Shown: positions 1 to 64,000 of the stretch, piece after piece | Position numbering within the stretch: the first letter of the stretch is position 1 | Layout: each line of letters begins with the position of its first letter | Source of the DNA: an uncultured Acidimicrobiales bacterium | GTDB taxonomy: Bacteria; Actinomycetota; Acidimicrobiia; Acidimicrobiales; AC-14 | Length of the DNA stretch: 64,000 bases | Assembly: GCA_964479465.1 (NCBI GenBank) | Contig: CAYZMG010000003.1 | Coordinates: forward strand, 56,812-120,811 | Direction: 5' to 3' | Made by a program: the position numbers and the translations under genes | Notes under the pieces: generated by a model | What the model was told of the DNA's origin: nothing | What the model saw: only the letters and a program-made list of their open reading frames with translations | Databases searched by the model: none

Positions 1-123
1 GAAGTCCTTGGGGTGGGAGAACAAGACGGCCCAGGAGTCCCCGATCCAGTCATGGAGGCTGATCCGGCCGTCGGTCGTGTCGGCCTCGAAGTCGGGCGCG
101 GTGTCGCCCAGCTGCAATCCCAC
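1..123 (-). CDS. peroxiredoxin, Prx6/1-Cys type (5' part only; gene continues past window start)
   Basis: Own reverse-strand translation from GTG 123..121 gives [41 protein letters not shown], a typical AhpC/TSA Prx6-type N-terminus. AGGAG lies just upstream. Absent from the ORF track because the window edge truncates it. Confidence 0.7.
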
Positions 124-165
124 CTGCTGCTCCTATCGTCTGACGTCCCTGCGAGTACGTCGACG

Positions 166-570
166 CTATCGCTCAGCGCGGGCCTTTACCTGTATGTCAT
201 CGAGCGCGGCCTGAAGCTTGCGGAAGCTCACCGGCTTGGTCAGGTACACGTCCATCCCCCTGGACAGGGCCACGTCCTCGTCGCCGGCCATGGACCGGGC
301 GCTGAGGCCGATGATGGGGGTCCGGTGATCGCGATTGTCGCGCTGGCGCCGGCGTATCGCTGCGGTGGCCTCGAACCCGTCCACGAACGGCATCTGGCAG
401 TCCATGATCACCGCCACGTACTGGCCCGTGGCCTCGGCCTCCGCCGCGCCCCGTCCGTCGTCGAGGGTCTCCACGTCGAAGCCCAGCTTCTCCAGGACGC
501 TCTGGGTCGTGAACCGGCTGACCCTCTCGTCATCGATGAGGAGTATCCGGGGACGCAGTGTGGCCGCCAT
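166..570 (-). CDS. stand-alone response-regulator receiver (CheY-like) protein
   Basis: ORF 166..711(-) carries receiver motifs ILLIDDE, VIMDCQMP, IIGLSA and YLTKP. Start moved to ATG 570 (MAATLRPRILLIDD). The longer ORF would overlap the divergent gene and adds only low-complexity residues. Confidence 0.8.
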   Translation of the reverse strand: MAATLRPRILLIDDERVSRFTTQSVLEKLGFDVETLDDGRGAAEAEATGQYVAVIMDCQMPFVDGFEATAAIRRRQRDNRDHRTPIIGLSARSMAGDEDVALSRGMDVYLTKPVSFRKLQAALDDIQVKARAER

Positions 571-651
571 GGTGATGTTGTCGACCGGTCCGCAGCCCGG
601 CTTGAGACAAACTGTGCGATACAGGGCCGTGCCCGGCGCCGTAGAACTGGT

Positions 652-1053
652 ATGCACGGGATCGCCCGACTCGCCGCCGCCACGTTCGTCCTCGCCGGGG
701 GATACATCCACTTCGACCTCTGGCGGGGCGGGTACCGCGCCATCGAGTACATCGGGCCCCTGTTCGTCGCCAACGCCGTGGTATCGGTGCTGCTGGTGCT
801 CGCCCTGCTGCTGCGCCCCGACGTCCGGGTGGCCATCGCCGGCGTGCTCATCTCCGTGGGCTCGCTCGCCGCCCTGGTGCTCAGCCGCACGACCGGGCTA
901 CTGGGCTTCACCGAGCGTGGCTGGAGCGACATGGCCGTGCAGGCCACCACCGCCGAGATCGGCGCCATCGTCGCCATTGCCCTGCTGATGGTCGCCCGCG
1001 GCCGGCCCACGCCGGCCCTGGCCCTGCTGCCGGCCCGCCGGCGACGCCGCTAG
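652..1053 (+). CDS. small integral membrane protein (hypothetical)
   Basis: C-terminal part of ORF 13..1053(+), starting at ATG 652. It has four hydrophobic helix-length segments (AAATFVLAGGYIHF, GPLFVANAVVSVLLVLALLL, VAIAGVLISVGSLAALVL, IGAIVAIALLMVA). The upstream part of the ORF is antisense to the receiver gene. Confidence 0.55.
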   Translation: MHGIARLAAATFVLAGGYIHFDLWRGGYRAIEYIGPLFVANAVVSVLLVLALLLRPDVRVAIAGVLISVGSLAALVLSRTTGLLGFTERGWSDMAVQATTAEIGAIVAIALLMVARGRPTPALALLPARRRRR

Positions 1054-1095
1054 CGCCGTCTCGCCGCCCTCCCGGGCGGTCCCTAAGCTGGCTCG

Positions 1096-2274
1096 ATGCG
1101 CAATGGGGCGATCATCGGGGATCTCCTCCGCCGCGCCTCCGTCACCGCTCCCGACCTCCTTGCCGCCGACATCGCCGCCGCCCTTCACGAGGCGGGCGGC
1201 CACCACCTCGTCCTCTACGTCGTCGACTACGAGCAGCTCAGCCTGCAGCCCGTCGGCATCGCCGTCGACCTCCTCGCCGAGAAGCCGACCGGCGTCGCCG
1301 TCGAGGGCACCCTGGCCGGCCGGGCCTTCCAGCTCCAGCAGGTCGTCACCGCCGAGGTGGACGACGGCTGGCGGGTCTGGGCGCCGATCCGCGAGCGGGC
1401 CGAGCGCATCGGCGTGCTGGAGTTTGGCTTCCCGGAGATCGACAACGAGCTGCTCGCCCTGTGTGACGACCTCGGCCTGCTGGCCGGCCACCTCGTCCAC
1501 ACCTCGGGCCGCTACACCGACCTGATCGAGCTGCGCCGCCGGCGCCGGCCCATGAACCTGGCCGCCGAGATGCAGTGGGACATGCTCATGCCGCCTCTCG
1601 CCTTCGCGTCGCCCGAGCTGGCGATCGCCGGCATCCTGGAGCCCGCCTACTTCGTGGCCGGCGACGCCTTCGACTACTCGATGAATGGCGAGCTGTTCGG
1701 CTTCGCCATCCTCGACGCCATGGGCCACGGCGTGCACTCGACCCTGGCCAGCACCCTGGCCCTTGGCGCGTTCCGCCACGGCCGGCGGCGGGCTCTCGAC
1801 CTGTCGGTCATCGCCGAGCAGATCGACGACGCCCTGATCGAGCACCTGAACGGCGACGGCTTCGTCACCGGGCACATCTGCCAGCTCGATGTGGCCACCG
1901 GCGGGTTCCGCTGGGTCAACGCCGGCCATCCGCCGCCGTTGCTCATCCGGGGCGCCAAGGTCGTCGGGGAGATGAACGCCGCGCCGTGCCTCCCCCTCGG
2001 CCTCGGCATCCACATCACCGAGATCGGCGAGGTCACCTTCCAGCCCGGTGATCGGGTGCTGTTCTACTCCGACGGTGTTGTCGAGGCGCGACCCAAGGGC
2101 GGTCCCGAGTTCGGTGTGGAGCGGCTCATCGACGACACCGAGGAGTTCATGGGCAGCAGCCTGCCGGTGTCGGAGGTGCTGCGCCGGCTCGTCCGACGCC
2201 TACGCGAGCACCGCGGCGGCGAGCTGGAGGACGACGCCACCCTCGTGTTCATGGAGTGGCAGCCCGGCCGCTAG
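1096..2274 (+). CDS. GAF-domain PP2C/SpoIIE-family serine phosphatase (RsbU-like)
   Basis: ORF 1096..2274(+). PP2C/SpoIIE motifs: GDAFDY, LDAMGHGVHS, NAGHPPPLL, FYSDGVVEA. The N-terminal ~150 aa look GAF-like. Confidence 0.85.
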   Translation: MRNGAIIGDLLRRASVTAPDLLAADIAAALHEAGGHHLVLYVVDYEQLSLQPVGIAVDLLAEKPTGVAVEGTLAGRAFQLQQVVTAEVDDGWRVWAPIRERAERIGVLEFGFPEIDNELLALCDDLGLLAGHLVHTSGRYTDLIELRRRRRPMNLAAEMQWDMLMPPLAFASPELAIAGILEPAYFVAGDAFDYSMNGELFGFAILDAMGHGVHSTLASTLALGAFRHGRRRALDLSVIAEQIDDALIEHLNGDGFVTGHICQLDVATGGFRWVNAGHPPPLLIRGAKVVGEMNAAPCLPLGLGIHITEIGEVTFQPGDRVLFYSDGVVEARPKGGPEFGVERLIDDTEEFMGSSLPVSEVLRRLVRRLREHRGGELEDDATLVFMEWQPGR

Positions 2275-2702
2275 CCCGCCGAGGGCTCGGTCAGCCTCCG
2301 GAGCGGCCCGTCCGGGCGCAGGGACAGGTCTTTGACCAGATGGACGATCGTCCCCGCCTCCGGGCGCGACTCGAAGCGCACCGAGTCGACCAGGGCGGCC
2401 ATGAGGGCCATGCCCCGGCCCCGCTCCTCCGACGGTCCGGCCATGTTCACTCCGAGGATGTTGTAGTCAAACCCCCGGCCGCTGTCGACCACCCGGATCT
2501 CGCAGGTGTTGTTCTCGATGACAAGGTGGACCTCGTACTGGTCGTCGGCGCCCGAGTGCTTGACGACGTTGGCCGCCGCTTCGGTGAGGGCCAGGACGAC
2601 GTCGCCGATCTCCTCGGCGACCACCCCCAGCTCTTCGAGGGCGGATGCGGCGATGTGGCGGACCACGGAGAGGGTCGATGAGTCCCGTGGAAGGCAGAGC
2701 AT
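2271..2702 (-). CDS. RsbW/SpoIIAB-like anti-sigma-type serine kinase (HATPase_c)
   Basis: C-terminal 143 aa of ORF 2271..3005(-), from ATG 2702 (MLCLPRDSSTLSVVRHIAA...). Carries LTEAAANVVKH and ERGRGMALMAAL motifs. Tail-to-tail 4-nt overlap with the phosphatase gene. Confidence 0.8.
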   Translation of the reverse strand: MLCLPRDSSTLSVVRHIAASALEELGVVAEEIGDVVLALTEAAANVVKHSGADDQYEVHLVIENNTCEIRVVDSGRGFDYNILGVNMAGPSEERGRGMALMAALVDSVRFESRPEAGTIVHLVKDLSLRPDGPLRRLTEPSAG

Positions 2703-2772
2703 GAGCGAGATCCTCACCGCTGGTCCTCTCACTGGGGGGTCCGGGGGTCGCTGACTTCGGGGATGCCGGGTC

Positions 2773-3971
2773 TCATGCGGGCGCCTCCCTTCGTTTCGAC
2801 GACCTACCAGGGTTCTTCCGCCCGCGCCGGACCACGAAACCACCGACAGTGACATCCGCGGGCGCGCCCAGGTATGCCGCCAGCCGCTCGGCCTCGACCG
2901 ACGCCAGATCGGCGACCGCTGCGGCGACAGGAGCGAAAGGGCTGATCTGCACCCGGAGGCGGCCCTTCTCCTCCTTGTACTCCCACACGCCGGCGATCTC
3001 CCCATCGACGAGGAGCACCGGTGATATCCACCCGGCCTTCCGGTAGACGAGGTCCTTCTCCGGGCCCGACAGCGGCCGCTCCCCGTTGCGCCGTGCGGCG
3101 ACGGTGTAGGGGTCGAACAGGGGCAGAAGGCGGACGGATGGTGCGTCGCCCGCCTTCACCTCCGGAGCGTCGGGTACGGTCCACGCCGGCTTCCCGCCCT
3201 CGACGTCCACCGCTACGATGCCGTGGTCGGCCGTGAGCACAGGCCGGACGGCCTTGGGCGCCACGCCCCACCAGCGGGCAAACTCCTCCTCGCGGGCCGG
3301 CCCGTAGACGGCGAGGAAGCGGCGCGCGACCTCGGCCAGCGACTCGACAGGGTCGAGCCGATCGAACGGGCCGATCCACTGGTCGGGAAGGGCGAACGTC
3401 ACCCGGTTACCTTCGCTCGGCCCGAAGCAGAGCCGGCCCTGGAAGGCCACCGGCTTGAGCACCGCTCCCCAGCCGGAGGCGAGAAGCGTCTCCCACTTGG
3501 CGTCGCCGAGCCGGCGGACCACCTCGGTGCCGAGCTCCTCGCGGGTCAGCTGACGCCCGTCGAGGGCGTCGGAGACGGAGTCGACCAGGGCGGGGACCTC
3601 CGCCGCCAGCAGTCCGTGGTACTTGAGCCACGGCCCGTCGAGGTCGAACGCCGGTTGGAGAGGGCGGCGGCGTAGAGCGGATAGTCCTCCGTCGTCAGCA
3701 GGTGCAGCGTGCCCCGCATGGCCCATGTCTTGACCAGCGAGCGGTCCGACCACAGGGCGGCGGCGATAGTGCCGGGCCTGAGCTCGTCCAGCCGCACGGC
3801 GGCGGCCAGCTCCGCCGACGACATGACCTGGGCGTGGAGCCCGGCGATGTCGGCCACCATCCGGTGGAAGGAAGCCGCCGGCAGCGGCGCATACAGGTGC
3901 TGGGCCCGCAACCGCCGGCGGCAGATCTCCCTCCAGGTCAGCGGGGCCTCTCTCCCGCGCTGGCCCCGCAT
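2773..3971 (-). pseudogene. AlkZ/YcaQ-like winged-helix DNA glycosylase, interrupted by a frameshift near 3655-3670
   Basis: The N-terminal part is in ORF 3546..3971(-) (…SLVKTWAMRGTLHLLTTEDYPLYAAAL). The remainder is in ORF 2773..3753(-) in another frame (…LQPAFDLDGPWLKYHG…LTREELG…RLLPLFDPYTV…ISPVLLVDGEIAGVWEY). The two halves abut, as expected for a single-base indel. Confidence 0.7.
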
Positions 3972-3980
3972 GCCTGCTTC

Positions 3981-4361
3981 CTACTGCTTGCGGGCGATGG
4001 CCCCGGCCAGCTCCTCCTTGTTCATCCTCGAGCGCCCCCTGACCCCGAGCCCCTTGGCCCGGTCGTACAGCGTCTGGCGGGAGTTGCCGGCGACATCGAC
4101 GCCGCCGTAGGTCTTGCCCCCCCTGCGGGCGGCGCGGCCGCCCTTGGCCGTCCGGGGGTCCGACGGGCCCTTCTGCTTCTTGGGCTGCCAGCGGTCACCG
4201 ACCTTCTCGAAGGAGTGCTTCAAGGCGGAGAAGGCGGTGCGGTGGGCCCGCTCGCCCTCCCCGTAGCTCTCGACCGCGGAGTCATGCGCCTTGGCCCACG
4301 TTCGGCGAGCCTTGGCCGGCGATCGCTTCAGCGTGCCCGGCATCTCGTTCTTGGCAGGCAT
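3981..4361 (-). CDS. ChaB-family protein with Rho-N-like C-terminal helix
   Basis: ORF 3981..4361(-). MPGTLKRSPAKARRTWAKAHDSAVESYGEGERAHRTAFSALKHSFEKVGDRW is the typical ChaB signature. The C-terminus MNKEELAGAIARKQ resembles a Rho_N/SAP-like motif. Confidence 0.75.
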   Translation of the reverse strand: MPAKNEMPGTLKRSPAKARRTWAKAHDSAVESYGEGERAHRTAFSALKHSFEKVGDRWQPKKQKGPSDPRTAKGGRAARRGGKTYGGVDVAGNSRQTLYDRAKGLGVRGRSRMNKEELAGAIARKQ

Positions 4362-4394
4362 GGGTACCTCCTAGAGGTTGCGAACCGCCCGTAC

Positions 4395-4859
4395 CTACCC
4401 AGGCCCGGCGCTGTTTATGACTGCCGACCACGGGCGGGGCGGCTCGCCGTCGACCTGGCGCTGGAACTCATCGAGGTACCAACGGCGGAACGCCACGCCC
4501 TCGGGTTGGGTGGCGAGGGTCAGCAGGTCGCCGGAGCGGCAGAAGTCGTCGGCCTCGTCCAGGAGGGCACCGAGCTGGCGGGCGGCGGCGGCGACGGCCG
4601 GCGGCATCTCATAGGAGAGGTCGATCGTCTCGTCTCCCCGCTCCAGGGCCGCCTCCGTCGCCAGCCGCGCTTCTTCGGAGAACGATCCGAACCGGCCCCT
4701 GAGCTCCTCGACCAGGGCGAGCAGCCGGGCAGGAACGTGATCGGAGCCCTCCTCCCGGATGAGGGCGAACTCCCGCAGCAGCTCGTCGGTGTGCTCGGAG
4801 GAGCGCTGCATGACGTCAAGGGGCAGCCCCAAGATGCGAACCGTGACGAGATCGCTCAA
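4395..4859 (-). CDS. hypothetical protein, third gene of the PP2C/RsbW-like operon
   Basis: In ORF 4395..5081(-). Proposed TTG start at 4859 overlaps the upstream TGA (TTGA); the alternative start is ATG 4811. Codon pattern is coding-like. I recognise no family (…LGLPLDVMQRSSEHTDELLREFALIREEG…). Confidence 0.55.
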   Translation of the reverse strand: MSDLVTVRILGLPLDVMQRSSEHTDELLREFALIREEGSDHVPARLLALVEELRGRFGSFSEEARLATEAALERGDETIDLSYEMPPAVAAAARQLGALLDEADDFCRSGDLLTLATQPEGVAFRRWYLDEFQRQVDGEPPRPWSAVINSAGPG

Positions 4860-5275
4860 ATGACTTCGACGTCCAGGATGTCGAAGGTGGGCGCGCTCTG
4901 GCCGTCGAGCTCGAACCACACCACCTTGCCGCCGGTGGTCCGGTCGGCGCCCCATCCGTCGGCCATCCGCTCGACGAGCAGGAGGCCGCGGCCCGTCCCC
5001 GACAGGTTGGAGTAGTGCTTGCGCACCGGCAGCTGGGAGTTCCCGTCGTGCACCTCGACACGCACTCGGTCGTCCCCGCATCGCACGATGACCTCCAACG
5101 GCGTGCCGCCGTAGAGGACGGCGTTGGCCACCAGCTCGCTCACCAGCAGGGTGGCGCTGGGGGTGAGGTGGTCGAGGCCGGCGCCGGCGAGGACCGACTC
5201 CACGAAGGCGCGGGCCCGGCCGGCGCTGACGGGCGCCGAGGCGAACGTCTGCCGGCGCTCGCTCACGGCCTTCAT
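4856..5275 (-). CDS. RsbW/SpoIIAB-like anti-sigma-type serine kinase (HATPase_c)
   Basis: ORF 4856..5275(-). Carries SAGRARAFVESVL, VSELVANAVLYG and GTGRGLLLVERMADGWG. Its ATG overlaps the stop of the upstream phosphatase gene (ATGA). Confidence 0.8.
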   Translation of the reverse strand: MKAVSERRQTFASAPVSAGRARAFVESVLAGAGLDHLTPSATLLVSELVANAVLYGGTPLEVIVRCGDDRVRVEVHDGNSQLPVRKHYSNLSGTGRGLLLVERMADGWGADRTTGGKVVWFELDGQSAPTFDILDVEVI

Positions 5276-7836
5276 ACGGGCGGCACCCGGGCGATCAGCA
5301 CGGCCATGTCGTCGTGGGGGCTCTCGGTGAAGAGGTTCCGCGCCTCCTCCTCGATGCGGGCGGCGAGGGTGGCGGCGTCGGTGCCGGCGGCCGCGGTCAG
5401 CACCCTGGCGATGCCGATCTCCTCGAAGAACTCACGGCCGCAGTGGCGCTCGGCAATGCCATCGGTGAAGCACACGAGCGCGTCGCCGGGGCCCAGCTCG
5501 ATCTCGACGTCGTGCAGCTCGATCTCGGGCGACGCCCCGATGAGGCTGCCGGCCCGGCCGACCGCCTCCACCTGACCTCCGGCCCGGGACACCAGCGGCA
5601 GGGGGTGGCCACCCGAGCACACCACGACGCCGGCGCCGCCCGGGCGGGGCTCGACAATGGCGACGGCGACGGTGCAGAAGCGCGGCTCGGTGAGCTCCCA
5701 CGCCGGCTGCTCGAAGGCTTGCAGGGCGGCGATGCGGTCGGCCTCGGCGGCGAGGAGCACCCGGTTCAGGTGGGCCAGGATGGCGGACGGCGTGGCCTCG
5801 TAGAGCGCGATCGAGCGGATCGTATGGCGGGCCAGCCCGGTGACGGCGGCGGCATCGACGCCCTTGCCCCGGACGTCGCCCACGACCAGGAGCCACCGCC
5901 CGCCGTCGACCGCGAACGCGTCATAGAAGTCGCCGCCGACCTCTACTCCTTCGCCGGCGGGGGCGTAGCGAGCACCGAGTTCCAGCCCCGGGATCGAGGG
6001 CAGGCTGGGGGGTAGGAGGCTGGCCTGGAGGCTGCGGGCCACCCGGCTGCGATCGGCGAAGAGCCGGGCGTTCTCGATGGCGGTGCCGGCGCGGACCGCC
6101 AACTGCTCGGCCAGCTGCAGGTCAGCCTGGTCCAGCGCGCGACCGGCCTCGGTGACGAGCGTCAGCACACCAACGGTTCGGTTCTGGGAGCGGAGGGGGA
6201 TGGCTGCGACAGACTCCGACCCGGCGCCGCCGGCGCCCTCCTCGATGAGAAGACGCAGATCCTGGACCTTGGCCGGGTCGACGTGGGCGACGGCGACCGG
6301 GAGGGGCCGGCCTCGCTCGTCGACGATCTGGATCGCGCAGCCGTCGGCCAGTCGGGGCACGGCCAGCTCGACGACCTGGGCGAGGGTGGTTTCGAGGTCG
6401 AGGACGGACGAGGCAAGGGTGGACGACGCCTCGGCGAGGAATGTCAGTCGTTCCTGCGAGCGCTCGGCCGCCATGCGGGCCTCGCGCTCGGCGGCGACGG
6501 CCTCCCGGGCGTCCTCGTAGAGGGCGGCCCGGCGGAGTGCGGTCGCGCACTGGGCGGCGAGGGCGGAGACGATCCGCTGCTCGGCGTCGCTGAACTCCCG
6601 CTCCTGCGGGAACCCGATCACCATCGCGCCGAAGGCGGTGCCGTCCTCGTCGATGAGCGGCGCCACCGCTACGGCGGCGGAATCGGTCATCGGGGTGCCC
6701 CGGAACACCGGGTACCGGGCGTCCCGGTCTTCCTGGCCGTTCAGCAGCACCATGCGGCCGGTGCGGATGGCATCGCTGGCCGGGAGCGATGCGGCCAGGG
6801 GGAAGCTGCGCCAGCGGGCCTTGATCTCCTCCCGGTAACCGATTTCGTGGACGATCTCGACCGTTTCCTCGTCCTCGGCCACGAGCAGGATGGATCCGGT
6901 GCACCCGCCGAGCGCCGGCACGCCCTCGGTGAGGACGGCCTCGGCCACCGACGGGGCGTCAACGGCCCGGATGAGCGACATGGTGACATCCTGGAGGCCG
7001 CGCAGGCGCATGGCGACGGTCTCGGCCTCGGCCCGCGTGGCCCGCTCGACGGCGAGGAGGTGGGCTCGCTCCTCGTCCGCCAGGCGGCGGGCGGTGATGT
7101 CGGTCATGCACCCGATGCGCCCGGTCACGTTGCCGGCGTCGTCGACGGTGACCTGGCCCCGGCCCTGCAGCCAGTGGACCGACCCGTCGGGCCAGATGAC
7201 CCGGTACTCCAGGTCATAGGAGCCCTTGGAGTCGAGGGCCCGTCCGAGCACGGCGAGGACGCGGTCGCGGTCGTCGGGGTGCAGCAGGGAGATCCAGGCG
7301 TGGGACGTGCCCTCGAAGGTGCCAGGCTGGAGGCCCAGCAACGTCTCGGCCGTCTCGTCGAGGGCGACCGCTGTTGTCTCCCGGTCCCAGCGGAGGATTC
7401 CCAGGCGACCGGCCGCCAGGGCCAGGCGCTGTTCGTCACGGGTGGTGCGCAGCTCGGTCGCCAGGCGGCGTTCGGCGGAGACGTCCTCGGCCTCGCCCAC
7501 CACGGCGACGACGTGGCCGCTGTCGTCGAATACGGCCCGGTGGACGATGGCGATCTCGAGCGTGTGCCCGTCCTTGTGGCGGACCGAGAACTCGCCCGAC
7601 CAGTCCTCGCCGACGCCGACCTTCTCCAGGATCTCCGTGGCCTGGCCGATCAGCGCCTGGGGCACCAGCAGTTCGACGGCGTCGCGGCCGAGTACCTCCT
7701 CTGCGCTCCAGCCGTAGAGCCGCTCGGCGCCCCGGTTCCAGCAGACGATGCTGCCCGCGGTGTCGGTCGCCACGACGGCCCGGCTGACGGCGTCGAGGAC
7801 GGCCGCCGGCGTGAGGGTGAGCACCCGCTCCGTCAC
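5272..7836 (-). CDS. multi-sensor PAS-PAS-GAF-GAF PP2C/SpoIIE-family phosphatase
   Basis: ORF 5272..7836(-), 854 aa. Two PAS-like segments (…IVCWNRGAERLYGWSAEEVLG…, …LEYRVIWPDGSVHWL…) are followed by two GAF-like segments. The C-terminal PP2C has GGDFYDAF, GDVRGKGVDAA, CSGGHPLPL and FTDGIAE. Confidence 0.9.
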   Translation of the reverse strand: MTERVLTLTPAAVLDAVSRAVVATDTAGSIVCWNRGAERLYGWSAEEVLGRDAVELLVPQALIGQATEILEKVGVGEDWSGEFSVRHKDGHTLEIAIVHRAVFDDSGHVVAVVGEAEDVSAERRLATELRTTRDEQRLALAAGRLGILRWDRETTAVALDETAETLLGLQPGTFEGTSHAWISLLHPDDRDRVLAVLGRALDSKGSYDLEYRVIWPDGSVHWLQGRGQVTVDDAGNVTGRIGCMTDITARRLADEERAHLLAVERATRAEAETVAMRLRGLQDVTMSLIRAVDAPSVAEAVLTEGVPALGGCTGSILLVAEDEETVEIVHEIGYREEIKARWRSFPLAASLPASDAIRTGRMVLLNGQEDRDARYPVFRGTPMTDSAAVAVAPLIDEDGTAFGAMVIGFPQEREFSDAEQRIVSALAAQCATALRRAALYEDAREAVAAEREARMAAERSQERLTFLAEASSTLASSVLDLETTLAQVVELAVPRLADGCAIQIVDERGRPLPVAVAHVDPAKVQDLRLLIEEGAGGAGSESVAAIPLRSQNRTVGVLTLVTEAGRALDQADLQLAEQLAVRAGTAIENARLFADRSRVARSLQASLLPPSLPSIPGLELGARYAPAGEGVEVGGDFYDAFAVDGGRWLLVVGDVRGKGVDAAAVTGLARHTIRSIALYEATPSAILAHLNRVLLAAEADRIAALQAFEQPAWELTEPRFCTVAVAIVEPRPGGAGVVVCSGGHPLPLVSRAGGQVEAVGRAGSLIGASPEIELHDVEIELGPGDALVCFTDGIAERHCGREFFEEIGIARVLTAAAGTDAATLAARIEEEARNLFTESPHDDMAVLIARVPPV

Positions 7837-7923
7837 AGAACGGACCCCGCCGTCATGAGGTTCGACGCCGCGTGGACACGACTCCAGTGTACGGAACAGA
7901 CGCTCGGAGGTCGGGGCGACCTT

Positions 7924-9744
7924 TCACCACGACCCCCCGCCCCCGCCCCCGCCGCCTCCGCCTGAAGAGCCGCCCGAGAACCCGCTTGATCCGGAGCCCG
8001 CGGGGGTGGCGGAGATGCTGCCGGCGGTGGTCACCGCGAAGCTGTCCATCGAGTGGGCGAAGCCGACCGCGGTGAAGTTGGACGACCCGCCGTACCAGCC
8101 GGGCTGCAGTTGGGCGTCGAGGCCGGCGAAGGCCCGGGCCCACTTCTCGGTGGCCCCGAACACGATGGCGTAGGGCAGGTACTCGGAGAACAGGTGCTGC
8201 TGCTCGGCGAAGCGGGCCCGGTCCTTCTCGGACTCGTCGATGAAGCGCCGGAAGCCGGCGACCCGCCGGAGCACACCGGTGCCCTTCGCCGTGCGGCGGG
8301 GCATGCGCTTGGCCGACATCAGGAGCAGGACGCTGCCGAGCACGAGGGGGACGGCGACCAGTGCGGCGTGGGTGACGGCCATGAGGGCGACCAGCAGGAT
8401 CAGCGACGCCACGACGGCGAAAGCGCCGATGACGTACCACTTCACCCTGACCTTGTCGGGCCGGCCCGCGAACCAGCCCTGGGCCACGGCGTCCTCATAC
8501 AAGGCCTCCTGCACTCCCTGAAGCCGGGTCACGAACGTGGTGCGCAGTGACGACAGCGTGACGTCCGAACCGTCCCGGAAGAGTCCGTCGAGCAGCAGTC
8601 GCTCGTAGCGCAGCAGGTCGCCGCTCTCCTTGAGCCTGGTGAGGGTCCAGTCCGCTTTGCCGAACCACCCCTTCTTCGGGATCTCGTCGATGCGCAGGTA
8701 GCCGCGCACGGCGAGGTCGATGATCGTGGCGCTGACGTCGAGGGTGTTCGCCGTCTCATCGACGAGGGTGCCGACCTGGCCCGGGCGGAAGTTGTCCGGC
8801 GGCGCGAACTCGACGGGCGTCTCCACGCCGCCTAAGGGCCCCAGCGACGGCCGGACCAGCTCCGCCTGGCCAGCCGAGGCAAAGGCGATGTCGACAGGGG
8901 AGCCGGCGAACGCCTGGTCGCGTCCGGTCCGCCACACCAGTCGGATGACGCCGAAGACGGTGACGAGCAGCAGGAGCAGGCCGGCGCCGGCGGTGGCCGG
9001 CGTGACCGAGAAGGCCCGGGTGAGGCTCCACCGCTCGTCGAGCACCGGGGCCGGCGGCGGTACGGCGCCCTTGGTGAACGCCACCACGACGGTGACGCCG
9101 TCACCGGCGGCGAGCCGGCGGTCGGAGAACGAGGAGGTCCTCCCGGCCAGAACGGCCTCGGCGCACGGCAGCCGTGAGCCGCCCTCCCCGCCGAAGCACG
9201 CCACCTCGATGATGTCGGCCGGCGTGGTCACGCGGATGGTGGCCTGCTCGATCGGGACCGGCCACTCGGTGCCGATGGCGTTCCAGTACAGCTCGTCGTG
9301 GCCCTCGAACCCGTTGAGGGCGCCTTCGATCCGGTAGGTGATGGTGTAGCGGTGGGCGCCGGTGATGGTCTTGTCCGGGTCGCCGATCTTCAGGCGGGCC
9401 TTGTTGGTGATGCTCTCCCGCTTGTACTGGTCGGGCGTGCCGGGGGAGCCCTCGACGGAGATGACCTTGAGCGGGTACACGCGCTCGTAGCGGCTGTCGT
9501 AGTCGAGGCGGACCGGGATCTCCCGGAAGATGCCGTGGCGGCTGTTGGAGGCGAAGTCGTAGTCGATGATCTCGGTGATCAGCAGGTCGCCGGTGGACTC
9601 GACGCGGATGTCGACGTCGTAGGCGGTGATGCGCTCGCCGACCCCCTGCGCGTTGTTTGTTGGCGCCCGGAGGGCGGCGACAGGGGTCGCGGGCAGGATC
9701 AGGCCGACCAGAATCAGCACGGCTGACGCCAACCGGCGCATCAC
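7924..9744 (-). CDS. DUF2207-like membrane protein with poly-Gly C-terminal tail
   Basis: ORF 7924..9744(-). It has an N-terminal signal/TM, a large extracytoplasmic domain, several TM helices in the C-terminal half, and ends in GGSSGGGGGGGGGGSW. Its start overlaps the upstream stop (TGATG). Confidence 0.8.
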   Translation of the reverse strand: MMRRLASAVLILVGLILPATPVAALRAPTNNAQGVGERITAYDVDIRVESTGDLLITEIIDYDFASNSRHGIFREIPVRLDYDSRYERVYPLKVISVEGSPGTPDQYKRESITNKARLKIGDPDKTITGAHRYTITYRIEGALNGFEGHDELYWNAIGTEWPVPIEQATIRVTTPADIIEVACFGGEGGSRLPCAEAVLAGRTSSFSDRRLAAGDGVTVVVAFTKGAVPPPAPVLDERWSLTRAFSVTPATAGAGLLLLLVTVFGVIRLVWRTGRDQAFAGSPVDIAFASAGQAELVRPSLGPLGGVETPVEFAPPDNFRPGQVGTLVDETANTLDVSATIIDLAVRGYLRIDEIPKKGWFGKADWTLTRLKESGDLLRYERLLLDGLFRDGSDVTLSSLRTTFVTRLQGVQEALYEDAVAQGWFAGRPDKVRVKWYVIGAFAVVASLILLVALMAVTHAALVAVPLVLGSVLLLMSAKRMPRRTAKGTGVLRRVAGFRRFIDESEKDRARFAEQQHLFSEYLPYAIVFGATEKWARAFAGLDAQLQPGWYGGSSNFTAVGFAHSMDSFAVTTAGSISATPAGSGSSGFSGGSSGGGGGGGGGGSW

Positions 9745-10421
9745 TCCTCCTCGGGTTCGGTCTCGCCCAGGCGGGCGACGAGCTCTCGGTGGGCGCGTTG
9801 CAGGCGCTCCAGGTCGGCGCGTAGGCCGGCGACCGCGTCCTCCAGCGCCGCCACCCGGTCGATCCTCGCCGGCCGCCCGTCGGTGGCCGGCACGTCGTCG
9901 TCATCGTCGTCGCCGGCGAGGATCTCGGCCAGGTCGGCGCCCAGCAGGTGGGCCCAACGGCTCTCCTTCTGGCCGGGCCGGCGCTCGAGCCGGGCAGCCA
10001 GCGGTTCGTTGCGCCCGGCCAGCCGGCGCAGGGTGTCGTCGACCTCATCCTGGCTGGCGAAGGGATGCAGCCGCTCGGTACGGGTCCGCAGCTCCCCGGC
10101 GGTCTGCGGGCCGCGCAGCATGAGGACCGACAGGACGGCGAGATGCTCCGGCTCGAGGGCGTACATCTCGTCGAGGGTGTGGCGGTACTTGTCGGCCCGG
10201 TTGGAGCGGCTGTAGACGATCCGCACGACCTTGTCGGAACGCAGGTTCAGGAGGGCGTTGCTGACCGTGGCCTCGTCGAGCTTGGTGACGGGGTTGCGGT
10301 TCGACGTCTGGTTGCACGCCGACAGCAGGGCGTTGAGGGTGAGCGGGTAGTTGTCCGGGGTCGCCATCTCCTTCTCGATGAGGCACCCGACGATCCTCGA
10401 CTGCACCGGCGTCAGCTTCAC
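9741..10421 (-). CDS. YceH/DUF480-family protein with C-terminal acidic and coiled-coil extension
   Basis: In ORF 9741..10472(-), start set to GTG 10421 (VKLTPVQSRIVGCLIEKEMATPDNYPLTLNAL…). This is the typical DUF480 N-terminus. Confidence 0.8.
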   Translation of the reverse strand: MKLTPVQSRIVGCLIEKEMATPDNYPLTLNALLSACNQTSNRNPVTKLDEATVSNALLNLRSDKVVRIVYSRSNRADKYRHTLDEMYALEPEHLAVLSVLMLRGPQTAGELRTRTERLHPFASQDEVDDTLRRLAGRNEPLAARLERRPGQKESRWAHLLGADLAEILAGDDDDDDVPATDGRPARIDRVAALEDAVAGLRADLERLQRAHRELVARLGETEPEEE

Positions 10422-10423
10422 GG

Positions 10424-11443
10424 GTGCAAGGGTACGACGTGGCCCTGACCTTGAGCGTGCTCGACCAGGCACCGATCCCCGACGGCTCTACTGCAGCGGA
10501 GGCTCTCCAGCAGACGCTGGCCCTGGCCCGGGCCACAGAGGCGCTGGGGTACCGGCGGTTCTGGGTGGCCGAGCACCACGGCACCCGCTCGCTGGCGGCC
10601 ACCGCTCCTGAGGTTCTGGTCGGCGCGGTGGCGTCGGAGACGTCGACGATCCGGGTCGGTTCGGGCGGCGTGCTCCTGTCGCACTACAGCCCGTTGAAGG
10701 TCGCGGAGACGTTCCGGACGCTGTCTGCCCTGCACCCCGGCCGGATCGACCTGGGCGTCGGCCGCACACCGGGAGCCGATCCCGTCACCGAGGCGGCGCT
10801 GCAGTACCTCCCCGGCGTGCCGGGCGACGAGCGCTACGTCGACAAGGTGGTCGACCTCCTCGGCTTCCTCCACGACCGCCTCGAGCCCGGGCACCCGTTC
10901 GAGCAGGTCCGGGCCATGCCCGACGGCGTGCCGGCGCCGGCACTGTGGATGCTGGGATCGAGCAGCCACAGCGGGGCCGTCGCCGCCTACCTGGGCCAGC
11001 CGTTCGCCTTCGCCCACTTCATCACGCCGGCGTTCGGGCCCCAGGTCGTCGAGGCCTACCGGCGGGGCTTCGAGCCGTCGGCCACGAACGCGGCGCCGGC
11101 GGTCCTGGTGGCCGTTGGGGTGATCTGCGCCGAGACCGACGCCGAGGCCCGGCGGCTGGCCCGGTCGGCCGAGGTCTGGGGGCTGCGGCCGGAGGGCACG
11201 GAGCGGGGCCCGCTCCAGTCGCCCGAGGACGCGGCCGCCCGCACCCTGACGGAGCTGGAGGAGGCCAAGGTGGCCCAGAGCCGGGCGGCGCGGATCGTGG
11301 GCGACCCGCAGCGGGTGGGCGACGGTTTGACCGCCCTGGCCGCCAGCTACGGCGTGGACGAGCTGATGCTGGTCACCGTCTGCCACGACGCCGGCGCCCG
11401 CCGGCGGTCCTACGAGCTGGTGGCCGAGGCGCTTCTCGGGTAG
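10424..11443 (+). CDS. LLM-class (luciferase-like) flavin-dependent oxidoreductase
   Basis: ORF 10424..11443(+). LSVLDQAPIPDGSTAAEALQQTLALARATEALGYRRFWVAEHH is characteristic of the MsnO8-type LLM family. The exact start is uncertain (several GTG codons). Confidence 0.85.
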   Translation: MQGYDVALTLSVLDQAPIPDGSTAAEALQQTLALARATEALGYRRFWVAEHHGTRSLAATAPEVLVGAVASETSTIRVGSGGVLLSHYSPLKVAETFRTLSALHPGRIDLGVGRTPGADPVTEAALQYLPGVPGDERYVDKVVDLLGFLHDRLEPGHPFEQVRAMPDGVPAPALWMLGSSSHSGAVAAYLGQPFAFAHFITPAFGPQVVEAYRRGFEPSATNAAPAVLVAVGVICAETDAEARRLARSAEVWGLRPEGTERGPLQSPEDAAARTLTELEEAKVAQSRAARIVGDPQRVGDGLTALAASYGVDELMLVTVCHDAGARRRSYELVAEALLG

Positions 11444-11508
11444 GGGTCCGGGATGGTTCAGCAGATCGGCACCGAGTCGTCCACCGCGAGGACCTCTGAA
11501 GCTCGCTG

Positions 11509-11552
11509 AACTGGCTGCACCCACGGTCGTATCCGACCGTCAGTGCAGCCAG
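11509..11552. repeat. palindromic intergenic repeat, copy 1 (REP-like)
   Basis: AACTGGCTGCACccACGGTCGTATcCGACCGtCAGTGCAGCCAG sits in a convergent intergenic gap. It is the same element as 44171..44216 with a few substitutions. Confidence 0.85.
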
Positions 11553-11586
11553 ATCGCTCAGCGGGGTCGGCCCGCCGTCCGATCTC

Positions 11587-11940
11587 TCATTTCCGGCGCA
11601 GGCGCTTCCACCAGGGGGCCTTCTGGCGATCGCGCTCGACGCTCAGCTCGGCCATGATCCGGGGGCCGGCGGCGTTGACGATCTCCTCGGCGGCGTCGAG
11701 CAGCTCGGCGGCGCCGTTGCCGAGGCCGGGCGGCTCTGGCGGGGTGGGTGGGGCCAGCAGGGTGCCGTGGGCCCAGTTGACGTCGGCCAGGCGGGGGGCG
11801 AAGCCGGGGCAGTTCTCCGGGCAGCGCCACGGCGCCTCGGGGGCGAGGTCGACGTTGCACTTCCGCACCGTTTCGCCGGTCGGATAGGTCCGGCTCTCGT
11901 AGTTCTTGCAGTCGGTCCGCATCGGCATGGGGACCATCAT
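11587..11940 (-). CDS. hypothetical 4-Cys protein
   Basis: ORF 11587..11940(-). Coding-like composition. Cys residues sit in CKNY…KCNV…RCPENCPGF. No family recognised. Confidence 0.55.
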   Translation of the reverse strand: MMVPMPMRTDCKNYESRTYPTGETVRKCNVDLAPEAPWRCPENCPGFAPRLADVNWAHGTLLAPPTPPEPPGLGNGAAELLDAAEEIVNAAGPRIMAELSVERDRQKAPWWKRLRRK

Positions 11941-11949
11941 CTCAGCAAT

Positions 11950-11968
11950 CGAATTAATTCGGTTGACG
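11950..11968 (+). promoter_or_regulatory. AT-rich perfect palindrome CGAATTAATTCG abutting a TTGACG -35-like hexamer (candidate whiB7-type autoregulated promoter)
   Basis: Palindrome at 11950..11961 and TTGACG at 11963..11968, about 350 nt upstream of the AT-hook WhiB gene. I found no convincing -10, so this is tentative. Confidence 0.35.
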
Positions 11969-12198
11969 GGGCGCGCAGCGCGTGGTCACCATGTACCCAT
12001 GCGAGTAGTGGCCTGGCAGAACGCGTGCAAGCAGAGCGGCGGCGACCGCGGCCTGGCGCGTCCGCGTACGGCCATGACCACCGCATCGTTCGCCGCCGGG
12101 CGGTCGTTCGGCACCCACCACAACTACATCGAGCGGCCATGGGGCCCAGGAGGCGCATCACCGGGGTAGCCACCCCTCCCTCCGCAGCAAGGCCCCAA

Positions 12199-12232
12199 GG
12201 CCGCCGGGATTCTCCCGGCGGCCTTTCTCATT
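12199..12232 (+). terminator. intrinsic-terminator-like hairpin in the whiB leader (candidate attenuator)
   Basis: GGCCGCCGGGA-TTC-TCCCGGCGGCC forms 10-11 bp of perfect stem and is followed by TTTCTCATT. It lies between a leader ORF (stop 12169) and the whiB ATG at 12320. Confidence 0.5.
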
Positions 12233-12319
12233 GCCGCAAACCGGATCAACCAGCCACATTCGTCGAGAACAGTCATCGAGAACATTTACCGAAGACAGGA
12301 ACGGAGAGGAGCGAGCGAG

Positions 12320-12664
12320 ATGCTGGCCGAGCGGCGGGATAAACAGGAGTTCGACCAGGGCCAGGACCAGGCGTGGCTGTGGACCAACGCGCGGTGCAAC
12401 GACGGGACCGGGAACCTGCTGGCGCTGTTCTTCTCCGAGCAGCTGGACGACATCGCCCGGGCCAAGGCCTTCTGCGGTGAGTGCCCGGTCAAGGAGGCCT
12501 GTTTCGAGGCCGCCCTGGTCCGGCGCGAGCCTTACGGCGTGTGGGGCGGTCGCCTGTTCTTCAAGGGCAAGGTGCTGGCGGTCAAGCGGCCTCGGGGTCG
12601 TCCGCCCAAGAACCCCCGCCCGGAGGTGGCCATGAACCCCGAGCAGGAGACCCTCATCGCCTGA
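12320..12664 (+). CDS. whiB7: WhiB-family Fe-S transcription factor with C-terminal AT-hook (WhiB7/WblC-like)
   Basis: ORF 12320..12664(+). Cys pattern is C-X25-CGEC-X5-C. The GVWGG turn is present, followed by the basic AT-hook KRPRGRPPKNPRP. Confidence 0.85.
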   Translation: MLAERRDKQEFDQGQDQAWLWTNARCNDGTGNLLALFFSEQLDDIARAKAFCGECPVKEACFEAALVRREPYGVWGGRLFFKGKVLAVKRPRGRPPKNPRPEVAMNPEQETLIA

Positions 12665-14111
12665 CCCCCACAGGCCCACACACCCGCTGGCGGGCGTCCG
12701 CCGCCCGCCAGCGGGACGTGTTGGCGGCGGCCCAGCCGTCGAACGGCCAGTCCCCGCCGGCGCAGACGGCATCGAGGACGGCCGTGCGCTCCGGCTCTTT
12801 GAGGCGGGGGAGCGCTTCGACGAGCGCCGGCACGGCGTCGTCGGAGAGCTCGGCCAGGTATACCGGGTCGACGGCCAGCTGGCGGGCCGCCCGTTCGACG
12901 TTGTGGCGGGCGACGATGGCCTCCGGGTTGAGGGCGTTGAGCCCCAGCAGCAGGGCCAGACCGGCCACCAGGGCGGCGCCGGTGAACCACGCCCGGTCGG
13001 CGCCGGCGCCGCTGAGCGCCAGGGCGGCGAGGACGAGCACGCTGCCGATCCACAGGGTGAACACCAAGCTGAAGAAGCGGAGCATCGTCAGGCCGTAGGC
13101 GTCGGTGTACAGGCCGAGGCGGCGTACGGCCACGGCGAGGATGACCAGCGTGAGGCCGATGGCGACCTCTCCCAGGACGGTGAACCGCCGGCGGTCGGCC
13201 GGATCGGAAAGGTCGGTGACCGCCCGGAGCCCGACGAGGGCGACGAGGGTGATGGCAGCGACGGCCACCAGCTGGAAGAAGCCCTGACGGGCGTACTCGG
13301 CATAGGTGAGCCCGGCGGTCTCGAGCACGTGGCGAGCCCCGCCGGCCACGGCGATGACCTGGGCCACGGCGAAGGCGCTGAAGAGGGCCACGAGCGAGCC
13401 GACGACGACGGTGGCCTCGACGTGGCCCAGGCGGTACGGCAGATGGGGAGGGGCCGGCGCAGGTTCGGCCGAGACGAGGCGCAGGAGGCCGGTCATGCCC
13501 CACGCGCCGATGCCGAGCAGTACGGCGTGGGTGATCACGGTCTCCGGCGACTCCCACCAGCTGAAGAAGCCGGCGAAGACTGCGTCCGCGGAGGCCAGCA
13601 GCAGTCCCAGGACGACGAGCAGCGGCAGGGCCAGGCCGGCGCCGGCCAGGATGGCCACGGGCCGGCGGCGGGACAGCGGCGCGGCCAGGAACGCCGGCGC
13701 CGCCAGCCCGTGGGCGGTGGCGTGGATGGCTCGGACGGCCAGGCTGGGGACCGGCAGGTCGAACAGGCGGCCGCCCCCGGCCAGCGAGGATCCCAGGAGC
13801 AGGAGGCCGGCGACGGCCATGATGTCCAGGGGCAGCAGCCAGGGGCTCGTTCGCAGCGACAGGAAGAGTCCGAAGGCCAGGGCGGCACCGACCACGCACG
13901 CGGCGTCGAGTCCGGCCACCCGCCGGCTGGCCAGCAGGCCGGCGACCACGGCGACGACCAGCAGCGTGCCAGCCACGCCGGCCATGCCGGACCGCACAGC
14001 CAGGTCGGCCAGCACCGCGGCCACCGCTGCGGCCACGAGAACCCGGGCATCGGCGGGGCGTTTCACGCCCAGCGCGAGGGGCCGAGTGACCGGGTCGTTG
14101 ACGATGCTCAT
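12654..14111 (-). CDS. polytopic membrane protein (DUF4153/DUF4173-like)
   Basis: ORF 12654..14111(-), 485 aa and almost entirely hydrophobic helices. It is translationally coupled downstream of the histidine kinase gene by a 4-nt overlap. Confidence 0.7.
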   Translation of the reverse strand: MSIVNDPVTRPLALGVKRPADARVLVAAAVAAVLADLAVRSGMAGVAGTLLVVAVVAGLLASRRVAGLDAACVVGAALAFGLFLSLRTSPWLLPLDIMAVAGLLLLGSSLAGGGRLFDLPVPSLAVRAIHATAHGLAAPAFLAAPLSRRRPVAILAGAGLALPLLVVLGLLLASADAVFAGFFSWWESPETVITHAVLLGIGAWGMTGLLRLVSAEPAPAPPHLPYRLGHVEATVVVGSLVALFSAFAVAQVIAVAGGARHVLETAGLTYAEYARQGFFQLVAVAAITLVALVGLRAVTDLSDPADRRRFTVLGEVAIGLTLVILAVAVRRLGLYTDAYGLTMLRFFSLVFTLWIGSVLVLAALALSGAGADRAWFTGAALVAGLALLLGLNALNPEAIVARHNVERAARQLAVDPVYLAELSDDAVPALVEALPRLKEPERTAVLDAVCAGGDWPFDGWAAANTSRWRAADARQRVCGPVGVRR

Positions 14112-15109
14112 GACCGCGCCGCCGGCAGCTGGACGACCATTCGGCAGCCATGGGGCTGGCGGGTCTCGACCCGGATGTCGCCCCCGTGGAGGTCCACGAT
14201 CCAGCGGGCGATGGCCAGTCCGAGGCCGGCGCCGCCGTCCTTGGACGAACGGGCCGAGTCGGCCCGGTAGAAGCGTTCGAACACCTTGCTTCTCTCCTCT
14301 TCGCTGATGCCAGGTCCTTCGTCGTTGACCTCGATGGTCACGCCGGCCCGGTCCTTGGTGGCCCGCAGCTCCACCGTCCCGCCGGCAGGGGAGTGGCGGA
14401 CGGCGTTGTCGAGCAGGTTGGCGAGCACCTGATGCACGCGGGCCGGGTCACCGTCGGCGGTGGCCCCGGCCGGGTCGACCCGTACCGAGACCGCCACGTC
14501 GGTGGCCCGCAGCCGGGTCTCGCCGGCGACGTCCTCCAGGAGTGGCTGCAGCTCGAAGGACCGTCGTTGCAGGGGGACGGCGCCGGATTCGAGGCGCGAC
14601 AGGTCCAGGAGCTGGGTGACCAGGGCACCGAGGCGCTCGGCCTGTCGCAGCATGGTCCGTAGCGTCTCGGGGTCCGCCGGCTCGACGCCGTCGACCAGGT
14701 TCTCGAGGACCGCCTGGAGGGCGGTGATGGGCGTCCGTAGCTCGTGCGATACGTTGGCCACCAGCTCCCGGCGCACCCGGTCGACCTCGCCCAGCTGGGT
14801 GGCCATCTGGTTGAAGGCCCGGGCCAGCTCGCCTACCTCGTCGCGGGAACTGGCGGTGACCCGGCGCCCGTAGTCGCCCCGGGCCATCGCCGCGGCGGCG
14901 GCGGCCATCTCCCGCAGGGGCGACGTCATCCCGTGGGCCAACACCTGCACCAGGCCGAGCGACAGGGCGCCGGCGGCGAGGGCGCTGACGACGGGCGACA
15001 CGCCGGCGCCGGTGCTCACGGAGACGACCAGCACGGTGACGGCCACGGCGGCCACGATGACCGCGCCCAGCTTCATCTTGATGGAGGTCAGGGGATCGAG
15101 CGGCCTCAC
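14108..15109 (-). CDS. sensor histidine kinase (TM-HAMP-HisKA-HATPase)
   Basis: In ORF 14108..15232(-). H-box SHELRTPITAL; G-boxes DEGPGI and GGAGLGLAIA. Start set to GTG 15109, which overlaps the regulator stop (GTGA). ATG 15076 is the alternative start. Confidence 0.85.
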   Translation of the reverse strand: MRPLDPLTSIKMKLGAVIVAAVAVTVLVVSVSTGAGVSPVVSALAAGALSLGLVQVLAHGMTSPLREMAAAAAAMARGDYGRRVTASSRDEVGELARAFNQMATQLGEVDRVRRELVANVSHELRTPITALQAVLENLVDGVEPADPETLRTMLRQAERLGALVTQLLDLSRLESGAVPLQRRSFELQPLLEDVAGETRLRATDVAVSVRVDPAGATADGDPARVHQVLANLLDNAVRHSPAGGTVELRATKDRAGVTIEVNDEGPGISEEERSKVFERFYRADSARSSKDGGAGLGLAIARWIVDLHGGDIRVETRQPHGCRMVVQLPAARS

Positions 15110-15795
15110 GGGAGGTCGAGGGCGTAGCCCACGCCGTGCACCGTGCGCACGATCTCCGACCCGAGCTTGCGGCGCAGCGAGCGGATGTGGGAGTCGACGG
15201 TGCGGGCGCCCGACCCGTCGCGGTACCCCCACACCTGGTGCAGCAACTGCTCCCGGGAGGCGACCGCGCCGGGGTGGGCTGCCAGCCAGGAGAGAAGGTC
15301 GAATTCAGTCGGCGTGAGATGGACGTCCTCGCCGGCCCGGCGCACCCGCCGGCTGGTGGCATCGACCTCGATGTCGCCGATCTTCACCGCCGGCGCCACT
15401 GCCCCGGTGCCGGGGAAGACCAGGGTCCGCTCCATGCGCCGGAGGATGGCGTGGACCCGGGCGACCAGCTCCCGGGGGCTGAACGGCTTGCTCATGTAGT
15501 CGTCGGCGCCCACGGCCAGGCCCACGAGCATGTCGGTCTCGGAGTCACGCGCCGTGAGCATGAGCACCGGTACGGGCCGCTCTTTCTGCACCTGGCGGCA
15601 CACTTCGAGGCCGTCGAGGCCGGGAAGCATGAGGTCGAGGATGACGAGGTCGGGCCGCACCTCGTGGCAGAGGGCGACGCCGGCCGGGCCGTCGCCGGCG
15701 ATCTCCACCTTGAAACCCTCGCTGCGGAGACGGGCAGCCACCGCCGAGGCAATGGACGCCTCGTCCTCGATGACGACGACCGTCCGCTCCTGCAT
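15106..15795 (-). CDS. OmpR/PhoB-family response regulator
   Basis: ORF 15106..15795(-). Receiver motifs VVVIEDE, DLVILDLMLPGLDG and DDYMSKPF. Winged-helix output domain: LTPTEFDLLSWLA and RTVDSHIRSLRRKL. Confidence 0.9.
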   Translation of the reverse strand: MQERTVVVIEDEASIASAVAARLRSEGFKVEIAGDGPAGVALCHEVRPDLVILDLMLPGLDGLEVCRQVQKERPVPVLMLTARDSETDMLVGLAVGADDYMSKPFSPRELVARVHAILRRMERTLVFPGTGAVAPAVKIGDIEVDATSRRVRRAGEDVHLTPTEFDLLSWLAAHPGAVASREQLLHQVWGYRDGSGARTVDSHIRSLRRKLGSEIVRTVHGVGYALDLP

Positions 15796-15840
15796 GTCTC
15801 CCAGGATAAGAACCAGATGTGCAGGAGTCCTGCGTAGCCC

Positions 15841-16110
15841 GTGGAGATTCGGTGCAGACTCAGAAGTATGTGCAGCCAGGAAGATCCCGAGGACCAGACG
15901 CCCGCCGACGAGACGGCCGAGGACGAGCCGGACGACGACGACACACCGCCCACTGATGACGAGCGCATCGAGCAGCTCACCGAGCGCATCGAGAAGGCGC
16001 GGACCCAGGCCGAGGACGCCGGCGTGATCAAGGAATCCGACGACGAGGCGTACGTCGAGAGTGGCGCCACCGAGGGGGAGGACGACCAGACCATCACTCC
16101 ACCCGGCTAA
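15841..16110 (+). CDS. small highly acidic hypothetical protein
   Basis: ORF 15841..16110(+). Asp/Glu-rich (…EDPEDQTPADETAEDEPDDDD…). The start is uncertain (GTG 15841 or ATG 15868). Low-complexity, so coding status is moderate. Confidence 0.45.
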   Translation: MEIRCRLRSMCSQEDPEDQTPADETAEDEPDDDDTPPTDDERIEQLTERIEKARTQAEDAGVIKESDDEAYVESGATEGEDDQTITPPG

Positions 16111-16125
16111 GCCCGGCGGCGCAAC

Positions 16126-16782
16126 TCAGTGTGCCGGCGGCTCGGTCGACGGGCCGACGTGGGTGGCCAGCCAGGCGTTCATTGACCTCGCCACCCGCCA
16201 CACCTCGACGATGCGCTCAGCGGCTGCCGGTGTGCCCAGCCAGTGGGCCGGCGGGAACCGCCGCATGACCGCCACACTCTTCTGGCGCAGCAGCGCGACC
16301 CGGGGGTGGTCGCGCGGGTAGCCCCGGGGCGCCGTCTTGAGGCCGGGAGCCTCGTTGGTCAGCTTCTTGGCCGCCAGGTCGGCCAGGATCCGTTCGAGTG
16401 CGGCGCCGGCCCGTTCGTCATCGACGGCCCGCCGGTACCGGTCGAGCTGGTCGTTGGACATCATCCAGTAGCCCGTCGCCACGACCAGGCCCTTGGCTGA
16501 GATCTCGACGTAGTACGCCTCGCCGCCATCGCCCTCGGTCACCGCGTAGCAGCGTGTCTTGTAGGGCGACTTGTCCTTGCTGAACCGGACGTCGCGGTTG
16601 GGCCGGAACACCTTGAGCGGCCCGAACTCCTCGGCGACAACGTCGCCAAGCGCCTCGAAGGGCGCCTTGACGTCTCGCTCGTAGGTCTCCTTGTGGGCGA
16701 GCCAGAACGCCCGCGTGTTGTCAGTTTCGAGGTCGCGGTAGAACTCGAGGGCGGCGTCAGGCCAGCCGCGAAAGCTCGCCAT
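16126..16782 (-). CDS. DUF2461 (TIGR02453) family protein
   Basis: ORF 16126..16782(-). Carries FRGWPDAALEFYRDLETDNTRAFWLAHKETYE and FRPNRDVRFSKDKSPYKT, typical for the family. Confidence 0.8.
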   Translation of the reverse strand: MASFRGWPDAALEFYRDLETDNTRAFWLAHKETYERDVKAPFEALGDVVAEEFGPLKVFRPNRDVRFSKDKSPYKTRCYAVTEGDGGEAYYVEISAKGLVVATGYWMMSNDQLDRYRRAVDDERAGAALERILADLAAKKLTNEAPGLKTAPRGYPRDHPRVALLRQKSVAVMRRFPPAHWLGTPAAAERIVEVWRVARSMNAWLATHVGPSTEPPAH

Positions 16783-16785
16783 GGC

Positions 16786-17424
16786 TCAGCCGCCCACCGC
16801 CGCCGCGTCGATGAGCCGGCGGACGATCTTGCCCACGGGCTCGAAGTCCGACCCGTCGAGGGCGTGGTCGATCCGGTTCCGGGCGTGCTTGCGGGTGCTG
16901 CGTTCGGGGGCGACGACCTCCAGGAGGTCTGCCGGCCCCGTCATCGAGAGGACAAGGGAGGTGCGGGCCTCGATCGGTCCGTCGTCCGCCGCCGCAGCCC
17001 GCAGTCGATCGGCTATCGCATCCCAGGCGGCACGATCGAGGACCGGCCGCTTGGGCCGCAACCCGCCCGTGGAGGTTCCGACGATGCCGGCGCCGGCGAG
17101 GCCGGAGAAGACGGCCTCTTGCGTCGACATCCCGATGCGCTGCTCGAGGCCTCTGCTCATGTGTGACAGCACACCCCTCATCTTCGGGCCTTTCTCGGCG
17201 AGGACGTCCAGGGCGGCGGCCAGCGCAGGCGAACCCGGGACCTCGCGACCGGGCACGGCGACGATGCGGTCGGCACGGTCGCCGGGGCCGACCAATTTGT
17301 CGAGGAGAAGCTCGGCCACAAGGAGGCCGGCGAGGCATGCGTTCAGATCGCAGCCGGTGCCGAGCTGGAGGCGGCCTGATTCTGGCTTGATGGCCACGAG
17401 CGCCAGTTCCTCGGCGAGCAGCAT
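16786..17424 (-). CDS. GPP34/GOLPH3-like family protein
   Basis: In ORF 16786..17547(-), start set to ATG 17424 (MLLAEELALVAIKPESGRLQLGTGCDLNACLAGLLVAELLL), the typical GPP34 N-terminus. Confidence 0.75.
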   Translation of the reverse strand: MLLAEELALVAIKPESGRLQLGTGCDLNACLAGLLVAELLLDKLVGPGDRADRIVAVPGREVPGSPALAAALDVLAEKGPKMRGVLSHMSRGLEQRIGMSTQEAVFSGLAGAGIVGTSTGGLRPKRPVLDRAAWDAIADRLRAAAADDGPIEARTSLVLSMTGPADLLEVVAPERSTRKHARNRIDHALDGSDFEPVGKIVRRLIDAAAVGG

Positions 17425-17465
17425 GTCTCGCAGGCTACCGACCACGACTTTCCTACGCTGCGGCA

Positions 17466-17873
17466 ATGGAACTGCGTGCGATCGGCCGCGTCGAGTCAGC
17501 ACTGGTCGATCCGGCGGCTGCCCCCAAGCAGGGCCACGAGGGCGCACCGCCGGCGTGGCTCGCCTTCGACGACTCCGTGGCCGCCGGTCTGGCCGACCTG
17601 CGGGCCGGCGAGGAGATACTCGTCCTGACCTGGCTCGACCGCGCTCGACGGGATGTGCTCGTCGTGCATCCCCGGGACGACCCCGCCGCCCCCGAGACCG
17701 GTGTGTTCAGCACCCGTTCCGCCGACCGGCCCAACCCCATCGGCATCCACCCGACGGCGATCCTTCAGGTCGACGGTACGCGCCTGCTGGTGGCCGAGAT
17801 CGAGGCCGTGGACGGCACGCCGATCATCGACGTGAAGCCGGTGCTCACAGCGCGTACTCGAGGTGGACGGTGA
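17466..17873 (+). CDS. TsaA/TrmO (YaeB)-like SAM-dependent methyltransferase domain protein
   Basis: ORF 17466..17873(+). Carries IGRVES…PKQG, GVFSTRSADRPNPIG and AVDGTPIIDVKP. Confidence 0.8.
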   Translation: MELRAIGRVESALVDPAAAPKQGHEGAPPAWLAFDDSVAAGLADLRAGEEILVLTWLDRARRDVLVVHPRDDPAAPETGVFSTRSADRPNPIGIHPTAILQVDGTRLLVAEIEAVDGTPIIDVKPVLTARTRGGR

Positions 17874-18518
17874 GCGTCGTGCGCGCCGGCGTCTCCGAGG
17901 AGTTGAGATTGACGGTGAGGAGGTCGTGCCCGTCGACCGCGGAGAAGTAGCACACGGTGGTCTCCTCTCTTTGGACACTGGCGCCAAACCAGGCGGATAG
18001 CGCCTGCTGCACTGCCGGGCACGCGGCCACAGGATCCTCGGCGGTCGTCCATTGCCGGGTCACCCCGTAGTCCTCGGGGCCGAGCGACGGATCGGGCGGG
18101 CGCGGCGCGAACGTGTCCGGGAGCCGGAGCCCGCTGAGCCGCTTCGTCCACCGGTCCTCGAGCTCGGCCTCGCCAGCGCGAAGGCCATCGCGAGGGAGAC
18201 GACCATGGCCGCGACGAAGAGCGCCGGCACCCATGCGGGCGTGGCCCCCCTGAGAAAGGTGGACCACCACGACACGGCCCCGGCACCGCCGGCGACGACC
18301 GCCACCAGGCACGGCACGATCGGCGGCCGATTGAGCTCGGCATCGACCTCCTGGGCGTACTCGGCTCCAATGACGACCTGGCTCAGGACGCCGACGGCCA
18401 GGCCGAGGAGCGCCAGGAGGCCGAGAACCGCCAGGGCGAGCGCGCACAGCCGGCGGGACCACTCGCCTCCTGAGCGATCGAATGCGGCGGGTGCCGCAGT
18501 ACCGGGCTTCGGTGTCAT
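17845..18518 (-). pseudogene. membrane-anchored hypothetical protein, apparent frameshift near 18165-18175
   Basis: From ATG 18518 the frame of ORF 18060..18881(-) encodes TM helices (LCALALAVLGLLALLGLAVGVL; VPALFVAAMVVSLAMAFALA) and then degenerates into an R/S-rich tail. From about 18170 the frame of ORF 17845..18891(-) reads protein-like (…AELEDRWTKRLSGLRLPDTF…TVHLEYAL). Confidence 0.45.
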
Positions 18519-18583
18519 GGAGCCATGATGCGCTTCTCCCCGGCGTTGGCAATGGGCCTTGCCCCCATCCTCCGCCACCGCTG

Positions 18584-20638
18584 CTACCCCCCGAGCTGGA
18601 GCTGGCTGACCGCCGGCGCCGGCGCCGGCGCCGGCGGCCGCACCGAGCGGGCCCGGCGGGGGCCCGCCGAGCGCCCGCCGTACTTGGCGACGAGCTCGCG
18701 CACCGTTTCCGCCAGCTCGTCCTGGGTTTTCGCCGGCGCGTAGGCTCGGGGGTAGAGGCCGGCGTAGCGCTCCAACAGGTCGGGGCGGGCGCCGGCCAGC
18801 CAGCGGAGGTAATGCTCGCGGACGCCGGCGCGCAGGTGGAGCAGCAGCGGGGTGATGGACACTGCGCCGGCCTCGACGCATGCCCGGACAACCTCCTCCA
18901 ACTGCTCAGGCCCGTCGGAGAGCCCCGGCAGGATGGGCGCCACCAGTACGCCGCACGGCACGCCTGCGGCGTTCAGCCGGGCTACCGCCTCGACTCGCCG
19001 GCGGGGGTGGGGCGTGCCCGGCTCGGTCATGCGCCACACGTTCTCGTCGAGGGTGGCGATGGAGAAGTTGGCCCGTACGTCGGTGCGCCGGGCCGCCTCG
19101 GCCAGCAGGTCGAGGTCGCGCAGGATGAGGGTGGACTTGGTGAGGATCGAGAACGGGTTGGCCGCCGCCGACAGCTCGCCGACGATGCCCTGCGTCAGCC
19201 GGTACTTGCTCTCGCAGCGCTGGTAAGGGTCGGTGTTCGTGCCCATGGCGATGTGGTCGCCGGCCCACCGCCCGGGGGCCAGCTCCGCTCGCACCCGCTC
19301 GACGGCGTTGATCTTGACCACGATCTTGCGGTCGAAGTCCTCGCCGGCGTTCATCCCCAGGTACTCGTGTGTCGGCCGCGCAAAACAGTTGTGGCTGATG
19401 ACTCCGTCGGCGACGAAGTCACCGGTGCCCGTGGTGATGTCGAACATCGGAAGTTCCAGGCCAAGAGGTTCGACCGCGACGACTCGTCGGCTGCCGGTCC
19501 CCTTCATCGCGCGGCCCGTTATCGCCCGCTTGCGGGGTGTCGCAGGGTCGACCATCAGGATGAAGCGAACGGTCTCTGGAAGCCCGCCAATGAGGCGGAC
19601 GTTGCCGACACGGTTCCTTCGAGCTGGTTCCAGCACCGTCAGAAAGCCGAGGATGCGGAACGAGTCCGTGATCCATTGCAGAAGGAGGGGATCGGCGTTG
19701 GCGATGCGGATGACCTGTCCAAGGTGTCCCTCGGCGTCGTAAATACCGGCCAGGAACCCGCGCGTCCACTCGTCCGTCGGGTGATCCGGCCACGCAATCA
19801 TCGATTCGATGGCAGCCACCGCGTCTCGCTGCTGGGTTCCGATGGCATGCACCGCCCGGTGCGCGTCGGTGCTTGGCGCAAACTGGAACTCCCCAGTTGG
19901 GACGCCGGCATCCGCCAGATACTCCCGGGTCCGCGCCAGCGGCTCGAGGTCGGGCAGGGCCAGTCGGAACATATGGCGGACCCGTGGCCCGCCCCCGCGC
20001 CGGCCCGGGTAGGGGTCATGGCCGATGTGCGCATCACCTCGCGCCATGCCGCAGACGTAGCCACGCCGGTACTCCACGTCATGTTTGGGGCCAGGAGCGA
20101 AGCGACCGATGCCGAGCAGGTGGTTCGCGGTGGTCAGGTGGGGCCGGCGGTCGCGCCCGTATTCCGCCCCCATCACGTGCTTCCACCCCCGATCCGTGAG
20201 GAAGCGATGGTCGCCGCTCGACACGAAGACCGTCCCGTCCTCGAGGACCGTGCGGTAAGCCGGCCGCATCGTCGGCCAGTGGTCGGTGACCGGGGTAGCG
20301 GTGTAGCGGCGGTACTTGCCAATCCGCCGGGTCCCGATCACCTCGTCGCCGACCCGCAGGTCAGCGATCGGTTTGCTCCTACCGTCGGCCATGAGCACTG
20401 GTGTCTCGCCGACTAGGCAGTAGGAGCAAGCATGCGAGCATCCGCGATAGGCGTTGATCGTCCACCGGAAGGGCATTCGTGAGGCGTTGGGCACCTCGTT
20501 GATGACCCGCCGGGCATGGACGTGGAGGAACTCCAGGCCCCGGAACTCGCCCCTGCCGATGTGGCGCTCCATTTCCTGCTCGAACAGGGCGCCCTGGCCA
20601 CGGTCGTCGCCGGCCAGACGCCAGCGGAGTTCGGTCAC
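18584..20638 (-). CDS. Rv2578c-like radical SAM protein, intein-containing
   Basis: In ORF 18584..20854(-), start trimmed to GTG 20638 so it no longer overlaps the divergent gene. The host motif GCSHACSY|…|CFARPTHEY rebuilds CX3CX2C after removal of the 344-aa insert. Confidence 0.85.
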   Translation of the reverse strand: MTELRWRLAGDDRGQGALFEQEMERHIGRGEFRGLEFLHVHARRVINEVPNASRMPFRWTINAYRGCSHACSYCLVGETPVLMADGRSKPIADLRVGDEVIGTRRIGKYRRYTATPVTDHWPTMRPAYRTVLEDGTVFVSSGDHRFLTDRGWKHVMGAEYGRDRRPHLTTANHLLGIGRFAPGPKHDVEYRRGYVCGMARGDAHIGHDPYPGRRGGGPRVRHMFRLALPDLEPLARTREYLADAGVPTGEFQFAPSTDAHRAVHAIGTQQRDAVAAIESMIAWPDHPTDEWTRGFLAGIYDAEGHLGQVIRIANADPLLLQWITDSFRILGFLTVLEPARRNRVGNVRLIGGLPETVRFILMVDPATPRKRAITGRAMKGTGSRRVVAVEPLGLELPMFDITTGTGDFVADGVISHNCFARPTHEYLGMNAGEDFDRKIVVKINAVERVRAELAPGRWAGDHIAMGTNTDPYQRCESKYRLTQGIVGELSAAANPFSILTKSTLILRDLDLLAEAARRTDVRANFSIATLDENVWRMTEPGTPHPRRRVEAVARLNAAGVPCGVLVAPILPGLSDGPEQLEEVVRACVEAGAVSITPLLLHLRAGVREHYLRWLAGARPDLLERYAGLYPRAYAPAKTQDELAETVRELVAKYGGRSAGPRRARSVRPPAPAPAPAVSQLQLGG
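19388..20419 (-). mobile_element. class-1 intein with LAGLIDADG homing-endonuclease domain (344 aa)
   Basis: Begins CLVGETPVLMADG (Cys1). Block-B-like SSGDHRFLT. Two dodecapeptide-like motifs (YVCGMARGDAHIG and GFLAGIYDAEGHLG). Ends DFVADGVISHN, followed by Cys+1 (CFARP). Confidence 0.8.
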
Positions 20639-20705
20639 CGCCCCACCATAGCCGAACGTGCGTTCGCCGCTACCGCGAATCGAGGCTAGAACGTAGGCTC
20701 CGCGA

Positions 20706-21626
20706 ATGGAATACACCAAGCGGTACCTGGCCGAGGAGGTCGCACTCGACCACGCCGGCGGCGAACTCACACGCCGTGAGGCGCTTCGCCGGCTCGGAAT
20801 GATGGGGATCTCGCTGACGGCGGCGTCGGCCCTGCTGGCGGCCTGCGCCGGCAACGACGGCGACGATCAGGTGGTGGCGCCGTCAGGCCAGGCCTCCACT
20901 ACCGCTCCCGTCGCCACGACCGTCGCCGGCCCGACCACCACCCGGCCGGCGACCACGCCCGTGCCGAGCCAGGACATCACCTTTCCCGGGCCACGGGGCA
21001 ACCTCATCGGCGCCTACGCGCAGGCGGCCTCCGCCAAGGGCGCGGTGCTCGTCGTCCATGAGAACGGGGGCCTTGTCGATGGCACCCGGGCCGTCGCTTC
21101 CCGGCTCGCCGGCGACGGGTACAGCGCGCTGTCCATCGACCTGGTGTCGGGCGTCAACCCCGGCGGCACGGCGGCGGTGCCGGCGGGCGATGTGGGCGCC
21201 CTGCTGTCGAACTCCGACGTGTCCGACCGGCGCGCCGACCTGAAGGCGGGCTTCGACGAGCTGGCCAAGCGTAACGCCGGCAAGAAGCTGGGCATGATCG
21301 GCTTCTGCTTCGGCGGCACTGTCGTGTGGGACTACCTGACCACGAACGAGACCCGGCTCGCGGCGGCGGCCCCCTTCTACGGCGGCACCGTCGAGGGCGC
21401 CAACTACACCGCCAAGGCAGCCGTCCTGGGCGTCTACGGCGAGACCGACACCCGCATCAACGCCACCCGTGACGCGGCCAAATCGAACCTCGTGCGCGCC
21501 GGCGTGCCGCATGAGATCAAGACCTACGCCGGCGTGGGCCACGGGTTCTACAGGCAGGTGGAGACCCAGCAGTCCAAGCAGGCCTACTCCGACACCCTGG
21601 ACTGGTTCGACCGCTACCTGAGATAA
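20706..21626 (+). CDS. dienelactone hydrolase family protein, secreted/lipoprotein-like
   Basis: ORF 20706..21626(+). Tat-like RREALRRLGMMGISLTAASALLAACAG. The DLH core has IGFCFGG and an HGF motif. Confidence 0.8.
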   Translation: MEYTKRYLAEEVALDHAGGELTRREALRRLGMMGISLTAASALLAACAGNDGDDQVVAPSGQASTTAPVATTVAGPTTTRPATTPVPSQDITFPGPRGNLIGAYAQAASAKGAVLVVHENGGLVDGTRAVASRLAGDGYSALSIDLVSGVNPGGTAAVPAGDVGALLSNSDVSDRRADLKAGFDELAKRNAGKKLGMIGFCFGGTVVWDYLTTNETRLAAAAPFYGGTVEGANYTAKAAVLGVYGETDTRINATRDAAKSNLVRAGVPHEIKTYAGVGHGFYRQVETQQSKQAYSDTLDWFDRYLR

Positions 21627-21646
21627 GCACCGCCTACGCTTCGCCG

Positions 21647-22801
21647 ATGCCCGTCCGCTACCGGCGCGCCCTCGAGGGGCTCCTCGGCGTCCCCGCCACC
21701 GAGGGCAACGCCGTCGATGTCCTGCGCAACGGCGACCGCATCTTCCCGGCCATGTTCGAGGCCATCGCCTCGGCGACCTCCACCGTCGACTTCCTGACCT
21801 TCGTCTACTGGCAGGGCTCGATCGGCCGGGAGATGGCGGCCCTCCTGGCCGAGCGGGCGTCCGCCGGCGTACGGGTGCGGGTGATCCTCGACGCCCTCGG
21901 CGCCTTCAGCATGGACCGCAGCCTGGTCGAGGCCATGGTTGCCGCCGGCGCCCAGGTCGAGTGGTTCCGCCCCGTCAGCAAGGCCCGCTTCTGGGAGGCC
22001 AACCACCGCAGCCACCGCAAAGTCCTGATCTGCGACGAGGACGTGGCCTTCACCGGCGGCATCGGCATCGCCGATGAGTGGCGGGGCGACGCCCGGGGGC
22101 CGGGGGAGTGGCGCGACACCCACTTCCGCATCCGGGGGCCGGCGGTCGACGGGCTCCGGGCCGCCTTCGTGCAGAACTGGGCCGAGACCGGCCGCCCGCT
22201 GCTCGACGAGGGAGTCGACCGCTTCCCGGTGCAGCCGGTCGCCGGCGCCACGGTGGCCCAGGTCGTCCGGGGCGCGGCCCAGACGGGGTGGAGCGACGTC
22301 GCCACCCTCGTCCGCTCGCTGCTGGCGCTGGCCCAGGAGCGGGTGCGCATCACCACCGCCTATTTCGTGCCCGACGAGGCCACCTGTGCGGCGCTGGCGG
22401 CTACGGCCCGGCGGGGTGTCGAGGTCGACGTGCTCATCCCCGGGCCCCACATCGACAAGCGCTACGTGCAGCTGGCCAGCCAGGCCCAGTACGACGGTCT
22501 GCTCGCCGCCGGCGTGCGCCTGTGGTCCTACCAGGTGAGCATGCTCCACGCCAAGGTGATCACCGTCGACAGTGTCGTGGCCAGCGTGGGCTCCGCCAAC
22601 TTCACCAGCCGGTCGCTGCTCCTCGATGACGAGGTGAACGTTGTCGTGTTCGATCCCGAAGTGGTGGCCGTGCTCGACGGCCACTTCGATGCCGACCTCG
22701 CCGCGTCCGCGCCCGTCGACCCCCAGTCGTGGCCCGACCGCAGCCGGGCTCAGCGGGCCCTGGAACAGCTCGTCGCCGGCCTGGGCGGCCGCAATATGTA
22801 G
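21647..22801 (+). CDS. phospholipase D / cardiolipin synthase family protein (two HKD motifs)
   Basis: ORF 21647..22801(+). HKD motifs are HRKVLICDEDVAFTGGIG and HAKVITVDSVVASVGSANF. Confidence 0.85.
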   Translation: MPVRYRRALEGLLGVPATEGNAVDVLRNGDRIFPAMFEAIASATSTVDFLTFVYWQGSIGREMAALLAERASAGVRVRVILDALGAFSMDRSLVEAMVAAGAQVEWFRPVSKARFWEANHRSHRKVLICDEDVAFTGGIGIADEWRGDARGPGEWRDTHFRIRGPAVDGLRAAFVQNWAETGRPLLDEGVDRFPVQPVAGATVAQVVRGAAQTGWSDVATLVRSLLALAQERVRITTAYFVPDEATCAALAATARRGVEVDVLIPGPHIDKRYVQLASQAQYDGLLAAGVRLWSYQVSMLHAKVITVDSVVASVGSANFTSRSLLLDDEVNVVVFDPEVVAVLDGHFDADLAASAPVDPQSWPDRSRAQRALEQLVAGLGGRNM

Positions 22802-22816
22802 TGGGCTTCGACCCTG

Positions 22817-23260
22817 CTACTTGACGACGAAGGTGCCCGACATGGCGCCGGGGTGGATCTTGCAGTGGAAGGCGAAGGTGCCGGCCTTGAGGGCGGGCAC
22901 GTCGAGGGTCTTGAGCCCGTGAGGGACGAGGCCGGCGTCGAACAAAGCCTCCGTGGCGCTGTGGCTCTCGAGGATCTGGATGTTGTGGGTCAGCTGGTCC
23001 TTGTTGTCGAAATTGATCTTGAACGCCTGGTTGGCCGGGGCGGCCAGGCAGTCTGTGTTGAACTTCGTCTCGCTGGCGGTGAGGGCCACCGTGGTGCCCG
23101 ACGGGGAACAGTCCGACGTGGGGTTGCCGGCGTGGTCGGCATGGCCGTGGCCCTGGTTGGCCGGCGGGCCGCCGGCCAGCGGGTCGGTGTCGTCGGTCTC
23201 GCTGCCGCAGCCGACAAGGAACAGCGCCGACATTGCGGCCAGGGCGATGAACCTCTTCAT
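22817..23260 (-). CDS. cupredoxin (plastocyanin/azurin-like) lipoprotein
   Basis: ORF 22817..23260(-). Lipobox LFLVGCGS. The type-1 copper ligand region is FHCKIHPGAMSG. Confidence 0.8.
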   Translation of the reverse strand: MKRFIALAAMSALFLVGCGSETDDTDPLAGGPPANQGHGHADHAGNPTSDCSPSGTTVALTASETKFNTDCLAAPANQAFKINFDNKDQLTHNIQILESHSATEALFDAGLVPHGLKTLDVPALKAGTFAFHCKIHPGAMSGTFVVK

Positions 23261-23402
23261 ACCGATCTCCTCCCGAGTGACGGCCCGCTTCTATCCGCGC
23301 CGCGCTCATACCTTACCGGCCGCTGTCGGCAGGCACCCTCAGGGGTTTCCCTGAGATCCCCGTCACCGGCAAACCGCCTTCCTATGCGAAGCTGCACCCT
23401 GT

Positions 23403-24965
23403 ATGTCGGCGCCGAACTACTCCCGCCGGCGGTTCCTGGCCCTCGCCGGCGCCGGCTCGGCGGCCGTGGCTCTCGCCGGGTGCCGCACCGGGGACAAGGC
23501 CTCGCCGGTGCCGGCCGGGGGCGCCGAGGTGATGGCCGCCGAGGAGGCTCGCAAGCGCCCCGGCGCCGGTGTGAAGGATGTCGCCATCACCGCCGCCCCG
23601 TTCGCCGTCGATCTGGGCGGGCTCACCTCGCCCACGTGGGCGTACGGGTCGTCGGTGCCCGGTGGTGAGATCCGGGTCAAGGCCGGCGACCTGGTCCGGG
23701 CCCGGTTCACGAACCAGCTGCCCGAGGCCACCACCATCCACTGGCACGGCATCGCCCTGCGCAACGACATGGACGGCGTGCCGGGCATGACCCAGGAGGT
23801 CGTCGCCCCGCAGGGCACCTTCCTCTACGAGTTCACTGCTCCCGACCCCGGCACCTACTGGTTCCACCCCCACGTCGGCCTCCACCTCGACAGGGGCTTG
23901 TACGCCCCGCTGATCGTCGAGGACCCGGCCGAGCCCGGGCGCTATGACCGGGAGCACACCGTGGTGCTCGACGACTGGACCGACGGCCTGGGCCAGTCGC
24001 CTGAGGCGGCCATGGAGGACCTTCGGGCCGGGCGGGGGCCCCACGCCGCCCACCAGGCCGGCGGTGGGCCCCACAGCGAGGCCCTGAACAGCGCCGGCGG
24101 CGACGTGAACTACCCGCTCTACCTGATCAACGGTCGCCACTCATCGGCCCCGGTCGAGCTGGCGGTGCGGAAGGGGGAGAGGATCCGGCTCCGGCTCATC
24201 AACGCCGGCGCCGACACGCCGTTCCGGGTGGCCGTCGGCGGGCACCAGATGACAGTGACCCACGCTGATGGCTTCCCCGTCGTGCCGGTGACGGTCGACA
24301 CCCTCATGATCGCCATGGCCGAGCGCTACGACGTGACGGTGACCGTGGCCGGCGACGGCGTGTTCCCGCTCATCGCCGTCGCCGAGGCCAAAGCCGACGC
24401 GGCCATGGCTGTCCTGCGCTCGGGAGCCGGCGCAGTCCCCGACTTCAGTGTGAGGCCGAGGGAGCTCAGCGGAAAGATGCTCCAGCTGAGCGATCTGGTG
24501 GCGGCCGAGCCCGTCCGCTTCGCCCCCGGCCGTCCCGACCGGACCTACAAGGTGGCCCTCGGCGGGGGTGACGCCGGCTACGTGTGGACCCTGAACGGCA
24601 AGCCTCACGGGCAGAACAAGCCCCTGGAGGTGCGACAGGGCGAGCGCGTCAGGCTCGACTTCACCAACTCGACGACCATGTTCCACCCCATGCACCTGCA
24701 CGGGCACACCTTCCAGGTCATCAACGCCGGCGGCACCGCCGGCGCCCGCAAGGACACCACCATCGTCCGTCCCGACGAGCCGGTATCGGTGGAGTTCATC
24801 GCCGACAACCCCGGCCAGTGGATGATCCACTGCCACAACAACTACCACCAGGAGGGCGGGATGATGCTGACCCTGTCCTACGTCACCGACCGCCCGCTCA
24901 CCTCCGCCGAGCGGGCCTCGCCCCTCGGCCTGGTGTGCGACTGGCTATCCCCAAACGTGGGGTGA
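23403..24965 (+). CDS. multicopper oxidase (Tat-exported)
   Basis: ORF 23403..24965(+). Tat signal RRRFLALAGAGS. Copper motifs: IHWHGI, WFHPHV, HPMHLHGH and HCHNNYHQEGGMM. Confidence 0.9.
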   Translation: MSAPNYSRRRFLALAGAGSAAVALAGCRTGDKASPVPAGGAEVMAAEEARKRPGAGVKDVAITAAPFAVDLGGLTSPTWAYGSSVPGGEIRVKAGDLVRARFTNQLPEATTIHWHGIALRNDMDGVPGMTQEVVAPQGTFLYEFTAPDPGTYWFHPHVGLHLDRGLYAPLIVEDPAEPGRYDREHTVVLDDWTDGLGQSPEAAMEDLRAGRGPHAAHQAGGGPHSEALNSAGGDVNYPLYLINGRHSSAPVELAVRKGERIRLRLINAGADTPFRVAVGGHQMTVTHADGFPVVPVTVDTLMIAMAERYDVTVTVAGDGVFPLIAVAEAKADAAMAVLRSGAGAVPDFSVRPRELSGKMLQLSDLVAAEPVRFAPGRPDRTYKVALGGGDAGYVWTLNGKPHGQNKPLEVRQGERVRLDFTNSTTMFHPMHLHGHTFQVINAGGTAGARKDTTIVRPDEPVSVEFIADNPGQWMIHCHNNYHQEGGMMLTLSYVTDRPLTSAERASPLGLVCDWLSPNVG

Positions 24966-25925
24966 TCAGAGGGCGTCTGCGGCCACCACCGGTCGCAGGA
25001 GCCACCGGTGGCCCTCGGCCGCGGGGTCGGCCTGTTGCCAGGTCTCGACGAGCGCCGGCAGCCGGTTCAGCAGGACGAGCCGGAAGGAGTCGTGGAGGTC
25101 GATGAGGGAGCGCCGCAGGAGCACCCCGTCGATGAACGCGCTCCGCCCCGGATGGGCGACGAGGTGGCGAACGGCGTCCCAGCTGAACATGGCGCCGGCA
25201 CCGTCCTCCCGTATCCGCCTGGCGCGCGTGGGGTCCCGGCTGTCGGGGGTCTTGGGGCTGGGGGCCACGCCAGCGGCCAGGACGCATTCCCGGAAGCCGG
25301 AGTCGTCGCCCAGCCGCCATGTGCGCTCGAGGGCGGGTTGCGCCGGCCCGTACGCAAGGGCGGTGAAACGCTCCACCGCCGACCACAGCACCAGATAGGC
25401 GGACTGGAGGCCGTAGAAGCGGTCCCACATCGCCGCGTCGTCGCCGGCGACGGTGGGGAACGGGGCCGTGGCGTACTCCAGTGCCGCCCGGCGGACGTGC
25501 ACCAGGCCGAAGCGGAGGAGGGGGTCCTCGCCCGCCGACCAGGAGGCGAACCACTCGTCGGAGCTGCCCCGGTCCGGGTGGCGGCCCCGGAGGACATTGA
25601 CCCGCCCGGGCCGGCCGTCGACCCGCATCTCGGTCATGTCCCAGCGGTAGTGCTGGCGGGGGGCGACGCTGCACACCGTGGTGTACGCCTCCTTCTCCCT
25701 GCCGGCGGCGAAGGTGAGCAGGACGCCGGTGACGCCCACCTTCCCGTCGGGATCGAGGAGAGGCAGGCCGTCACGCACCCGCAGCCCGCCGGTGGCGAGA
25801 GCGGCCGCCTCCTTCTTGACGACGTAGGCGTCGAGGAGGTCGTACGCCGGCTGGTCCGGCTTGTCCAGGCCGTAGGCGAACATCGGCAGGTGGAGCCGGG
25901 GCGGTGGCTCGAGTAGCTCGGGCAT
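24966..25925 (-). CDS. hypothetical protein: GGCT/AIG2-like N-terminal region fused to an unrecognised helical domain
   Basis: In ORF 24966..26279(-), start set to ATG 25925 (MPELLEPPPRLHLPMFAYG…LRVRDGLPLLDPDGKVGVTGVLLTF). The C-terminal ~200 aa have no family I recognise. Confidence 0.55.
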   Translation of the reverse strand: MPELLEPPPRLHLPMFAYGLDKPDQPAYDLLDAYVVKKEAAALATGGLRVRDGLPLLDPDGKVGVTGVLLTFAAGREKEAYTTVCSVAPRQHYRWDMTEMRVDGRPGRVNVLRGRHPDRGSSDEWFASWSAGEDPLLRFGLVHVRRAALEYATAPFPTVAGDDAAMWDRFYGLQSAYLVLWSAVERFTALAYGPAQPALERTWRLGDDSGFRECVLAAGVAPSPKTPDSRDPTRARRIREDGAGAMFSWDAVRHLVAHPGRSAFIDGVLLRRSLIDLHDSFRLVLLNRLPALVETWQQADPAAEGHRWLLRPVVAADAL

Positions 25926-25998
25926 CAGGGGCTGGCTTTCAGTGGAGTCGTGGTCGGTGGGTTTGTAGACCGCACGCAGTGGTGCAGAACTACCACGG

Positions 25999-27309
25999 AT
26001 GGCCATCACCGACGAGCGCGTCCCGTTCACGTCCATCGACGAGGCCGTCCACCTTCTCGACACGCCGGCCGAGCCCTGGAGCATCCAGCTCGAGGTCCAC
26101 GTGTCGGGCGCCTTGGACGCCGATCGCCTGAGGGCAGCCATTCCCGTCGCCTTGGCCCGCCACCCCATGGCCCGGGCCAAGCTGCTCCCCGCCCGCCGCA
26201 CGGACAAGCGGTGGACCTGGGCCATCTCCGGCGCTCCGGACCTCGACCCGCTCAAGGTGGTCGACTGCGACACCGACATCGACCTGGCCGAGCTGCGCGC
26301 CCAGCTCCACAGCCTCTCTGTGCCCCTCGCCGAGTCCCCGCCGCTGCGGCTGCGCCTGGCCCGTCACCCGCTGGGCGACGTGGTCATGATCAACGCCAAC
26401 CACGCCGCTTTCGACGGCTTCGGCACTCTCCAGGTCCTGCGGAGCATCGGGAAGGCCTATGTCGACGAGGACGAGCCCGAGTCCGGCGTCGCGCTCTCTC
26501 GGGCGCGCGACGTCGACCGCCTCACCCGCGCCGCGAGCGGAGCCGAGCGCATGCGGAGGCTGTGGGCACTCGCCGACAAGGCCCGTGACCTGGCCACGCC
26601 GCCGGCCCGCCTGGCACCCCAGGGAGGGTCTAACCGGCCGGGCTACGGCATCCACCAGATCTCCGTGCCGGTGCCCCGGTCGCCCAAGGCCGCCACCGTG
26701 AATGACATGCTGCTGGCCGCCTTGCACCTGGCCATCGCCGGATGGAACACCGGGCAGGGCACGGCGTGCCGACGTATCGGCGTGCTCATGCCCGTCAACC
26801 TCCGGCCTCCCGAATGGAAGAACGAGGTCGTCACCAACTTCGTATCGGAGAGCCGGGTGTCGACCACGCCGGTGGACCGGCGCAGCTCGGAGACCATCCT
26901 GGGCGCCGTCTCGGCCCAGACCCGCCGGATCAAGGACGGTGGGGGGGCAGCGATGATGGACGTGCTGGCCCGCACGGCTCGCTTCCCCCTGTGGATGAAG
27001 CAGCCCCTCTCGCCGCTCATCTGGATAACCGGCAACCGACTGGTCGACACTGCGGTGCTGTCCAACCTGGGCTCGATCGACGGCAGCCAGTTGCCGCACT
27101 TCGGACCGGAGGCCGGCGAGGTCGTCGGGCTGTGGTTCTCGGCGCCGGCTCGCCTGCCCTGCGGGCTGTCCCTGGGCGCGGTCAGCGGCGCCGGCGCCCT
27201 GCACCTCGCCTTCCGTTACCGGTACCCGCTCTGGGGGCCGGCGGCGGCGGCCGCCTTCGCCGACCGCTTCGTCATCGAGCTCGGCGTCCTCGAGCGGGAG
27301 ACCACCTGA
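25999..27309 (+). CDS. condensation/WS-DGAT-superfamily acyltransferase (HHxxxDG-type)
   Basis: ORF 25999..27309(+). Contains the catalytic-type motif NANHAAFDGFG. Length (~436 aa) is consistent with this superfamily. Confidence 0.65.
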   Translation: MAITDERVPFTSIDEAVHLLDTPAEPWSIQLEVHVSGALDADRLRAAIPVALARHPMARAKLLPARRTDKRWTWAISGAPDLDPLKVVDCDTDIDLAELRAQLHSLSVPLAESPPLRLRLARHPLGDVVMINANHAAFDGFGTLQVLRSIGKAYVDEDEPESGVALSRARDVDRLTRAASGAERMRRLWALADKARDLATPPARLAPQGGSNRPGYGIHQISVPVPRSPKAATVNDMLLAALHLAIAGWNTGQGTACRRIGVLMPVNLRPPEWKNEVVTNFVSESRVSTTPVDRRSSETILGAVSAQTRRIKDGGGAAMMDVLARTARFPLWMKQPLSPLIWITGNRLVDTAVLSNLGSIDGSQLPHFGPEAGEVVGLWFSAPARLPCGLSLGAVSGAGALHLAFRYRYPLWGPAAAAAFADRFVIELGVLERETT

Positions 27310-28241
27310 TGGCCTGGCACGGGTACCTGCGGCCGTTGGAGGTGGCCCAGGCCGAACCGCCCCTTCCGCCCCCGCTTCCACCCGGCCGGTTGGTGTACGT
27401 GCCCGGGCGGGGCGAGATGCTGGTTCGGGAGCTGGCGCCCGAGCGCGAGACAGGTGCCCCCACGGTCCTGCTGCTCCACGGGTGGACCCTTTGCGCCGAC
27501 CTCAACTGGTTTGCCATGTACGCGGCCGCTGCCCGCCACGGGCGGCTGCTGGCCATGGATGTCCGCGGCCACGGCCGGGGCCTTCGCAGCGAGCAGCGGT
27601 TCAGCCTGGAGGCTGCGGCCGACGACGCCGCCGCCTTGCTCGAGGAGCTGGGTGCCGGGCCGGCGATCGTCGTCGGCTACTCGATGGGCGGGTCCATCGG
27701 GTTGTTGATGTGGCGCCGGCACCCCAAGAGCGTGGCCGGGCTGGTGCTGCAGTCGACGGCGCTGCAGTGGCGGGCCGCCCTGCACGAGCGCGTCTTGTGG
27801 AGCTCGATGGCCGGCCTCGAGTACGTCCTGCGCTTCGGTGTGCCCCACGGGCTGACCGAGCGCTACCTGCGCCGCGCCGCGGAGCAGAACCCCGACCTCC
27901 AGCCCGTGCTTCCCTGGCTCAAGGCCGAGGCGCTGCGGGGCAACCCGTCGGATCTGGCCGCCGCCGGCCGGGGCCTGAGCGCCTTCGACGCCCGCTCGTT
28001 CGCACCGTTGGTGGACGTGCCGGTGGTTGTCATCGTCAGCCGGCGGGACCGCCTCATCCGGGCCGGCCGCCAGCGAGAGCTGGCCGACGCCATCCCGGGT
28101 GCCAAGTCCATCGAGATCGACGTGGCCCACAACGGCTGGCTGGTGGAGCCCGATGTGGTGTGCGACGCGATCGAGACCGCCCTCGGGCTCGTTACCGAGC
28201 AACTCTTGCCCCACCAGGAGGCGCTTGGCCCCCTGGGGTGA
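27309..28241 (+). CDS. alpha/beta hydrolase
   Basis: In ORF 26742..28241(+). ATG 27309 overlaps the upstream stop (TGATG). Carries LLLHGW, the nucleophile elbow GYSMGG, and a C-terminal His region. Confidence 0.8.
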   Translation: MAWHGYLRPLEVAQAEPPLPPPLPPGRLVYVPGRGEMLVRELAPERETGAPTVLLLHGWTLCADLNWFAMYAAAARHGRLLAMDVRGHGRGLRSEQRFSLEAAADDAAALLEELGAGPAIVVGYSMGGSIGLLMWRRHPKSVAGLVLQSTALQWRAALHERVLWSSMAGLEYVLRFGVPHGLTERYLRRAAEQNPDLQPVLPWLKAEALRGNPSDLAAAGRGLSAFDARSFAPLVDVPVVVIVSRRDRLIRAGRQRELADAIPGAKSIEIDVAHNGWLVEPDVVCDAIETALGLVTEQLLPHQEALGPLG

Positions 28242-28250
28242 GCAGCGCCT

Positions 28251-28655
28251 CTACGGGCGGGATTCGACCTTGCCGCCCAGGGCCTCCCAGACGGCCTCCG
28301 TGTGGCTGAAGGTCCCATCGCGGAGCCGGTCGACGACGTCGGGCGAGGCGTTGAGCTCCTGGGCGCAGGCCACGATCGCCTCCCGGTCGGCCGGCCAGAT
28401 CGACGGTCGCAGGTAGGCCGCGATGCGGCCGCGGGCTTCGGCTTCGTCATGGTCGAGCTGCACATCGTTCGACTGTTCGGGGTGAAGGTCGCCACTCAGG
28501 AGGGCGTCCGTCGTTGGCTCGCCGTCGGCCGCACCCTCCTGATGGCGCCCCTCGTCGGCTCGCGCTTCGCTCGGCGAGCCCTGGGTCAGCGGTCGGGTGT
28601 CATGCTTCAGGCCGTCGTCGATCCTGGGGGAGTGCTTGTCGCTTCCGCGTTCCAT
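28251..28655 (-). CDS. DUF2795-family protein
   Basis: ORF 28251..28655(-). N-terminus MERGSDKHSPRIDDGLKHDT. The C-terminal part is WPADREAIVACAQELNASPDVVDRLRDGTFSHTEAVWEALG. Confidence 0.75.
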   Translation of the reverse strand: MERGSDKHSPRIDDGLKHDTRPLTQGSPSEARADEGRHQEGAADGEPTTDALLSGDLHPEQSNDVQLDHDEAEARGRIAAYLRPSIWPADREAIVACAQELNASPDVVDRLRDGTFSHTEAVWEALGGKVESRP

Positions 28656-28672
28656 GAGGGCCTCCTACCCAG

Positions 28673-29713
28673 ATGGCCTGGAATGACAAGCTTGTAACTG
28701 TCGCAGCGGCTTGGGATGCTGGACGGGTGGCACTCACGGCGCTCCTTCCCTCCTCTCCGTCCCTCGAGACGGCCGCCCGGCGTCTGGCCGCGCTGCTCAC
28801 GGGGGGCGAAGGCGGCCTGGCCGACCCTGGCAACGGCCATCTCCAGTTCGATGCCGAGATCCGGCTCCGACCCCTCGTTCGGGCCGATGCCGCGCCGGCG
28901 GAGGTATGGGCGGTCGACGGCGGGCAGGCCGTGGTGGCCGACGCCCGGTGCCTGCAGCTCGTCGTGGCCCGCGCCGCCCGGGTCTGCTTCCGCCTCGGGA
29001 CCTGCGAGACCGAGGACGAGGGCGACCTGCGCGCCTTCCTGCTGGGCGGCAGGGAAAACCGGGTCGTGGCCGGCGCCCTGGGCCTGGGCATCGCCGAGGA
29101 CGCCACCGTCGACCTCGGCCTGCTGCGGGACCACGAGGAGTGGGTGGCCGTCGACCGCTGCGTCGCCGAGGCCGCGCCCGGGGCCATGGTCCTCGTCGAT
29201 GGCGACCTGGAGCCCGACTGGCGGGTGCCGCCGTCGTGGCTGACCGATCTGCTGGGCCGCGCCGCGTCGCGGGGTGTCGTTGTGGCGGCCGTCACCAAGC
29301 GATCGTCGTTGTCGCGGGGCGGGGCGCCCTTGCTGGGGGCGCTGGAGATCGAGGCCACCCGCGAGCTCGGCCCGCGGGCGATGTGGTGGGCGCCGGTGGC
29401 GCGGAGCCGGGCCGGCGCCCGGGTGGTGGCCGCCCGCCTCGACGCCGACGCGCCGTTCGCCTTCCGGGTCGACCTGTCACCCGGCGCCGACCCCGAGACC
29501 GCCCTCGCCGCACTGGCCGCCCTGTGCGACGACGCCGGCTTCCCGGGCTACCCCTACCCGCTCACCGTCGCCGACCGCCTGGCCGCCTGCCCCGGCTGGC
29601 TCCGCCAGGACACCTGGTACGAGCTGGAGGAGCTGCTCGACCAGGCCGGCGTCCCCGCCGAAGTCCGCGAGCGCGCCTTCGCCGACCGCCACGACCTCAT
29701 GGAGCGGTTTTGA
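28673..29713 (+). CDS. nurA: NurA-family 5'-3' nuclease
   Basis: ORF 28673..29713(+). Carries VWAVDGGQAVV, VLVDGDL and the C-terminal GFPGYPYPLTVADRLA typical of NurA. It sits directly upstream of herA. The start is uncertain, being only 17 nt from the divergent start. Confidence 0.75.
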   Translation: MAWNDKLVTVAAAWDAGRVALTALLPSSPSLETAARRLAALLTGGEGGLADPGNGHLQFDAEIRLRPLVRADAAPAEVWAVDGGQAVVADARCLQLVVARAARVCFRLGTCETEDEGDLRAFLLGGRENRVVAGALGLGIAEDATVDLGLLRDHEEWVAVDRCVAEAAPGAMVLVDGDLEPDWRVPPSWLTDLLGRAASRGVVVAAVTKRSSLSRGGAPLLGALEIEATRELGPRAMWWAPVARSRAGARVVAARLDADAPFAFRVDLSPGADPETALAALAALCDDAGFPGYPYPLTVADRLAACPGWLRQDTWYELEELLDQAGVPAEVRERAFADRHDLMERF

Positions 29714-30057
29714 TTTCGCGCTCGCAAGCAGAGCTTGCTCGGCGAGGCAGTTGCGCTCCACCCGACCGGCAGAGCCGGTCGGGCTCCGCCGTTCCTTTCT
29801 TGGCCGCCAGCCGAGAGGGGCGGCCTGCGGCCGCTCCTGCGGCCGGCGGCAATGGGGGTCTGTGATGTCCACTGGGCGGTTGTTGATTTCGCGCTCGCAA
29901 GCAGAGCTTGCTCGGCGAGGCAGTTGCGCTCCACCCGACCGGCAGAGCCGGTCGGGCTCCGCCGTTCCTTTCTTGGCCGCCAGCCGAGAGGGGCGGCCTG
30001 CGGCCGCTCCTGCGGCCGGCGGCAATGGGGGCCTCTGATGTCCACCGGGCGGCTGTT
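29708..30057 (+). repeat. tandem direct repeat, 2 x 173 bp, spanning the nurA stop / herA start junction
   Basis: 29711-29883 and 29884-30056 align base-for-base with only 4 mismatches, all in the last ~30 nt. Each unit holds four GC-rich hairpins. In unit 1 these are at 29724-29738, 29761-29783, 29802-29825 and 29828-29845. Confidence 0.95.
29865..30038 (+). other. 57-codon upstream ORF created by the duplication; its stop overlaps the herA ATG (TGATG)
   Basis: ATG 29865 has the same GGGGG spacing as the herA start. It reads MSTGRLLISRSQAELARRG…GGNGGL and stops at TGA 30036-30038. Translation is not demonstrated. Confidence 0.35.
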
Positions 30058-31597
30058 CGGGAAGAACGTGCTCGAAGGGGTGTTCCGGGCCGCGCCCGAC
30101 GAGGATCTCTTCCTGGGCGAGCTGCTGGTGGCGGTCGACGAGGCCACGGGCCGGCGCTACCTGTTCCGCATCGTCGATGTGACCTACGGCACCGAGCACC
30201 GGGAGCCGGGCTGGGCCGAGCGGGTGGCGGGCACGCTACTGGTCGACGACGCCCGGGGCGAAGCCGGCCTGCACCGGCTCTACGACCAGTCCCGCCGGAC
30301 CTACCGGGTGGCGACGTGCCGCTGCCTCGGGTACCTGACACCCGACGGCGCCGACTTCCGCCGGCCCAAGAGCTTGCCCACCCAGTTCTCCCAGGTGGTC
30401 AAGCCCGAGGCCGCCGATTTCGACTTCCTGCGCACCCGCATGGGCGACCTGCCCGTGGGCACGTTGCGCAGCGGCGAGGAGACGGTCGATTTCGAGGTCG
30501 GCATCGCCGGCCGCAGCCTGGCCAGCCACGTCGGCATCTTCGCCACCACCGGCATGGGCAAGTCGAACCTGATGATGGTTCTGGCCGGCGACGTCCTGCG
30601 CTCCGCCGGCCGCTACGGCCTCCTGCTGATCGACCCCCACGGCGAGTACCGCACCCAGCTCGCCCGCCACCCGTGGGCGGGGGAGCGGCTGCGCACTTAC
30701 GCCGCCCGGCCGCTGCCCAACACGTCGTCGCTGAAGGTCGGCCTGGCCGAGCTCACCGTCGACGACCTGCGCACGGCATATGACTGGTCCCGCCCGCAGG
30801 AGGAGGCGCTCTACGAGCTGGAGAAGAAGTTCGGGGGCGACGGCCTGTCCTGGCTGGTGGCGTTCGCCCAGGTGGAGGATCTCCCGGGTCTGCGCGACGT
30901 TGAGCTGAACGGGCGGGTGGCGATGAACACCCTGCAGGTCCTGCACCGGCGGGCCCGGCGCATCGTGGAGCTGCCCTGCATCGCTGCCGACGCCCATGTC
31001 TCGGTCGGCGCCGCCGTGCTGCGGGATCTGCGCGAGGGCCGCGTCGTCCTCATCGACGTGAGCGGCCTCGGCTCCACCGAGGAGCTGCTGGTCGCCGCCT
31101 TCCTCACCCGCCGGGTGCTGGAGGAGTGGTCCACGGCCTACCTGGAGGATCCCGAGGCCCACGAGCGGCTGCCCGTGGTGGCCGTCGTACTCGAGGAGGC
31201 CCAGCGGGTGCTGGCCGCCAGCAAGGACCGTGACTCCAACGTCTTCCCCCGGGTGGCAAGGGAGGGGCGCAAGTTCAAGGTCGGCCTCTGCGCCGTCACC
31301 CAGCAGCCCAAGCTCCTCGACGGCGAGCTGCTCAGCCAGTTCAACACCTTCTTCATCCTCGGTCTGGCCGACGAGAAGGACCGCACCATCCTGCGCTCGT
31401 CGTCGAAGCAGGACATCGCCGCCCTCGGCCCCGAGATCCAGACCCTCATGCCCGGTGAGTGCCTGCTGGCCAACCTCGACGCCCCCTTCGCCGTGCCGGC
31501 CAAGATCCACCTCTGGGCCGACGTGGTGCGCAACTGCCCGCCGCCGCCGGCGCCCCGCCCCGTGGTCGCCGCCAACGTCTCGGCGATGGTCGACTGA
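30038..31597 (+). CDS. herA: HerA-family (FtsK/HerA clade) hexameric ATPase/helicase
   Basis: In ORF 29735..31597(+), start at ATG 30038 after the repeat. Walker A is GIFATTGMGKSNLM. Walker B region is VVAVVLEEAQRV. The conserved segment GRKFKVGLCAVTQQP is present. Confidence 0.85.
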   Translation: MSTGRLFGKNVLEGVFRAAPDEDLFLGELLVAVDEATGRRYLFRIVDVTYGTEHREPGWAERVAGTLLVDDARGEAGLHRLYDQSRRTYRVATCRCLGYLTPDGADFRRPKSLPTQFSQVVKPEAADFDFLRTRMGDLPVGTLRSGEETVDFEVGIAGRSLASHVGIFATTGMGKSNLMMVLAGDVLRSAGRYGLLLIDPHGEYRTQLARHPWAGERLRTYAARPLPNTSSLKVGLAELTVDDLRTAYDWSRPQEEALYELEKKFGGDGLSWLVAFAQVEDLPGLRDVELNGRVAMNTLQVLHRRARRIVELPCIAADAHVSVGAAVLRDLREGRVVLIDVSGLGSTEELLVAAFLTRRVLEEWSTAYLEDPEAHERLPVVAVVLEEAQRVLAASKDRDSNVFPRVAREGRKFKVGLCAVTQQPKLLDGELLSQFNTFFILGLADEKDRTILRSSSKQDIAALGPEIQTLMPGECLLANLDAPFAVPAKIHLWADVVRNCPPPPAPRPVVAANVSAMVD

Positions 31598-32721
31598 TGC
31601 GCGTCGCAGCGCTGGGCGACGCCCACCTCGGCCGCTCGTACTACTCGTACACGACGGCCGACGGCTTCAACCAGCGCGAGCGCGACTTCGAGGACTCCTT
31701 CACCCGGGCGGTGGAGCTGGCCCTCGCCCAGTCGCCCGACCTGCTGGTGTGGCTGGGCGACATCTTCGACCACCCCCGCCCCACCTACCGGTCCTACCGC
31801 ATTGCCCAGAGGGCGCTGGTGCGCATCCGCGAGCACGGCACGCCGCTCGTGCTGATCACAGGCAACCACGACACGCCCCGGCTCCCGGGCACCGGCAGCC
31901 CCTACTCGGCGCTGGCCGACCTGTTTCCCGAGTTCCACTTCGCCCATCGCATGGCGTATGAGCGGTTCGCCTTTCCCGGGCTCGTCGTCCACGCCGTGCC
32001 CCAGATGCTCACCGTCGACGCCACCCTCGACGCCCTGGCCGAGGCCCGCCTGAGCCGGTCCTCCGACGCCACCAACCTCCTGCTGACCCACCCCCGGGTG
32101 CCGCAGGTCGAGCCCCACCACTCCGACATCAACGAGATCGCGGTCGACGCCGGCCTGCTCAAGTCCTCGGCCGACCTGGCCCTCCTCGGGCACTACCACT
32201 TCCACACCAAGGTCGACAGCGGCATCTGGTACGCCGGCTCCACCGACACGTTCTCCTACGCGGATGATCCCGAAGTGGCCAAGGGCATCGTCCTGCTTGA
32301 CACCGACTCCGGCCAGATCGCCCACATCCCCCTGAGCGGCCAGCGGCCGCTCATCACCCCGCCCGCGGTGCACGCCCTGGGGCTGTCGCCGGCCGAGGTG
32401 CAGGAGCGGGTCCTGGAGCGGGTGGCGGCGGTGCCGGCCGGCGCCGTGGTCCGCCTGTTCCTCGAGGGCGTCGACCCCGAGGCCTACCGCATGCTCGACC
32501 TGGAGGCGATCCGGGCGGCGTCGGCCCACGCCCTCCACCTCAAGCTCCAGCCCGACTTTGCCGGCTCGAAGACCAACGTGGAGCTGCCCGACCTGGCCTC
32601 GCTGCCGGTGCAGTGGGCCAACTACGTGCAGGGCCAGGACCTCGTCGGCTTCGATCGAGACCGCATACGGAACAAGGGCGACGAGTACCTGGCCCGCGCC
32701 GTCGAGGAGGCCATCGACTAG
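31597..32721 (+). CDS. mre11: Mre11/SbcD-family nuclease (calcineurin-like phosphoesterase)
   Basis: In ORF 31459..32721(+). ATG 31597 overlaps the herA stop (TGATG). Phosphoesterase motifs: GDAHLG, GDIFD, GNHD, LLTHP and GHYH. Confidence 0.85.
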   Translation: MRVAALGDAHLGRSYYSYTTADGFNQRERDFEDSFTRAVELALAQSPDLLVWLGDIFDHPRPTYRSYRIAQRALVRIREHGTPLVLITGNHDTPRLPGTGSPYSALADLFPEFHFAHRMAYERFAFPGLVVHAVPQMLTVDATLDALAEARLSRSSDATNLLLTHPRVPQVEPHHSDINEIAVDAGLLKSSADLALLGHYHFHTKVDSGIWYAGSTDTFSYADDPEVAKGIVLLDTDSGQIAHIPLSGQRPLITPPAVHALGLSPAEVQERVLERVAAVPAGAVVRLFLEGVDPEAYRMLDLEAIRAASAHALHLKLQPDFAGSKTNVELPDLASLPVQWANYVQGQDLVGFDRDRIRNKGDEYLARAVEEAID

Positions 32722-32723
32722 CC

Positions 32724-35000
32724 GTGCGCGTCACCCGACTGCACCTGCGGAACTACCGCGTGTTCGAGGACGACCTCGACCTGGAGATCCCGCCGGGGCT
32801 CGTCGGCATCTACGGGCTCAACGGCGCCGGCAAGTCGGCGCTCATCGAGAGCATCCGGTTCACCCTCTACGGCAAGTCGCGGACCCAGATGGACGAGGTG
32901 CGCACGTCGGGCGTCAACGCCGAGTGCCTCACCGAGGTGGAGTTCGAGCACGAGGGCCACCTGTACCTCGTGCGGCGCACGATCAGCGGGTCCAACTCCC
33001 AGGTCAAGGCGGAGGCCCACGCCGACGGCCAGCAGGTGGCCGAGGGCGTGCGCGACACGAGCCGCTACGTCCACTCCATCCTGGGCATGAGCGACGCCGC
33101 CTTCCGGGCCTCCGTCTTCGCCGAGCAGAAGCAGATCGCCGCGTTCAGCGAGCAGACGCCGGCCGACCGCCGCAAGCTGGTCCTCCAGCTGCTGGGCATC
33201 ACGCCGCTCGACGCGGCGCGCGACCTGGCCCGCAAGGACGCCCGCTTCGCCCAGGACCAGTTCCAGCGCCTGCGCAGCGTGCTGCCCGACCTCGACCTGC
33301 TGCGCCTGGCCGTCGCCGCCGCCGATGTGGCCGCCGCCGAGGCCGAGGAGCGCAAGGCGGAACATGAGGCCGTCGCTGTCGTCGCCCGGGCCGAGTTGGA
33401 GAAGGCCGTCGCCCGCCACCTCGACCTCGACGTCCTGCGCCAGGAGCACGAGCGGCTGGTGGCCGAGGGTAAGGCGGTGCGCGAGCAGTACGAGAAGGCC
33501 GCGGCCTGGGTGGCCAAGCTCACCGAGGAGAAGGCCGACCTTGAACGGGTGGCCGAGCGGCTGAAGATCCTGACTCCGGATGCCGAGGGCTGGAAGGCGG
33601 CGGAGGACCGGCTGCGGCTGGTGGAGGCGGTGGTGGCCGCGCAGGCCGCACTGGCGAAGGTGCCGGTACCGGTCACGCCGCTGGCGCCGGACGAGTCGGG
33701 GTACGAGGTGGCCCGCGCCGAGGCGGAGGAGGCCAAGGTGGCCCTGGCCGCCGTCAACGCCACCATCCAGGCGGCGAAGGTCGAGCGCGATCGGGCCACC
33801 GAGGCGGTGACCCGCTCGGCCGCGCTCACGGGCGAGGGCGACTGCCCGCTGTGCGGCCAGGCCCTGGGTGACGCCTTCGAGGCGGTGCAGGCCCACCGGA
33901 AGGCCGACCTGGCCGAGATCGAGGCCCGCCTCAACGAGCTGGAGCTCGATCACCGTCAGGCCGTCGTCTCAGCCACGACCAAGGGCGAGCACGCCGCCGT
34001 CCTGGCCAAGGCGCTCCGGCGGGCCCAGGAGGAGTGGGCCACGCACGAGAAGCGAGTCGCACGCCGCCAGGAGGCGGAGGCCGCCCTCGCCGCCGCCGAG
34101 GCCGCCCTCGGACGGCCCCTTACCGACGGCGAGCGGAGCGCGCTGGCGGCCGAGGTCGAGCGCCGGCGCCAGGCCAAGGACGAGTGCCAGCGAATCCATG
34201 GTCGGTTGGAGCGACGGGAGGCCGTCGCCGGCGAGCTCGACGTGGAGCAGGCGGCCATGGCCGAGAGCCTGGGGCGGCTGGCGGCGTTGCGCGACAAGGT
34301 CGCCGGCCTCAACTTCCACCCGGATCAGCTCACCGTGGCCCTGGCCGAGCGGGCACGCCTCCAGGCCGCGGCCGAAGCCGCCAACCTGCGGGCCCAGGGC
34401 TCGACGGTCGTGGCCACCCAGGCTCGGGAGCGAGCCCAGGCCGAGGCCCGCCGCCTGGGCGAGGCCACCGAGCAGCACGCGCAGCTGGCCGAGTTGGGGG
34501 AGGAGGCTCGCCATCTGGCCCGCCTTGGCGACCTGCTCAACGCCTTCCGCAACACCTTGGTGGCCTCGGTCGGTCCCCGGCTCTCGGCCCAGGCGGCCGA
34601 GCTGTTCGCCGAGCTGACCGACCGGGAGTACGACCGCCTGGAGGTCGACCCCGACACCTACGAGATCAAGATCCTCGACGCCGGCCGCACCTTCGGCATG
34701 GGCCGGTTCTCCGGGTCGGAGACCGATCTGGCCAACCTGGCCCTGCGGGTCGCGGTGAGCGAGCACGTGCGCTTCCAGTCCGGCGGCGCCGTCGGCCTCC
34801 TCGTGCTCGACGAGGTGTTCGGCCCCCTCGACGACGACCGCAAGGCCCGGATGCTTGTCGCCCTGGAACGGCTGCGGGCCCGGTTCCGCCAGGTGCTGGT
34901 CGTCACCCACGACACAGCCATCAAGGAACAGCTCCCGAACGCCATCGAGGTCGTCAAGCTGCCCGGCCGGCGGGCCACGGCGCGCACCGTCAACGCCTGA
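32724..35000 (+). CDS. rad50: Rad50/SbcC-family SMC-like ATPase with CxxC zinc hook
   Basis: In ORF 32613..35000(+). GTG 32724 lies 2 nt after the mre11 stop. Walker A is GLNGAGKS. A long coiled coil carries the hook GDCPLCGQ at its centre. Signature SGSETDLANLA; Walker B LLVLDEVFGPLD. Confidence 0.85.
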   Translation: MRVTRLHLRNYRVFEDDLDLEIPPGLVGIYGLNGAGKSALIESIRFTLYGKSRTQMDEVRTSGVNAECLTEVEFEHEGHLYLVRRTISGSNSQVKAEAHADGQQVAEGVRDTSRYVHSILGMSDAAFRASVFAEQKQIAAFSEQTPADRRKLVLQLLGITPLDAARDLARKDARFAQDQFQRLRSVLPDLDLLRLAVAAADVAAAEAEERKAEHEAVAVVARAELEKAVARHLDLDVLRQEHERLVAEGKAVREQYEKAAAWVAKLTEEKADLERVAERLKILTPDAEGWKAAEDRLRLVEAVVAAQAALAKVPVPVTPLAPDESGYEVARAEAEEAKVALAAVNATIQAAKVERDRATEAVTRSAALTGEGDCPLCGQALGDAFEAVQAHRKADLAEIEARLNELELDHRQAVVSATTKGEHAAVLAKALRRAQEEWATHEKRVARRQEAEAALAAAEAALGRPLTDGERSALAAEVERRRQAKDECQRIHGRLERREAVAGELDVEQAAMAESLGRLAALRDKVAGLNFHPDQLTVALAERARLQAAAEAANLRAQGSTVVATQARERAQAEARRLGEATEQHAQLAELGEEARHLARLGDLLNAFRNTLVASVGPRLSAQAAELFAELTDREYDRLEVDPDTYEIKILDAGRTFGMGRFSGSETDLANLALRVAVSEHVRFQSGGAVGLLVLDEVFGPLDDDRKARMLVALERLRARFRQVLVVTHDTAIKEQLPNAIEVVKLPGRRATARTVNA

Positions 35001-35040
35001 CGATTTCCCGTCGGGCCCTGCGAGCAGGTACAACCGGTCC

Positions 35041-35796
35041 GTGGTGTGGATTCTCGATCTCGACGGAGTGGTGTGGCTGGCCGAGGACGTCATCCCCGGC
35101 GTCCCGGAGGCGGTCGCCCGCCTGCGCGAAGCCGGCAACACCATCCTCTTCCTGACCAACAACTCCAGCCGCACGGTGGCTGACATGGTCGAGAAGTTCG
35201 AACGCATGGGGATCCCCGTCGAGGCCGACGAGATCGTCACCTCGGCCCAGGCCGCTGCGTCCATGCTCGAACCCGGCACCGTTGCCCTGGTCTGCGCCGG
35301 CGACGGGGTGCGCGAGGCCCTCGGCGCTCGGGGCGTGAAGATGGTCGACGAAGGCGAGGCCGACGCCGTCGTGGTGGGGTTCCACAAGGAGTTCGATTAC
35401 AAGCGCCTCAACGCCGCCTACCAGGCCATCCGGGGCGGCGCCCGCCTGATCGGCACCAACGACGACACGACCTACCCGACGCCCGACGGGCCGATCCCCG
35501 GAGGCGGTGCGCTGTTGGCGGCGGTGGCGGCGGCCGCCGGCGTGGAGCCCGAGGTGGCAGGCAAGCCCTACCAGCCCATGGCCGACGCGGTGCGGGCCCG
35601 CATCGGGGATGCGGCCGACGACGGGATGGTCGTTGGCGACCGTCCCGACACCGACGGGCTGATCGCGCGGCGACTGGGGCTGCCGTTCGCCCTCGTCTTC
35701 ACCGGCGTGACGTCCGAGGACGACCTGCCCGTCGAGCCCGAGCCGGCGACGACGGCGCCGGATCTGGCCACCCTGGTCAATCAGAAACTGGGATAA
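35041..35796 (+). CDS. HAD-IIA family hydrolase (NagD-like)
   Basis: In ORF 34855..35796(+), GTG 35041 (VVWILDLDGVVW…LFLTNNSSR…VGDRPDTD). Confidence 0.8.
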   Translation: MVWILDLDGVVWLAEDVIPGVPEAVARLREAGNTILFLTNNSSRTVADMVEKFERMGIPVEADEIVTSAQAAASMLEPGTVALVCAGDGVREALGARGVKMVDEGEADAVVVGFHKEFDYKRLNAAYQAIRGGARLIGTNDDTTYPTPDGPIPGGGALLAAVAAAAGVEPEVAGKPYQPMADAVRARIGDAADDGMVVGDRPDTDGLIARRLGLPFALVFTGVTSEDDLPVEPEPATTAPDLATLVNQKLG

Positions 35797-36216
35797 CTAG
35801 GAGTTGGCGTAGACCCACGGGTCGATGGTGAGGTAGCGCCGGCGATCCTCACAGCTGTCACGGACGGCGGAGATGTTCAGTACCGCTTTCCCCGCTTCCT
35901 GCTCGCCGGTGACCACCACTTCGTAGTCGCCGGCCTCGGGGCCGCACTCCTCGGAGTTGAAGCTCATGCGGCCGGCGCTGAGGGTGAACGACCCGGAGGT
36001 CGCGCCGGGTCCCTCGGGCACCACGAGGACGTAGTCGCCGTCGGCCCGCAGCTGGAGCAGGCCTTGGTGGATCGACCGGTAGATGCCCGTGACGTCGCCG
36101 GCGGTGGCCGGCACGCCCGGCGCCGGCGGCTTCACGTTGCTCGACGGTTTGGACTTCATGGCGCTGCACCCGCCGGCGATCATGAGGAGCAGGGCAGTGG
36201 CGAAGAGGCGTTTCAT
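35797..36216 (-). CDS. hypothetical lipoprotein
   Basis: ORF 35797..36216(-). Lipobox in MKRLFATALLLMIAGGCSA. No family recognised. Confidence 0.6.
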   Translation of the reverse strand: MKRLFATALLLMIAGGCSAMKSKPSSNVKPPAPGVPATAGDVTGIYRSIHQGLLQLRADGDYVLVVPEGPGATSGSFTLSAGRMSFNSEECGPEAGDYEVVVTGEQEAGKAVLNISAVRDSCEDRRRYLTIDPWVYANS

Positions 36217-36324
36217 CTCCCCCGGATCCTGCCCTGTGTTGTCCTCATTGGGGAAATGCTTGATCTTGCGCGGTCTGTCGGATCAGATGTCCTCCGATAC
36301 CTGTCCCTGTAGAAGGAGGTGGTC

Positions 36325-36828
36325 GTGAACAAGTCCGATGTGATTCAAGACGTGGCCGGCGTGTCCGGTGTGAGCAAGTCAGACGTGGAAAAGGTCATCG
36401 ACGCCTTCTTCGACTCGGTCCGGACCGCGGCGAGCAACGGTGACCGGGTGGCGTGGCCGAGCTTCGGTTCGTTCTCGGTCACCCAGCGCCAGGCCCGCAC
36501 CGGCCGCAACCCCCGCACGGGAGAGCCCGTACCCATCGCCGCGTCGAAGGCGCTGAAGTTCTCCGCCAGCTCGGCGCTCAAGACGGCCCTCAACCCGCCC
36601 AAGGCGAAGGCGGCCAAGAAGGGCGCTACCGCCGCTCCGGCCAAGAAGGGTGCCGCGGCGCCGAAGAAGGCGGCTGCGGCTCCCAAGAAGGCGGCGCCGG
36701 CGGCCAAAGCAGCGCCGGCCAAGAAGGCGGCGCCGGCCAAGAAGGCGGCGCCGGCCAAGAAGGCCGCCACCAAGGCCCCCGCAGCCAAGGCGCCGGCCAA
36801 GAAGGCCACCAAGAAGGCCAAGAAGTAG
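36325..36828 (+). CDS. hupB: HU-family nucleoid protein with Lys/Ala/Pro-rich C-terminal tail (HupB/Hlp type)
   Basis: ORF 36319..36828(+). I prefer GTG 36325 because AAGGAGG (36313-36319) lies 5 nt upstream. HU fold motifs are FGSFSVTQRQARTGRNPRTGE. The tail consists of AAPAKKAAPAKK-type repeats. Confidence 0.9.
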   Translation: MNKSDVIQDVAGVSGVSKSDVEKVIDAFFDSVRTAASNGDRVAWPSFGSFSVTQRQARTGRNPRTGEPVPIAASKALKFSASSALKTALNPPKAKAAKKGATAAPAKKGAAAPKKAAAAPKKAAPAAKAAPAKKAAPAKKAAPAKKAATKAPAAKAPAKKATKKAKK

Positions 36829-36906
36829 CAACCGCCGCCGGCGGGCCGGCGGTGAATGGTTCAAACGCACCTTGCATTTGGACCGGAGGAGCCTCACGGT
36901 GTGGGC

Positions 36907-37494
36907 ATGCTTCGGCGGCTTCCTGTCCTGGTCGCACTGGTGGCGACCTTGGTGTTCGGGACGGGGATCGCTACTGCTTTGGTCCGCTCGGGTGATGACG
37001 CATCGGCGCCGGCCCCCACTACCACCACCACCTCCACCGCGATCGAGGCGCCGACCACCACAGTTCTCGCGCCCACGACCGCGGCTCCTCGCACGACCGT
37101 GGCCCGGGTCACCACCACCACCCGGCGGGTGACCACGACCCGCCCGCCGGCCACGACCACCCTCCCCGTGACGACGACGACTACCAGGCCGGCGCTCACG
37201 CGCGCCGCGGCGACCCAGGCCCTGTGCAGTGACATCGAGACGGCGGTCCGTCAGGTGGTGGGCGGCAACGTCCTCGGGGGCGGCCTCCGCTTGGTGCGAG
37301 CCCTCAACACCTACGGGGATGCCGCCGATCCCTCCGTCGTGTCCCCCGCGCGACGGATGGCGTCTGCCGGCGTCAACGGCGACCTCGAAACCAGCGCAGT
37401 CGCCACTCAGGAGGCCGCCGCCGCGTGCAACCGGCTCGGTTTCACCGTGACCCTCCCGGGCGGTATGCAGTGCGTCACCACGCCCTGCCCATGA
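36907..37494 (+). CDS. secreted Thr/Pro-rich hypothetical protein
   Basis: In ORF 36856..37494(+), ATG 36907 (MLRRLPVLVALVATLVFGTG signal/TM). A long poly-Thr linker is followed by a Cys-containing C-terminal domain. Confidence 0.55.
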   Translation: MLRRLPVLVALVATLVFGTGIATALVRSGDDASAPAPTTTTTSTAIEAPTTTVLAPTTAAPRTTVARVTTTTRRVTTTRPPATTTLPVTTTTTRPALTRAAATQALCSDIETAVRQVVGGNVLGGGLRLVRALNTYGDAADPSVVSPARRMASAGVNGDLETSAVATQEAAAACNRLGFTVTLPGGMQCVTTPCP

Positions 37495-37512
37495 GCGGGA
37501 GAACGGTGGGGT

Positions 37513-38241
37513 TCAGAGCTTCGAGATGAGCTTGAAGCGCTCGGCGTAGGCAATGCCGTCCGCCTCGCCGGCCTCGGCGTGGCGCCGGCGGATCTTGTCC
37601 CGGAAGCGCTCGGCCTGCTCGGCCGACGACGGGTCGTCGATGTCCATCGTCGTGCGGTACTGGCTGCGGTGCTCGAGCAGGGCAGCCAGCTTGGCGTCGA
37701 GGCCGGCGCCGATGTCCTCGACGTGGTCGTACTCGTCGGCCTCCCACAACAGCAGGTGCGACGGCCGGTGCGGCGCCTCGCCCTGCTCGGGGAAGAAGTG
37801 GGGGTCCCGCGCCGCCACGATGCCCTCGACCGCGAGCTGGCCGGCGTGGTGATGATCAGGGTGGAGGCGGTAGCGCTTCCACGGGTCGTGGCCCAGCACC
37901 ACGTCGGGCTTCAGCCGGCGGATCCAGAAGCAGACGTCGGCGCGCTGGCGCAGGCCCGACTCCAGCTCGCCGTCTCGCCAGCCCAGGAACACCACGTCGC
38001 CCGTGCCCCCCAAAGCCACCGAGGCGGCCCGCTGCTCGACCTGGCGGCTGGCCACCAGGGTGGCGAGGTCGTCCTCCGGATCCCAGGAGCCCTTGGAGCC
38101 GTCGGTGCAGATGAGGTGGGAGATCGCGCAGCCCGCCGCTGCCCACTTGGCCAGCGTGCCGCCACAGCCGAACTCGACGTCGTCGGGATGGGCGCCGATG
38201 GCCAGGGCCCGGGCCGGCGCCGGCAGGTCGCGCGAACCCAT
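37513..38241 (-). CDS. PIG-L family deacetylase (MshB/Mca-like)
   Basis: C-terminal part of ORF 37513..39180(-), from ATG 38241, which overlaps the upstream stop. Carries AIGAHPDDVEFGCGG and HPDHHHAG. Confidence 0.8.
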   Translation of the reverse strand: MGSRDLPAPARALAIGAHPDDVEFGCGGTLAKWAAAGCAISHLICTDGSKGSWDPEDDLATLVASRQVEQRAASVALGGTGDVVFLGWRDGELESGLRQRADVCFWIRRLKPDVVLGHDPWKRYRLHPDHHHAGQLAVEGIVAARDPHFFPEQGEAPHRPSHLLLWEADEYDHVEDIGAGLDAKLAALLEHRSQYRTTMDIDDPSSAEQAERFRDKIRRRHAEAGEADGIAYAERFKLISKL

Positions 38242-38825
38242 CAGGCGAGTGCCCGGAAGGCCAGCAGGTCGGCGGGCAGGTCGACGTCGTGCGACAAGGA
38301 CGGCTCGCGTACGACCCGCAACGGCAGCCCGAGCCGAAGGGCCTCGGCGCCGTGACGGGCGAAGGACCCGGGGCCGTAGGAGAAGGTGAAGCCGGCGTCG
38401 CCCGGCACGCAGATCACGTTGGTCCCGTTGTCGTACTGGTCGGGAACGAGCGTCACGCCGGCGAATCGGGCCACCCACGCCAGATGGCCGGCTCGGGGCA
38501 GGTCGGCGTGGGCCACGACCACCCGCCGGGCGCCGCCGGCGGCCAGGCGGGCCACGCCGGCCTCGACCGCCCGGTTCAGCCCCCGCTCCGGCTCCCACAC
38601 GACGAGGGCGCCGAGGTCCCGGGCCCACTCGGCGACCTCCGCGTCGTCGCACACCACCGCGGTGGGCAGCGGCGCGGCCGATGTCACCACGTGGGTGGCC
38701 ATGGCCCGCGCCAGTTCCGCCCGGTGGGCGGGGTCGAGAGCCGGCGCCAGTCGGAGCTTGGCCTCGCTGAAAGTCTTGACCGGGACCAGCACTGCCACCG
38801 GCCCGAAGGAGGCGAGCGCGCTCAA
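38241..38825 (-). CDS. cofC: 2-phospho-L-lactate (or phosphoenolpyruvate) guanylyltransferase CofC/FbiD (F420 biosynthesis)
   Basis: ORF 38241..38825(-). Carries VLVPVKTFSEAKLRL, AHADLP and PDQYDNGTN. Confidence 0.75.
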   Translation of the reverse strand: MSALASFGPVAVLVPVKTFSEAKLRLAPALDPAHRAELARAMATHVVTSAAPLPTAVVCDDAEVAEWARDLGALVVWEPERGLNRAVEAGVARLAAGGARRVVVAHADLPRAGHLAWVARFAGVTLVPDQYDNGTNVICVPGDAGFTFSYGPGSFARHGAEALRLGLPLRVVREPSLSHDVDLPADLLAFRALA

Positions 38826-39127
38826 AGAACTTCGAGGACCTTCGACACCGGCTCCTGGCGCAGCAGCTGCCGCACCCGCACCAGCGCCTCGCGCACCTCG
38901 TGCGACGCGATGGCGGTCGCCATCTCGTCGAGGGATGACCAGCGCGAGATTGCGGTCCCCTCGACGAGGCCGCCGGCGTTGGGCGCCACGGTGACGGCCA
39001 GCTCGATGCCGAGGCAGCCCGATGCGCGAGCGAAAACCGGTACCACGTCGTCGATGAAGAGCCGCTTGACCTCCGCCACGTCGGCCGGGGCGACGGCGCT
39101 CTGGTACAGCCGCAGGAACTCAGCCAT
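38822..39127 (-). CDS. small hypothetical protein (possibly ABM/Dabb-like fold)
   Basis: ORF 38822..39127(-). It has a 4-nt overlap with cofC and coding-like composition. The fold guess is weak. Confidence 0.45.
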   Translation of the reverse strand: MAEFLRLYQSAVAPADVAEVKRLFIDDVVPVFARASGCLGIELAVTVAPNAGGLVEGTAISRWSSLDEMATAIASHEVREALVRVRQLLRQEPVSKVLEVL

Positions 39128-39142
39128 CGGACCACTCCGCCA

Positions 39143-40003
39143 TCACGGCCTCCAGGTGCTCTTGGTGAACATGGCGGCAAGCTCGGGGTTGCTGGAAAGG
39201 GCCATGCGCCGGCGGTCGAGCACGCCCGCCAGGCGCTCGCCGGTGCCCGGGTACTTCAGCGTGACCCGCACTTCGTCGGGGGTGACCTCCAGCACGTTGT
39301 ACGACGGCCGGGTGTAGCCGCGCACCCGGTGGGAGGAGACGGTGCCGGAGTTCACCAGGAGCACATGGTCGAGCAGCCAGACGTGGGGCACGTGCTTGTG
39401 TCCGGACAGGACCATGTCGACCTTCAGCTCGGCCAGCAGGGCGAGCACGTCGCCGGCATCCCACACGGTGTTGCGCTCCCGGCCGGTCCCGGGGACGGGG
39501 ACCAGGTGGTGGTGGAGCACGAACACCTTGAAGTCGGCCTCGGCCGCGAACTGGTCGCGTATCCAGCGATAACGCTCGCGGCCGACCTCGCCCTCGGCCA
39601 GGTCGGGCTTGGAGGAGTCGATGGCGACGATCTGGACCCGGAGCGGGTGCTCGGTGCCGTTGCGGGGAGGAAGGGTGAGGGAGATGACCCGATCGCCCTT
39701 CTCGGACACGTCGCCGACACCGAAAGTGTCCCGGAAGTGGAGGTAGCCGACGTTCTTGGAGTCGTGGTTCCCGGGGATGACGAGCATGGTGAAGCCGGCG
39801 GCGAACAGGGGCTCGAGGAACTGCTGGGCCTGGCGGAACTCGCCGGCGTAGCCCTCGGCGGTGAGGTCGCCGCCGATGACGACGAGGTCGGGGTTGAGCC
39901 CGATGGTCTCCTTGACCGCCGTCTCCAGCAGGCCGGCGTCGAAGAAGGGCGAGCCGCAGTGGAGATCGGAGAGCTGGGCGACGACGAACGCTTCGCGTGC
40001 CAT
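39143..40003 (-). CDS. metallophosphoesterase
   Basis: In ORF 39143..40198(-), ATG 40003 (MAREAFVVAQLSDLHCG…GGDLT…IPGNHD…LHHH…SGHKH). Confidence 0.8.
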   Translation of the reverse strand: MAREAFVVAQLSDLHCGSPFFDAGLLETAVKETIGLNPDLVVIGGDLTAEGYAGEFRQAQQFLEPLFAAGFTMLVIPGNHDSKNVGYLHFRDTFGVGDVSEKGDRVISLTLPPRNGTEHPLRVQIVAIDSSKPDLAEGEVGRERYRWIRDQFAAEADFKVFVLHHHLVPVPGTGRERNTVWDAGDVLALLAELKVDMVLSGHKHVPHVWLLDHVLLVNSGTVSSHRVRGYTRPSYNVLEVTPDEVRVTLKYPGTGERLAGVLDRRRMALSSNPELAAMFTKSTWRP

Positions 40004-40061
40004 GGGTGCACGAAGTCTAAGGGACACGATCGACGCGACCCCGCAGGTAGGGTCCTCACCG

Positions 40062-41066
40062 ATGACGCGGAAGGTGTGCGTGCTGGGGGCGGGCTCTTGG
40101 GGCACCGCCATGGCGGCCATGTGCGCGCTCCGTGCCCCGACCGTGCTGTGGGCCCGCCGGCCCGAACTGGCCGACGCCATGCAGCGCGACCGCCGCAACG
40201 CCGGCTACCTGCCCGAGCTCGCCTTCCCCGCCGGCCTCCGGGCGACGGCGTCACTGGTCGACGCGGTGGATGGGGCCGGCGTGGTGGTGATGGCGGTCCC
40301 TTCGCATGGGTTCCGCGCCGTGCTCGGCGACGCCTCGCCCCACCTCGCCGCCGGCGTTCCGGTCGTGAGCCTGACCAAGGGCGTGGAGCAGGGAACGCTC
40401 GCCCGCATGACCGAGGTCATCACCGCGGTGGTGCCGGCGCACCCGTACGCGGTGCTGACCGGTCCCAACTTGGTCGGCGAGATCGTCGCCGGCTACCCGA
40501 CGGCCAGCGTGGTGGCGGCCACCGATGCCGGCCTGGCCGGCGAGCTCCAGGAGTTGTTCAGTACCGGTTCGTTCCGGGTCTACACCAACCCCGACGTGGT
40601 GGGTTGCGAGCTGGGCGGGGCGCTGAAGAACGTGGTCGCCATCGCCGCCGGCGTGTCGGACGGGCTTGGCCTCGGTGACAACACCCGGGCCGCCCTCATC
40701 ACCCGGGGCGTGGCCGAGCTGACCCGCCTCGGCGTCGCCCTGGGAGGTCAACCCCTGACCTTCGGTGGGCTGACCGGCATGGGCGACCTCGTAGCCACCT
40801 GCATCAGCCGGCGCAGCCGGAACCGCTGGGTGGGCGAGGAGCTGGCCCGGGGCCGCCCGCTGGCCGAGATCGTCGCCGGCACCCGGATGGTGGCCGAGGG
40901 GGTGCGGACGTCGGCCGCCGTGGTCGAGCTGGCCGCCCGGGTCGGCGTGGAGATGCCGATCGCCGACCAGGTCGTCGCCGTGCTCGACGGGATCACGCCG
41001 GCGGCGGAGGTCGTCGCCGCCCTCATGGGCCGGATGATGAAACCGGAGCTCCACGGGCTGGGCTGA
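40062..41066 (+). CDS. gpsA: NAD(P)H-dependent glycerol-3-phosphate dehydrogenase
   Basis: In ORF 39861..41066(+), ATG 40062 (MTRKVCVLGAGSWGTAMA…GALKNVVAIAAG…). Confidence 0.9.
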   Translation: MTRKVCVLGAGSWGTAMAAMCALRAPTVLWARRPELADAMQRDRRNAGYLPELAFPAGLRATASLVDAVDGAGVVVMAVPSHGFRAVLGDASPHLAAGVPVVSLTKGVEQGTLARMTEVITAVVPAHPYAVLTGPNLVGEIVAGYPTASVVAATDAGLAGELQELFSTGSFRVYTNPDVVGCELGGALKNVVAIAAGVSDGLGLGDNTRAALITRGVAELTRLGVALGGQPLTFGGLTGMGDLVATCISRRSRNRWVGEELARGRPLAEIVAGTRMVAEGVRTSAAVVELAARVGVEMPIADQVVAVLDGITPAAEVVAALMGRMMKPELHGLG

Positions 41067-41166
41067 ATCTCGCAGGCGGTTCTCAGCCTGCACCCAGGTG
41101 GGCGAGTGATCCTGCCTCCATGCCGCCGAGCCGTCTACCCGCCGTCGCCGTCGTACTCTTGGCAGA

Positions 41167-42207
41167 ATGACCGACCACGCCGCCGTCGCCGCGAACGCCG
41201 CTCACCTCGAGCAGGCCCTGTTCGAGGTCAAGAAGGTCATCGTCGGCCAGGATCAGGTGATCGAGCGCCTGGTGGCCTGTCTGCTGGCCCGGGGCCACTG
41301 CCTGCTCGAAGGGGTGCCCGGCCTGGCCAAGACGCTGGCCGTGGAGACCCTGGCCGAGGTGGTGGGCGGTACGTTCGTGCGCCTCCAGTTCACCCCCGAC
41401 CTCATCCCGTCCGACCTCACCGGCACCCGCATCTACCGGCAGTCCAGCGAGACCTTCGACGTCCAGCTCGGCCCCATCTTCGCCAACTTCGTCCTCGCGG
41501 ATGAGATCAACCGGGCCCCGGCCAAGGTCCAGTCCGCCCTCCTCGAGGTCATGTCCGAGCGCCAGGTGTCCCTGGGCGGGCAGACGTTCAAGGTGCCCAA
41601 TCCGTTCCTGGTCCTCGCCACCCAGAACCCGATCGAGTCCGAGGGCGTCTACCCGCTCCCCGAGGCCCAGCGCGACCGGTTCCTCATGAAGATCATGGTC
41701 AACTACCCGGACCGCAACGAGGAGGTGGAGATCGTCCAGCGGATGGCCGTGAACCCTCCGCACGCCAACCGGGTGCTCTCCCTCGACGACCTGGTGACGC
41801 TGCAGGCCGCAGCCGACTCGGTCTTCGCCCACAGAGCCGTCGTCGACTACGCGGTCCGCATCGTGCACGCCACCCGCGCCCCGGCCGAGCACGGGCTGGG
41901 CGACATCGTCGGCATGATCGACTACGGCGCCAGCCCGCGGGCCAGCCTGGGTCTCGTGGCCGGCGCCCGGGCCCTCGCCCTGCTGCGGGGGCGGGACTAC
42001 GTGCTGCCCCAGGACATCGTCGACGTGGCGCCCGACGTGCTGCGCCACCGGCTGGTCCTGTCCTATGAGGCGCTGGCCGACGGCGTCTCGATCGACAACC
42101 TGGTGACCAAAGTCCTCGGCACCGTGCCGGCGCCCCGGCTGGCGCCAAGCCAGGACACCACCGCCATCGACGGGGTCGACGTGCCCGGCGTGGCCAGTAC
42201 GGCGTGA
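41167..42207 (+). CDS. MoxR-family AAA+ ATPase
   Basis: ORF 41167..42207(+). Carries LLEGVPGLAKT, ADEINRAPAKVQSALLEVM and VLATQNP. Confidence 0.9.
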   Translation: MTDHAAVAANAAHLEQALFEVKKVIVGQDQVIERLVACLLARGHCLLEGVPGLAKTLAVETLAEVVGGTFVRLQFTPDLIPSDLTGTRIYRQSSETFDVQLGPIFANFVLADEINRAPAKVQSALLEVMSERQVSLGGQTFKVPNPFLVLATQNPIESEGVYPLPEAQRDRFLMKIMVNYPDRNEEVEIVQRMAVNPPHANRVLSLDDLVTLQAAADSVFAHRAVVDYAVRIVHATRAPAEHGLGDIVGMIDYGASPRASLGLVAGARALALLRGRDYVLPQDIVDVAPDVLRHRLVLSYEALADGVSIDNLVTKVLGTVPAPRLAPSQDTTAIDGVDVPGVASTA

Positions 42208-43142
42208 AGGTCCTGCCCGCGACGGGCGAAGGTCTCAGCGACCGCCGGCCCGAGGAGGTTCTGCGCCGGCTCCAGCTCACCATCACCCGCCGGCTCGACG
42301 GGCTGCTCCAGGGCGACTACCAGGCGCTGCTGCCCGGACTGGGCAGCGAGCCCGGCGACAGCCGGGAGTACCAGGAGGGCGACGACGTCCGCCGCATGGA
42401 CTGGGCGGTGACGGCCCGGACGACGGTGCCCCACGTGCGCGACCCGGTCGCCGACCGGGAGCTGGAGTCGTGGGCCATCGTCGACTGCTCGGCCAGCATG
42501 GACTTCGGCACCGGCAACTGCGAGAAGCGCGACCTGGCGCTGGCCGCGGTGGCCGCCATCGGGTTCATGACGACTCGCACCGGGAACCGCTTCGGCGCCC
42601 TCTTGGTGAAGCCCGACGGCATCACCCGCATCCCCTCCCGCCCCGGCCAGCAACCGCTCATGGCCTTGCTCCACAAGCTCGCCATCCGCGAGCGCGTCGA
42701 CGGTAGCGGGTCCACCGATTTGGGCGCCGCCATCGTGAGCCACATGGTGGCCCGCCGGCGGCGGGGTCTGGCCGTCGTGGTGTCGGACTTCCTGTCGCCC
42801 CCCGGCTGGGAGCGGCCCCTCACCGGCCTCTGTGCCCGCCACCAGGTGCTGGCAGTGGAGGTCATCGACCGGCGGGAGCTGGAGCTGCCCAACGTCGGCT
42901 ACCTCACCCTGGTGGACCCCGAGACGGGCCGGCGCATGGAACTGCAGACCGCGAAGGCCAGCATCCGGCAGCGCTACGCCGAGGCCGCCGCGGCCCAGCG
43001 GGCCGAGATCGCCGCTGCCATCCGCCGCGCCGGCGCCCAGCACCTTGTCCTGCGCACCGACCAGGACTGGCTGCGCGACATCGTCGACTTCGTCCTGTCC
43101 GCCCGCCGGCACCGTGGTGCCCTGCAGAGAGTCAACCGATGA
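42204..43142 (+). CDS. DUF58 domain protein (MoxR partner)
   Basis: ORF 42204..43142(+). It has a 4-nt overlap with moxR. Carries SREYQEGDDVRRMDW, typical of DUF58. Confidence 0.85.
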   Translation: MKVLPATGEGLSDRRPEEVLRRLQLTITRRLDGLLQGDYQALLPGLGSEPGDSREYQEGDDVRRMDWAVTARTTVPHVRDPVADRELESWAIVDCSASMDFGTGNCEKRDLALAAVAAIGFMTTRTGNRFGALLVKPDGITRIPSRPGQQPLMALLHKLAIRERVDGSGSTDLGAAIVSHMVARRRRGLAVVVSDFLSPPGWERPLTGLCARHQVLAVEVIDRRELELPNVGYLTLVDPETGRRMELQTAKASIRQRYAEAAAAQRAEIAAAIRRAGAQHLVLRTDQDWLRDIVDFVLSARRHRGALQRVNR

Positions 43143-43218
43143 TCCTCGTCCTTCGCCTGTCGGCCCGCCGCCACCGAGGCGCCCTCCAGCACGTCAGCCG
43201 ATGATCTTCGCCCTCACC
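43095..43218 (+). repeat. diverged tandem duplication (2 x 62 bp, about three quarters identical by hand alignment) of the DUF58-stop/VWA-start junction, creating a 21-codon ORF (43139..43204)
   Basis: The segment CTGTCCGCCCGCCGGCACCGTGG…CCGATGATCCTCGTCC aligns with CTGTCGGCCCGCCGCCACCGAGG…CCGATGATCTTCGCCC. The mini-ORF MILVLRLSARRHRGALQHVSR has ATGA overlaps at both ends. Confidence 0.7.
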
Positions 43219-44160
43219 TTCCTCTCCCGCGGCCGGTTGTGGTTCCTGCTCCTCGTCGCCGCCCTCATCGCCGCCTACGTGATGATGCAGATGCGGCGCA
43301 AGGAGTACGCGGTCCGGTTCACCAATCTGGCCCTCCTCGACTCCATCGCCCCGAAGCGCCCCACCTGGCGCAAGCACATCCCCGCCACTGCCTTCATCCT
43401 GGCCATGATCGCCCTGGTCACCGCGTTCGCCCAGCCGGCACGCCCGGTCAAGGTGCCGCGCGAGCGGGCGACCGTTGTGATGGCGATCGACGTGTCGCTG
43501 TCGATGGAGGCCACCGATGTCGAGCCCAACCGTCTCCTCGCCGCCCAGGAGGCGGCCAAGTCCTTCGTCGACCTGGTCCCCGCCCGCCTGAACCTCGGCC
43601 TGGTGGCGTTCTCCGGCGTGGCCCAGGTGCTCGTGTCTCCGACCACCGACCACGGCCTGCTCAAGCGCAGCATCGACAACCTCATCCTCGGCCCGCGCAC
43701 CGCGGTGGGGGAGGCCATCTTCGCCAGCCTCGGTAGCATCGCCTCGGTGGCGTCGGAGCCGGGCCAGCCGCTGCCCCCTGGGCGCATCGTGCTGATGTCC
43801 GACGGCGAGACCACCGTCGGTCGGGCCAACGAGATGGCCATCCAGGCCGCCACCGACGCCCAGGTCCAGATCTCCACCATCGCCTTCGGCACCGACGACG
43901 GCACCGTCTTCGTCGAGGGCCGCAGCATCCCTGTGCCGGTGAACCGTGAGGCCCTGGGTGCCATCGCCGAGGCCACCGGCGGCCGGGCCTTCGAGGCCGC
44001 CACCGGCCGCGAGCTGCGCCGGGTCTACGCCGACATCGGTAGCTCCATCGGTTACCGCACCGAGGAGCGCGAGGTCACCTCCTGGCTGGTCGGGCTGGCG
44101 CTGGCCTTCGCCCTGGCCGCCGCCGCCGGCTCCCTGCTGTGGAGCTCCCGCCTGCCCTAA
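43201..44160 (+). CDS. von Willebrand factor A domain membrane protein (BatA-like)
   Basis: In ORF 42832..44160(+), ATG 43201. It has N- and C-terminal TM helices. MIDAS region is VMAIDVSLSM. Confidence 0.85.
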   Translation: MIFALTFLSRGRLWFLLLVAALIAAYVMMQMRRKEYAVRFTNLALLDSIAPKRPTWRKHIPATAFILAMIALVTAFAQPARPVKVPRERATVVMAIDVSLSMEATDVEPNRLLAAQEAAKSFVDLVPARLNLGLVAFSGVAQVLVSPTTDHGLLKRSIDNLILGPRTAVGEAIFASLGSIASVASEPGQPLPPGRIVLMSDGETTVGRANEMAIQAATDAQVQISTIAFGTDDGTVFVEGRSIPVPVNREALGAIAEATGGRAFEAATGRELRRVYADIGSSIGYRTEEREVTSWLVGLALAFALAAAAGSLLWSSRLP

Positions 44161-44170
44161 CCCCTCTGCG

Positions 44171-44216
44171 AACTGGCTGCACTGACGGTCGTATACGACC
44201 GCCAGTGCAGCCAGTT
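44171..44216. repeat. palindromic intergenic repeat, copy 2 (REP-like)
   Basis: AACTGGCTGCACTGACGGTCGTA|TACGACCGCCAGTGCAGCCAGTT is a 46-bp palindrome with one arm mismatch. It lies between the VWA gene and rpiB. Confidence 0.9.
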
Positions 44217-44236
44217 GGCGAAGGCGGGCGGTACCG

Positions 44237-44659
44237 TTGGCTCCGATGAGGGTGGCCTTCGGGACCGACGAGCGCACGCCCCTGGCCGAGGACATCGTCG
44301 CCGCCCTTTCCGCCGCCGGCCACGAGGTGGTGCTCCGGATCGAGGACGAGCCGTGGCCCGATGTGGGCCGGCGGGTGGGGGAGGCGGTTGCCGCCGGCGA
44401 GGCCGACCGGGGCGTGGTCTGCTGCTGGACCGGCACGGGCGTGTCGATCGCCGCGAACAAGGTTGCCGGCGTGCGGGCCGCCCTGTGCACCGACGCCGAG
44501 ACGGCCCGGGGCGCCCGGCGCTGGAACGACGCCAACGTGCTGGCGATGGGCCTGCGGCTGACGACGCCGGCGACGGCTGTGGAGATGCTGGAATTGTTCT
44601 TCGCCACCGAGCCCGATGCTGACGAGGCAACGAACATAAGCAAGCTCACCGATGGGTAA
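44237..44659 (+). CDS. rpiB: ribose-5-phosphate isomerase B (RpiB/LacAB family)
   Basis: ORF 44237..44659(+). The likely start is ATG 44246 (MRVAFGTDE…CCWTGTGVSIAANK…NDANVLAMG). Confidence 0.85.
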   Translation: MAPMRVAFGTDERTPLAEDIVAALSAAGHEVVLRIEDEPWPDVGRRVGEAVAAGEADRGVVCCWTGTGVSIAANKVAGVRAALCTDAETARGARRWNDANVLAMGLRLTTPATAVEMLELFFATEPDADEATNISKLTDG

Positions 44660-45389
44660 GAACTTGAAGGGGCCGGTCCTGCAAGCTGGGGAGTCCGCGC
44701 GGCGCGAGCGGGCGCCCGGGCCGGCCCCCCACTACGTCCCCTCCCTGGCCCGGGAGCGGGCGCTCTGGGACGAGGGCTACGACGTGGTGGTCGGGGTCGA
44801 CGAGGTCGGGCGGGGCTCGTGGGCAGGGCCCATTTCCGTCGGTGCCGCGGTGCTGCCCCGTGACCGCCGGGTCTACCGGGTACGCGATTCCAAGATGCTG
44901 ACCGAGGACGAGCGTGAGCGGCTCTTCCCCCGGCTCACCGCCTGGTGCGCGGCCTGGTCCGTCGGCCACGCCAGCCAGCAGGAGTGTGACGACCTTGGCA
45001 TGTCGGCGGCCCAGAAGCTGGCCGCCCGGCGGGCCATCGACGGTCTGGGCGTGACGCCTGACGCCCTGCTCATCGACGGCCTGTGGGACTTCGTCGGCGG
45101 GATCCCGAAGGTCACCCGCATCGTGAAGGGTGACGCCAAGTGCCTCACCATCGCCACTGCGTCGATCCTGGCCAAGGTCACCCGCGACCGCATCATGCGG
45201 GCCGAGGCCGAGCACTTCCCGGCCTATGACTTCGACCTCAACAAGGGCTACCCCTGCCCCCGCCACAAGGCCGCCCTGGCGGCTTGGGGCCCCTCGTCGA
45301 TCCACCGGCGGGCCTGGGTGTTCATGGACCACCAGCCCTGGGACGGCGTGCAGCGTCTGGTCCGGGATCTGCAGCCCGCCCTATGGTGA
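44652..45389 (+). CDS. rnhB: ribonuclease HII
   Basis: ORF 44652..45389(+). Carries VGVDEVGRGSWAGP, DSKMLTE and KGYP. Confidence 0.9.
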   Translation: MGKNLKGPVLQAGESARRERAPGPAPHYVPSLARERALWDEGYDVVVGVDEVGRGSWAGPISVGAAVLPRDRRVYRVRDSKMLTEDERERLFPRLTAWCAAWSVGHASQQECDDLGMSAAQKLAARRAIDGLGVTPDALLIDGLWDFVGGIPKVTRIVKGDAKCLTIATASILAKVTRDRIMRAEAEHFPAYDFDLNKGYPCPRHKAALAAWGPSSIHRRAWVFMDHQPWDGVQRLVRDLQPALW

Positions 45390-45393
45390 CAAC

Positions 45394-45618
45394 GTGAGTA
45401 GGACCGACGCTTTGATTTTGCGCACCGCGGCGGCATGGACGATCTTCATCTGGGTGACCCGGATGCGGAACATCCTGGGCGACGAGACGACGTCCTCTGG
45501 CTTCAAGGCCGTCCACGCCGTGCTGGCCCTGGTGTCGGTGGCCTTCGCCATCGCCATCCTGGCCGTGGCGTCGAGGAACCGCAGACGAGCACGCGACAAA
45601 ACCGCCACGCCCTCGTAG
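45394..45618 (+). CDS. small two-TM membrane protein
   Basis: Frame of ORF 45130..45618(+), from GTG 45394 (VSRTDALILRTAAAWTIFIWVTRM…AVHAVLALVSVAFAIAILAV). Confidence 0.55.
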   Translation: MSRTDALILRTAAAWTIFIWVTRMRNILGDETTSSGFKAVHAVLALVSVAFAIAILAVASRNRRRARDKTATPS

Positions 45619-45659
45619 GCCACATCACCAGCGCCGGCTTCGCCTCCGGCGACCGGTTC

Positions 45660-46193
45660 GTGGTCGGAACGTGGCGGGAGTCGCCCCTGGGCCGCCTCGA
45701 CGACCTCATGTGGGCCCGGCCCGACGGCCGGCGGCTGCTGCTGGCGGGGACGCAGGAGGCGGCTGACTACGTCTCGGCCGCCTACGGGTTCGACGAGGTG
45801 GTCGTCGGGCCCCTGCGTGTCGATCTCCAGGGCCGCTTCCTGCACCTGCACGCCCCGGAGCGGGGGCTGGAGCTGCACCTGACCGGGGGCTTCGGCGTCG
45901 GCGTCCCGTGGCCGCGGCCGGCGTGGTTCACCCGGTGGGTCGAGGGCCCGGTCGCCCGCCGGCTGATGGGCGTCAACACCTACGGCGTGAGCCCGACGGG
46001 GGTGCGGGAATGGTACCGGGCGGTGTCGATCCGGCGGGTGGTCGCAGGGTGGGCGTCGGTCGACGGCGCCGACCTGGGCCGGCTGGGGCCGATCGACCCG
46101 AAGACCGGGTTCGGGTTCAGCGAGCCGCCGAGGTTCCCGTCGATGGTGGGGGTTCATCCATTGCTGGAATGGCCACATCCAACGCCAGCGTGA
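45660..46193 (+). CDS. hypothetical protein (start unresolved)
   Basis: Frame of ORF 45435..46193(+). Protein-like sequence begins around …GHITSAGFASGDRFVVGTW. The only in-frame starts there are GTG 45660 or the far-upstream ATG 45435, which would overlap the small membrane ORF. The 3' end overlaps the convergent gene by ~76 nt. Confidence 0.4.
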   Translation: MVGTWRESPLGRLDDLMWARPDGRRLLLAGTQEAADYVSAAYGFDEVVVGPLRVDLQGRFLHLHAPERGLELHLTGGFGVGVPWPRPAWFTRWVEGPVARRLMGVNTYGVSPTGVREWYRAVSIRRVVAGWASVDGADLGRLGPIDPKTGFGFSEPPRFPSMVGVHPLLEWPHPTPA

Positions 46194-46983
46194 GGCAGCG
46201 GCAGCCGCCGCCGGCCTTCAGGAACTCGCTGACGTCGACCACCTCCACGTCGAAGCCCCACGCCTCGAGCAGCCGCCCCACCCGGCGCGGGCACTGGGCC
46301 ATCACCACGGTGGAGCCGACCACCACCGAGTTGGCGCAGAAGCCCAACATCTCCTCGACCTCGAGGAAGAGGGGCTCGGGCACCAGGGCCTCGACCACCT
46401 TGCGGCCATAGCTGTCCCAGGCGTGGGGGGCGATCATGGCCCGGCGGTCGTCGAGGGGGCAGAACGTGAGGTCGAGGTGGTACAGGCGGGGGTCGACCAG
46501 CTCGATGGGGCGTACCGGCGCGCCCAGGAGGGTCGACAGGGGCCCGTGGGCGGCGGCGTCGGAGCGCGACCGGTACCCGGAGAGGAACACGCCCCGAAAA
46601 GGCAGGGCGTCGCCGGCCCCCTCGTGCCCGACGCCTTCGGGGAGCCAGGCCACGTCGTAGCCGTGGGCCGCGAACCAGGCGACGTCGTGGTCGACCTCGG
46701 CCTGGCGGTAGGGATGCCGGAACCGGCTGGGTACGAACCGGTTCCGGTTCACCGTGCCGGCGTTGGCGGTGAACACCAGGTCCGGAAGGTCGGGCTGGGG
46801 CTCCAGGAGCTCGACGCCGGCGCCGGCCTCGGTGAGGGTGGCCACGAGATCGCCCCACTGGCCTCGGGCCAGATCGAGGTCGACAGCCACCTCGCGGTTC
46901 ATCCACGGGTTGATCTCATAGAGCACCCCGAAGTGCTCGGGCGGGCACATGAGGAACCGCCGCCCCCAGGGCAGCGGGGTCAC
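46117..46983 (-). CDS. pentein-superfamily guanidino-group-modifying enzyme (amidinotransferase/DDAH/arginine dihydrolase-like)
   Basis: In ORF 46117..47301(-). GTG 46983 overlaps the upstream stop (GTGA). Carries RRFLMCPPEHFGVLYEINPWM, YHLDLTFCPL, and the catalytic-Cys region KAGGGCRCLTL. Confidence 0.75.
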   Translation of the reverse strand: MTPLPWGRRFLMCPPEHFGVLYEINPWMNREVAVDLDLARGQWGDLVATLTEAGAGVELLEPQPDLPDLVFTANAGTVNRNRFVPSRFRHPYRQAEVDHDVAWFAAHGYDVAWLPEGVGHEGAGDALPFRGVFLSGYRSRSDAAAHGPLSTLLGAPVRPIELVDPRLYHLDLTFCPLDDRRAMIAPHAWDSYGRKVVEALVPEPLFLEVEEMLGFCANSVVVGSTVVMAQCPRRVGRLLEAWGFDVEVVDVSEFLKAGGGCRCLTLALDVAIPAMDEPPPSTGTSAAR

Positions 46984-48191
46984 AGTAGGTGGTGGTTGAG
47001 GGTGTGCAGGAAAAGCCCGACATCGGTGACGATGCCGAGCGCCTGGTGGCTGCCCCGGTCGGCAAGCTTGGTGACCACCGCCTGGTTGATGTCGACGCAG
47101 TAGGTCTCCACGCCGGCGGGCAGCACGTTGCCGGTGGCGATGGCGTGGAGGGTCGAGGCCAGCATGAGGGCGACGGCCACGCCCGGCAGCTCGGCCCGCA
47201 TGGCGTCGGCCGCCTCGACCACGTTCGTGTACACGTCGGGCAGGGGCCCGTCGTCGCGGACCGAGCCGCCGAGGACGAACGGCACGCCGTGCTGCACGCA
47301 CTCGTACATGACCCCGCCGGTGATGTAGCCGTCGGCTACGGCGGCGGCGATCGACCCCCGCCGGCGCACCTCGTTGATCACCCGCAGGTGGTTGGCGTGG
47401 CCGCCCTCGGGCGGCAGGTCGTCGCCGAGGGGCACGCCCAGCGACGTGCCCAGCACGTTCGACTCGATGTCGTGGGTCGCGAAGCCGTTGCCGGCGAAGA
47501 GCACGTCGATGATCCCGGTACGGACCAGGTCGGCGACGGCGGGGCCGGCGCCGGTGTGGATCACCGCCGGCCCGCAGACGGCCAGAACCTTGCCCCCGCC
47601 GGCCTTGGCTGCCTTGATCCGCTCGGCCACCCGGGCGACGAGCTGCTCCTTGGGCTTCTCTGACGACACGTCGGAGCTCATGAACTCGAAGGGGTTGGCG
47701 CCCCGGGGCCGATCGAGGGGCTGCACCCGCACGCCGGTGCGGCCCACGACGACCGGGTCGCCGGCGTGGACCCGGTGCATGGGCACGGTGCGCACCCGCC
47801 CGTCGGGGCGCACGACGAGCGCGCAGTCCATCTCCGGGTTCTCCACGTCGACCCAGTGGCCGCCGATCCGCACCTGGGTCGGAAGGTTGGTGGTGCTGTA
47901 GAAGCCCTCGGGCAGGACGCCGTCGGTGTCCGCCGGCTCGGTGACCGCGTCGCCCTGGGCCACCGCGTTGGCCCCGTGGATCTGGAGCTCGGCGAGGAGG
48001 GCGGCCAGGGCCTCGTCGTCAGCGGCGGTGATCTCGATGCGGACGTGGCTCGAGTCGAGGCTGGTACGCCCGATGTTCACGTCGACCATGCGGTAGTCGG
48101 CGCCGGCGTCGATGATGACGTCCAGCACCTTGGCGAGGATGAGGGAGTCGATGATGTGACCGTCGACCTCGACGACCTCATTGACAGTCAT
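46980..48191 (-). CDS. TIGR00300 / LOR-SDH-conserved-region family protein (ornithine cyclodeaminase-like, archaeal type)
   Basis: ORF 46980..48191(-). Carries EVDGHIIDSLILAKVLDVI, FEFMSSDVSSEKPK and LFAGNGFATHDIE. Confidence 0.75.
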   Translation of the reverse strand: MTVNEVVEVDGHIIDSLILAKVLDVIIDAGADYRMVDVNIGRTSLDSSHVRIEITAADDEALAALLAELQIHGANAVAQGDAVTEPADTDGVLPEGFYSTTNLPTQVRIGGHWVDVENPEMDCALVVRPDGRVRTVPMHRVHAGDPVVVGRTGVRVQPLDRPRGANPFEFMSSDVSSEKPKEQLVARVAERIKAAKAGGGKVLAVCGPAVIHTGAGPAVADLVRTGIIDVLFAGNGFATHDIESNVLGTSLGVPLGDDLPPEGGHANHLRVINEVRRRGSIAAAVADGYITGGVMYECVQHGVPFVLGGSVRDDGPLPDVYTNVVEAADAMRAELPGVAVALMLASTLHAIATGNVLPAGVETYCVDINQAVVTKLADRGSHQALGIVTDVGLFLHTLNHHLL

Positions 48192-49330
48192 TCCTGCACC
48201 GCGACCGGGCGGTCGGGCTCGTCGGGGTCGTCATTCCGGACGACTTTGGACAGTGGTATCTCGTCGCTTCCGATCGTCGGCTCGTCCTTTAACCGGCCGA
48301 CTCTCTCATCCCAGAGGTCACGGGCGATGACCTGGATCACGCCGGCGGCGGGGATGGCGAGCAGGGCCCCGAGGAAGCCGAGCAGCTCGACACCGATCAG
48401 CACGCTGACCAGGACGAAGAGCTGGTTGATGTGGACGGTCTTGGACATGATCGCCACCTGGAGCACGTGGTTCTCGAACTGCTGGTAGATCACGTAGAAG
48501 ATGAGCATGCCGACGCCGGCGCTGGTGGAGTGCAGGAAGGCCACGCCGATGGTGGGGATGGCGCCGAGGGTGGCCCCGACGAGGGGGATGAGGTCGGTGA
48601 AGGCGGTCCACAGCGCCAGCACGGCGGCGAATGGGACACCGAAGATGAGCAGGGCGACGAAGGTCAGCGTCCCGGCGATCACACTGATCAGCAGGTTGCC
48701 CATGACGTAGCCGGTCAGGGCGCGGGCGCAGTCCGACGCCACCGCCTTGATCCGCCTCCGGTTCGTCGGATTGAAGGCGGCGAGGCTGGTCGCCAGGATT
48801 TCGGGGCCGTACAACACCATGAGCAGCGTGAGCACCAGCACGGTGAGGCCCGACACCACCCCACCCAGCACCTTGCCGGCGACCCTGAGCGCCCCGCCGC
48901 CCGCGTTGGCCAGGCTTTCCTCGATCCCGGCCTGAGCGTCGCGCAGGCGCTCGTCGAGGTTGTATCGCTTGACCAGGTCCCCGGCGGGCCCCCGGCCCTC
49001 CCGGGCCTCGCTGACGTAGGTGGGGAAGTTGTCGGCGAACTCGCGGCCCTCGTCCACCAGCGGGCTGATGAAGATGTAGAGCATGGCAGAGACGACGGCG
49101 ATGCCGGCGACGAAGACGATGGCCGTCGACAGGCCCCGGCTCACGTGGAGCTTGCGGCGGAGGAGGTCGACCGCCGGCGTGAGCACAATGGCGAAGAAGG
49201 CGGCCACCACCAAGAGGGTCAAAATGTGGGCCAACATGACGATGGCCCGCAGGGTGAGGTAGGTGGCCACCACCAGGGCAATGCCGACGAGCATTGTGCG
49301 TACGGGCACCGGCTGTCGCTCGTCCGTCAC
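48188..49330 (-). CDS. AI-2E (PerM/YhhT) family transporter
   Basis: ORF 48188..49330(-). Multi-TM protein with the conserved C-terminal region IPLVGATLGAIP…LGALLAIPAAG. It has a 4-nt overlap with the downstream gene. Confidence 0.85.
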   Translation of the reverse strand: MTDERQPVPVRTMLVGIALVVATYLTLRAIVMLAHILTLLVVAAFFAIVLTPAVDLLRRKLHVSRGLSTAIVFVAGIAVVSAMLYIFISPLVDEGREFADNFPTYVSEAREGRGPAGDLVKRYNLDERLRDAQAGIEESLANAGGGALRVAGKVLGGVVSGLTVLVLTLLMVLYGPEILATSLAAFNPTNRRRIKAVASDCARALTGYVMGNLLISVIAGTLTFVALLIFGVPFAAVLALWTAFTDLIPLVGATLGAIPTIGVAFLHSTSAGVGMLIFYVIYQQFENHVLQVAIMSKTVHINQLFVLVSVLIGVELLGFLGALLAIPAAGVIQVIARDLWDERVGRLKDEPTIGSDEIPLSKVVRNDDPDEPDRPVAVQE

Positions 49331-49368
49331 GGCCCGGACTTTATCCAGGGGGTACTGTTCCGCTCGTC

Positions 49369-49683
49369 ATGGGCCAGCTGATCACCATCTCCCGGAAGGC
49401 GTCGATTCGTCCCGACGTCGCCATCTTCGAGCTCAACCGCAGCCTCACCGGCATGGGTCACGAGCGCTACAAGTCGGCCGCCGACGCCGTGCGTTCGCGG
49501 CCGGTGGACGAGCTGGCCCGACGGCTGTTCGGGGCCGGCGGCGTGGACGGCGTGCACATCTACTCGAACGTGGTCACCGTCGACTTGGCGCCGGGAGCGA
49601 CCGCCGACGGCATGGAGCAGATCATCCGCGACCTGTTCACCTACTACCGCCCGGGTGTGGAGGTCGCCGAGCCCACGGCCTGA
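49369..49683 (+). CDS. NifU-N-terminal (Nfu_N)-like small protein
   Basis: In ORF 49294..49683(+), ATG 49369 (MGQLITISRKASIRPDVAIFELNRSL…VHIYSNVVTVDL). The family call is moderate. Confidence 0.55.
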   Translation: MGQLITISRKASIRPDVAIFELNRSLTGMGHERYKSAADAVRSRPVDELARRLFGAGGVDGVHIYSNVVTVDLAPGATADGMEQIIRDLFTYYRPGVEVAEPTA

Positions 49684-49695
49684 CCAGTGCACAGG

Positions 49696-49709
49696 CGAAC
49701 ATATGTTCG
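49696..49709. promoter_or_regulatory. LexA (SOS) box upstream of imuA'
   Basis: CGAACATATGTTCG matches the actinobacterial TCGAAC-N4-GTTCGA consensus. It lies 15-50 nt upstream of the candidate imuA' starts. Confidence 0.7.
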
Positions 49710-49760
49710 TCTAGACTGGCCGGCGTGGCAGTCGCCGTCGCCCAACTCGTGCCAGTCGCG

Positions 49761-50390
49761 ATGGCAGGTGAGCGGTTGCTGCCGGTGCTCGGGCCGCTGG
49801 AGCCGCTGTTCCCGACCCGGGGTCTGAAGCGGGGATCGGTGGTGTCGGTCACGGGGGCGACGTCGCTGGCCCTTTCGCTGCTGGCGGCGGCATCGGCCCA
49901 GGGATCGTGGTGCGCGGCGGTGGGCATGCCGGCGCTGGGGCTGGCGGCCGCCGCCGAGCTGGGGGTGGCGCTGGAGCGGTTCCCGCTTGTGCCGTCGCCC
50001 GGGCGGGCGGCCGGCGCCGGCGGCTGGACCTGGGTGGTGGCCGCCCTCATCGACGCCTGCGACGTGGTGATGGCCCGGCCGCCCCGGCGGTTGGCCGGCG
50101 CCGATGCCCGTCGGCTCACCGCCCGGGTCCGGGAGCGGGGGGCGGTGCTGGTGGTCGCCGGCCAGTGGCCGGAGGCGGCCGAGGTGCAGCTCACCGTGGG
50201 GTCGTCGATTTGGGAGGGGCTGGGGCAGGGCCACGGCCGGCTGCTGGGCCGGCGGCTGGAGGTGGTGGCCGGCGGCAGGGGGGCGGCGGCACGGGAGCGG
50301 CGGGTCTCTTTGTGGCTGCCACACCCCGAAGGAGGTCTGCGGGAGGTGGTCGATGAGCGGCGTGCGCACGCTCGTCGTGTGGTGTCCTGA
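49761..50390 (+). CDS. imuA': ImuA'-like SOS mutasome accessory protein
   Basis: Frame of ORF 49263..50390(+), starting at ATG 49761 (or GTG 49725). Carries LLPVLGPLEPLFPTRGLKRGSVVSVTG…WCAAVGMPALG. Its position between a LexA box and imuB is characteristic. Confidence 0.65.
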   Translation: MAGERLLPVLGPLEPLFPTRGLKRGSVVSVTGATSLALSLLAAASAQGSWCAAVGMPALGLAAAAELGVALERFPLVPSPGRAAGAGGWTWVVAALIDACDVVMARPPRRLAGADARRLTARVRERGAVLVVAGQWPEAAEVQLTVGSSIWEGLGQGHGRLLGRRLEVVAGGRGAAARERRVSLWLPHPEGGLREVVDERRAHARRVVS

Positions 50391-51885
50391 CTGGCCGGTG
50401 GTGGCCGCCGGCCTGTGCTCGGTCCCCTCGGCGGTGCTGGCCACCGGCCGGGTGGTGGCGTGCTCGGCCGTCGCCAGGGCCGAAGGGGTGGCCCGGGGCC
50501 TGCGCCGGCGCCAGGCCGAGGCTCGCTGCCCCGGGCTGGCGGTAGTCGACCACGACCCGGCCGCCGACGCCCGGGCCTTCGAGCCGGTGGTCACCGCCGT
50601 CGAGGCGTTCACCCCTGATGTGGAGATCGTCCGCCCGGGGGTGTGCGCGATGGCCACGCGGGGGCCGTCGCGCTACTTCGGGGGCGACGACGCCTTGGTG
50701 GGCCTGGTGGCGGCCGCAGTCGACGATGCGTTGCCGAAGGGGGCGCCGGCGGGCCGGGTCGGGGTGGCCGACGGGCCCTTCGCCGCCGAGCGGGCGGCCC
50801 GGGCCGGCGTGGTGGTGCCAGCGGGGTCGAGTGCGGCGTTCCTCGCCGGGTTCCCGGTGTCGACGTTGTCATTCCGTTCGGCCACGGAGGCTGGCGGCGT
50901 CGACCTGGCCGATCTACTCGTCCGCCTGGGCATCCGCACCCTCGGCCAGCTGGCCGAGCTGCCGGCGCCAGCGGTGCTGGCCCGCTTCGGGCCGGCGGGG
51001 GCGGCGGCGCACCGGCTGGCCCGAGGCCTCGACGAGCGGCCGCTGGCCGCCAGGGTCCCCCCGCTCGACCTCACCGTGATGGCCGAGCTCGACCCGCCGG
51101 CCGACAGGCTGGAGACCGCCGCCTTCGTGGCCAAGGGCCTGGCCGACCGCCTGCACGAGGGCCTGACCGTCCAGGGTTTGGCCGCGACCCGGGTGCTGGT
51201 GGAGGCGGAGTGGGAGCACGGGGAGCGCATGGGCCGGCGATGGCGCCTTGATGGCAACGGTGGGCGGGGGGCGGCAGCGCTGGCCGAACGGGTGCGGTGG
51301 CAGCTCGACGGCTGGATGACCTCGGTGGCTGAGCGGCCGTCGGGGGGCCTGACCCTCCTGCGGCTGGTGCCCGAGGAGGTCCGTCCCGACGACGGCCGCC
51401 AGCTCGGCTTCTGGGGTGGCGACCGGGCCGCGGCGGAGCGGGTGGCGCGGGCGTTGGCCCGGGTCCAGGGCATGCTCGGCCCCGAGTCGGTGGTGACGGC
51501 GGTGCCGGCCGGCGGCCGCAGCCCGGCCGAGCAGGTGCGGCTCGTCCCGTGGGGGGAGCGCCCGCCGGCCCTCCCGCTTTCGGCCGCTCGGGCCGCCGGT
51601 GCGGCCGGAGAGCCGCCGTGGCCGGGGCGCATCCCGTCGCCCTTGCCGGCCACCGTCCACCCGGTCCCGGTGCCGGCCGAGGTGGCTGACACCCAGGTGT
51701 CGGTGGCGGGAGGAAGGTGGTCGGCGGTGACGGCGTGGGCCGGGCCGTGGCCGGTCGACGAGCGCTGGTGGGACGACGCCGCCCACCGCCGGCGGGCCCG
51801 CTGGCAGGTGATCACCGCGGAGGGGACCGGCCATCTCCTGTCGCAGGAGGGCGACCGTTGGGAGGTGGAGGCGACCTACGACTGA
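50353..51885 (+). CDS. imuB: ImuB, Y-family-polymerase-like mutasome subunit
   Basis: Frame of ORF 50104..51885(+), ATG 50353 (MSGVRTLVVWCPDWPVVAAG…VARAEGVARGLRRRQAEARCP…). Confidence 0.8.
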   Translation: MSGVRTLVVWCPDWPVVAAGLCSVPSAVLATGRVVACSAVARAEGVARGLRRRQAEARCPGLAVVDHDPAADARAFEPVVTAVEAFTPDVEIVRPGVCAMATRGPSRYFGGDDALVGLVAAAVDDALPKGAPAGRVGVADGPFAAERAARAGVVVPAGSSAAFLAGFPVSTLSFRSATEAGGVDLADLLVRLGIRTLGQLAELPAPAVLARFGPAGAAAHRLARGLDERPLAARVPPLDLTVMAELDPPADRLETAAFVAKGLADRLHEGLTVQGLAATRVLVEAEWEHGERMGRRWRLDGNGGRGAAALAERVRWQLDGWMTSVAERPSGGLTLLRLVPEEVRPDDGRQLGFWGGDRAAAERVARALARVQGMLGPESVVTAVPAGGRSPAEQVRLVPWGERPPALPLSAARAAGAAGEPPWPGRIPSPLPATVHPVPVPAEVADTQVSVAGGRWSAVTAWAGPWPVDERWWDDAAHRRRARWQVITAEGTGHLLSQEGDRWEVEATYD

Positions 51886-51966
51886 ATGTATGTGCAGTCT
51901 GCATCTATTGAAAGCAACGTCACACCCCGATAAACCGGCTGGGAGGTTTTCAGTATCCGGGGGGTC

Positions 51967-53583
51967 ATGAGGATGAGTTCGACCATGCGGCGATTGTCCG
52001 CGGCGTGCGTCCTGGCCGTGGTGGCCGGGGCGTGCGGCAGCTCCACAGCCGGCAAGGGCCCGGCCACCGCCTCGTCCGCCGTCCAGGTCAACCGGACGGG
52101 GGAGATCCTTCCCCTGACCCGGGACGAGGAAGGGCCGGCGCTCCTGGTGGACAAGGATGATCCCAACACCGTCTACCTGGCGTACACGGAGATGATCTCG
52201 GGCGCCTGCAAGTTCTCGGTGTCCACCGACCGGGGGGCGACGTGGCGCTCCGAGAACGCACCAGTCCTCGAGCCGTACACGAAGAACTGCGCCATGGGCA
52301 CCTCCGGCCCGCAGAACCTTCGCAACGAGCTGGTGCAAGGCCCGGACGGCACGATCTACTACGTCTTCCAGGCGAACGCGGCCGATCGCAACGGTTCGCG
52401 TAGCGTCCTGCTTGGGCGTTCATCCGATGGTGGACGGTCGTGGGACACCGTCCCGATCGATCCCGGCGCGCGCGCTCCAGAACCCGGAGTCATGAAGGAG
52501 GTCAACTTCGAGGGCCACATCGCTCTCGACCCGGCAAACCCCCAGCGGCTCTATGCCATGTGGCGACGTTCGTTCAACGGCCACCCGAATCCTCCGGGTA
52601 ACCCGCCAACCCGCCCGCACATGGCCATATCGGACGACGGCGGAGAGAGTTGGTCGCCGCCGCAGCGGATGTTCGAACGCAACAGCGGCTTCGACGGGCC
52701 CCGCCCCGTGGTGGTGGGCGACCGGCTGTGGGCGTTCTGGCGTGAGTCGGCCCCGCCCACGCCGACCGCGGGCGCGGCGCCGCTCCCGTCGCCGCCCGTG
52801 ACCAAGCTGTTCGCCAGCGTGTCGACCGACGAGGGCAGGACGTGGACCGACCACGAGATCACCAACGCCAACGACGCCAGTGAGCCCATCGTGGCCTACG
52901 ACCGGGAGCGGGGCCTGTTCCACGTGGTGTGGCACGACAACCGGGCCGACGAACTGGACGCGTATTACTCGTCGTCCCGGGACGGCGAGACGTGGGCGCA
53001 GCCGAAGCGCCTGAACGACGACCCCGAGGGCACCAAGTACGGCCAGCACTACCCGCAGATCTCGATGTCTCCGAACGGCCGGCTCGACGTGGCCTGGTAC
53101 GACTGGCGAGAGGACCCCTTCCCGCCGTCCACCGTCGGCAACGGCCAGACCCTCAGCCTGTTCTCCAACCGGGGCAAGTTCGCAGCGGTCTACATGACCA
53201 GCTCGCGGGACGGCGGGGCCACATGGACGCCGAACGTGCGGGTCAACGACGTCCCCATCGACCGCACGATCGGGTCATGGATCAACAACATGGATGTGAT
53301 GGCCCCGCTGGCAGTTGCGTCGTCCAATGAGGGCGCCATCGTGGCCTGGTCCGACACCCGCAACGGCAACACCATCAGCAACACCCAGGACATCTTCACC
53401 GGCACCGTCACCTTCGGGGACGCCGACGTCCGCCGGGTCACCGGCTTCCAGGCCGGCGTCGTCGGCGTCCTTATCGGCCTCGGCCTAGCGATGTGCCTCG
53501 CCCTGCTCATGAGCCGCCGCCAAAACCCGCCGGCCGACCTCCCACCGAAGCGCGTGGCCAAGGAGCCGGCGCCGGTGAAGTAG
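51967..53583 (+). CDS. BNR/Asp-box repeat (sialidase-fold) lipoprotein with C-terminal TM anchor
   Basis: ORF 51967..53583(+). Lipobox VVAGACGS. It has six Asp-box-like repeats: STDRGATW, SSDGGRSW, SDDGGESW, STDEGRTW, SRDGETW and SRDGGATW. Confidence 0.75.
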   Translation: MRMSSTMRRLSAACVLAVVAGACGSSTAGKGPATASSAVQVNRTGEILPLTRDEEGPALLVDKDDPNTVYLAYTEMISGACKFSVSTDRGATWRSENAPVLEPYTKNCAMGTSGPQNLRNELVQGPDGTIYYVFQANAADRNGSRSVLLGRSSDGGRSWDTVPIDPGARAPEPGVMKEVNFEGHIALDPANPQRLYAMWRRSFNGHPNPPGNPPTRPHMAISDDGGESWSPPQRMFERNSGFDGPRPVVVGDRLWAFWRESAPPTPTAGAAPLPSPPVTKLFASVSTDEGRTWTDHEITNANDASEPIVAYDRERGLFHVVWHDNRADELDAYYSSSRDGETWAQPKRLNDDPEGTKYGQHYPQISMSPNGRLDVAWYDWREDPFPPSTVGNGQTLSLFSNRGKFAAVYMTSSRDGGATWTPNVRVNDVPIDRTIGSWINNMDVMAPLAVASSNEGAIVAWSDTRNGNTISNTQDIFTGTVTFGDADVRRVTGFQAGVVGVLIGLGLAMCLALLMSRRQNPPADLPPKRVAKEPAPVK

Positions 53584-53627
53584 CGCGCCGCCGGCCGAAG
53601 GGCGCTGGCCGGCGCCGGGAAGTCGGC

Positions 53628-53860
53628 TGTGCATTGTTGTACCTCAAAGGTACAAGAATGCACACTCAGCTGCCGGCGGGCCGGCGACCGAATCGCTCGC
53701 CGGCGGGGCGGGGGGCGCATTGCTTACCGCCGAGAGGTACAAGAATGCACACAAACTCGGTGGCGGACCGCCGCCGGAGTCGAGTGTGCATTTTTCGGTC
53801 CCAGAGACGTAACTTTGCACACTCGATGGCTGGCGGCACCTCCGCGGGTCCGAGTCTGCT
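53628..53860. repeat. three tandem, progressively degenerate hairpin units in a convergent intergenic region
   Basis: Unit 1 (53628-53664) is TGTGCATTGTTGTACC-TCAAA-GGTACAAGAATGCACA: 16-nt arms with one mismatch and a 5-nt loop. Unit 2 is at 53715-53752 and unit 3 at 53784-53822. All three share TGCA…GGTACAAGAATGCACAC-type cores and similar GC-rich tails. Confidence 0.85.
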
Positions 53861-53875
53861 GCGAAAGTCGAGTAG

Positions 53876-54721
53876 CTATCGCCCAATAACGGCTTGAATT
53901 TGCTGGACTGGAAAGTCTTCGATTCGGCCATCGGTTTGCAGGTCGCGAAGGACGCCGGTTTGACCTCCTAACCGCCACGTTGCGGACCATCGTTCCACCA
54001 CGACTATGTCGTAGTGACCGACGTTCTGGTATTGGTGAGTGATTTGACCGTCCGGCCAAGGTTCACCCTCGGACGCGTGGGGACCACTCGTCTCGCCGTC
54101 TCCCCAATCGACTGTGTAGCTCCCCGTCGCCACAATCTCGAGCGGGCCGAATACGGTGGTGTTCCTATAGACATGCCTCGTTTGTCCGTTCGTTTCCAGA
54201 TAGGCGACCTTGCCAGTGATGGCGCGGCCCGGAGCAATCTGCGGAACCGGTGTCGGCAGTACAACATCCTCCCAGTGACGTCTTGCGACCATTGCAGGCG
54301 TCTCGACCGGACCGATCTGTCCTGGGGCAGGCGCCTCTGGCGGACAGGGAGGTGCGGTCCAATAAAGACTGCTTGAGTTCCCTGGGCCTTCGTCGGCTTC
54401 ACTGGGTCCCTGCACTGGGATTGGCTGAGGCGTTCCCGCTTCATAGTACGCGGTCCCGATACATGCCTCACCGTCGGGTCCGACTTGTATCTTGTCATAT
54501 GGTAGATAGGTCTTGACGGGCCCGGATGTCGTCCCCTGTGACCCGCCACCTCCGCTGGTCTGAACCACCTGCGGCGCCGTCGCGGTGGAAGATTCAGAGC
54601 CTCCGCACCGGGATGTCGACGGCGTTATCTGAACGCAGGTCGGTAGAACTGTTGGCTGGGCTGGCGCCGGGGATGTTTGGAACAAAAGGAACAGTACCAA
54701 AAGGATACTCACAGAGGACAT
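53876..54721 (-). CDS. secreted hypothetical protein with PKD-like C-terminal motif; low-GC gene
   Basis: In ORF 53876..54775(-), ATG 54721 (MSSVSILLVLFLLFQTSPAPA signal). The C-terminus TVDWGDGETSG…HQYQNVGHYDIVV resembles the PKD WxxGDG…HxYxxxGxY pattern. Confidence 0.55.
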   Translation of the reverse strand: MSSVSILLVLFLLFQTSPAPAQPTVLPTCVQITPSTSRCGGSESSTATAPQVVQTSGGGGSQGTTSGPVKTYLPYDKIQVGPDGEACIGTAYYEAGTPQPIPVQGPSEADEGPGNSSSLYWTAPPCPPEAPAPGQIGPVETPAMVARRHWEDVVLPTPVPQIAPGRAITGKVAYLETNGQTRHVYRNTTVFGPLEIVATGSYTVDWGDGETSGPHASEGEPWPDGQITHQYQNVGHYDIVVVERWSATWRLGGQTGVLRDLQTDGRIEDFPVQQIQAVIGR

Positions 54722-55365
54722 GGATTCGCTGGTTGTGATCCGTCGGGGGTAAAACCGTCGTAGATCATTGCCCACAGTGTGCGATTGTATTGGTGTGGAT
54801 CACGCGACGGCTCTAGTGGTCTCAGGGCAACCCACTGCGGATCTGCTGTACCTGCGTCCGGAGACATGGCCGAAAAGTCGCGCTGGATTCTTACGAAGAT
54901 GCAGCTGGGCTGGGCGGTAATTATACGGGTAACGGTTGAAACTCTGTTACCAGGGTTTGGCTTGTAGCCACTTAAGTTCTTGCGTATCTCGTCTTCGACC
55001 GAATCGACTACGAGCTGCAAGAGACGATTCTCTCCGTATATCGACCGGAGCCGGTCATATACATCGGCTGTGATGGTCTGAGAGCGGACTAAGGTCCGAC
55101 CAGCATCCCCCATTACGTGGTCCAACCCAGCAAGTACCCGGTTGATGTAAGCAACGTCGATTACCGCCGGCACGGCGTAGGGATTCGTTGTCGTTGTCGC
55201 CGGCGGGAGTGTGGCGAGGGTCGGGTTTGAGTGGGGCGGGTCGGTCGCCACTGTCGGGTTGGCGCCGGCGCTGCCCTTGTCCGCCCCGCCCCCCGAGCAG
55301 GCGGCGGACGCGAGGAGAGACGCCGTCACCAGTGCCGCTCGGATCGCCGTCCGCCTTACCACCAC
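54709..55365 (-). CDS. hypothetical lipoprotein; low-GC gene
   Basis: ORF 54709..55365(-). Lipobox LLASAACSGG. No family recognised. Confidence 0.55.
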   Translation of the reverse strand: MVVRRTAIRAALVTASLLASAACSGGGADKGSAGANPTVATDPPHSNPTLATLPPATTTTNPYAVPAVIDVAYINRVLAGLDHVMGDAGRTLVRSQTITADVYDRLRSIYGENRLLQLVVDSVEDEIRKNLSGYKPNPGNRVSTVTRIITAQPSCIFVRIQRDFSAMSPDAGTADPQWVALRPLEPSRDPHQYNRTLWAMIYDGFTPDGSQPANPCPL

Positions 55366-55405
55366 AGCAAAGTCATATCAGCCCATTTCATCCCTGGCAA
55401 GGGGG

Positions 55406-55420
55406 CGAACAAATGTTCGA
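55406..55420. promoter_or_regulatory. LexA (SOS) box upstream of dnaE2
   Basis: CGAACAAATGTTCGA is immediately followed by the -10-like TATACT. It lies 13 nt upstream of the dnaE2 ATG at 55433. Confidence 0.7.
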
Positions 55421-55432
55421 TATACTGGGGCA

Positions 55433-58681
<3,249 letters not shown>

Positions 58682-59038
58682 CTAACAGGCGACCTCGAAC
58701 CACACCCGCTTGGCACCGTCGCGCTCCCGCTCGACGCCCCATGCCGTCGCCAGCTCCTCGACGATGACCACGCCCCGCCCCGACACGTCGTCGAGGTGGG
58801 CGAGGCGCCGCACGGGGACGGCCGGGCTCCGGTCCTCTACGGCGACCCGCACGACGCATTCATCGACGGTCACCGCCAGCTCCGGTCCCGACCGGCCGTG
58901 GACAATGGCGTTGGTCACAACCTCGCTGGTGAGCAGCTCGACCGTGTCGACGACGACGTCGGGTACCTGGCGGCTCAGCAGGACATCGCGCACGAACCGG
59001 CGCGCCGCTCCCACGCTCGTCGGGTGTTGCGTAAGCAT
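58682..59038 (-). CDS. RsbW/SpoIIAB-like anti-sigma-type kinase (HATPase_c), orphan
   Basis: C-terminal 118 aa of ORF 58682..59590(-), from ATG 59038 (…AARRFVRDVL…LTSEVVTNAIVHG…SGRGVVIVEELATAWG). Confidence 0.7.
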   Translation of the reverse strand: MLTQHPTSVGAARRFVRDVLLSRQVPDVVVDTVELLTSEVVTNAIVHGRSGPELAVTVDECVVRVAVEDRSPAVPVRRLAHLDDVSGRGVVIVEELATAWGVERERDGAKRVWFEVAC

Positions 59039-59160
59039 GGTGCGAACTTCGATGTAGCGGATCTTAACGTCACGAAAGGGCGTTTCAGGACCGGGCGGTC
59101 TGGGAAAGAGGCCCAAATGGACGCCAGTACGCTCACGACGCAAGACCGAAGACCGCGTCG

Positions 59161-59676
59161 TCAGTAGGGCGACCCGGGCGCGGTGTCGTCCAGGACCAGC
59201 CCCATGATCACCGCGTCCCACAGCTGGCCGTTGCGCCGGGGATAGTGCCGGCGCAGAAGCCCTTCCTCCACGAAGCCGTGCCGGAGGTACAGCCGGCGGG
59301 CCGCGTCGTTGTGCGGCCACACCTGGAGAGCCACCTTGTGGGCGCCGAGGTCGCGGGCGGCGTCTATCACTCCCCGCACGAGGGCGCCCCCCACGCCGCG
59401 GCCCCGCCACCGCGAGTCGACCATCATCCCCAGGCCGGCGACCCCGTACGGCGTCATGTCGACCCGGGCGTGGCCGACCACCTCGCCGTCGACCAGGGCG
59501 ACGAGGGACGCGCACTGCTCGGAGGTCGTCTCCTCGAGGAAGCGGGCGTGCTGGGCGGGGCGGTCGACCGGCGGCTGGGTCCCGAGCCACTTCCCCTCTT
59601 CGACCACGGCGATGAACATGTCGACGATGGCGTCCACGTCGTCGGGGTCGGCCCGGCGGACGCCGACCACAGTCAC
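59161..59676 (-). CDS. GNAT-family N-acetyltransferase
   Basis: ORF 59161..59676(-). Acetyl-CoA motif is RWRGRGVGGALV. The C-terminal part is HNDAARRLYLRHGF. Confidence 0.8.
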   Translation of the reverse strand: MTVVGVRRADPDDVDAIVDMFIAVVEEGKWLGTQPPVDRPAQHARFLEETTSEQCASLVALVDGEVVGHARVDMTPYGVAGLGMMVDSRWRGRGVGGALVRGVIDAARDLGAHKVALQVWPHNDAARRLYLRHGFVEEGLLRRHYPRRNGQLWDAVIMGLVLDDTAPGSPY

Positions 59677-59737
59677 GAGACTGCCGTCTGCCGACGGCAG
59701 TCCCGTGATTGTTTGCTGGACCGACCTCCTGGGCCGG

Positions 59738-60508
59738 TCACGGAGACAGGACGGCCCCGAGGACCCTCCGACTCAGCGACCACGGGGTAAGGGAGGAGAT
59801 GCCGCTGAGGATGCGGTAGCCCAGGCCGGGCACGCACTGGGCCCGGTTCTCGGCCACTGCCCGCAGGCCGGCGCGGGCGACGCTGTCGGCCTTCATCCAC
59901 GCCACTCGCGGCAAGAACGACCGGTCGATGTCCGCCGCGCCGTGGAATTCGGTGGTGGTGAAGCCGGGCAGCAGGTTGGTGACCGAGACGCCCCGGCCGC
60001 GCACCTCCTCGTGCAGGGCGACGGTGAAGCTCGACAGGTACGCCTTGGTGGCCGCGTACGTGGCCACGTAGGGCATGGGCTGGAGGCCGGCGATCGACGA
60101 CACGTTGAGGATGCCGCCCCTGCCCTGGGGGAGCATGTGCTCCAGGGCGGCGTGGGTCAGGCGGACGGGCGCCAGCACGTTGAGGCGGATCTGGCGGTCC
60201 TGGCGGTCGAGGGGGATGTCGGCGAACGGTCCCTGGCCACCGACGCCGGCGTTGTTCACCAGCAGGTCGACGCCGGCCCGCAGCCGGTCCTCGACGGCCG
60301 CGAGCTGCCCGGGGTCGCTCATGTCGGCGACGAGCACCTCGACCTGCACACCGTGCCTGGTTCGGAGCTCGGTGGCCAGTTCTTCGAGGCGGTCCCGCCG
60401 GCGGGCGACGACCACGAGGTCGGAGCCGTCGGCGGCCAGGGCGACGGCGATGGCCCGGCCGATCCCGCTGGACGCTCCGGTGACGAGGGCGACGGGCCAG
60501 CGAACCAT
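59738..60508 (-). CDS. short-chain dehydrogenase/reductase (SDR)
   Basis: In ORF 59738..60589(-), ATG 60508 (…VALVTGASSGIGRA…NNAG…YAATKAY…). Confidence 0.85.
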   Translation of the reverse strand: MVRWPVALVTGASSGIGRAIAVALAADGSDLVVVARRRDRLEELATELRTRHGVQVEVLVADMSDPGQLAAVEDRLRAGVDLLVNNAGVGGQGPFADIPLDRQDRQIRLNVLAPVRLTHAALEHMLPQGRGGILNVSSIAGLQPMPYVATYAATKAYLSSFTVALHEEVRGRGVSVTNLLPGFTTTEFHGAADIDRSFLPRVAWMKADSVARAGLRAVAENRAQCVPGLGYRILSGISSLTPWSLSRRVLGAVLSP

Positions 60509-60627
60509 GGCCGCCGATGCTAGAGGCGGTGGCGCCCTCGCCCCGTTCTGGTTGCGTCTACCCGCGCATTCGGTGGGTAAGTGCAGCAAGAACGATCCTG
60601 TCTCACCCTCTCTCTATCGTTCCGGCT

Positions 60628-60819
60628 ATGGAGATTTCCTGTGACGACTGTGTGATGCAGGACAGCTGGGCGTGTGAGGACTGCGTGGTCACCTTCATCT
60701 GCGGGCGGGAGCCCGGAGAGGCGGTGGTGTTCGACGTGGCAGAGGCCCGAGCCGTGCGCCTGCTGGGAGAGGCAGGCCTCGTCCCACCCCTTCGCCAGCA
60801 GGTCAGAGCGGCCCGCTAG
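60628..60819 (+). CDS. small Cys-rich (CxxC…CxxC) hypothetical protein upstream of sepH
   Basis: In ORF 60517..60819(+), ATG 60628 (MEISCDDCVMQDSWACEDCVVTFICG…). Confidence 0.5.
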   Translation: MEISCDDCVMQDSWACEDCVVTFICGREPGEAVVFDVAEARAVRLLGEAGLVPPLRQQVRAAR

Positions 60820-60908
60820 AGGCGAGCATCACCCAACGGCCTTCGGGCCGAGTGGTACGGTCCGCACGAAATGGCCCGGTCTTCGGGCCGCTGGCACCGG
60901 GAGCCTGC

Positions 60909-62414
60909 TTGCGAAAGCTCCACCTCGTGGGGTTGACCACCGACCGCGACGGTTTGATCTTCACGGCCCGGAAGGGCTCGAAGTCGGGTGGGTACATCGT
61001 GCCCCTCGACAAGAAGGTGCTGGCCGCCATCGCCGCCGCAAGCGACTCGGCCAACGGCGATCCGGCGGAGAAGCCGGCGCCGAAGGGCGACGTCGAGGCG
61101 GTGCCCAAGCGGCTGCGCAGCGAGAGCGCCCTGACGCCCCGGGAGATGCAGGCTCGCCTGCGCTCCGGACGCACCATCGACGAGGTGGCGGCCGAGGCCG
61201 GCGTCGACACCGAGTGGGTGGCCCGCTTCGCGGTGCCGATCCTCGCCGAGCAGGCCCAGGTGGTGGAGCTGGCCCGGAGCGTGGTCTACGCCAAGCCCCG
61301 CTTGGGCGAGTCGAGCGAGCCGCTGGGTTCCTCGGTCGTGCAGAACCTGTCGGACCGGGGCGTCTTCATGCCCGACGATGTCCTCAACGCCGGCTGGAGC
61401 GCGTTCCAGCTCCACGACTCGGTGTGGATGGTGCGCTTCCGCTACCGGTCCCGGGGGCGCGACCAGGAGGCCCAGTGGGAGATCGACGTGCCCACCGGGC
61501 GCCTGCGGGCCCGGAACCGCCAGGCGTCCGACCTGGGCTACGTGGGGCCCGACCGCTGGCAGGGCGAAGAGGAACTGGACGAGCCGTCCGCCGAGACGCC
61601 GGCGCCGGCGCCGCCCGCCCGCCGGCGGGCCGCACCGGCCCCCAAGCCCGCACCGAGGTCGGCGCGCCCGGCCAAGAGGGGGGCAAAAGCGGCCAAGGCG
61701 ACCAAAGCGCGGACTCCCGCCCGCCGGGCGGCGGCCAGGGCCACGCCGGCCCCGCCGGCGAAGATCAAAGCGGCCAGAGCTTCAGCGGCCAGAACTTCAG
61801 CGGCGCGCAACGTCAAGTCGGCGCCGGCCGTCAAGAGGGCAGCGCCCCGGAAGGCCGCTGTTGCCACCCGGAAGGCCGCGGTTGCCACCCGGAGGGCGGC
61901 GCCCAAGACCACCGCCCGCCCGGCCCCGGCCAAGGCCGCCAGCCGGCGCCGGGCCACGAAGGCGGTGCCCGCCCCCGAGGCGGGGCCAGCGGCAGGTTCG
62001 GGCGGGGTGCGGATGGCCGTGGCCCGAGTCTCCACGGCGCGAGTGGCGGCCAGCATGGCCTCGGCTGACCGCGAACCGTGGGCGGCCGCCGTCCGGCGGG
62101 GGTCGCGAAGCGGCGCCGGCACGGCGGCGCCGCCCGGAGATTCGCAGTCCACGTTCAGGCCGGCGGCCTCCCGTGAAAGGGGGTCCGACCGGAAGGGGAC
62201 GGTGGGGCCGTTCGAGCCCCGACCCTTGCCCAAGCCCGGGAGCGAGCCGCCGGAACCGCGCATCCGCAAGGTCACCGTTCCCGCGCCTCGGGTTCCGGCC
62301 GGCGACGGCGTCGGGCCAGCCATCACCCTCCCCGCGCCCCGCCGCCAGGCGAAGGACACCGAGGCCCTGGCCTCCGGCGAGCGGCCGAAGCGGCGGCGGC
62401 TGCGGTCCCGCTGA
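60909..62414 (+). CDS. sepH: SepH (DUF3071) actinobacterial cell-division protein with long basic Ala/Arg/Lys tail
   Basis: In ORF 60852..62414(+), proposed TTG 60909 (RKLHLVGLTTDRDGLIFT…LTPREMQARLRSGRTIDEVAAEAGVDTEWVARFAVPILAEQ). The tail contains short in-frame tandem repeats (RKAAVAT x2). Confidence 0.8.
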   Translation: MRKLHLVGLTTDRDGLIFTARKGSKSGGYIVPLDKKVLAAIAAASDSANGDPAEKPAPKGDVEAVPKRLRSESALTPREMQARLRSGRTIDEVAAEAGVDTEWVARFAVPILAEQAQVVELARSVVYAKPRLGESSEPLGSSVVQNLSDRGVFMPDDVLNAGWSAFQLHDSVWMVRFRYRSRGRDQEAQWEIDVPTGRLRARNRQASDLGYVGPDRWQGEEELDEPSAETPAPAPPARRRAAPAPKPAPRSARPAKRGAKAAKATKARTPARRAAARATPAPPAKIKAARASAARTSAARNVKSAPAVKRAAPRKAAVATRKAAVATRRAAPKTTARPAPAKAASRRRATKAVPAPEAGPAAGSGGVRMAVARVSTARVAASMASADREPWAAAVRRGSRSGAGTAAPPGDSQSTFRPAASRERGSDRKGTVGPFEPRPLPKPGSEPPEPRIRKVTVPAPRVPAGDGVGPAITLPAPRRQAKDTEALASGERPKRRRLRSR

Positions 62415-62425
62415 CCCCCGACGCG

Positions 62426-63535
62426 GTGGCCCACGTGCTGGTCACCAACGACTTTCCGCCCAAGGTGGGCGGCATCCAGTCCTATCTCTGGGAGCTGTGG
62501 CGACGCCTGCCTCCCGACCGGGTGAGGGTGGTCACCACCACCCATCCCGACGCCGCCGCGTTCGACGCCAACCAACCGTTCGCCGTCCACCGCCACGCCA
62601 AAGTTCTGCTGCCCACGCCGGCCCTGGCCGCCACGATCAAGCGGGTGGCGGCCGAGGCGGACGCCGCGCTCGTCCTCCTCGACCCGGCCCTGCCCGTGGG
62701 CCTCCTCGGGCCCCACCTGGGCCTGCCCTACGGGGTCGTGCTCCACGGGGCCGAGGTCACCGTTCCCGCCCGCCTCCCGGTGGCCCGCCAGCTGCTTACC
62801 GGCGTGCTCAGGGGGGCGACGTGCGTTGTCGCCGCCGGCGGCTATCCGGCGGCCGAGGCCTTCCACCTGGCCGGCGACGGGCTACCGGTAACGGTCGTGC
62901 CCCCCGGGGTCGACGTCGAGCGCTTCCGGCCGCTGAGCCCCGAGGAGAGGCGCCGGGCACGCGTCGATGCGGGCCTGCCGGTCGACGGCAAGGTCGTCGT
63001 CGGCATGAGCCGGCTGGTGCCTCGGAAGGGCTTCGACGTGCTGATCGCCGCCGCCTCTCTCCTGGCTCCCATCCATCCCGACCTCACCGTCCTGATCGCC
63101 GGCACCGGCCGCGACCGCCGGCGCCTGGAGCGGCTGGTGGCGTCCACTGGGGCGCCGGTGCGACTCCTCGGGTTCGTGCCCGACCGCGACATGCCCGCCC
63201 TCCTCGGCTGCGCCGACGCCTTCGCCATGCCGTGCCGGAGCCGATGGGGCGGCTTGGAGCAGGAGGGCTTCGGCATCGTGTTCCTGGAGGCCGCGGCGTG
63301 CGGTGTGGCCGGCGTGGCCGGCTCCAGCGGGGGCTCGCAGGAGGCCGTGGCCCACGGCGAGACCGGGTTCGTCGTCCGCCGGCCCCAGGACCCGGTGGCG
63401 CTGGCCGCGGCACTCGCCCGCCTCCTGGATGACCCCGAGCTGTGCCGGACCATGGGCGCCGCCGCCCGCCGGCGGGCCGAGGCGCAGTTCTCCTACGACC
63501 ACCTGGCGACGCAGTTGGCGACGGCAATTCGGTGA
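62426..63535 (+). CDS. GT4-family glycosyltransferase (PimB-like)
   Basis: ORF 62426..63535(+). Carries VTNDFPPKVGGIQ and the C-terminal EGFGIVFLEAAACGVAGVAG…GETG motif. Confidence 0.85.
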   Translation: MAHVLVTNDFPPKVGGIQSYLWELWRRLPPDRVRVVTTTHPDAAAFDANQPFAVHRHAKVLLPTPALAATIKRVAAEADAALVLLDPALPVGLLGPHLGLPYGVVLHGAEVTVPARLPVARQLLTGVLRGATCVVAAGGYPAAEAFHLAGDGLPVTVVPPGVDVERFRPLSPEERRRARVDAGLPVDGKVVVGMSRLVPRKGFDVLIAAASLLAPIHPDLTVLIAGTGRDRRRLERLVASTGAPVRLLGFVPDRDMPALLGCADAFAMPCRSRWGGLEQEGFGIVFLEAAACGVAGVAGSSGGSQEAVAHGETGFVVRRPQDPVALAAALARLLDDPELCRTMGAAARRRAEAQFSYDHLATQLATAIR

Positions 63536-64000
63536 TTCAGAAAGCGTCGTGGGCCGGCACGGCCGTCTTCGCCGTCACCGCGGTCGCGGCCGCCGCCGCC
63601 CCGGAGACCTTCAAGCCAGTGGCACTCGTCACCGCCGTCGCGCTGTTCGTCGGCGGCTGCGGGATCTTTTTGTGGGCCTTCCTCCTGGTGGCGGCGCGCA
63701 GCCGCACCGACCAGATGGAGCAGGCCCAGATCTGGTTCCTCACCGGGCCGCCGACGCCCCCTGAGGTGCGCCGGAGCCTGCTCGGCGCCCTGGCCGTCCA
63801 GGTGGTGATCGGTCTCGCCACCGCCGGCGTGCGGCCCTATACCAGCCTGGCCGCCGGCGTGCTCGTCCCCATGTGGGGGCTCGGCCTGTGCGGGCTGTGG
63901 GCGGCGCGCCACGGGGCGTTCCCCGCCCGCCCGCCGGATCCGAGACGTCCCGGTCCGGGCCTACCATCGCCCCATGCCGATCGACGAGAGCAGGATCCGT
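63532..64000 (+). CDS. membrane protein (3' end beyond window)
   Basis: Own translation from GTG 63532, which overlaps the upstream stop (GTGA): VIQKASWAGTAVFAVTAVAAA…VALFVGGCGIFLWAFLLVAA…LAVQVVIGLATAG…VPMWGLGLCGLWAA. The frame stays open to the window end. Absent from the ORF track because no stop is reached. Confidence 0.5.
   Translation, partial: MIQKASWAGTAVFAVTAVAAAAAPETFKPVALVTAVALFVGGCGIFLWAFLLVAARSRTDQMEQAQIWFLTGPPTPPEVRRSLLGALAVQVVIGLATAGVRPYTSLAAGVLVPMWGLGLCGLWAARHGAFPARPPDPRRPGPGLPSPHADRREQDP

What the first reader, a model, noticed from the sequence alone, without database searches (positions are those of the whole stretch)
28673..35000. Complete archaeal-style nurA-herA-mre11-rad50 cluster in an actinobacterial context
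Seen: four co-directional genes each carry family motifs. NurA has GYPYPLTVADRLA. HerA has a Walker A and the EEAQ box. Mre11/SbcD has five phosphoesterase motifs. Rad50/SbcC has a central CPLC hook. herA-mre11 overlap (TGATG) and mre11-rad50 are 2 nt apart. Established knowledge: this four-gene linkage is the signature of the archaeal DSB end-resection machinery. In bacteria NurA-HerA pairs are known (e.g. Deinococcus/Thermus) but are usually not fused into one operon with an Mre11-Rad50 pair. HerA-type ATPases also occur in anti-phage systems. Inference: this is a dedicated end-resection or possibly conflict-related module. Flanking genes are housekeeping, composition is native, and no LexA box was seen upstream.
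Basis: partly seen in the sequence, partly recalled or inferred. Interest (0 to 1): 0.6.

Follow-up and report, generated by a model that had tools for sequence, protein, structure and literature searches.

The report
Actinobacterial NurA-HerA-Mre11-Rad50 repair operon
An uncultured soil-type actinobacterium (order Acidimicrobiales) carries an intact four-gene set for trimming broken DNA ends that most resembles the archaeal one; it is inherited vertically, sits behind a promoter of the DNA-damage type, and is a sound but fairly ordinary member of a known system.

Summary
The four genes are real and intact: nurA (better start GTG 28727, not ATG 28673), herA 30038-31597, mre11 31597-32721 and rad50 32724-35000. 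All catalytic motifs are present. Among solved structures, each protein's best match is its archaeal counterpart.

The gene order is not rare. It holds in 28 of 28 sufficiently long loci from a phylum-wide sample. It also holds in 55 of 58 named Acidimicrobiia loci. The HerA tree follows GTDB families, so inheritance is vertical and nothing points to a defence island.

[quoted passage not shown] However, this scan has already reported the same operon many times on other DNA.

New points found here:
- A conserved promoter of the RecA-NDp (PafBC) type lies 6 nt before a leaderless start. The same motif precedes recA in this genome. A 14-bp palindrome specific to this operon lies just upstream.
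- NurA motif III has Asp where the wider family has His.
- The genome also holds a second, Deinococcus-type nurA-herA-sbcD-sbcC set on a lower-GC island next to a tRNA gene. None of 80 other families sampled in the order has both types.
- The 324-nt nurA-herA spacer is a tandem duplication of a dispersed repeat.

Verdict: new member of a known kind, moderate interest.

The parts
28684..28697 (.). 14-bp near-perfect palindrome TGACAAGCTTGTAA, a candidate operator at the -35 position
   Evidence: The 10-bp core ACAAGCTTGT occurs with at most 1 mismatch upstream of nurA in 41 of 110 related loci, all of them Acidimicrobiia. In the own genome, no other copy of the core has the flanking half-sites or the TGTC promoter element beside it.
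28699..28720 (+). RecA-NDp (PafBC)-type promoter: TGTCGCAG, 8 nt, GATGCT. It ends 6 nt before the GTG start, so the mRNA is predicted to be leaderless.
   Evidence: The motif is conserved in relatives. The same architecture, TGTCACAC-N8-TAGGGT, lies upstream of recA in the own genome. The motif has 20 genomic hits against about 5 expected, several of them before DNA-metabolism genes.
RNase H-like nuclease with motif I D, motif II D and motif III Asp in place of His.
29704..30057 (+). 173-bp tandem duplication (2.1 copies, 97% identical). It contains a hairpin-rich dispersed repeat of about 138 bp plus the herA ribosome site and first codons. It creates a 57-codon upstream ORF (29865-30038) whose stop overlaps the herA ATG.
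30038..31597 (+). herA, 519 aa, a FtsK/HerA-superfamily hexameric ATPase
   Evidence: DUF87 at 3e-20. Best solved match is S. solfataricus HerA 4D2I at 2e-19.
31597..32721 (+). mre11/sbcD, 374 aa, with all five phosphoesterase motifs
32724..35000 (+). rad50/sbcC, 758 aa, a short coiled-coil ABC ATPase with a central CPLC zinc hook
28251..28655 (-). Divergent DUF2795 gene. It is a conserved neighbour only in the closest relatives and is context, not part of the system.

Best explanation
This is a chromosomal, vertically inherited operon for processing DNA double-strand-break ends, of the HerA-NurA plus Mre11-Rad50 kind.

Proposed mechanism, inferred from the archaeal and Deinococcus enzymes:
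- The Mre11-Rad50 complex, bridged through its zinc hook, recognises and opens or clips DNA ends.
- The HerA hexamer docks on the NurA dimer and pumps duplex DNA into it.
- NurA degrades the 5' strand, leaving a 3' tail for RecA.

Expression is predicted to start at a RecA-NDp (PafBC)-type promoter that yields a leaderless nurA mRNA. On that reading the operon belongs to the LexA-independent DNA-damage regulon of Actinomycetota. herA-mre11-rad50 are translationally coupled.

Shown here: gene identities, intact motifs, conserved order, vertical inheritance, the promoter motif and its presence before recA.

Inferred: the biochemical activities, complex formation, damage induction and the role of PafBC.
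For: - Identity of the four proteins.
- Conserved order nurA-herA-mre11-rad50. Of 58 named Acidimicrobiia loci long enough, 51 are tight and 4 have an insert. In an even phylum sample, 28 of 28 loci long enough keep the order, across GC 38-77% and NurA identity 24-38%.
- The HerA tree recovers every GTDB family as one clade: 11 label changes, which is the minimum; none of 200 shuffles is as low.
- GC is native and the flanks are housekeeping genes. The DUF2795 and HAD-hydrolase neighbours are conserved in relatives.
- Promoter: TGTCGCAG-N8-GATGCT lies 6 nt before the start and is conserved in relatives. It was found in 0 of 107 control windows inside nurA.
- recA of the same genome has a LexA box plus TGTCACAC-N8-TAGGGT. 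This is the dual control described for mycobacterial recA (PMC8223512).
- The motif also precedes a ComM-like ATPase, a PD-(D/E)XK nuclease, a ComF-like protein and dnaN.
- A tandem pair of WYL-domain genes, like pafBC, is present.
- PafBC acts through RecA-NDp (PMC6789036).
Against: - There are no expression or biochemical data.
- The genome already has AdnAB-like genes, RecC, two Ku genes and a second NurA-HerA-SbcCD set. The specific need for this system is therefore unclear.
- In Thermus, loss of nurA/herA was reported to raise UV resistance (title of Fujii 2018, recalled from memory, not read). Bacterial NurA-HerA need not promote repair.
- A 324-nt hairpin-rich insert separates nurA from herA and could attenuate read-through.
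- NurA motif III carries Asp instead of the usual His.
Confidence: 0.8

Rival explanations
1. The module is mainly a weapon against foreign DNA. On this reading it is a nuclease-translocase that destroys phage or plasmid DNA ends, as the 2026 NurA review states for bacterial NurA-HerA.
For: - HerA-family ATPases are common in defence systems, and the window's HerA matches PADLOC HerA models at up to 1e-22.
- The review PMC13748450 states that bacterial NurA-HerA complexes mainly degrade exogenous DNA.
- The weak best sequence match of the NurA profile in the PDB is TdpB, from a DNA-sensing defence pair.
Against: - There are no defence genes within 10 kb.
- The flanks are stable and inheritance follows families.
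- NCBIfam scores for DSB-repair HerA (83 and 72 bits) exceed those for anti-phage HerA (43 and 33 bits).
- No Sir2, DUF4297 or other effector partner is present.
- The promoter type is shared with recA.
Confidence: 0.1
2. It processes DNA ends but acts to restrain or redirect recombination, or serves replication-fork or nucleoid maintenance, instead of being the main resection route. AdnAB and RecBCD would do the bulk resection.
For: - AdnA/AdnB-like genes, RecC and two Ku genes are present in the same genome.
- In Haloferax, Mre11-Rad50 restrains homologous recombination (title of PMC2700283).
- Only about a quarter of the families in the order keep this system, so it is dispensable.
Against: In thermophilic archaea the same four-gene set is reported to carry out resection (PMC8708640; PMC3326311). 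A damage-type promoter fits a repair role.
Confidence: 0.08
3. The operon is decaying here: the repeat insertion and its duplication uncouple nurA from herA-mre11-rad50.
For: - The 324-nt spacer is longer than in any of the 55 named relatives that have all four genes (HSP-based gaps: median 25, maximum 173).
- Each repeat unit folds at about -87 kcal/mol.
Against: - All four reading frames and all catalytic motifs are intact.
- One copy of the same element sits in the spacer of the closest relative, L010, whose operon is also intact.
- The duplication carries the herA ribosome site with it.
Confidence: 0.02

Closest known systems
herA-mre11-rad50-nurA operon of thermophilic archaea (Sulfolobales, Thermococcales)
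   Same: It has the same four protein families with all catalytic motifs, in one operon. The best solved-structure matches are archaeal: S. solfataricus HerA 4D2I, M. jannaschii Mre11 and Rad50, and S. solfataricus NurA 2YGK. The herA-mre11-rad50 block is in the Sulfolobales order.
   Different: - The host is bacterial and mesophile-like.
- nurA lies first instead of last (archaeal orders per PMC13748450).
- Rad50 is short (758 aa).
- NurA lacks the euryarchaeal M domain and has Asp for His in motif III.
- All NCBIfam archaeal equivalog scores are far below their cut-offs.
- The promoter is of an actinobacterial damage type.
Deinococcus radiodurans NurA-HerA complex (PDB 7F6D; PMC9960219)
   Same: It is a bacterial NurA-HerA end-resection pair, and the NurA fold matches 7F6D chain G.
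   Different: - The window's HerA does not match Deinococcus HerA at E<=0.001.
- A second HerA in the same genome (contig C70) matches it at 5e-91.
- The Deinococcus pair was handled as a two-gene nurA-herA operon, and any link to sbcCD was still an open question (PMC9960219; PMC4663267).
Bacterial SbcCD (E. coli type)
   Same: It has an Mre11/Rad50-family nuclease and an ABC ATPase with a zinc hook.
   Different: SbcC models score below the archaeal Rad50 models (111 against 153 bits). The protein has 758 aa against about 1040. It is linked to NurA-HerA.
Anti-phage HerA systems (Sir2-HerA, DUF4297-HerA, TdpAB)
   Same: They share a HerA-family ATPase, and TdpB is NurA-like.
   Different: There is no Sir2 or DUF4297 effector. 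The context is not a defence island. Matches are weaker than to repair HerA.

Membership tests
HerA-NurA/Mre11-Rad50 end-resection system | NurA: RNase H-like fold with conserved acidic residues in motifs I and II and His in motif III | tested here: met
   The best Foldseek match is NurA 2YGK, with 9X1M_G, 7F6D_G and 3TAI also among the hits at E<=1e-5 (EndoV structures rank between them); TM about 0.45-0.5. 48 of 52 homologues hit PF09376. The motif I and II DG residues are invariant. The motif III His is Asp in this clade (24 of 25) against His in 42 of 52 of the wider family. I read this as a D-E-D-D variant, which is an inference.
HerA-NurA/Mre11-Rad50 end-resection system | HerA: FtsK/HerA-superfamily ATPase with Walker A and B | tested here: met
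   DUF87 scores 73.5 bits against a cut-off of 23.2. GMGKSN and VVLEEAQ are present. 4D2I matches at 2e-19. The N-terminal HAS barrel was not examined separately.
HerA-NurA/Mre11-Rad50 end-resection system | Mre11: five phosphoesterase motifs | tested here: met
   All five motifs are present. Metallophos is over its cut-off. Archaeal Mre11 structures are the best matches.
HerA-NurA/Mre11-Rad50 end-resection system | Rad50: split ABC ATPase with coiled coil and CxxC zinc hook | tested here: met
   Walker A, Q-loop, CPLC at the centre, signature, Walker B and H-loop are present. SMC_N and SbcC_Walker_B are over their cut-offs. The coiled coil was not modelled.
HerA-NurA/Mre11-Rad50 end-resection system | The four genes are co-operonic | tested here: met
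   Overlapping or 2-nt junctions. The order is conserved in 55 of 58 and 28 of 28 related loci.
HerA-NurA/Mre11-Rad50 end-resection system | Physical HerA-NurA complex and ATP-driven 5'-3' resection | not testable with these tools
   Needs biochemistry.
NCBIfam archaeal equivalogs (HerA_Thermprot, Mre11_Sulfo, PRK01156 Rad50) | Score over the curated cut-off | tested here: not met
   Scores are 82.7 against 800, 53.5 against 500 and 153 against 847. The proteins are related to the archaeal orthologue groups but are not members of them.
Deinococcus-type bacterial HerA | Full-length similarity to D. radiodurans HerA (7F6D) | tested here: not met
   There is no match at E<=0.001 for the window's HerA. 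It is met by the paralogous set on contig C70, at 5e-91.
Anti-phage HerA systems | HerA paired with Sir2, DUF4297 or a similar effector in a defence context | tested here: not met
   PADLOC hits are to HerA models only, with no effector. Neighbours are housekeeping genes.
RecA-NDp / PafBC regulon | TGTC-type element 8 nt upstream of a -10 hexamer, shared with recA; PafBC present; damage induction | tested here: inconclusive
   Motif and spacing are present and conserved. recA has the same motif. A WYL gene pair is present. The -10 is GATGCT, not TAnnnT. Induction and PafBC binding are not testable here. The mycobacterial consensus is recalled from memory.

The most novel reading that the evidence does not exclude
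Two non-orthologous four-gene end-resection machines exist in Actinomycetota: an archaeal-type nurA-herA-mre11-rad50 set and a Deinococcus-type nurA-herA-sbcD-sbcC set. They normally exclude each other (0 of 80 other families in the order have both). Both are wired to the same LexA-independent damage promoter. This genome caught an island-borne copy of the second type beside its native first type. If so, the two are functional alternatives that replace each other by transfer, and the operon-specific palindrome marks a further, unknown regulator.
Probability: 0.3. Interest if true: 0.55.

Novelty: new member of a known kind. Interest (0 to 1): 0.38.

Why it matters
The repair literature I could read treats the four-gene linkage as archaeal. 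[quoted passage not shown]

The data here show a stable, vertically inherited four-gene operon in several deep lineages of one bacterial phylum. It is predicted to belong to the phylum's PafBC-type damage response and sits next to AdnAB, RecBCD and Ku.

That gives a mesophilic bacterial setting in which to ask why cells keep an extra resection machine. This genome also allows a natural comparison of the two bacterial versions within one cell.

It does not reveal a new kind of system, and the scan has reported the same operon on other genomes before.

Tried and rejected
- Pfam and NCBIfam on NurA alone gave no significant hit. This was resolved through homologues and the fold.
- The Pfam NurA model is too weak to survey genomes: it missed the own genome. 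The alignment A2 was used instead.
- The search for related loci with the diverse alignment A2 failed because it had no conserved stretch. It was repeated with A3.
- Naming the other Actinomycetota lineages failed.
- A cross-domain phylogeny with archaeal sequences could not be built, because no tool gave archaeal sequences that could be used. Similarity to solved structures and NCBIfam scores were used instead.
- The Rfam scan of the promoter and spacer found nothing.
- The consensus sigma-70 and terminator scan found nothing useful.
- A LexA box upstream of nurA was rejected.
- The second DUF87 gene, on C47, is a stand-alone HerA_C/DUF853 ATPase and is unrelated.
- The palindrome-like site on C15 lies inside coding sequence and is taken as chance.
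- Iyer et al. 2004 (PMC521647) is not held.
There is therefore no read support for the duplication and no RNA evidence.
Full report
OBSERVATION

The window has 71% GC throughout. Four co-directional ORFs lie at the stated place.

Profile searches identify three of them directly:
- HerA hits DUF87 at 3e-20, over the cut-off.
- Mre11/SbcD hits Metallophos at 2e-11. Its best NCBIfam hits are Mre11_Sulfo and sbcd.
- Rad50/SbcC hits SMC_N and SbcC_Walker_B. Its best NCBIfam hits are four archaeal Rad50 models, up to 153 bits, ahead of sbcC at 111 bits.

NurA was the uncertain one, reaching only E=0.012 against Pfam NurA. Three independent lines settle it:
- NCBI names its close homologues NurA.
- 48 of 52 distant homologues, down to 20% identity, hit PF09376.
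- An AlphaFold model (pLDDT 82) finds S. solfataricus NurA as its best structural match, then T. kodakarensis NurA. D. radiodurans and P. furiosus NurA follow lower down, interleaved with EndoV; Argonaute PIWI folds come after.

The junctions are as described: TGATG for herA/mre11, and 2 nt between mre11 and rad50.

TWO CORRECTIONS

First, nurA most likely starts at GTG 28727 (328 aa), not ATG 28673. Homologues have 320-335 aa and align from residue 19 onward. In relatives an ATG sits exactly at that position. The stretch between the two candidate starts is a conserved non-coding motif.

Second, nurA and herA are not adjacent. They are separated by 324 nt (29714-30037), made of a 173-bp tandem duplication.

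I add two points about that duplication:
- The duplicated unit contains a hairpin-rich repeat of about 138 bp, with at least 33 further copies across the genome.
- One copy already sits in the same spacer in the closest relative, L010, and traces of it in L024 and L049. The insertion is therefore older, and only the duplication is private to this genome.

The repeat has no Rfam match.

WHOSE GENOME, AND HOW COMMON IS THE ORDER

The window lies on contig C3 of a 4.7-Mb metagenome-assembled genome with 204 contigs, 96% complete and 6% contaminated. Its relatives are named Acidimicrobiales or Acidimicrobiia.

Named Acidimicrobiia loci:
- 227 species genomes encode a close NurA relative; the best 80 loci were kept.
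- 58 of those are long enough to judge.
- 51 have nurA-herA-mre11-rad50 tightly packed.
- 4 have an insert between herA and mre11.
- 3 have only nurA-herA within 7 kb.
- The other 22 end at a contig edge and are consistent as far as they reach.

Even sample of 401 Actinomycetota genomes:
- 37 have this NurA type.
- All 28 loci that are long enough show the same order.
- This holds across GC 38-77% and NurA identity of 24-38%.

Own order, sampled one genome per family: 21 of 80 other families have it. The operon is thus patchy across the phylum, and invariant in layout wherever it occurs.

A maximum-likelihood HerA tree recovers each GTDB family as a single clade. It needs 11 label changes, the minimum possible, and none of 200 shuffles is as low. 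That indicates vertical descent within lineages.

The DUF2795 and HAD-hydrolase neighbours are also conserved among near relatives. Nothing within 10 kb looks like defence: the neighbours are a PLD-like enzyme, a multicopper oxidase, HU and a PIG-L deacetylase.

ARCHAEAL-STYLE?

Among all solved structures, the best sequence matches are archaeal:
- HerA matches S. solfataricus HerA (2e-19) and T. kodakarensis HerA.
- Mre11 matches the M. jannaschii and P. furiosus proteins, ahead of SbcD.
- Rad50 matches the M. jannaschii and P. furiosus proteins, ahead of E. coli SbcC.
- D. radiodurans HerA is not matched at all.

Repair-type HerA models outscore anti-phage HerA models. All scores are nevertheless far below the archaeal equivalog cut-offs. 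These are distant cousins of the archaeal orthologues, not members of those groups.

I could not build a cross-domain tree, so the direction and age of any transfer stay open.

The gene order differs from both archaeal orders given in PMC13748450: Sulfolobales herA-mre11-rad50-nurA and Thermococcales nurA-rad50-mre11-herA. It keeps the herA-mre11-rad50 block.

REGULATION

No LexA box precedes nurA. The window does hold good LexA boxes elsewhere, before dnaE2 and imuA'.

Instead, the 45 nt before the start are conserved across Acidimicrobiia. They contain three elements:
- A 14-bp palindrome, TGACAAGCTTGTAA (28684-28697).
- TGTCGCAG (28699-28706).
- After 8 nt, GATGCT (28715-28720), and then 6 nt before the GTG start.

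That geometry predicts a leaderless mRNA.

recA of the same genome carries a LexA box and, downstream of it, TGTCACAC-N8-TAGGGT. This is the dual arrangement described for mycobacterial recA (PMC8223512).

The pattern TGTC[AG]CA[CG]-N8-[TG]AnnnT has 20 genomic hits against about 5 expected. Those placed just before a start codon precede:
- recA
- a ComM-like Mg-chelatase ATPase
- a PD-(D/E)XK nuclease
- a ComF-like protein
- a LAGLIDADG endonuclease
- dnaN

A tandem pair of WYL-domain genes, as for pafBC, is present. PafBC activates DNA-repair genes through the non-palindromic RecA-NDp motif (PMC6789036). The consensus sequence itself I give from memory of Gamulin et al. 2004.

I therefore read the operon as part of the LexA-independent damage regulon. 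The deviant -10 hexamer and the lack of expression data are caveats. The palindrome is found only at this operon and is not explained by PafBC. It may be the site of a further regulator.

A SECOND SET IN THE SAME GENOME

The genome also encodes the following DNA-break repair genes:
- AdnA- and AdnB-like helicase-nucleases, at two contig ends
- RecC
- two Ku genes
- RecA

Contig C70 holds a second complete set on the minus strand:
- a 314-aa NurA, matching Deinococcus NurA at 8e-7
- a 647-aa HerA, matching Deinococcus HerA 7F6D at 5e-91 over its full length
- an SbcD
- a 1078-aa SbcC

Features of this set's surroundings:
- It lies in a stretch of about 12 kb with 64-67% GC.
- It sits next to the PADLOC candidate pair PDC-M03A/B.
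- It is bounded by a tRNA-Gly gene.
- The same-genus genome G428 lacks it, while the adjacent part of C70 is syntenic with G428 at 72-78% identity.
- Its nurA also has a TGTCGTAC-N8-TATCCT element 8 nt before the ATG.

In the order sample, 15 of 80 other families have the Deinococcus-type HerA, 21 have the archaeal type, and none has both. The hypergeometric P is 0.006, but related genomes are not fully independent.

This genome is the only one sampled with both. Mis-binning or a chimeric contig cannot be fully excluded in a bin with 6% contamination.

MECHANISM, RIVALS AND VERDICT

The most likely function is end resection for RecA-dependent repair. Mre11-Rad50 would sense and open the ends, and HerA-NurA would carry out processive 5' strand degradation. 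This is shown for the archaeal and Deinococcus proteins (PMC3326311, PMC9960219, PMC8708640) and is inferred here.

NurA keeps the motif I and II aspartates. In motif III it has Asp where the wider family has His: 24 of 25 in the clade, against His in 42 of 52. This is a plausible D-E-D-D variant and is worth testing.

The rivals are a defence role, a role in restraining recombination, and decay of the operon. They are listed with their evidence, and none is favoured.

It is a new member of a known kind, and this scan has found the same operon repeatedly on other genomes.

Its value lies in four points: it contradicts a recent review statement on bacterial synteny, the promoter assignment, the co-resident second set, and the apparent mutual exclusion of the two types.

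Noticed in passing
G000 contig C70:11167-22551 (loci L131, L139): A lower-GC island of about 12 kb next to tRNA-Gly(CCC). It carries a Deinococcus-type nurA-herA-sbcD-sbcC set and the PADLOC candidate pair PDC-M03A/B (a HipA-like kinase and its partner). Both the nurA and the PDC-M03B gene have a TGTC-N8-TAnnnT element just before a leaderless start. The island is absent from the same-genus genome G428.
   Followed up: partly
window 29714-29876 and at least 33 other places in G000 (loci L003-L008): A dispersed, hairpin-rich repeat of about 138 bp, 70-84% identical between copies. It has no Rfam match. One unit folds at about -87 kcal/mol. It resembles a REP- or MITE-like intergenic element.
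   Followed up: partly
window 49695-49710 and 55405-55420: Good LexA-box-like palindromes (GAAC-N4-GTTC type) lie before the putative imuA'-imuB and dnaE2 genes. They flank a lower-GC stretch (54-56 kb, GC 0.63).
   Followed up: no
G000 C2:60100-60320 (locus L134): recA has both a LexA box (CGAACGTTCGTTCG) and a RecA-NDp-type element (TGTCACAC-N8-TAGGGT) upstream. This is the dual control known from mycobacteria.
   Followed up: yes
G000 C60:2001-2557 (locus L138): A free-standing LAGLIDADG endonuclease gene sits directly behind a RecA-NDp-type element, which suggests a damage-inducible homing endonuclease.
   Followed up: no
loci L050, L059, L080; L051, L085-L087: A sub-clade of Acidimicrobiia has nurA-herA with no mre11-rad50 within 7 kb, or with 2-6 kb inserted between herA and mre11. 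These are natural cases of a split operon.
   Followed up: no
G000 C47:27004-28551 (locus L144): A stand-alone HerA_C/DUF853 (YjgR-like) ATPase of 515 aa, conserved in several genomes of the order. It is unrelated to NurA.
   Followed up: partly
window 34855-35796: The longest reading frame of the HAD-family hydrolase gene just downstream overlaps the rad50 3' end by 146 nt. The true start is probably after 35000. It is a conserved neighbour in relatives and could be co-transcribed.
   Followed up: no

What the first reader, a model, noticed from the sequence alone, without database searches (positions are those of the whole stretch)
29708..30057. Near-perfect 173-bp tandem duplication of a hairpin-dense nurA-herA leader, creating a uORF coupled to herA
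Seen: 29711-29883 and 29884-30056 are identical for the first ~140 nt. They differ at only 4 positions, all within the last ~30 nt around the GGGGG/ATG (gggggTctGtgATGtccacTgggcggT versus gggggCctCtgATGtccacCgggcggC). Each unit starts at a TGA, which is the nurA stop in unit 1, and ends 19 nt into the herA coding sequence. GCGGTT microhomology flanks the junctions. Each unit carries four strong hairpins: GCAAGC-AGA-GCTTGC, CCCGACCGGC-AGA-GCCGGTCGGG, GGCCGCC-N10-GGCGGCC and CGGCCGC-TCCT-GCGGCCG. Two of them share an AGA triloop. The unit-1 ATG (29865) opens a 57-codon ORF that reads through unit 2 and stops at TGA 30036-30038, overlapping the herA ATG at 30038. Inference: the spacer is a structured cis-regulatory RNA or protein-binding leader for the herA-mre11-rad50 operon. 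The duplication is either recent and microhomology-mediated or maintained by conversion. It places herA translation downstream of a coupled uORF. Cis-regulatory RNAs upstream of sbcCD-type genes have been proposed in other phyla, but I cannot claim homology.
Basis: partly seen in the sequence, partly recalled or inferred. Interest (0 to 1): 0.7.

Follow-up and report, generated by a model that had tools for sequence, protein, structure and literature searches.

The report
Duplicated relay element between nurA and herA
The nurA-herA spacer is one copy-number variant of a hairpin-rich element that sits exactly between stop and start codons of adjacent genes and carries a small frame-preserved reading frame, much like mycobacterial MIRUs, rather than a herA-specific regulatory RNA.

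Summary
Window 29711-29883 and 29884-30056 are a 173-bp tandem duplication, 169/173 identical, with all four differences in the last 25 nt.

- An independently assembled contig (L001) is identical over about 8.1 kb of flanks but carries a single unit. The duplication is therefore recent and polymorphic, or was collapsed in that assembly.
- The spacer is not a conserved herA leader. Of 79 orthologous loci, 46 have nurA and herA overlapping directly. Close relatives have empty sites (TGATG) or unrelated inserts.
- The same element also lies between pheS and pheT (L029) and between mre11 and rad50 (L176).
- Every copy starts at the upstream stop codon and ends at the downstream start codon. Each holds a mini-ORF whose frame is conserved but whose peptide is not.
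- The hairpins show compensatory changes.
- Other tandem duplications of overlapping gene junctions have periods of 3n-1 or 3n, never 3n+1. This holds in related lineages and at 43.1 kb in this window.

Best reading: a MIRU-like intercistronic element that keeps translational coupling through a termination-reinitiation relay. The 173-bp (3n-1) duplication adds one relay step. Translation itself is inferred, not shown.

The parts
28673..29713 (+). nurA-like gene (346 aa); its stop TGA is at 29711-29713
   Evidence: ORF. Pfam NurA is only E=0.012. A member of the same 90% cluster is named NurA by NCBI. Conserved nurA-herA-mre11-rad50 order.
29711..29883 (+). Unit 1 of the 173-bp tandem duplication: the type-A intercistronic element plus a copy of the first 19 nt of herA
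29884..30056 (+). Unit 2. Its 3' tail is identical to the single unit of L001, so it is the ancestral copy feeding the real herA start
29710..29865 (+). Mini-ORF 1. TTG overlaps the nurA stop (TTGA), 51 codons follow, and TGA overlaps the next start (GTGATG). An SD-like GGAG lies at 29701-29704
   Evidence: The same architecture is seen in L001, L159, L176, L099, L101, L103, L179 and L029.
29865..30038 (+). uORF 2, 57 codons from ATG 29865 (58 from GTG 29862). It consists of 6 herA codons plus the mini-ORF of unit 2, and ends at TGA 30036-30038, overlapping the herA ATG
29724..29738 (+). Hairpin H1, GCAAGC-AGA-GCTTGC (unit 2: 29897-29911), nested in an outer TCGC/GCGA helix
29761..29783 (+). 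Hairpin H2, CCCGACCGGC-AGA-GCCGGTCGGG (unit 2: 29934-29956). This is the most conserved part of the element
   Evidence: the closing pair switches C-G/G-C, 3:3.
29803..29850 (+). Compound hairpin H3 (unit 2: 29976-30023), followed by the SD-like GGGGG at 29854-29858 (unit 2: 30027-30031)
   Evidence: 6 pairs with compensatory change.
29859..29884 (+). Diverged tail and junction of unit 1. Four C>T/G/T/T differences lie at 29859, 29862, 29873 and 29880. The junction is GTT|GA with TT microhomology
   Evidence: direct reading of the sequence.
30038..31597 (+). herA (519 aa)
   Evidence: Pfam DUF87/HerA 3.4e-20; NCBIfam HerA models; 2207 homologues.
31597..35000 (+). mre11-like gene (31597-32721) and rad50/sbcC-like gene (32724-35000), tightly joined downstream genes of the operon
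43078..43204 (+). Second, older junction duplication in the same window. A 62-nt (3n-1) repeat of the DUF58/BatA ATGA junction creates the 21-codon mini-ORF 43139-43204, ATGA-overlapped at both ends

Best explanation
The nurA-herA spacer is a copy of a roughly 150-180-nt, GC-rich, three-hairpin intercistronic element ('type A') found in a clade of uncultured Acidimicrobiia.

How the element sits. It lies exactly between the stop codon of one gene and the start codon of the next co-oriented gene, flanked by a short direct repeat (TGAT, or ATG). It carries a mini-ORF whose start overlaps the upstream stop and whose stop overlaps the downstream start.

Inferred mechanism.
- Ribosomes that finish nurA reinitiate on the mini-ORF.
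- They unwind the hairpins as they translate, terminate on top of the herA start, and reinitiate there. An SD-like G-run at the element's 3' end helps.
- The ancestral translational coupling of nurA and herA therefore survives the insertion. This is the logic proposed for mycobacterial MIRUs.

The finding itself. It is a recent, strain-level tandem duplication of the element plus 19 nt of herA, joined at a TT microhomology. Its period is 173 = 3n-1, so the copied herA start opens a second mini-ORF that again ends on the true herA start. The relay now has two steps instead of one.

Why this duplication persists. Duplications of such junctions recur in this clade, and those that persist have periods 3n-1 (relay) or 3n (in-frame N-terminal extension). 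An extra relay step probably lowers HerA-Mre11-Rad50 output relative to NurA somewhat.

Shown: the anatomy, the polymorphism, the dispersal, conservation of frame but not peptide, hairpin covariation, and the bias in period classes.
Inferred: actual translation and reinitiation, selection as the cause of the bias, the mode of mobility, and any effect on expression.
For: 1. The duplication is present.
2. L001 matches the window with unit 1 removed, over 8252 aligned columns, except at 5 columns. All 5 lie inside the element. L001 has one unit with the unit-2 tail.
3. Dispersal. nhmmer finds the element at nurA-herA in WIN, L001, L159, L176, L099, L103 and L178. It also finds it at mre11-rad50 in L176 (E 1e-21, before that copy entered the model) and at pheS-pheT in L029 (BLAST E 2e-10), always in the direction of the operon.
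4. Empty versus filled sites. Relatives read ...GGTTCTGATG(AGC/TCC)ACC.... The window reads ...GGTTTTGAT[152 nt]GTCCACC..., with TGAT on both sides.
5. Frame closure. Eleven of 13 distinct spacer lengths are 1 mod 3 (151, 121, 133, 166, 148, 67, 61, 31, 181, 166...), which is what one overlapped mini-ORF requires; about 1/3 is expected by chance. Substitutions are spread evenly over codon positions (12/8/12, 9/8/8, 11/6/7), and different copies align partly out of phase. The frame is kept, not the peptide.
6. Hairpins. 92.9% of cells are paired. Nine pairs show compensatory change, against 3.4+-1.3 in shuffles (0/500) and 1-4 in slid controls.
7. Junction tandem repeats elsewhere have periods 173, 71, 32, 23, 17, 14 and 62 (all 2 mod 3) and 30 and 15 (0 mod 3). 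None is 1 mod 3. L155 has 9 and L150 has 3 copies of the same 17-nt GTGA-chained unit.
8. Literature. MIRUs insert at start codons so that an internal ORF is coupled at -4 nt (PMC12548453). They have ORFs overlapping both neighbours, tetranucleotide direct repeats and GC-rich inverted repeats (PMC3184786). Their 77- and 53-bp units (PMC4213456) are also 3n-1.
Against: - No expression or ribosome data exist. In 71% GC DNA, open frames are cheap: interior shuffles keep the relay in about 50% of trials once length and ends are fixed. The argument therefore rests on length classes, which are few and partly related by descent.
- If an N-terminally extended HerA is also counted as 'coupled', 2 of 3 frames are acceptable and the statistics weaken (controls).
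- Only two non-herA copies were found, and no other copy lies in the 64-kb window or in about 500 kb of related loci. Mobility and copy number are therefore thinly documented.
- The duplication boundaries do not coincide with the element boundaries, unlike MIRU arrays.
- The single unit in L001 comes from a k=139 short-read assembly, which could in principle collapse a repeat.
- The four clustered substitutions in the unit-1 tail are unexplained.
Confidence: 0.6

Rival explanations
1. Assembly artefact. The source genome has one unit, and the second was created by mis-assembly, for example two strain haplotypes laid in tandem. Alternatively the true copy number differs from 2.
For: The only independent full-length assembly of this haplotype (L001) has one unit. 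All differences between the two assemblies lie inside the repeat, which could reflect consensus trouble in hairpin DNA. The window comes from a metagenome-assembled contig: cluster listing gives NCBI, 123,584 nt. Reads are not available here.
Against: The junction sequence GGCGGTTGT|TGATTTCGC must exist in reads for graph or overlap assemblers to emit it. The two units differ by four substitutions and no indels, which is not the pattern of a copy-paste artefact. A k=31 Logan contig from SRR8863431 carrying the identical NurA ends exactly at window-equivalent 29739, the position expected if a second left-neighbour (G29882) exists for the 31-mer starting at 29710. A second dispersed copy could also explain that break. 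Analogous junction duplications occur in many independent assemblies.
Confidence: 0.15
2. A herA-specific structured cis-regulatory RNA, such as a riboswitch-like or protein-binding leader controlling herA-mre11-rad50.
For: The hairpins are conserved with compensatory changes among five nurA-herA copies. The leader folds better than shuffles: z = -2.25 for one unit and -4.55 for the whole 371 nt.
Against: The spacer is absent from most herA orthologues, including ones with 92-97% identical HerA. It is replaced by unrelated type-B and type-C inserts in others. It is present at pheS-pheT and mre11-rad50. There is no Rfam hit and no promoter or terminator signal. The minus strand folds at least as well (z = -4.21), as expected for plain palindromes.
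Confidence: 0.07
3. A REP/BIME- or MITE-like selfish or structural hairpin element whose relevant activity is at the DNA or mRNA level. Possible roles are mRNA 3'-end protection giving differential nurA versus herA levels, a protein binding site, or transposase recognition. On this view the mini-ORF is an incidental open frame in GC-rich DNA and the duplication is neutral slippage.
For: GC-rich palindromes with covariation are compatible with DNA or RNA hairpins on either strand. The element is dispersed. Open frames are common at 71% GC. The element is hypervariable between otherwise identical haplotypes, as expected for slippage-prone hairpin DNA.
Against: It does not explain why every copy begins precisely on a stop codon and ends precisely on a start codon in the operon's orientation. 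It does not explain why spacer lengths cluster in the one mod-3 class that closes the mini-ORF (11 of 13), or why junction duplications avoid 3n+1 periods. No terminal inverted repeats are evident on reading the element ends. No other copy occurs in the 64-kb window.
Confidence: 0.15
4. The mini-ORF or uORF encodes a functional small protein.
For: The N-terminal SQAELARRG and central APxDRRSRS motifs recur in several copies.
Against: That conservation tracks the DNA hairpins. Substitutions are not biased to third positions, and copies align out of phase over 40-60% of their length. A profile search of 5.8 billion proteins with the peptide alignment found nothing.
Confidence: 0.03

Closest known systems
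MIRU (mycobacterial interspersed repetitive units; Supply et al. 1997, as summarised in PMC12548453, PMC3184786 and PMC4213456)
   Same: Actinobacterial host. Sits between co-oriented genes of an operon, in one orientation. Contains a small ORF whose ends overlap the neighbours' stop and start (-4/-1 geometry). Flanked by about 4-nt direct repeats, with empty sites in relatives. Has GC-rich internal inverted repeats. Copy number varies in tandem between strains. Unit lengths are 3n-1 (77 and 53 bp, versus 173 here and 152 for the element proper).
   Different: The host is of a different class (Acidimicrobiia MAGs, not Mycobacterium). The element is 2-4 times longer (about 150-180 nt) and has three conserved hairpins. 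No sequence homology was tested or is expected. Genomic copy number is unknown, with only three junction types seen. The duplicated segment is offset from the element and includes 19 nt of herA, so it is a local segmental duplication rather than a head-to-tail element array.
Translational coupling by termination-reinitiation at overlapping stop/start codons (ATGA, TGATG; Huber et al. 2019 and 2023, cited in PMC12548453)
   Same: The ancestral nurA/herA junction is a 1- or 4-nt overlap in 46 of 79 loci. All links of the relay use the same overlaps. The genes encode subunits of one complex, the class of pairs said to be enriched for such coupling.
   Different: Here the coupling would run through one or two non-coding mini-ORFs of 51-58 codons spanning strong hairpins, not directly between the two genes. 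This is untested.
REP/BIME and other intercistronic palindromic repeats (for example the intercistronic REPs reviewed in PMC3184786)
   Same: Dispersed GC-rich stem-loops in intercistronic regions of operons. Modular: L101 combines the 5' hairpin of type A with the body of type B.
   Different: REPs are about 35 bp, highly abundant and not positioned on stop/start codons. They carry no frame-closed ORF. No further copies occur in the 64-kb window.

Membership tests
MIRU-like intercistronic relay element | Located between co-oriented genes of an operon, in the operon's orientation | tested here: met
   nurA-herA (WIN, L001, L159, L176, L099, L103), mre11-rad50 (L176) and pheS-pheT (L029). All are on the + strand relative to the genes.
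MIRU-like intercistronic relay element | Internal ORF whose start overlaps the upstream stop and whose stop overlaps the downstream start | tested here: met
   TTGA/TGATG at the 5' end and TGATG/GTGA/TTGA/ATGA at the 3' end in every type-A copy. The L029 and L176b copies were read by hand.
MIRU-like intercistronic relay element | Short direct repeats at the ends, and empty sites in relatives | tested here: met
   TGAT on both sides in WIN, L001, L176a and L029. Empty TGATG sites in L098, L100, L102, L177 and L180-182.
MIRU-like intercistronic relay element | Tandem copy-number variation between strains (VNTR behaviour) | tested here: inconclusive
   Two units in the window against one in L001, with identical flanks. 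However, the repeat is offset from the element boundaries, rests on two assemblies only, and reads were not available.
MIRU-like intercistronic relay element | Tens of dispersed copies per genome | tested here: inconclusive
   One locus in the 64-kb window and two in one operon of L176. No more were found in about 500 kb of held loci. The whole genome was not available.
MIRU-like intercistronic relay element | Sequence homology to the MIRU consensus; 40-100 bp units; mycobacterial host | not tested
   No MIRU sequence was at hand. Size (152-181 nt) and host (Acidimicrobiia) differ, so this is an analogue and not a member of the MIRU family proper.
Structured cis-regulatory RNA of herA (riboswitch or leader) | Conserved upstream of orthologous genes, with covariation | tested here: not met
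   Covariation exists within element copies, but the element is missing from most herA orthologues and present at other genes. There is no Rfam family: best E = 0.5-8, below gathering.
REP/BIME | About 35-bp palindromic units present at high density across the genome | tested here: not met
   No other copy of any of the three hairpins occurs in 64 kb, even allowing 3 mismatches. The H2 pattern in 596 Gb hits unrelated taxa as generic hairpins or terminators.
MITE | Terminal inverted repeats plus target-site duplication | tested here: not met
   A direct repeat TGAT is present. The element ends, TTCGCGCTCGC... and ...GGCAATGGGGGCCTC, are not inverted repeats of each other on direct reading. No dedicated test was run.
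Intrinsic terminator or attenuator | GC hairpin followed directly by a T-run | tested here: not met
   The scan found only one weak site at 29866-29878, no more than in shuffles.
Termination-reinitiation coupling | Downstream translation depends on upstream termination at an overlapping site | not testable with these tools
   The sequence geometry is met at every link. Function needs reporters or Ribo-seq.

The most novel reading that the evidence does not exclude
The nurA/herA junction, and other overlapping junctions such as DUF58/BatA, may act as a contingency locus. Slippage-prone junction sequences and inserted hairpin elements would generate tandem copy-number variants. Selection would retain only those with 3n-1 periods that keep a termination-reinitiation relay. 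The number of relay mini-ORFs (1 versus 2 here, 3 versus 9 in L150/L155) would then tune the NurA:HerA-Mre11-Rad50 ratio heritably but reversibly. This would be a translational VNTR rheostat inside a DNA-repair operon, and a general rule of 3n-1 for how coupled junctions evolve. It would also explain the 77- and 53-bp MIRU unit lengths.
Probability: 0.2. Interest if true: 0.7.

Novelty: new variant of a known kind. Interest (0 to 1): 0.5.

Why it matters
- It would extend MIRU-type 'ribosome relay' elements beyond mycobacteria to an uncultured actinobacterial class, in a larger form with three hairpins.
- It gives a simple, testable rule: insertions and duplications at translationally coupled gene junctions survive only if they close a mini-ORF (spacer length 1 mod 3, repeat period 3n-1) or stay in frame.
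- That rule can be checked genome-wide with existing data. It bears on how operon stoichiometry tolerates selfish DNA.
- For annotation, it warns that hairpin-rich 'leaders' between coupled genes need not be gene-specific riboregulators.

Tried and rejected
- Rfam scan of 28.5-31.5 kb at E<=10 gave only noise: CRISPR-DR28, M23 and others, all far below gathering.
- Exact-pattern scan of 596 Gb of genomes with hairpin H2 (loop free) gave 90 loci in unrelated phyla. All but L029 share only the 23-27-nt hairpin. The Nocardia hits are an orthologous terminator between convergent genes.
- A profile search of 5.8 billion proteins with the nine mini-ORF peptides found no hit. An exact look-up of the 57-aa uORF found nothing on record.
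- The promoter and terminator scan found nothing beyond shuffles.
- Shuffling spacer interiors as a null for the relay is uninformative, because about 50% of shuffles succeed once length and ends are fixed. Length classes were used instead.
- Deleting 2 nt still leaves a form of coupling, as an N-terminally extended HerA, so the 'any coupling' statistic was dropped.
- Extending the L176 contig to 16.7 kb found no further copies. Type-B and type-C inserts were found only at nurA-herA.
- 'GCGGTT microhomology' as the crossover site was rejected, because it is out of register by 1 nt.
- A small-protein function was rejected on the codon-position pattern.
Full report
**1. Observation**

The window is 71% GC. 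Its HerA has thousands of homologues in Acidimicrobiales/Actinomycetota metagenome bins.

The gene order is:
- nurA-like, 28673-29713;
- herA, 30038-31597;
- mre11-like, 31597-32721;
- rad50/sbcC-like, 32724-35000.

The nurA call is weak by profile (Pfam NurA E=0.012). A member of the same 90% cluster is named NurA by NCBI.

TRF finds a 173-nt period over 29704-30057, with 2.1 copies and 97% matches. The differences are at 29859/30032 (T/C), 29862/30035 (G/C), 29873/30046 (T/C) and 29880/30053 (T/C).

The hairpins are real:
- H1 at 29724-29738;
- H2 at 29761-29783;
- compound H3 at 29803-29850.

ATG 29865 opens a 57-codon ORF that ends at TGA 30036-30038, on top of the herA ATG.

Three corrections apply.
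- The in-register repeat is 29710-30057, so the junction microhomology is just TT. The 'GCGGTT' motifs are one base out of register.
- Unit 1 is itself a closed mini-ORF. TTG 29710 overlaps the nurA stop as TTGA, runs 51 codons, and ends at TGA 29863-29865, which overlaps the next start.
- The uORF's termination on the herA start follows mechanically from 173 = 3n-1 together with the TGATG motif.

**2. Is the duplication fixed, polymorphic or artefactual?**

An ENA contig (L001, ERZ27284381 k139_354717, 8252 nt) encodes the identical HerA and NurA but has a 151-nt spacer, which is one unit. After removing unit 1 from the window, the two sequences differ at only 5 columns over 8252 aligned columns. 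All 5 lie inside the element:
- A/G in the H2 loop;
- a T-shift in the T-rich tract.

L001's tail equals unit 2. Unit 2 is therefore ancestral, and the four substitutions arose in, or were imported into, the unit-1 tail. All four are C to T/G/T/T on the + strand. All are synonymous in the frame read at that point. C29862G creates a GTGA start. I could not explain this cluster (note 5).

A Logan k=31 contig from SRR8863431 (L093) with the identical NurA ends exactly at window-equivalent 29739. That is where a de Bruijn unitig must stop if the 31-mer starting at 29710 has two left neighbours (T29709 and G29882). This fits the tandem junction. It would also fit a second dispersed copy sharing the 5' 31-mer, so it is supportive but not decisive.

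I put the probability that the duplication is an assembly artefact at about 0.15. The caveat cuts both ways: L001 is a short-read assembly and could have collapsed a repeat.

**3. The spacer is not a conserved herA leader**

I collected 80 metagenomic loci with HerA orthologues, plus loci for close relatives.

Of 79 usable loci, 46 have a herA-frame start codon overlapping the nurA stop (ATGA/GTGA/TTGA/TGATG), with no mini-ORF in between. The apparent spacer lengths range from -1 to 338 nt.

Relatives with HerA protein 92-97% identical fall into four groups:
- an empty site...GGTTCTGATGAGCACC... (L177, L180-182, L098, L100, L102);
- an unrelated 61-67-nt hairpin insert, 'type C' (L094, L097, L175);
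- a different 133-148-nt insert, 'type B' (L101, L179, L095);
- the window's 'type A' element (L159, L176, L099, L103, L178).

Rfam has nothing. There is no promoter or terminator signal.

**4. The element is dispersed and sits on stop and start codons**

The genome-wide scan with hairpin H2 mostly hit generic hairpins. One hit was different. In an Acidimicrobiales MAG (L029), a homologous element of about 170 nt lies between pheS (...NDIRFLEQF*) and pheT (MRVPLSWL...). It has the same 5' TTTTGATTTCGC, and its 33-nt core GCTCCACCCGACCGGCGGAGCCGGTCGGGCTCC is identical to that of L001.

In L176 a second copy lies between mre11 and rad50. nhmmer gave E=1e-21 before that copy was added to the model.

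No further copy exists in the 64-kb window or the other held loci.

In all copies the element starts at the upstream stop (TGAT[T/G]TCGC...) and ends at the downstream start. Comparing empty and filled sites gives a TGAT direct repeat.

**5. Frame is conserved, peptide is not**

Every type-A, -B and -C insert examined, and several others, contains a mini-ORF whose start overlaps the upstream stop and whose stop overlaps the downstream start. L175 and the last link in L095 are the exceptions: there stop and start are adjacent, not overlapping.

This geometry requires spacer length 1 mod 3. Eleven of 13 distinct lengths satisfy it: 151, 121, 133, 166, 148, 67, 61, 31, 181, 166... against 62 and 338. 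My own binomial estimate against 1/3 is about 2e-4. The lengths are not all phylogenetically independent.

Substitutions between copies are even across codon positions (12/8/12, 9/8/8, 11/6/7). Distant copies align out of phase over 40-60% of their length, yet still close the frame. Selection, if any, therefore acts on frame closure and not on a peptide. A profile search with the peptides found nothing.

The caveat is that open frames are cheap at 71% GC. If an N-terminally extended HerA also counts as coupled, two of three frames are tolerated.

**6. Hairpins**

On six copies, including L029, the consensus structure has 41 pairs with 92.9% of cells paired. Nine pairs show double-sided changes, against 3.4+-1.3 in shuffles (0/500) and 1-4 in slid controls.

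The stems are maintained, but on an element and not on a herA leader. They are palindromes, so the minus strand and DNA hairpins are equally compatible.

**7. Junction duplications recur and respect the frame rule**

| Locus | Period or repeat | mod 3 | Note |
|---|---|---|---|
| Window, nurA/herA | 173 | 2 | two units |
| L095 | 71 | 2 | plus a larger repeat of type B |
| L113 | 32 | 2 | |
| L116 | 23 | 2 | |
| L150 / L155 | 17 | 2 | 3 versus 9 copies; each unit is a 6-codon GTGA-chained mini-ORF |
| L127 / L130 / L131 | 14 | 2 | |
| L145 | 30 | 0 | in-frame HerA N-terminal extension |
| L158 | 15 | 0 | in-frame HerA N-terminal extension |
| Window, 43.1 kb | 62 | 2 | older duplication, about 80% identical |

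In that last case, the DUF58 (42204-43142)/BatA (43201-44160) ATGA junction was duplicated. The result is the 21-codon mini-ORF 43139-43204. It combines the BatA N-terminus with the DUF58 C-terminus and is ATGA-overlapped at both ends.

In total, 7 of 9 periods are 3n-1, 2 are 3n, and none is 3n+1. My binomial estimate for at least 7 of 9 against 1/3 is about 0.008.

**8. Comparison with the known**

Reviews describe MIRUs in the following terms.
- They are mobile repeats that insert at start codons, so that an internal ORF is coupled to the downstream gene at -4 nt (PMC12548453, citing Supply 1997).
- Their ORFs overlap both neighbours, and they have tetranucleotide direct repeats, GC-rich inverted repeats and about 40-50 copies (PMC3184786).
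- The senX3-regX3 spacer carries variable numbers of 77- and 53-bp units (PMC4213456). Both lengths are 3n-1.

The element here works like a MIRU on every architectural criterion I could test. It differs in host class, in size (152-181 nt) and in its hairpin content. Its copy number is unknown and homology is untested. I therefore file it as an analogue, a new variant of a known kind, and not as a MIRU family member.

**9. Verdict**

The finding is a real and probably recent 173-bp duplication. The 'leader' is a dispersed intercistronic relay element. The coupled uORF is the expected outcome of a 3n-1 duplication of a coupled junction.

The mechanism is inferred from sequence geometry and comparative bias only. 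It consists of termination-reinitiation through one or two mini-ORFs, with ribosomes melting the hairpins.

- Interest: 0.5.
- Confidence in the best explanation: 0.6.

Noticed in passing
window 43078-43204: An older 62-nt (3n-1) tandem duplication of the DUF58/BatA-VWA ATGA junction. It creates a 21-codon mini-ORF (43139-43204, MILVLRLSARRHRGALQHVSR) that is ATGA-overlapped at both ends. Five of 7 codon differences from the DUF58 C-terminus are synonymous.
   Followed up: partly
window 11508-11566 and 44161-44228: Two copies (83-86% identical) of a near-perfect palindrome of about 56 nt, AACTGGCTGCAC...GTGCAGCCAGTT, 32.6 kb apart. The second lies immediately after the BatA gene end. It could be another dispersed hairpin element, an operator or a terminator.
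   Followed up: no
window 53648-53695 and 53735-53782: A direct repeat starting AGGTACAAGAATGCACAC, 87 nt apart. It is unusually AT-rich for this genome and may be a duplicated promoter or operator region.
   Followed up: no
window 36319-36828: An HU-like DNA-binding protein with a long Lys/Ala/Pro-rich AKKA-repeat tail (repeats at 36601-36825), as in actinobacterial HupB/Hlp. This accounts for the 18-nt and 15-nt tandem repeats reported there.
   Followed up: partly
window 59741-59673 (-) and 7927-7833 (-): A crude scan found further candidate GTGA-chained mini-ORFs (22 codons; 24+7 codons) between co-oriented high-GC3 ORFs. They could be chance.
   Followed up: partly
window 29944 and 29967-29973, compared with L001 1447-1477: Across 8252 aligned columns, the window (unit 1 removed) and L001 differ only inside the element: a loop A/G and a T-shift. 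Possible causes are a hypermutable element, conversion from other copies, or consensus error in hairpin DNA.
   Followed up: partly
L155 192-344 and L150 2522-2572: The same 17-nt unit (CGTGAGCGCGGTGCTGA) occurs 9 times versus 3 times at the nurA/herA junction in two related lineages. Each unit is a 6-codon mini-ORF chained by GTGA. This is VNTR-like behaviour.
   Followed up: partly
L095 2660-3001: A 338-nt nurA-herA spacer built from a type-B element, with a 71-nt repeat (x2.1, 97% matches) carrying SD+TGATG and a second copy of about 125 nt. It is an independent complex duplication of the herA start region.
   Followed up: partly
L176 5700-5886 and L029 7251-7426: Type-A element copies at the mre11-rad50 and pheS-pheT junctions. 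L101 (1622-1765) is a hybrid with the type-A 5' hairpin and the type-B body, which suggests modular hairpin cassettes.
   Followed up: partly
window 61846-61901: A 21-nt repeat, 2.7 copies, 91% matches (CCCGGAAGGCCGCGGTTGCCA). Its context was not examined.
   Followed up: no
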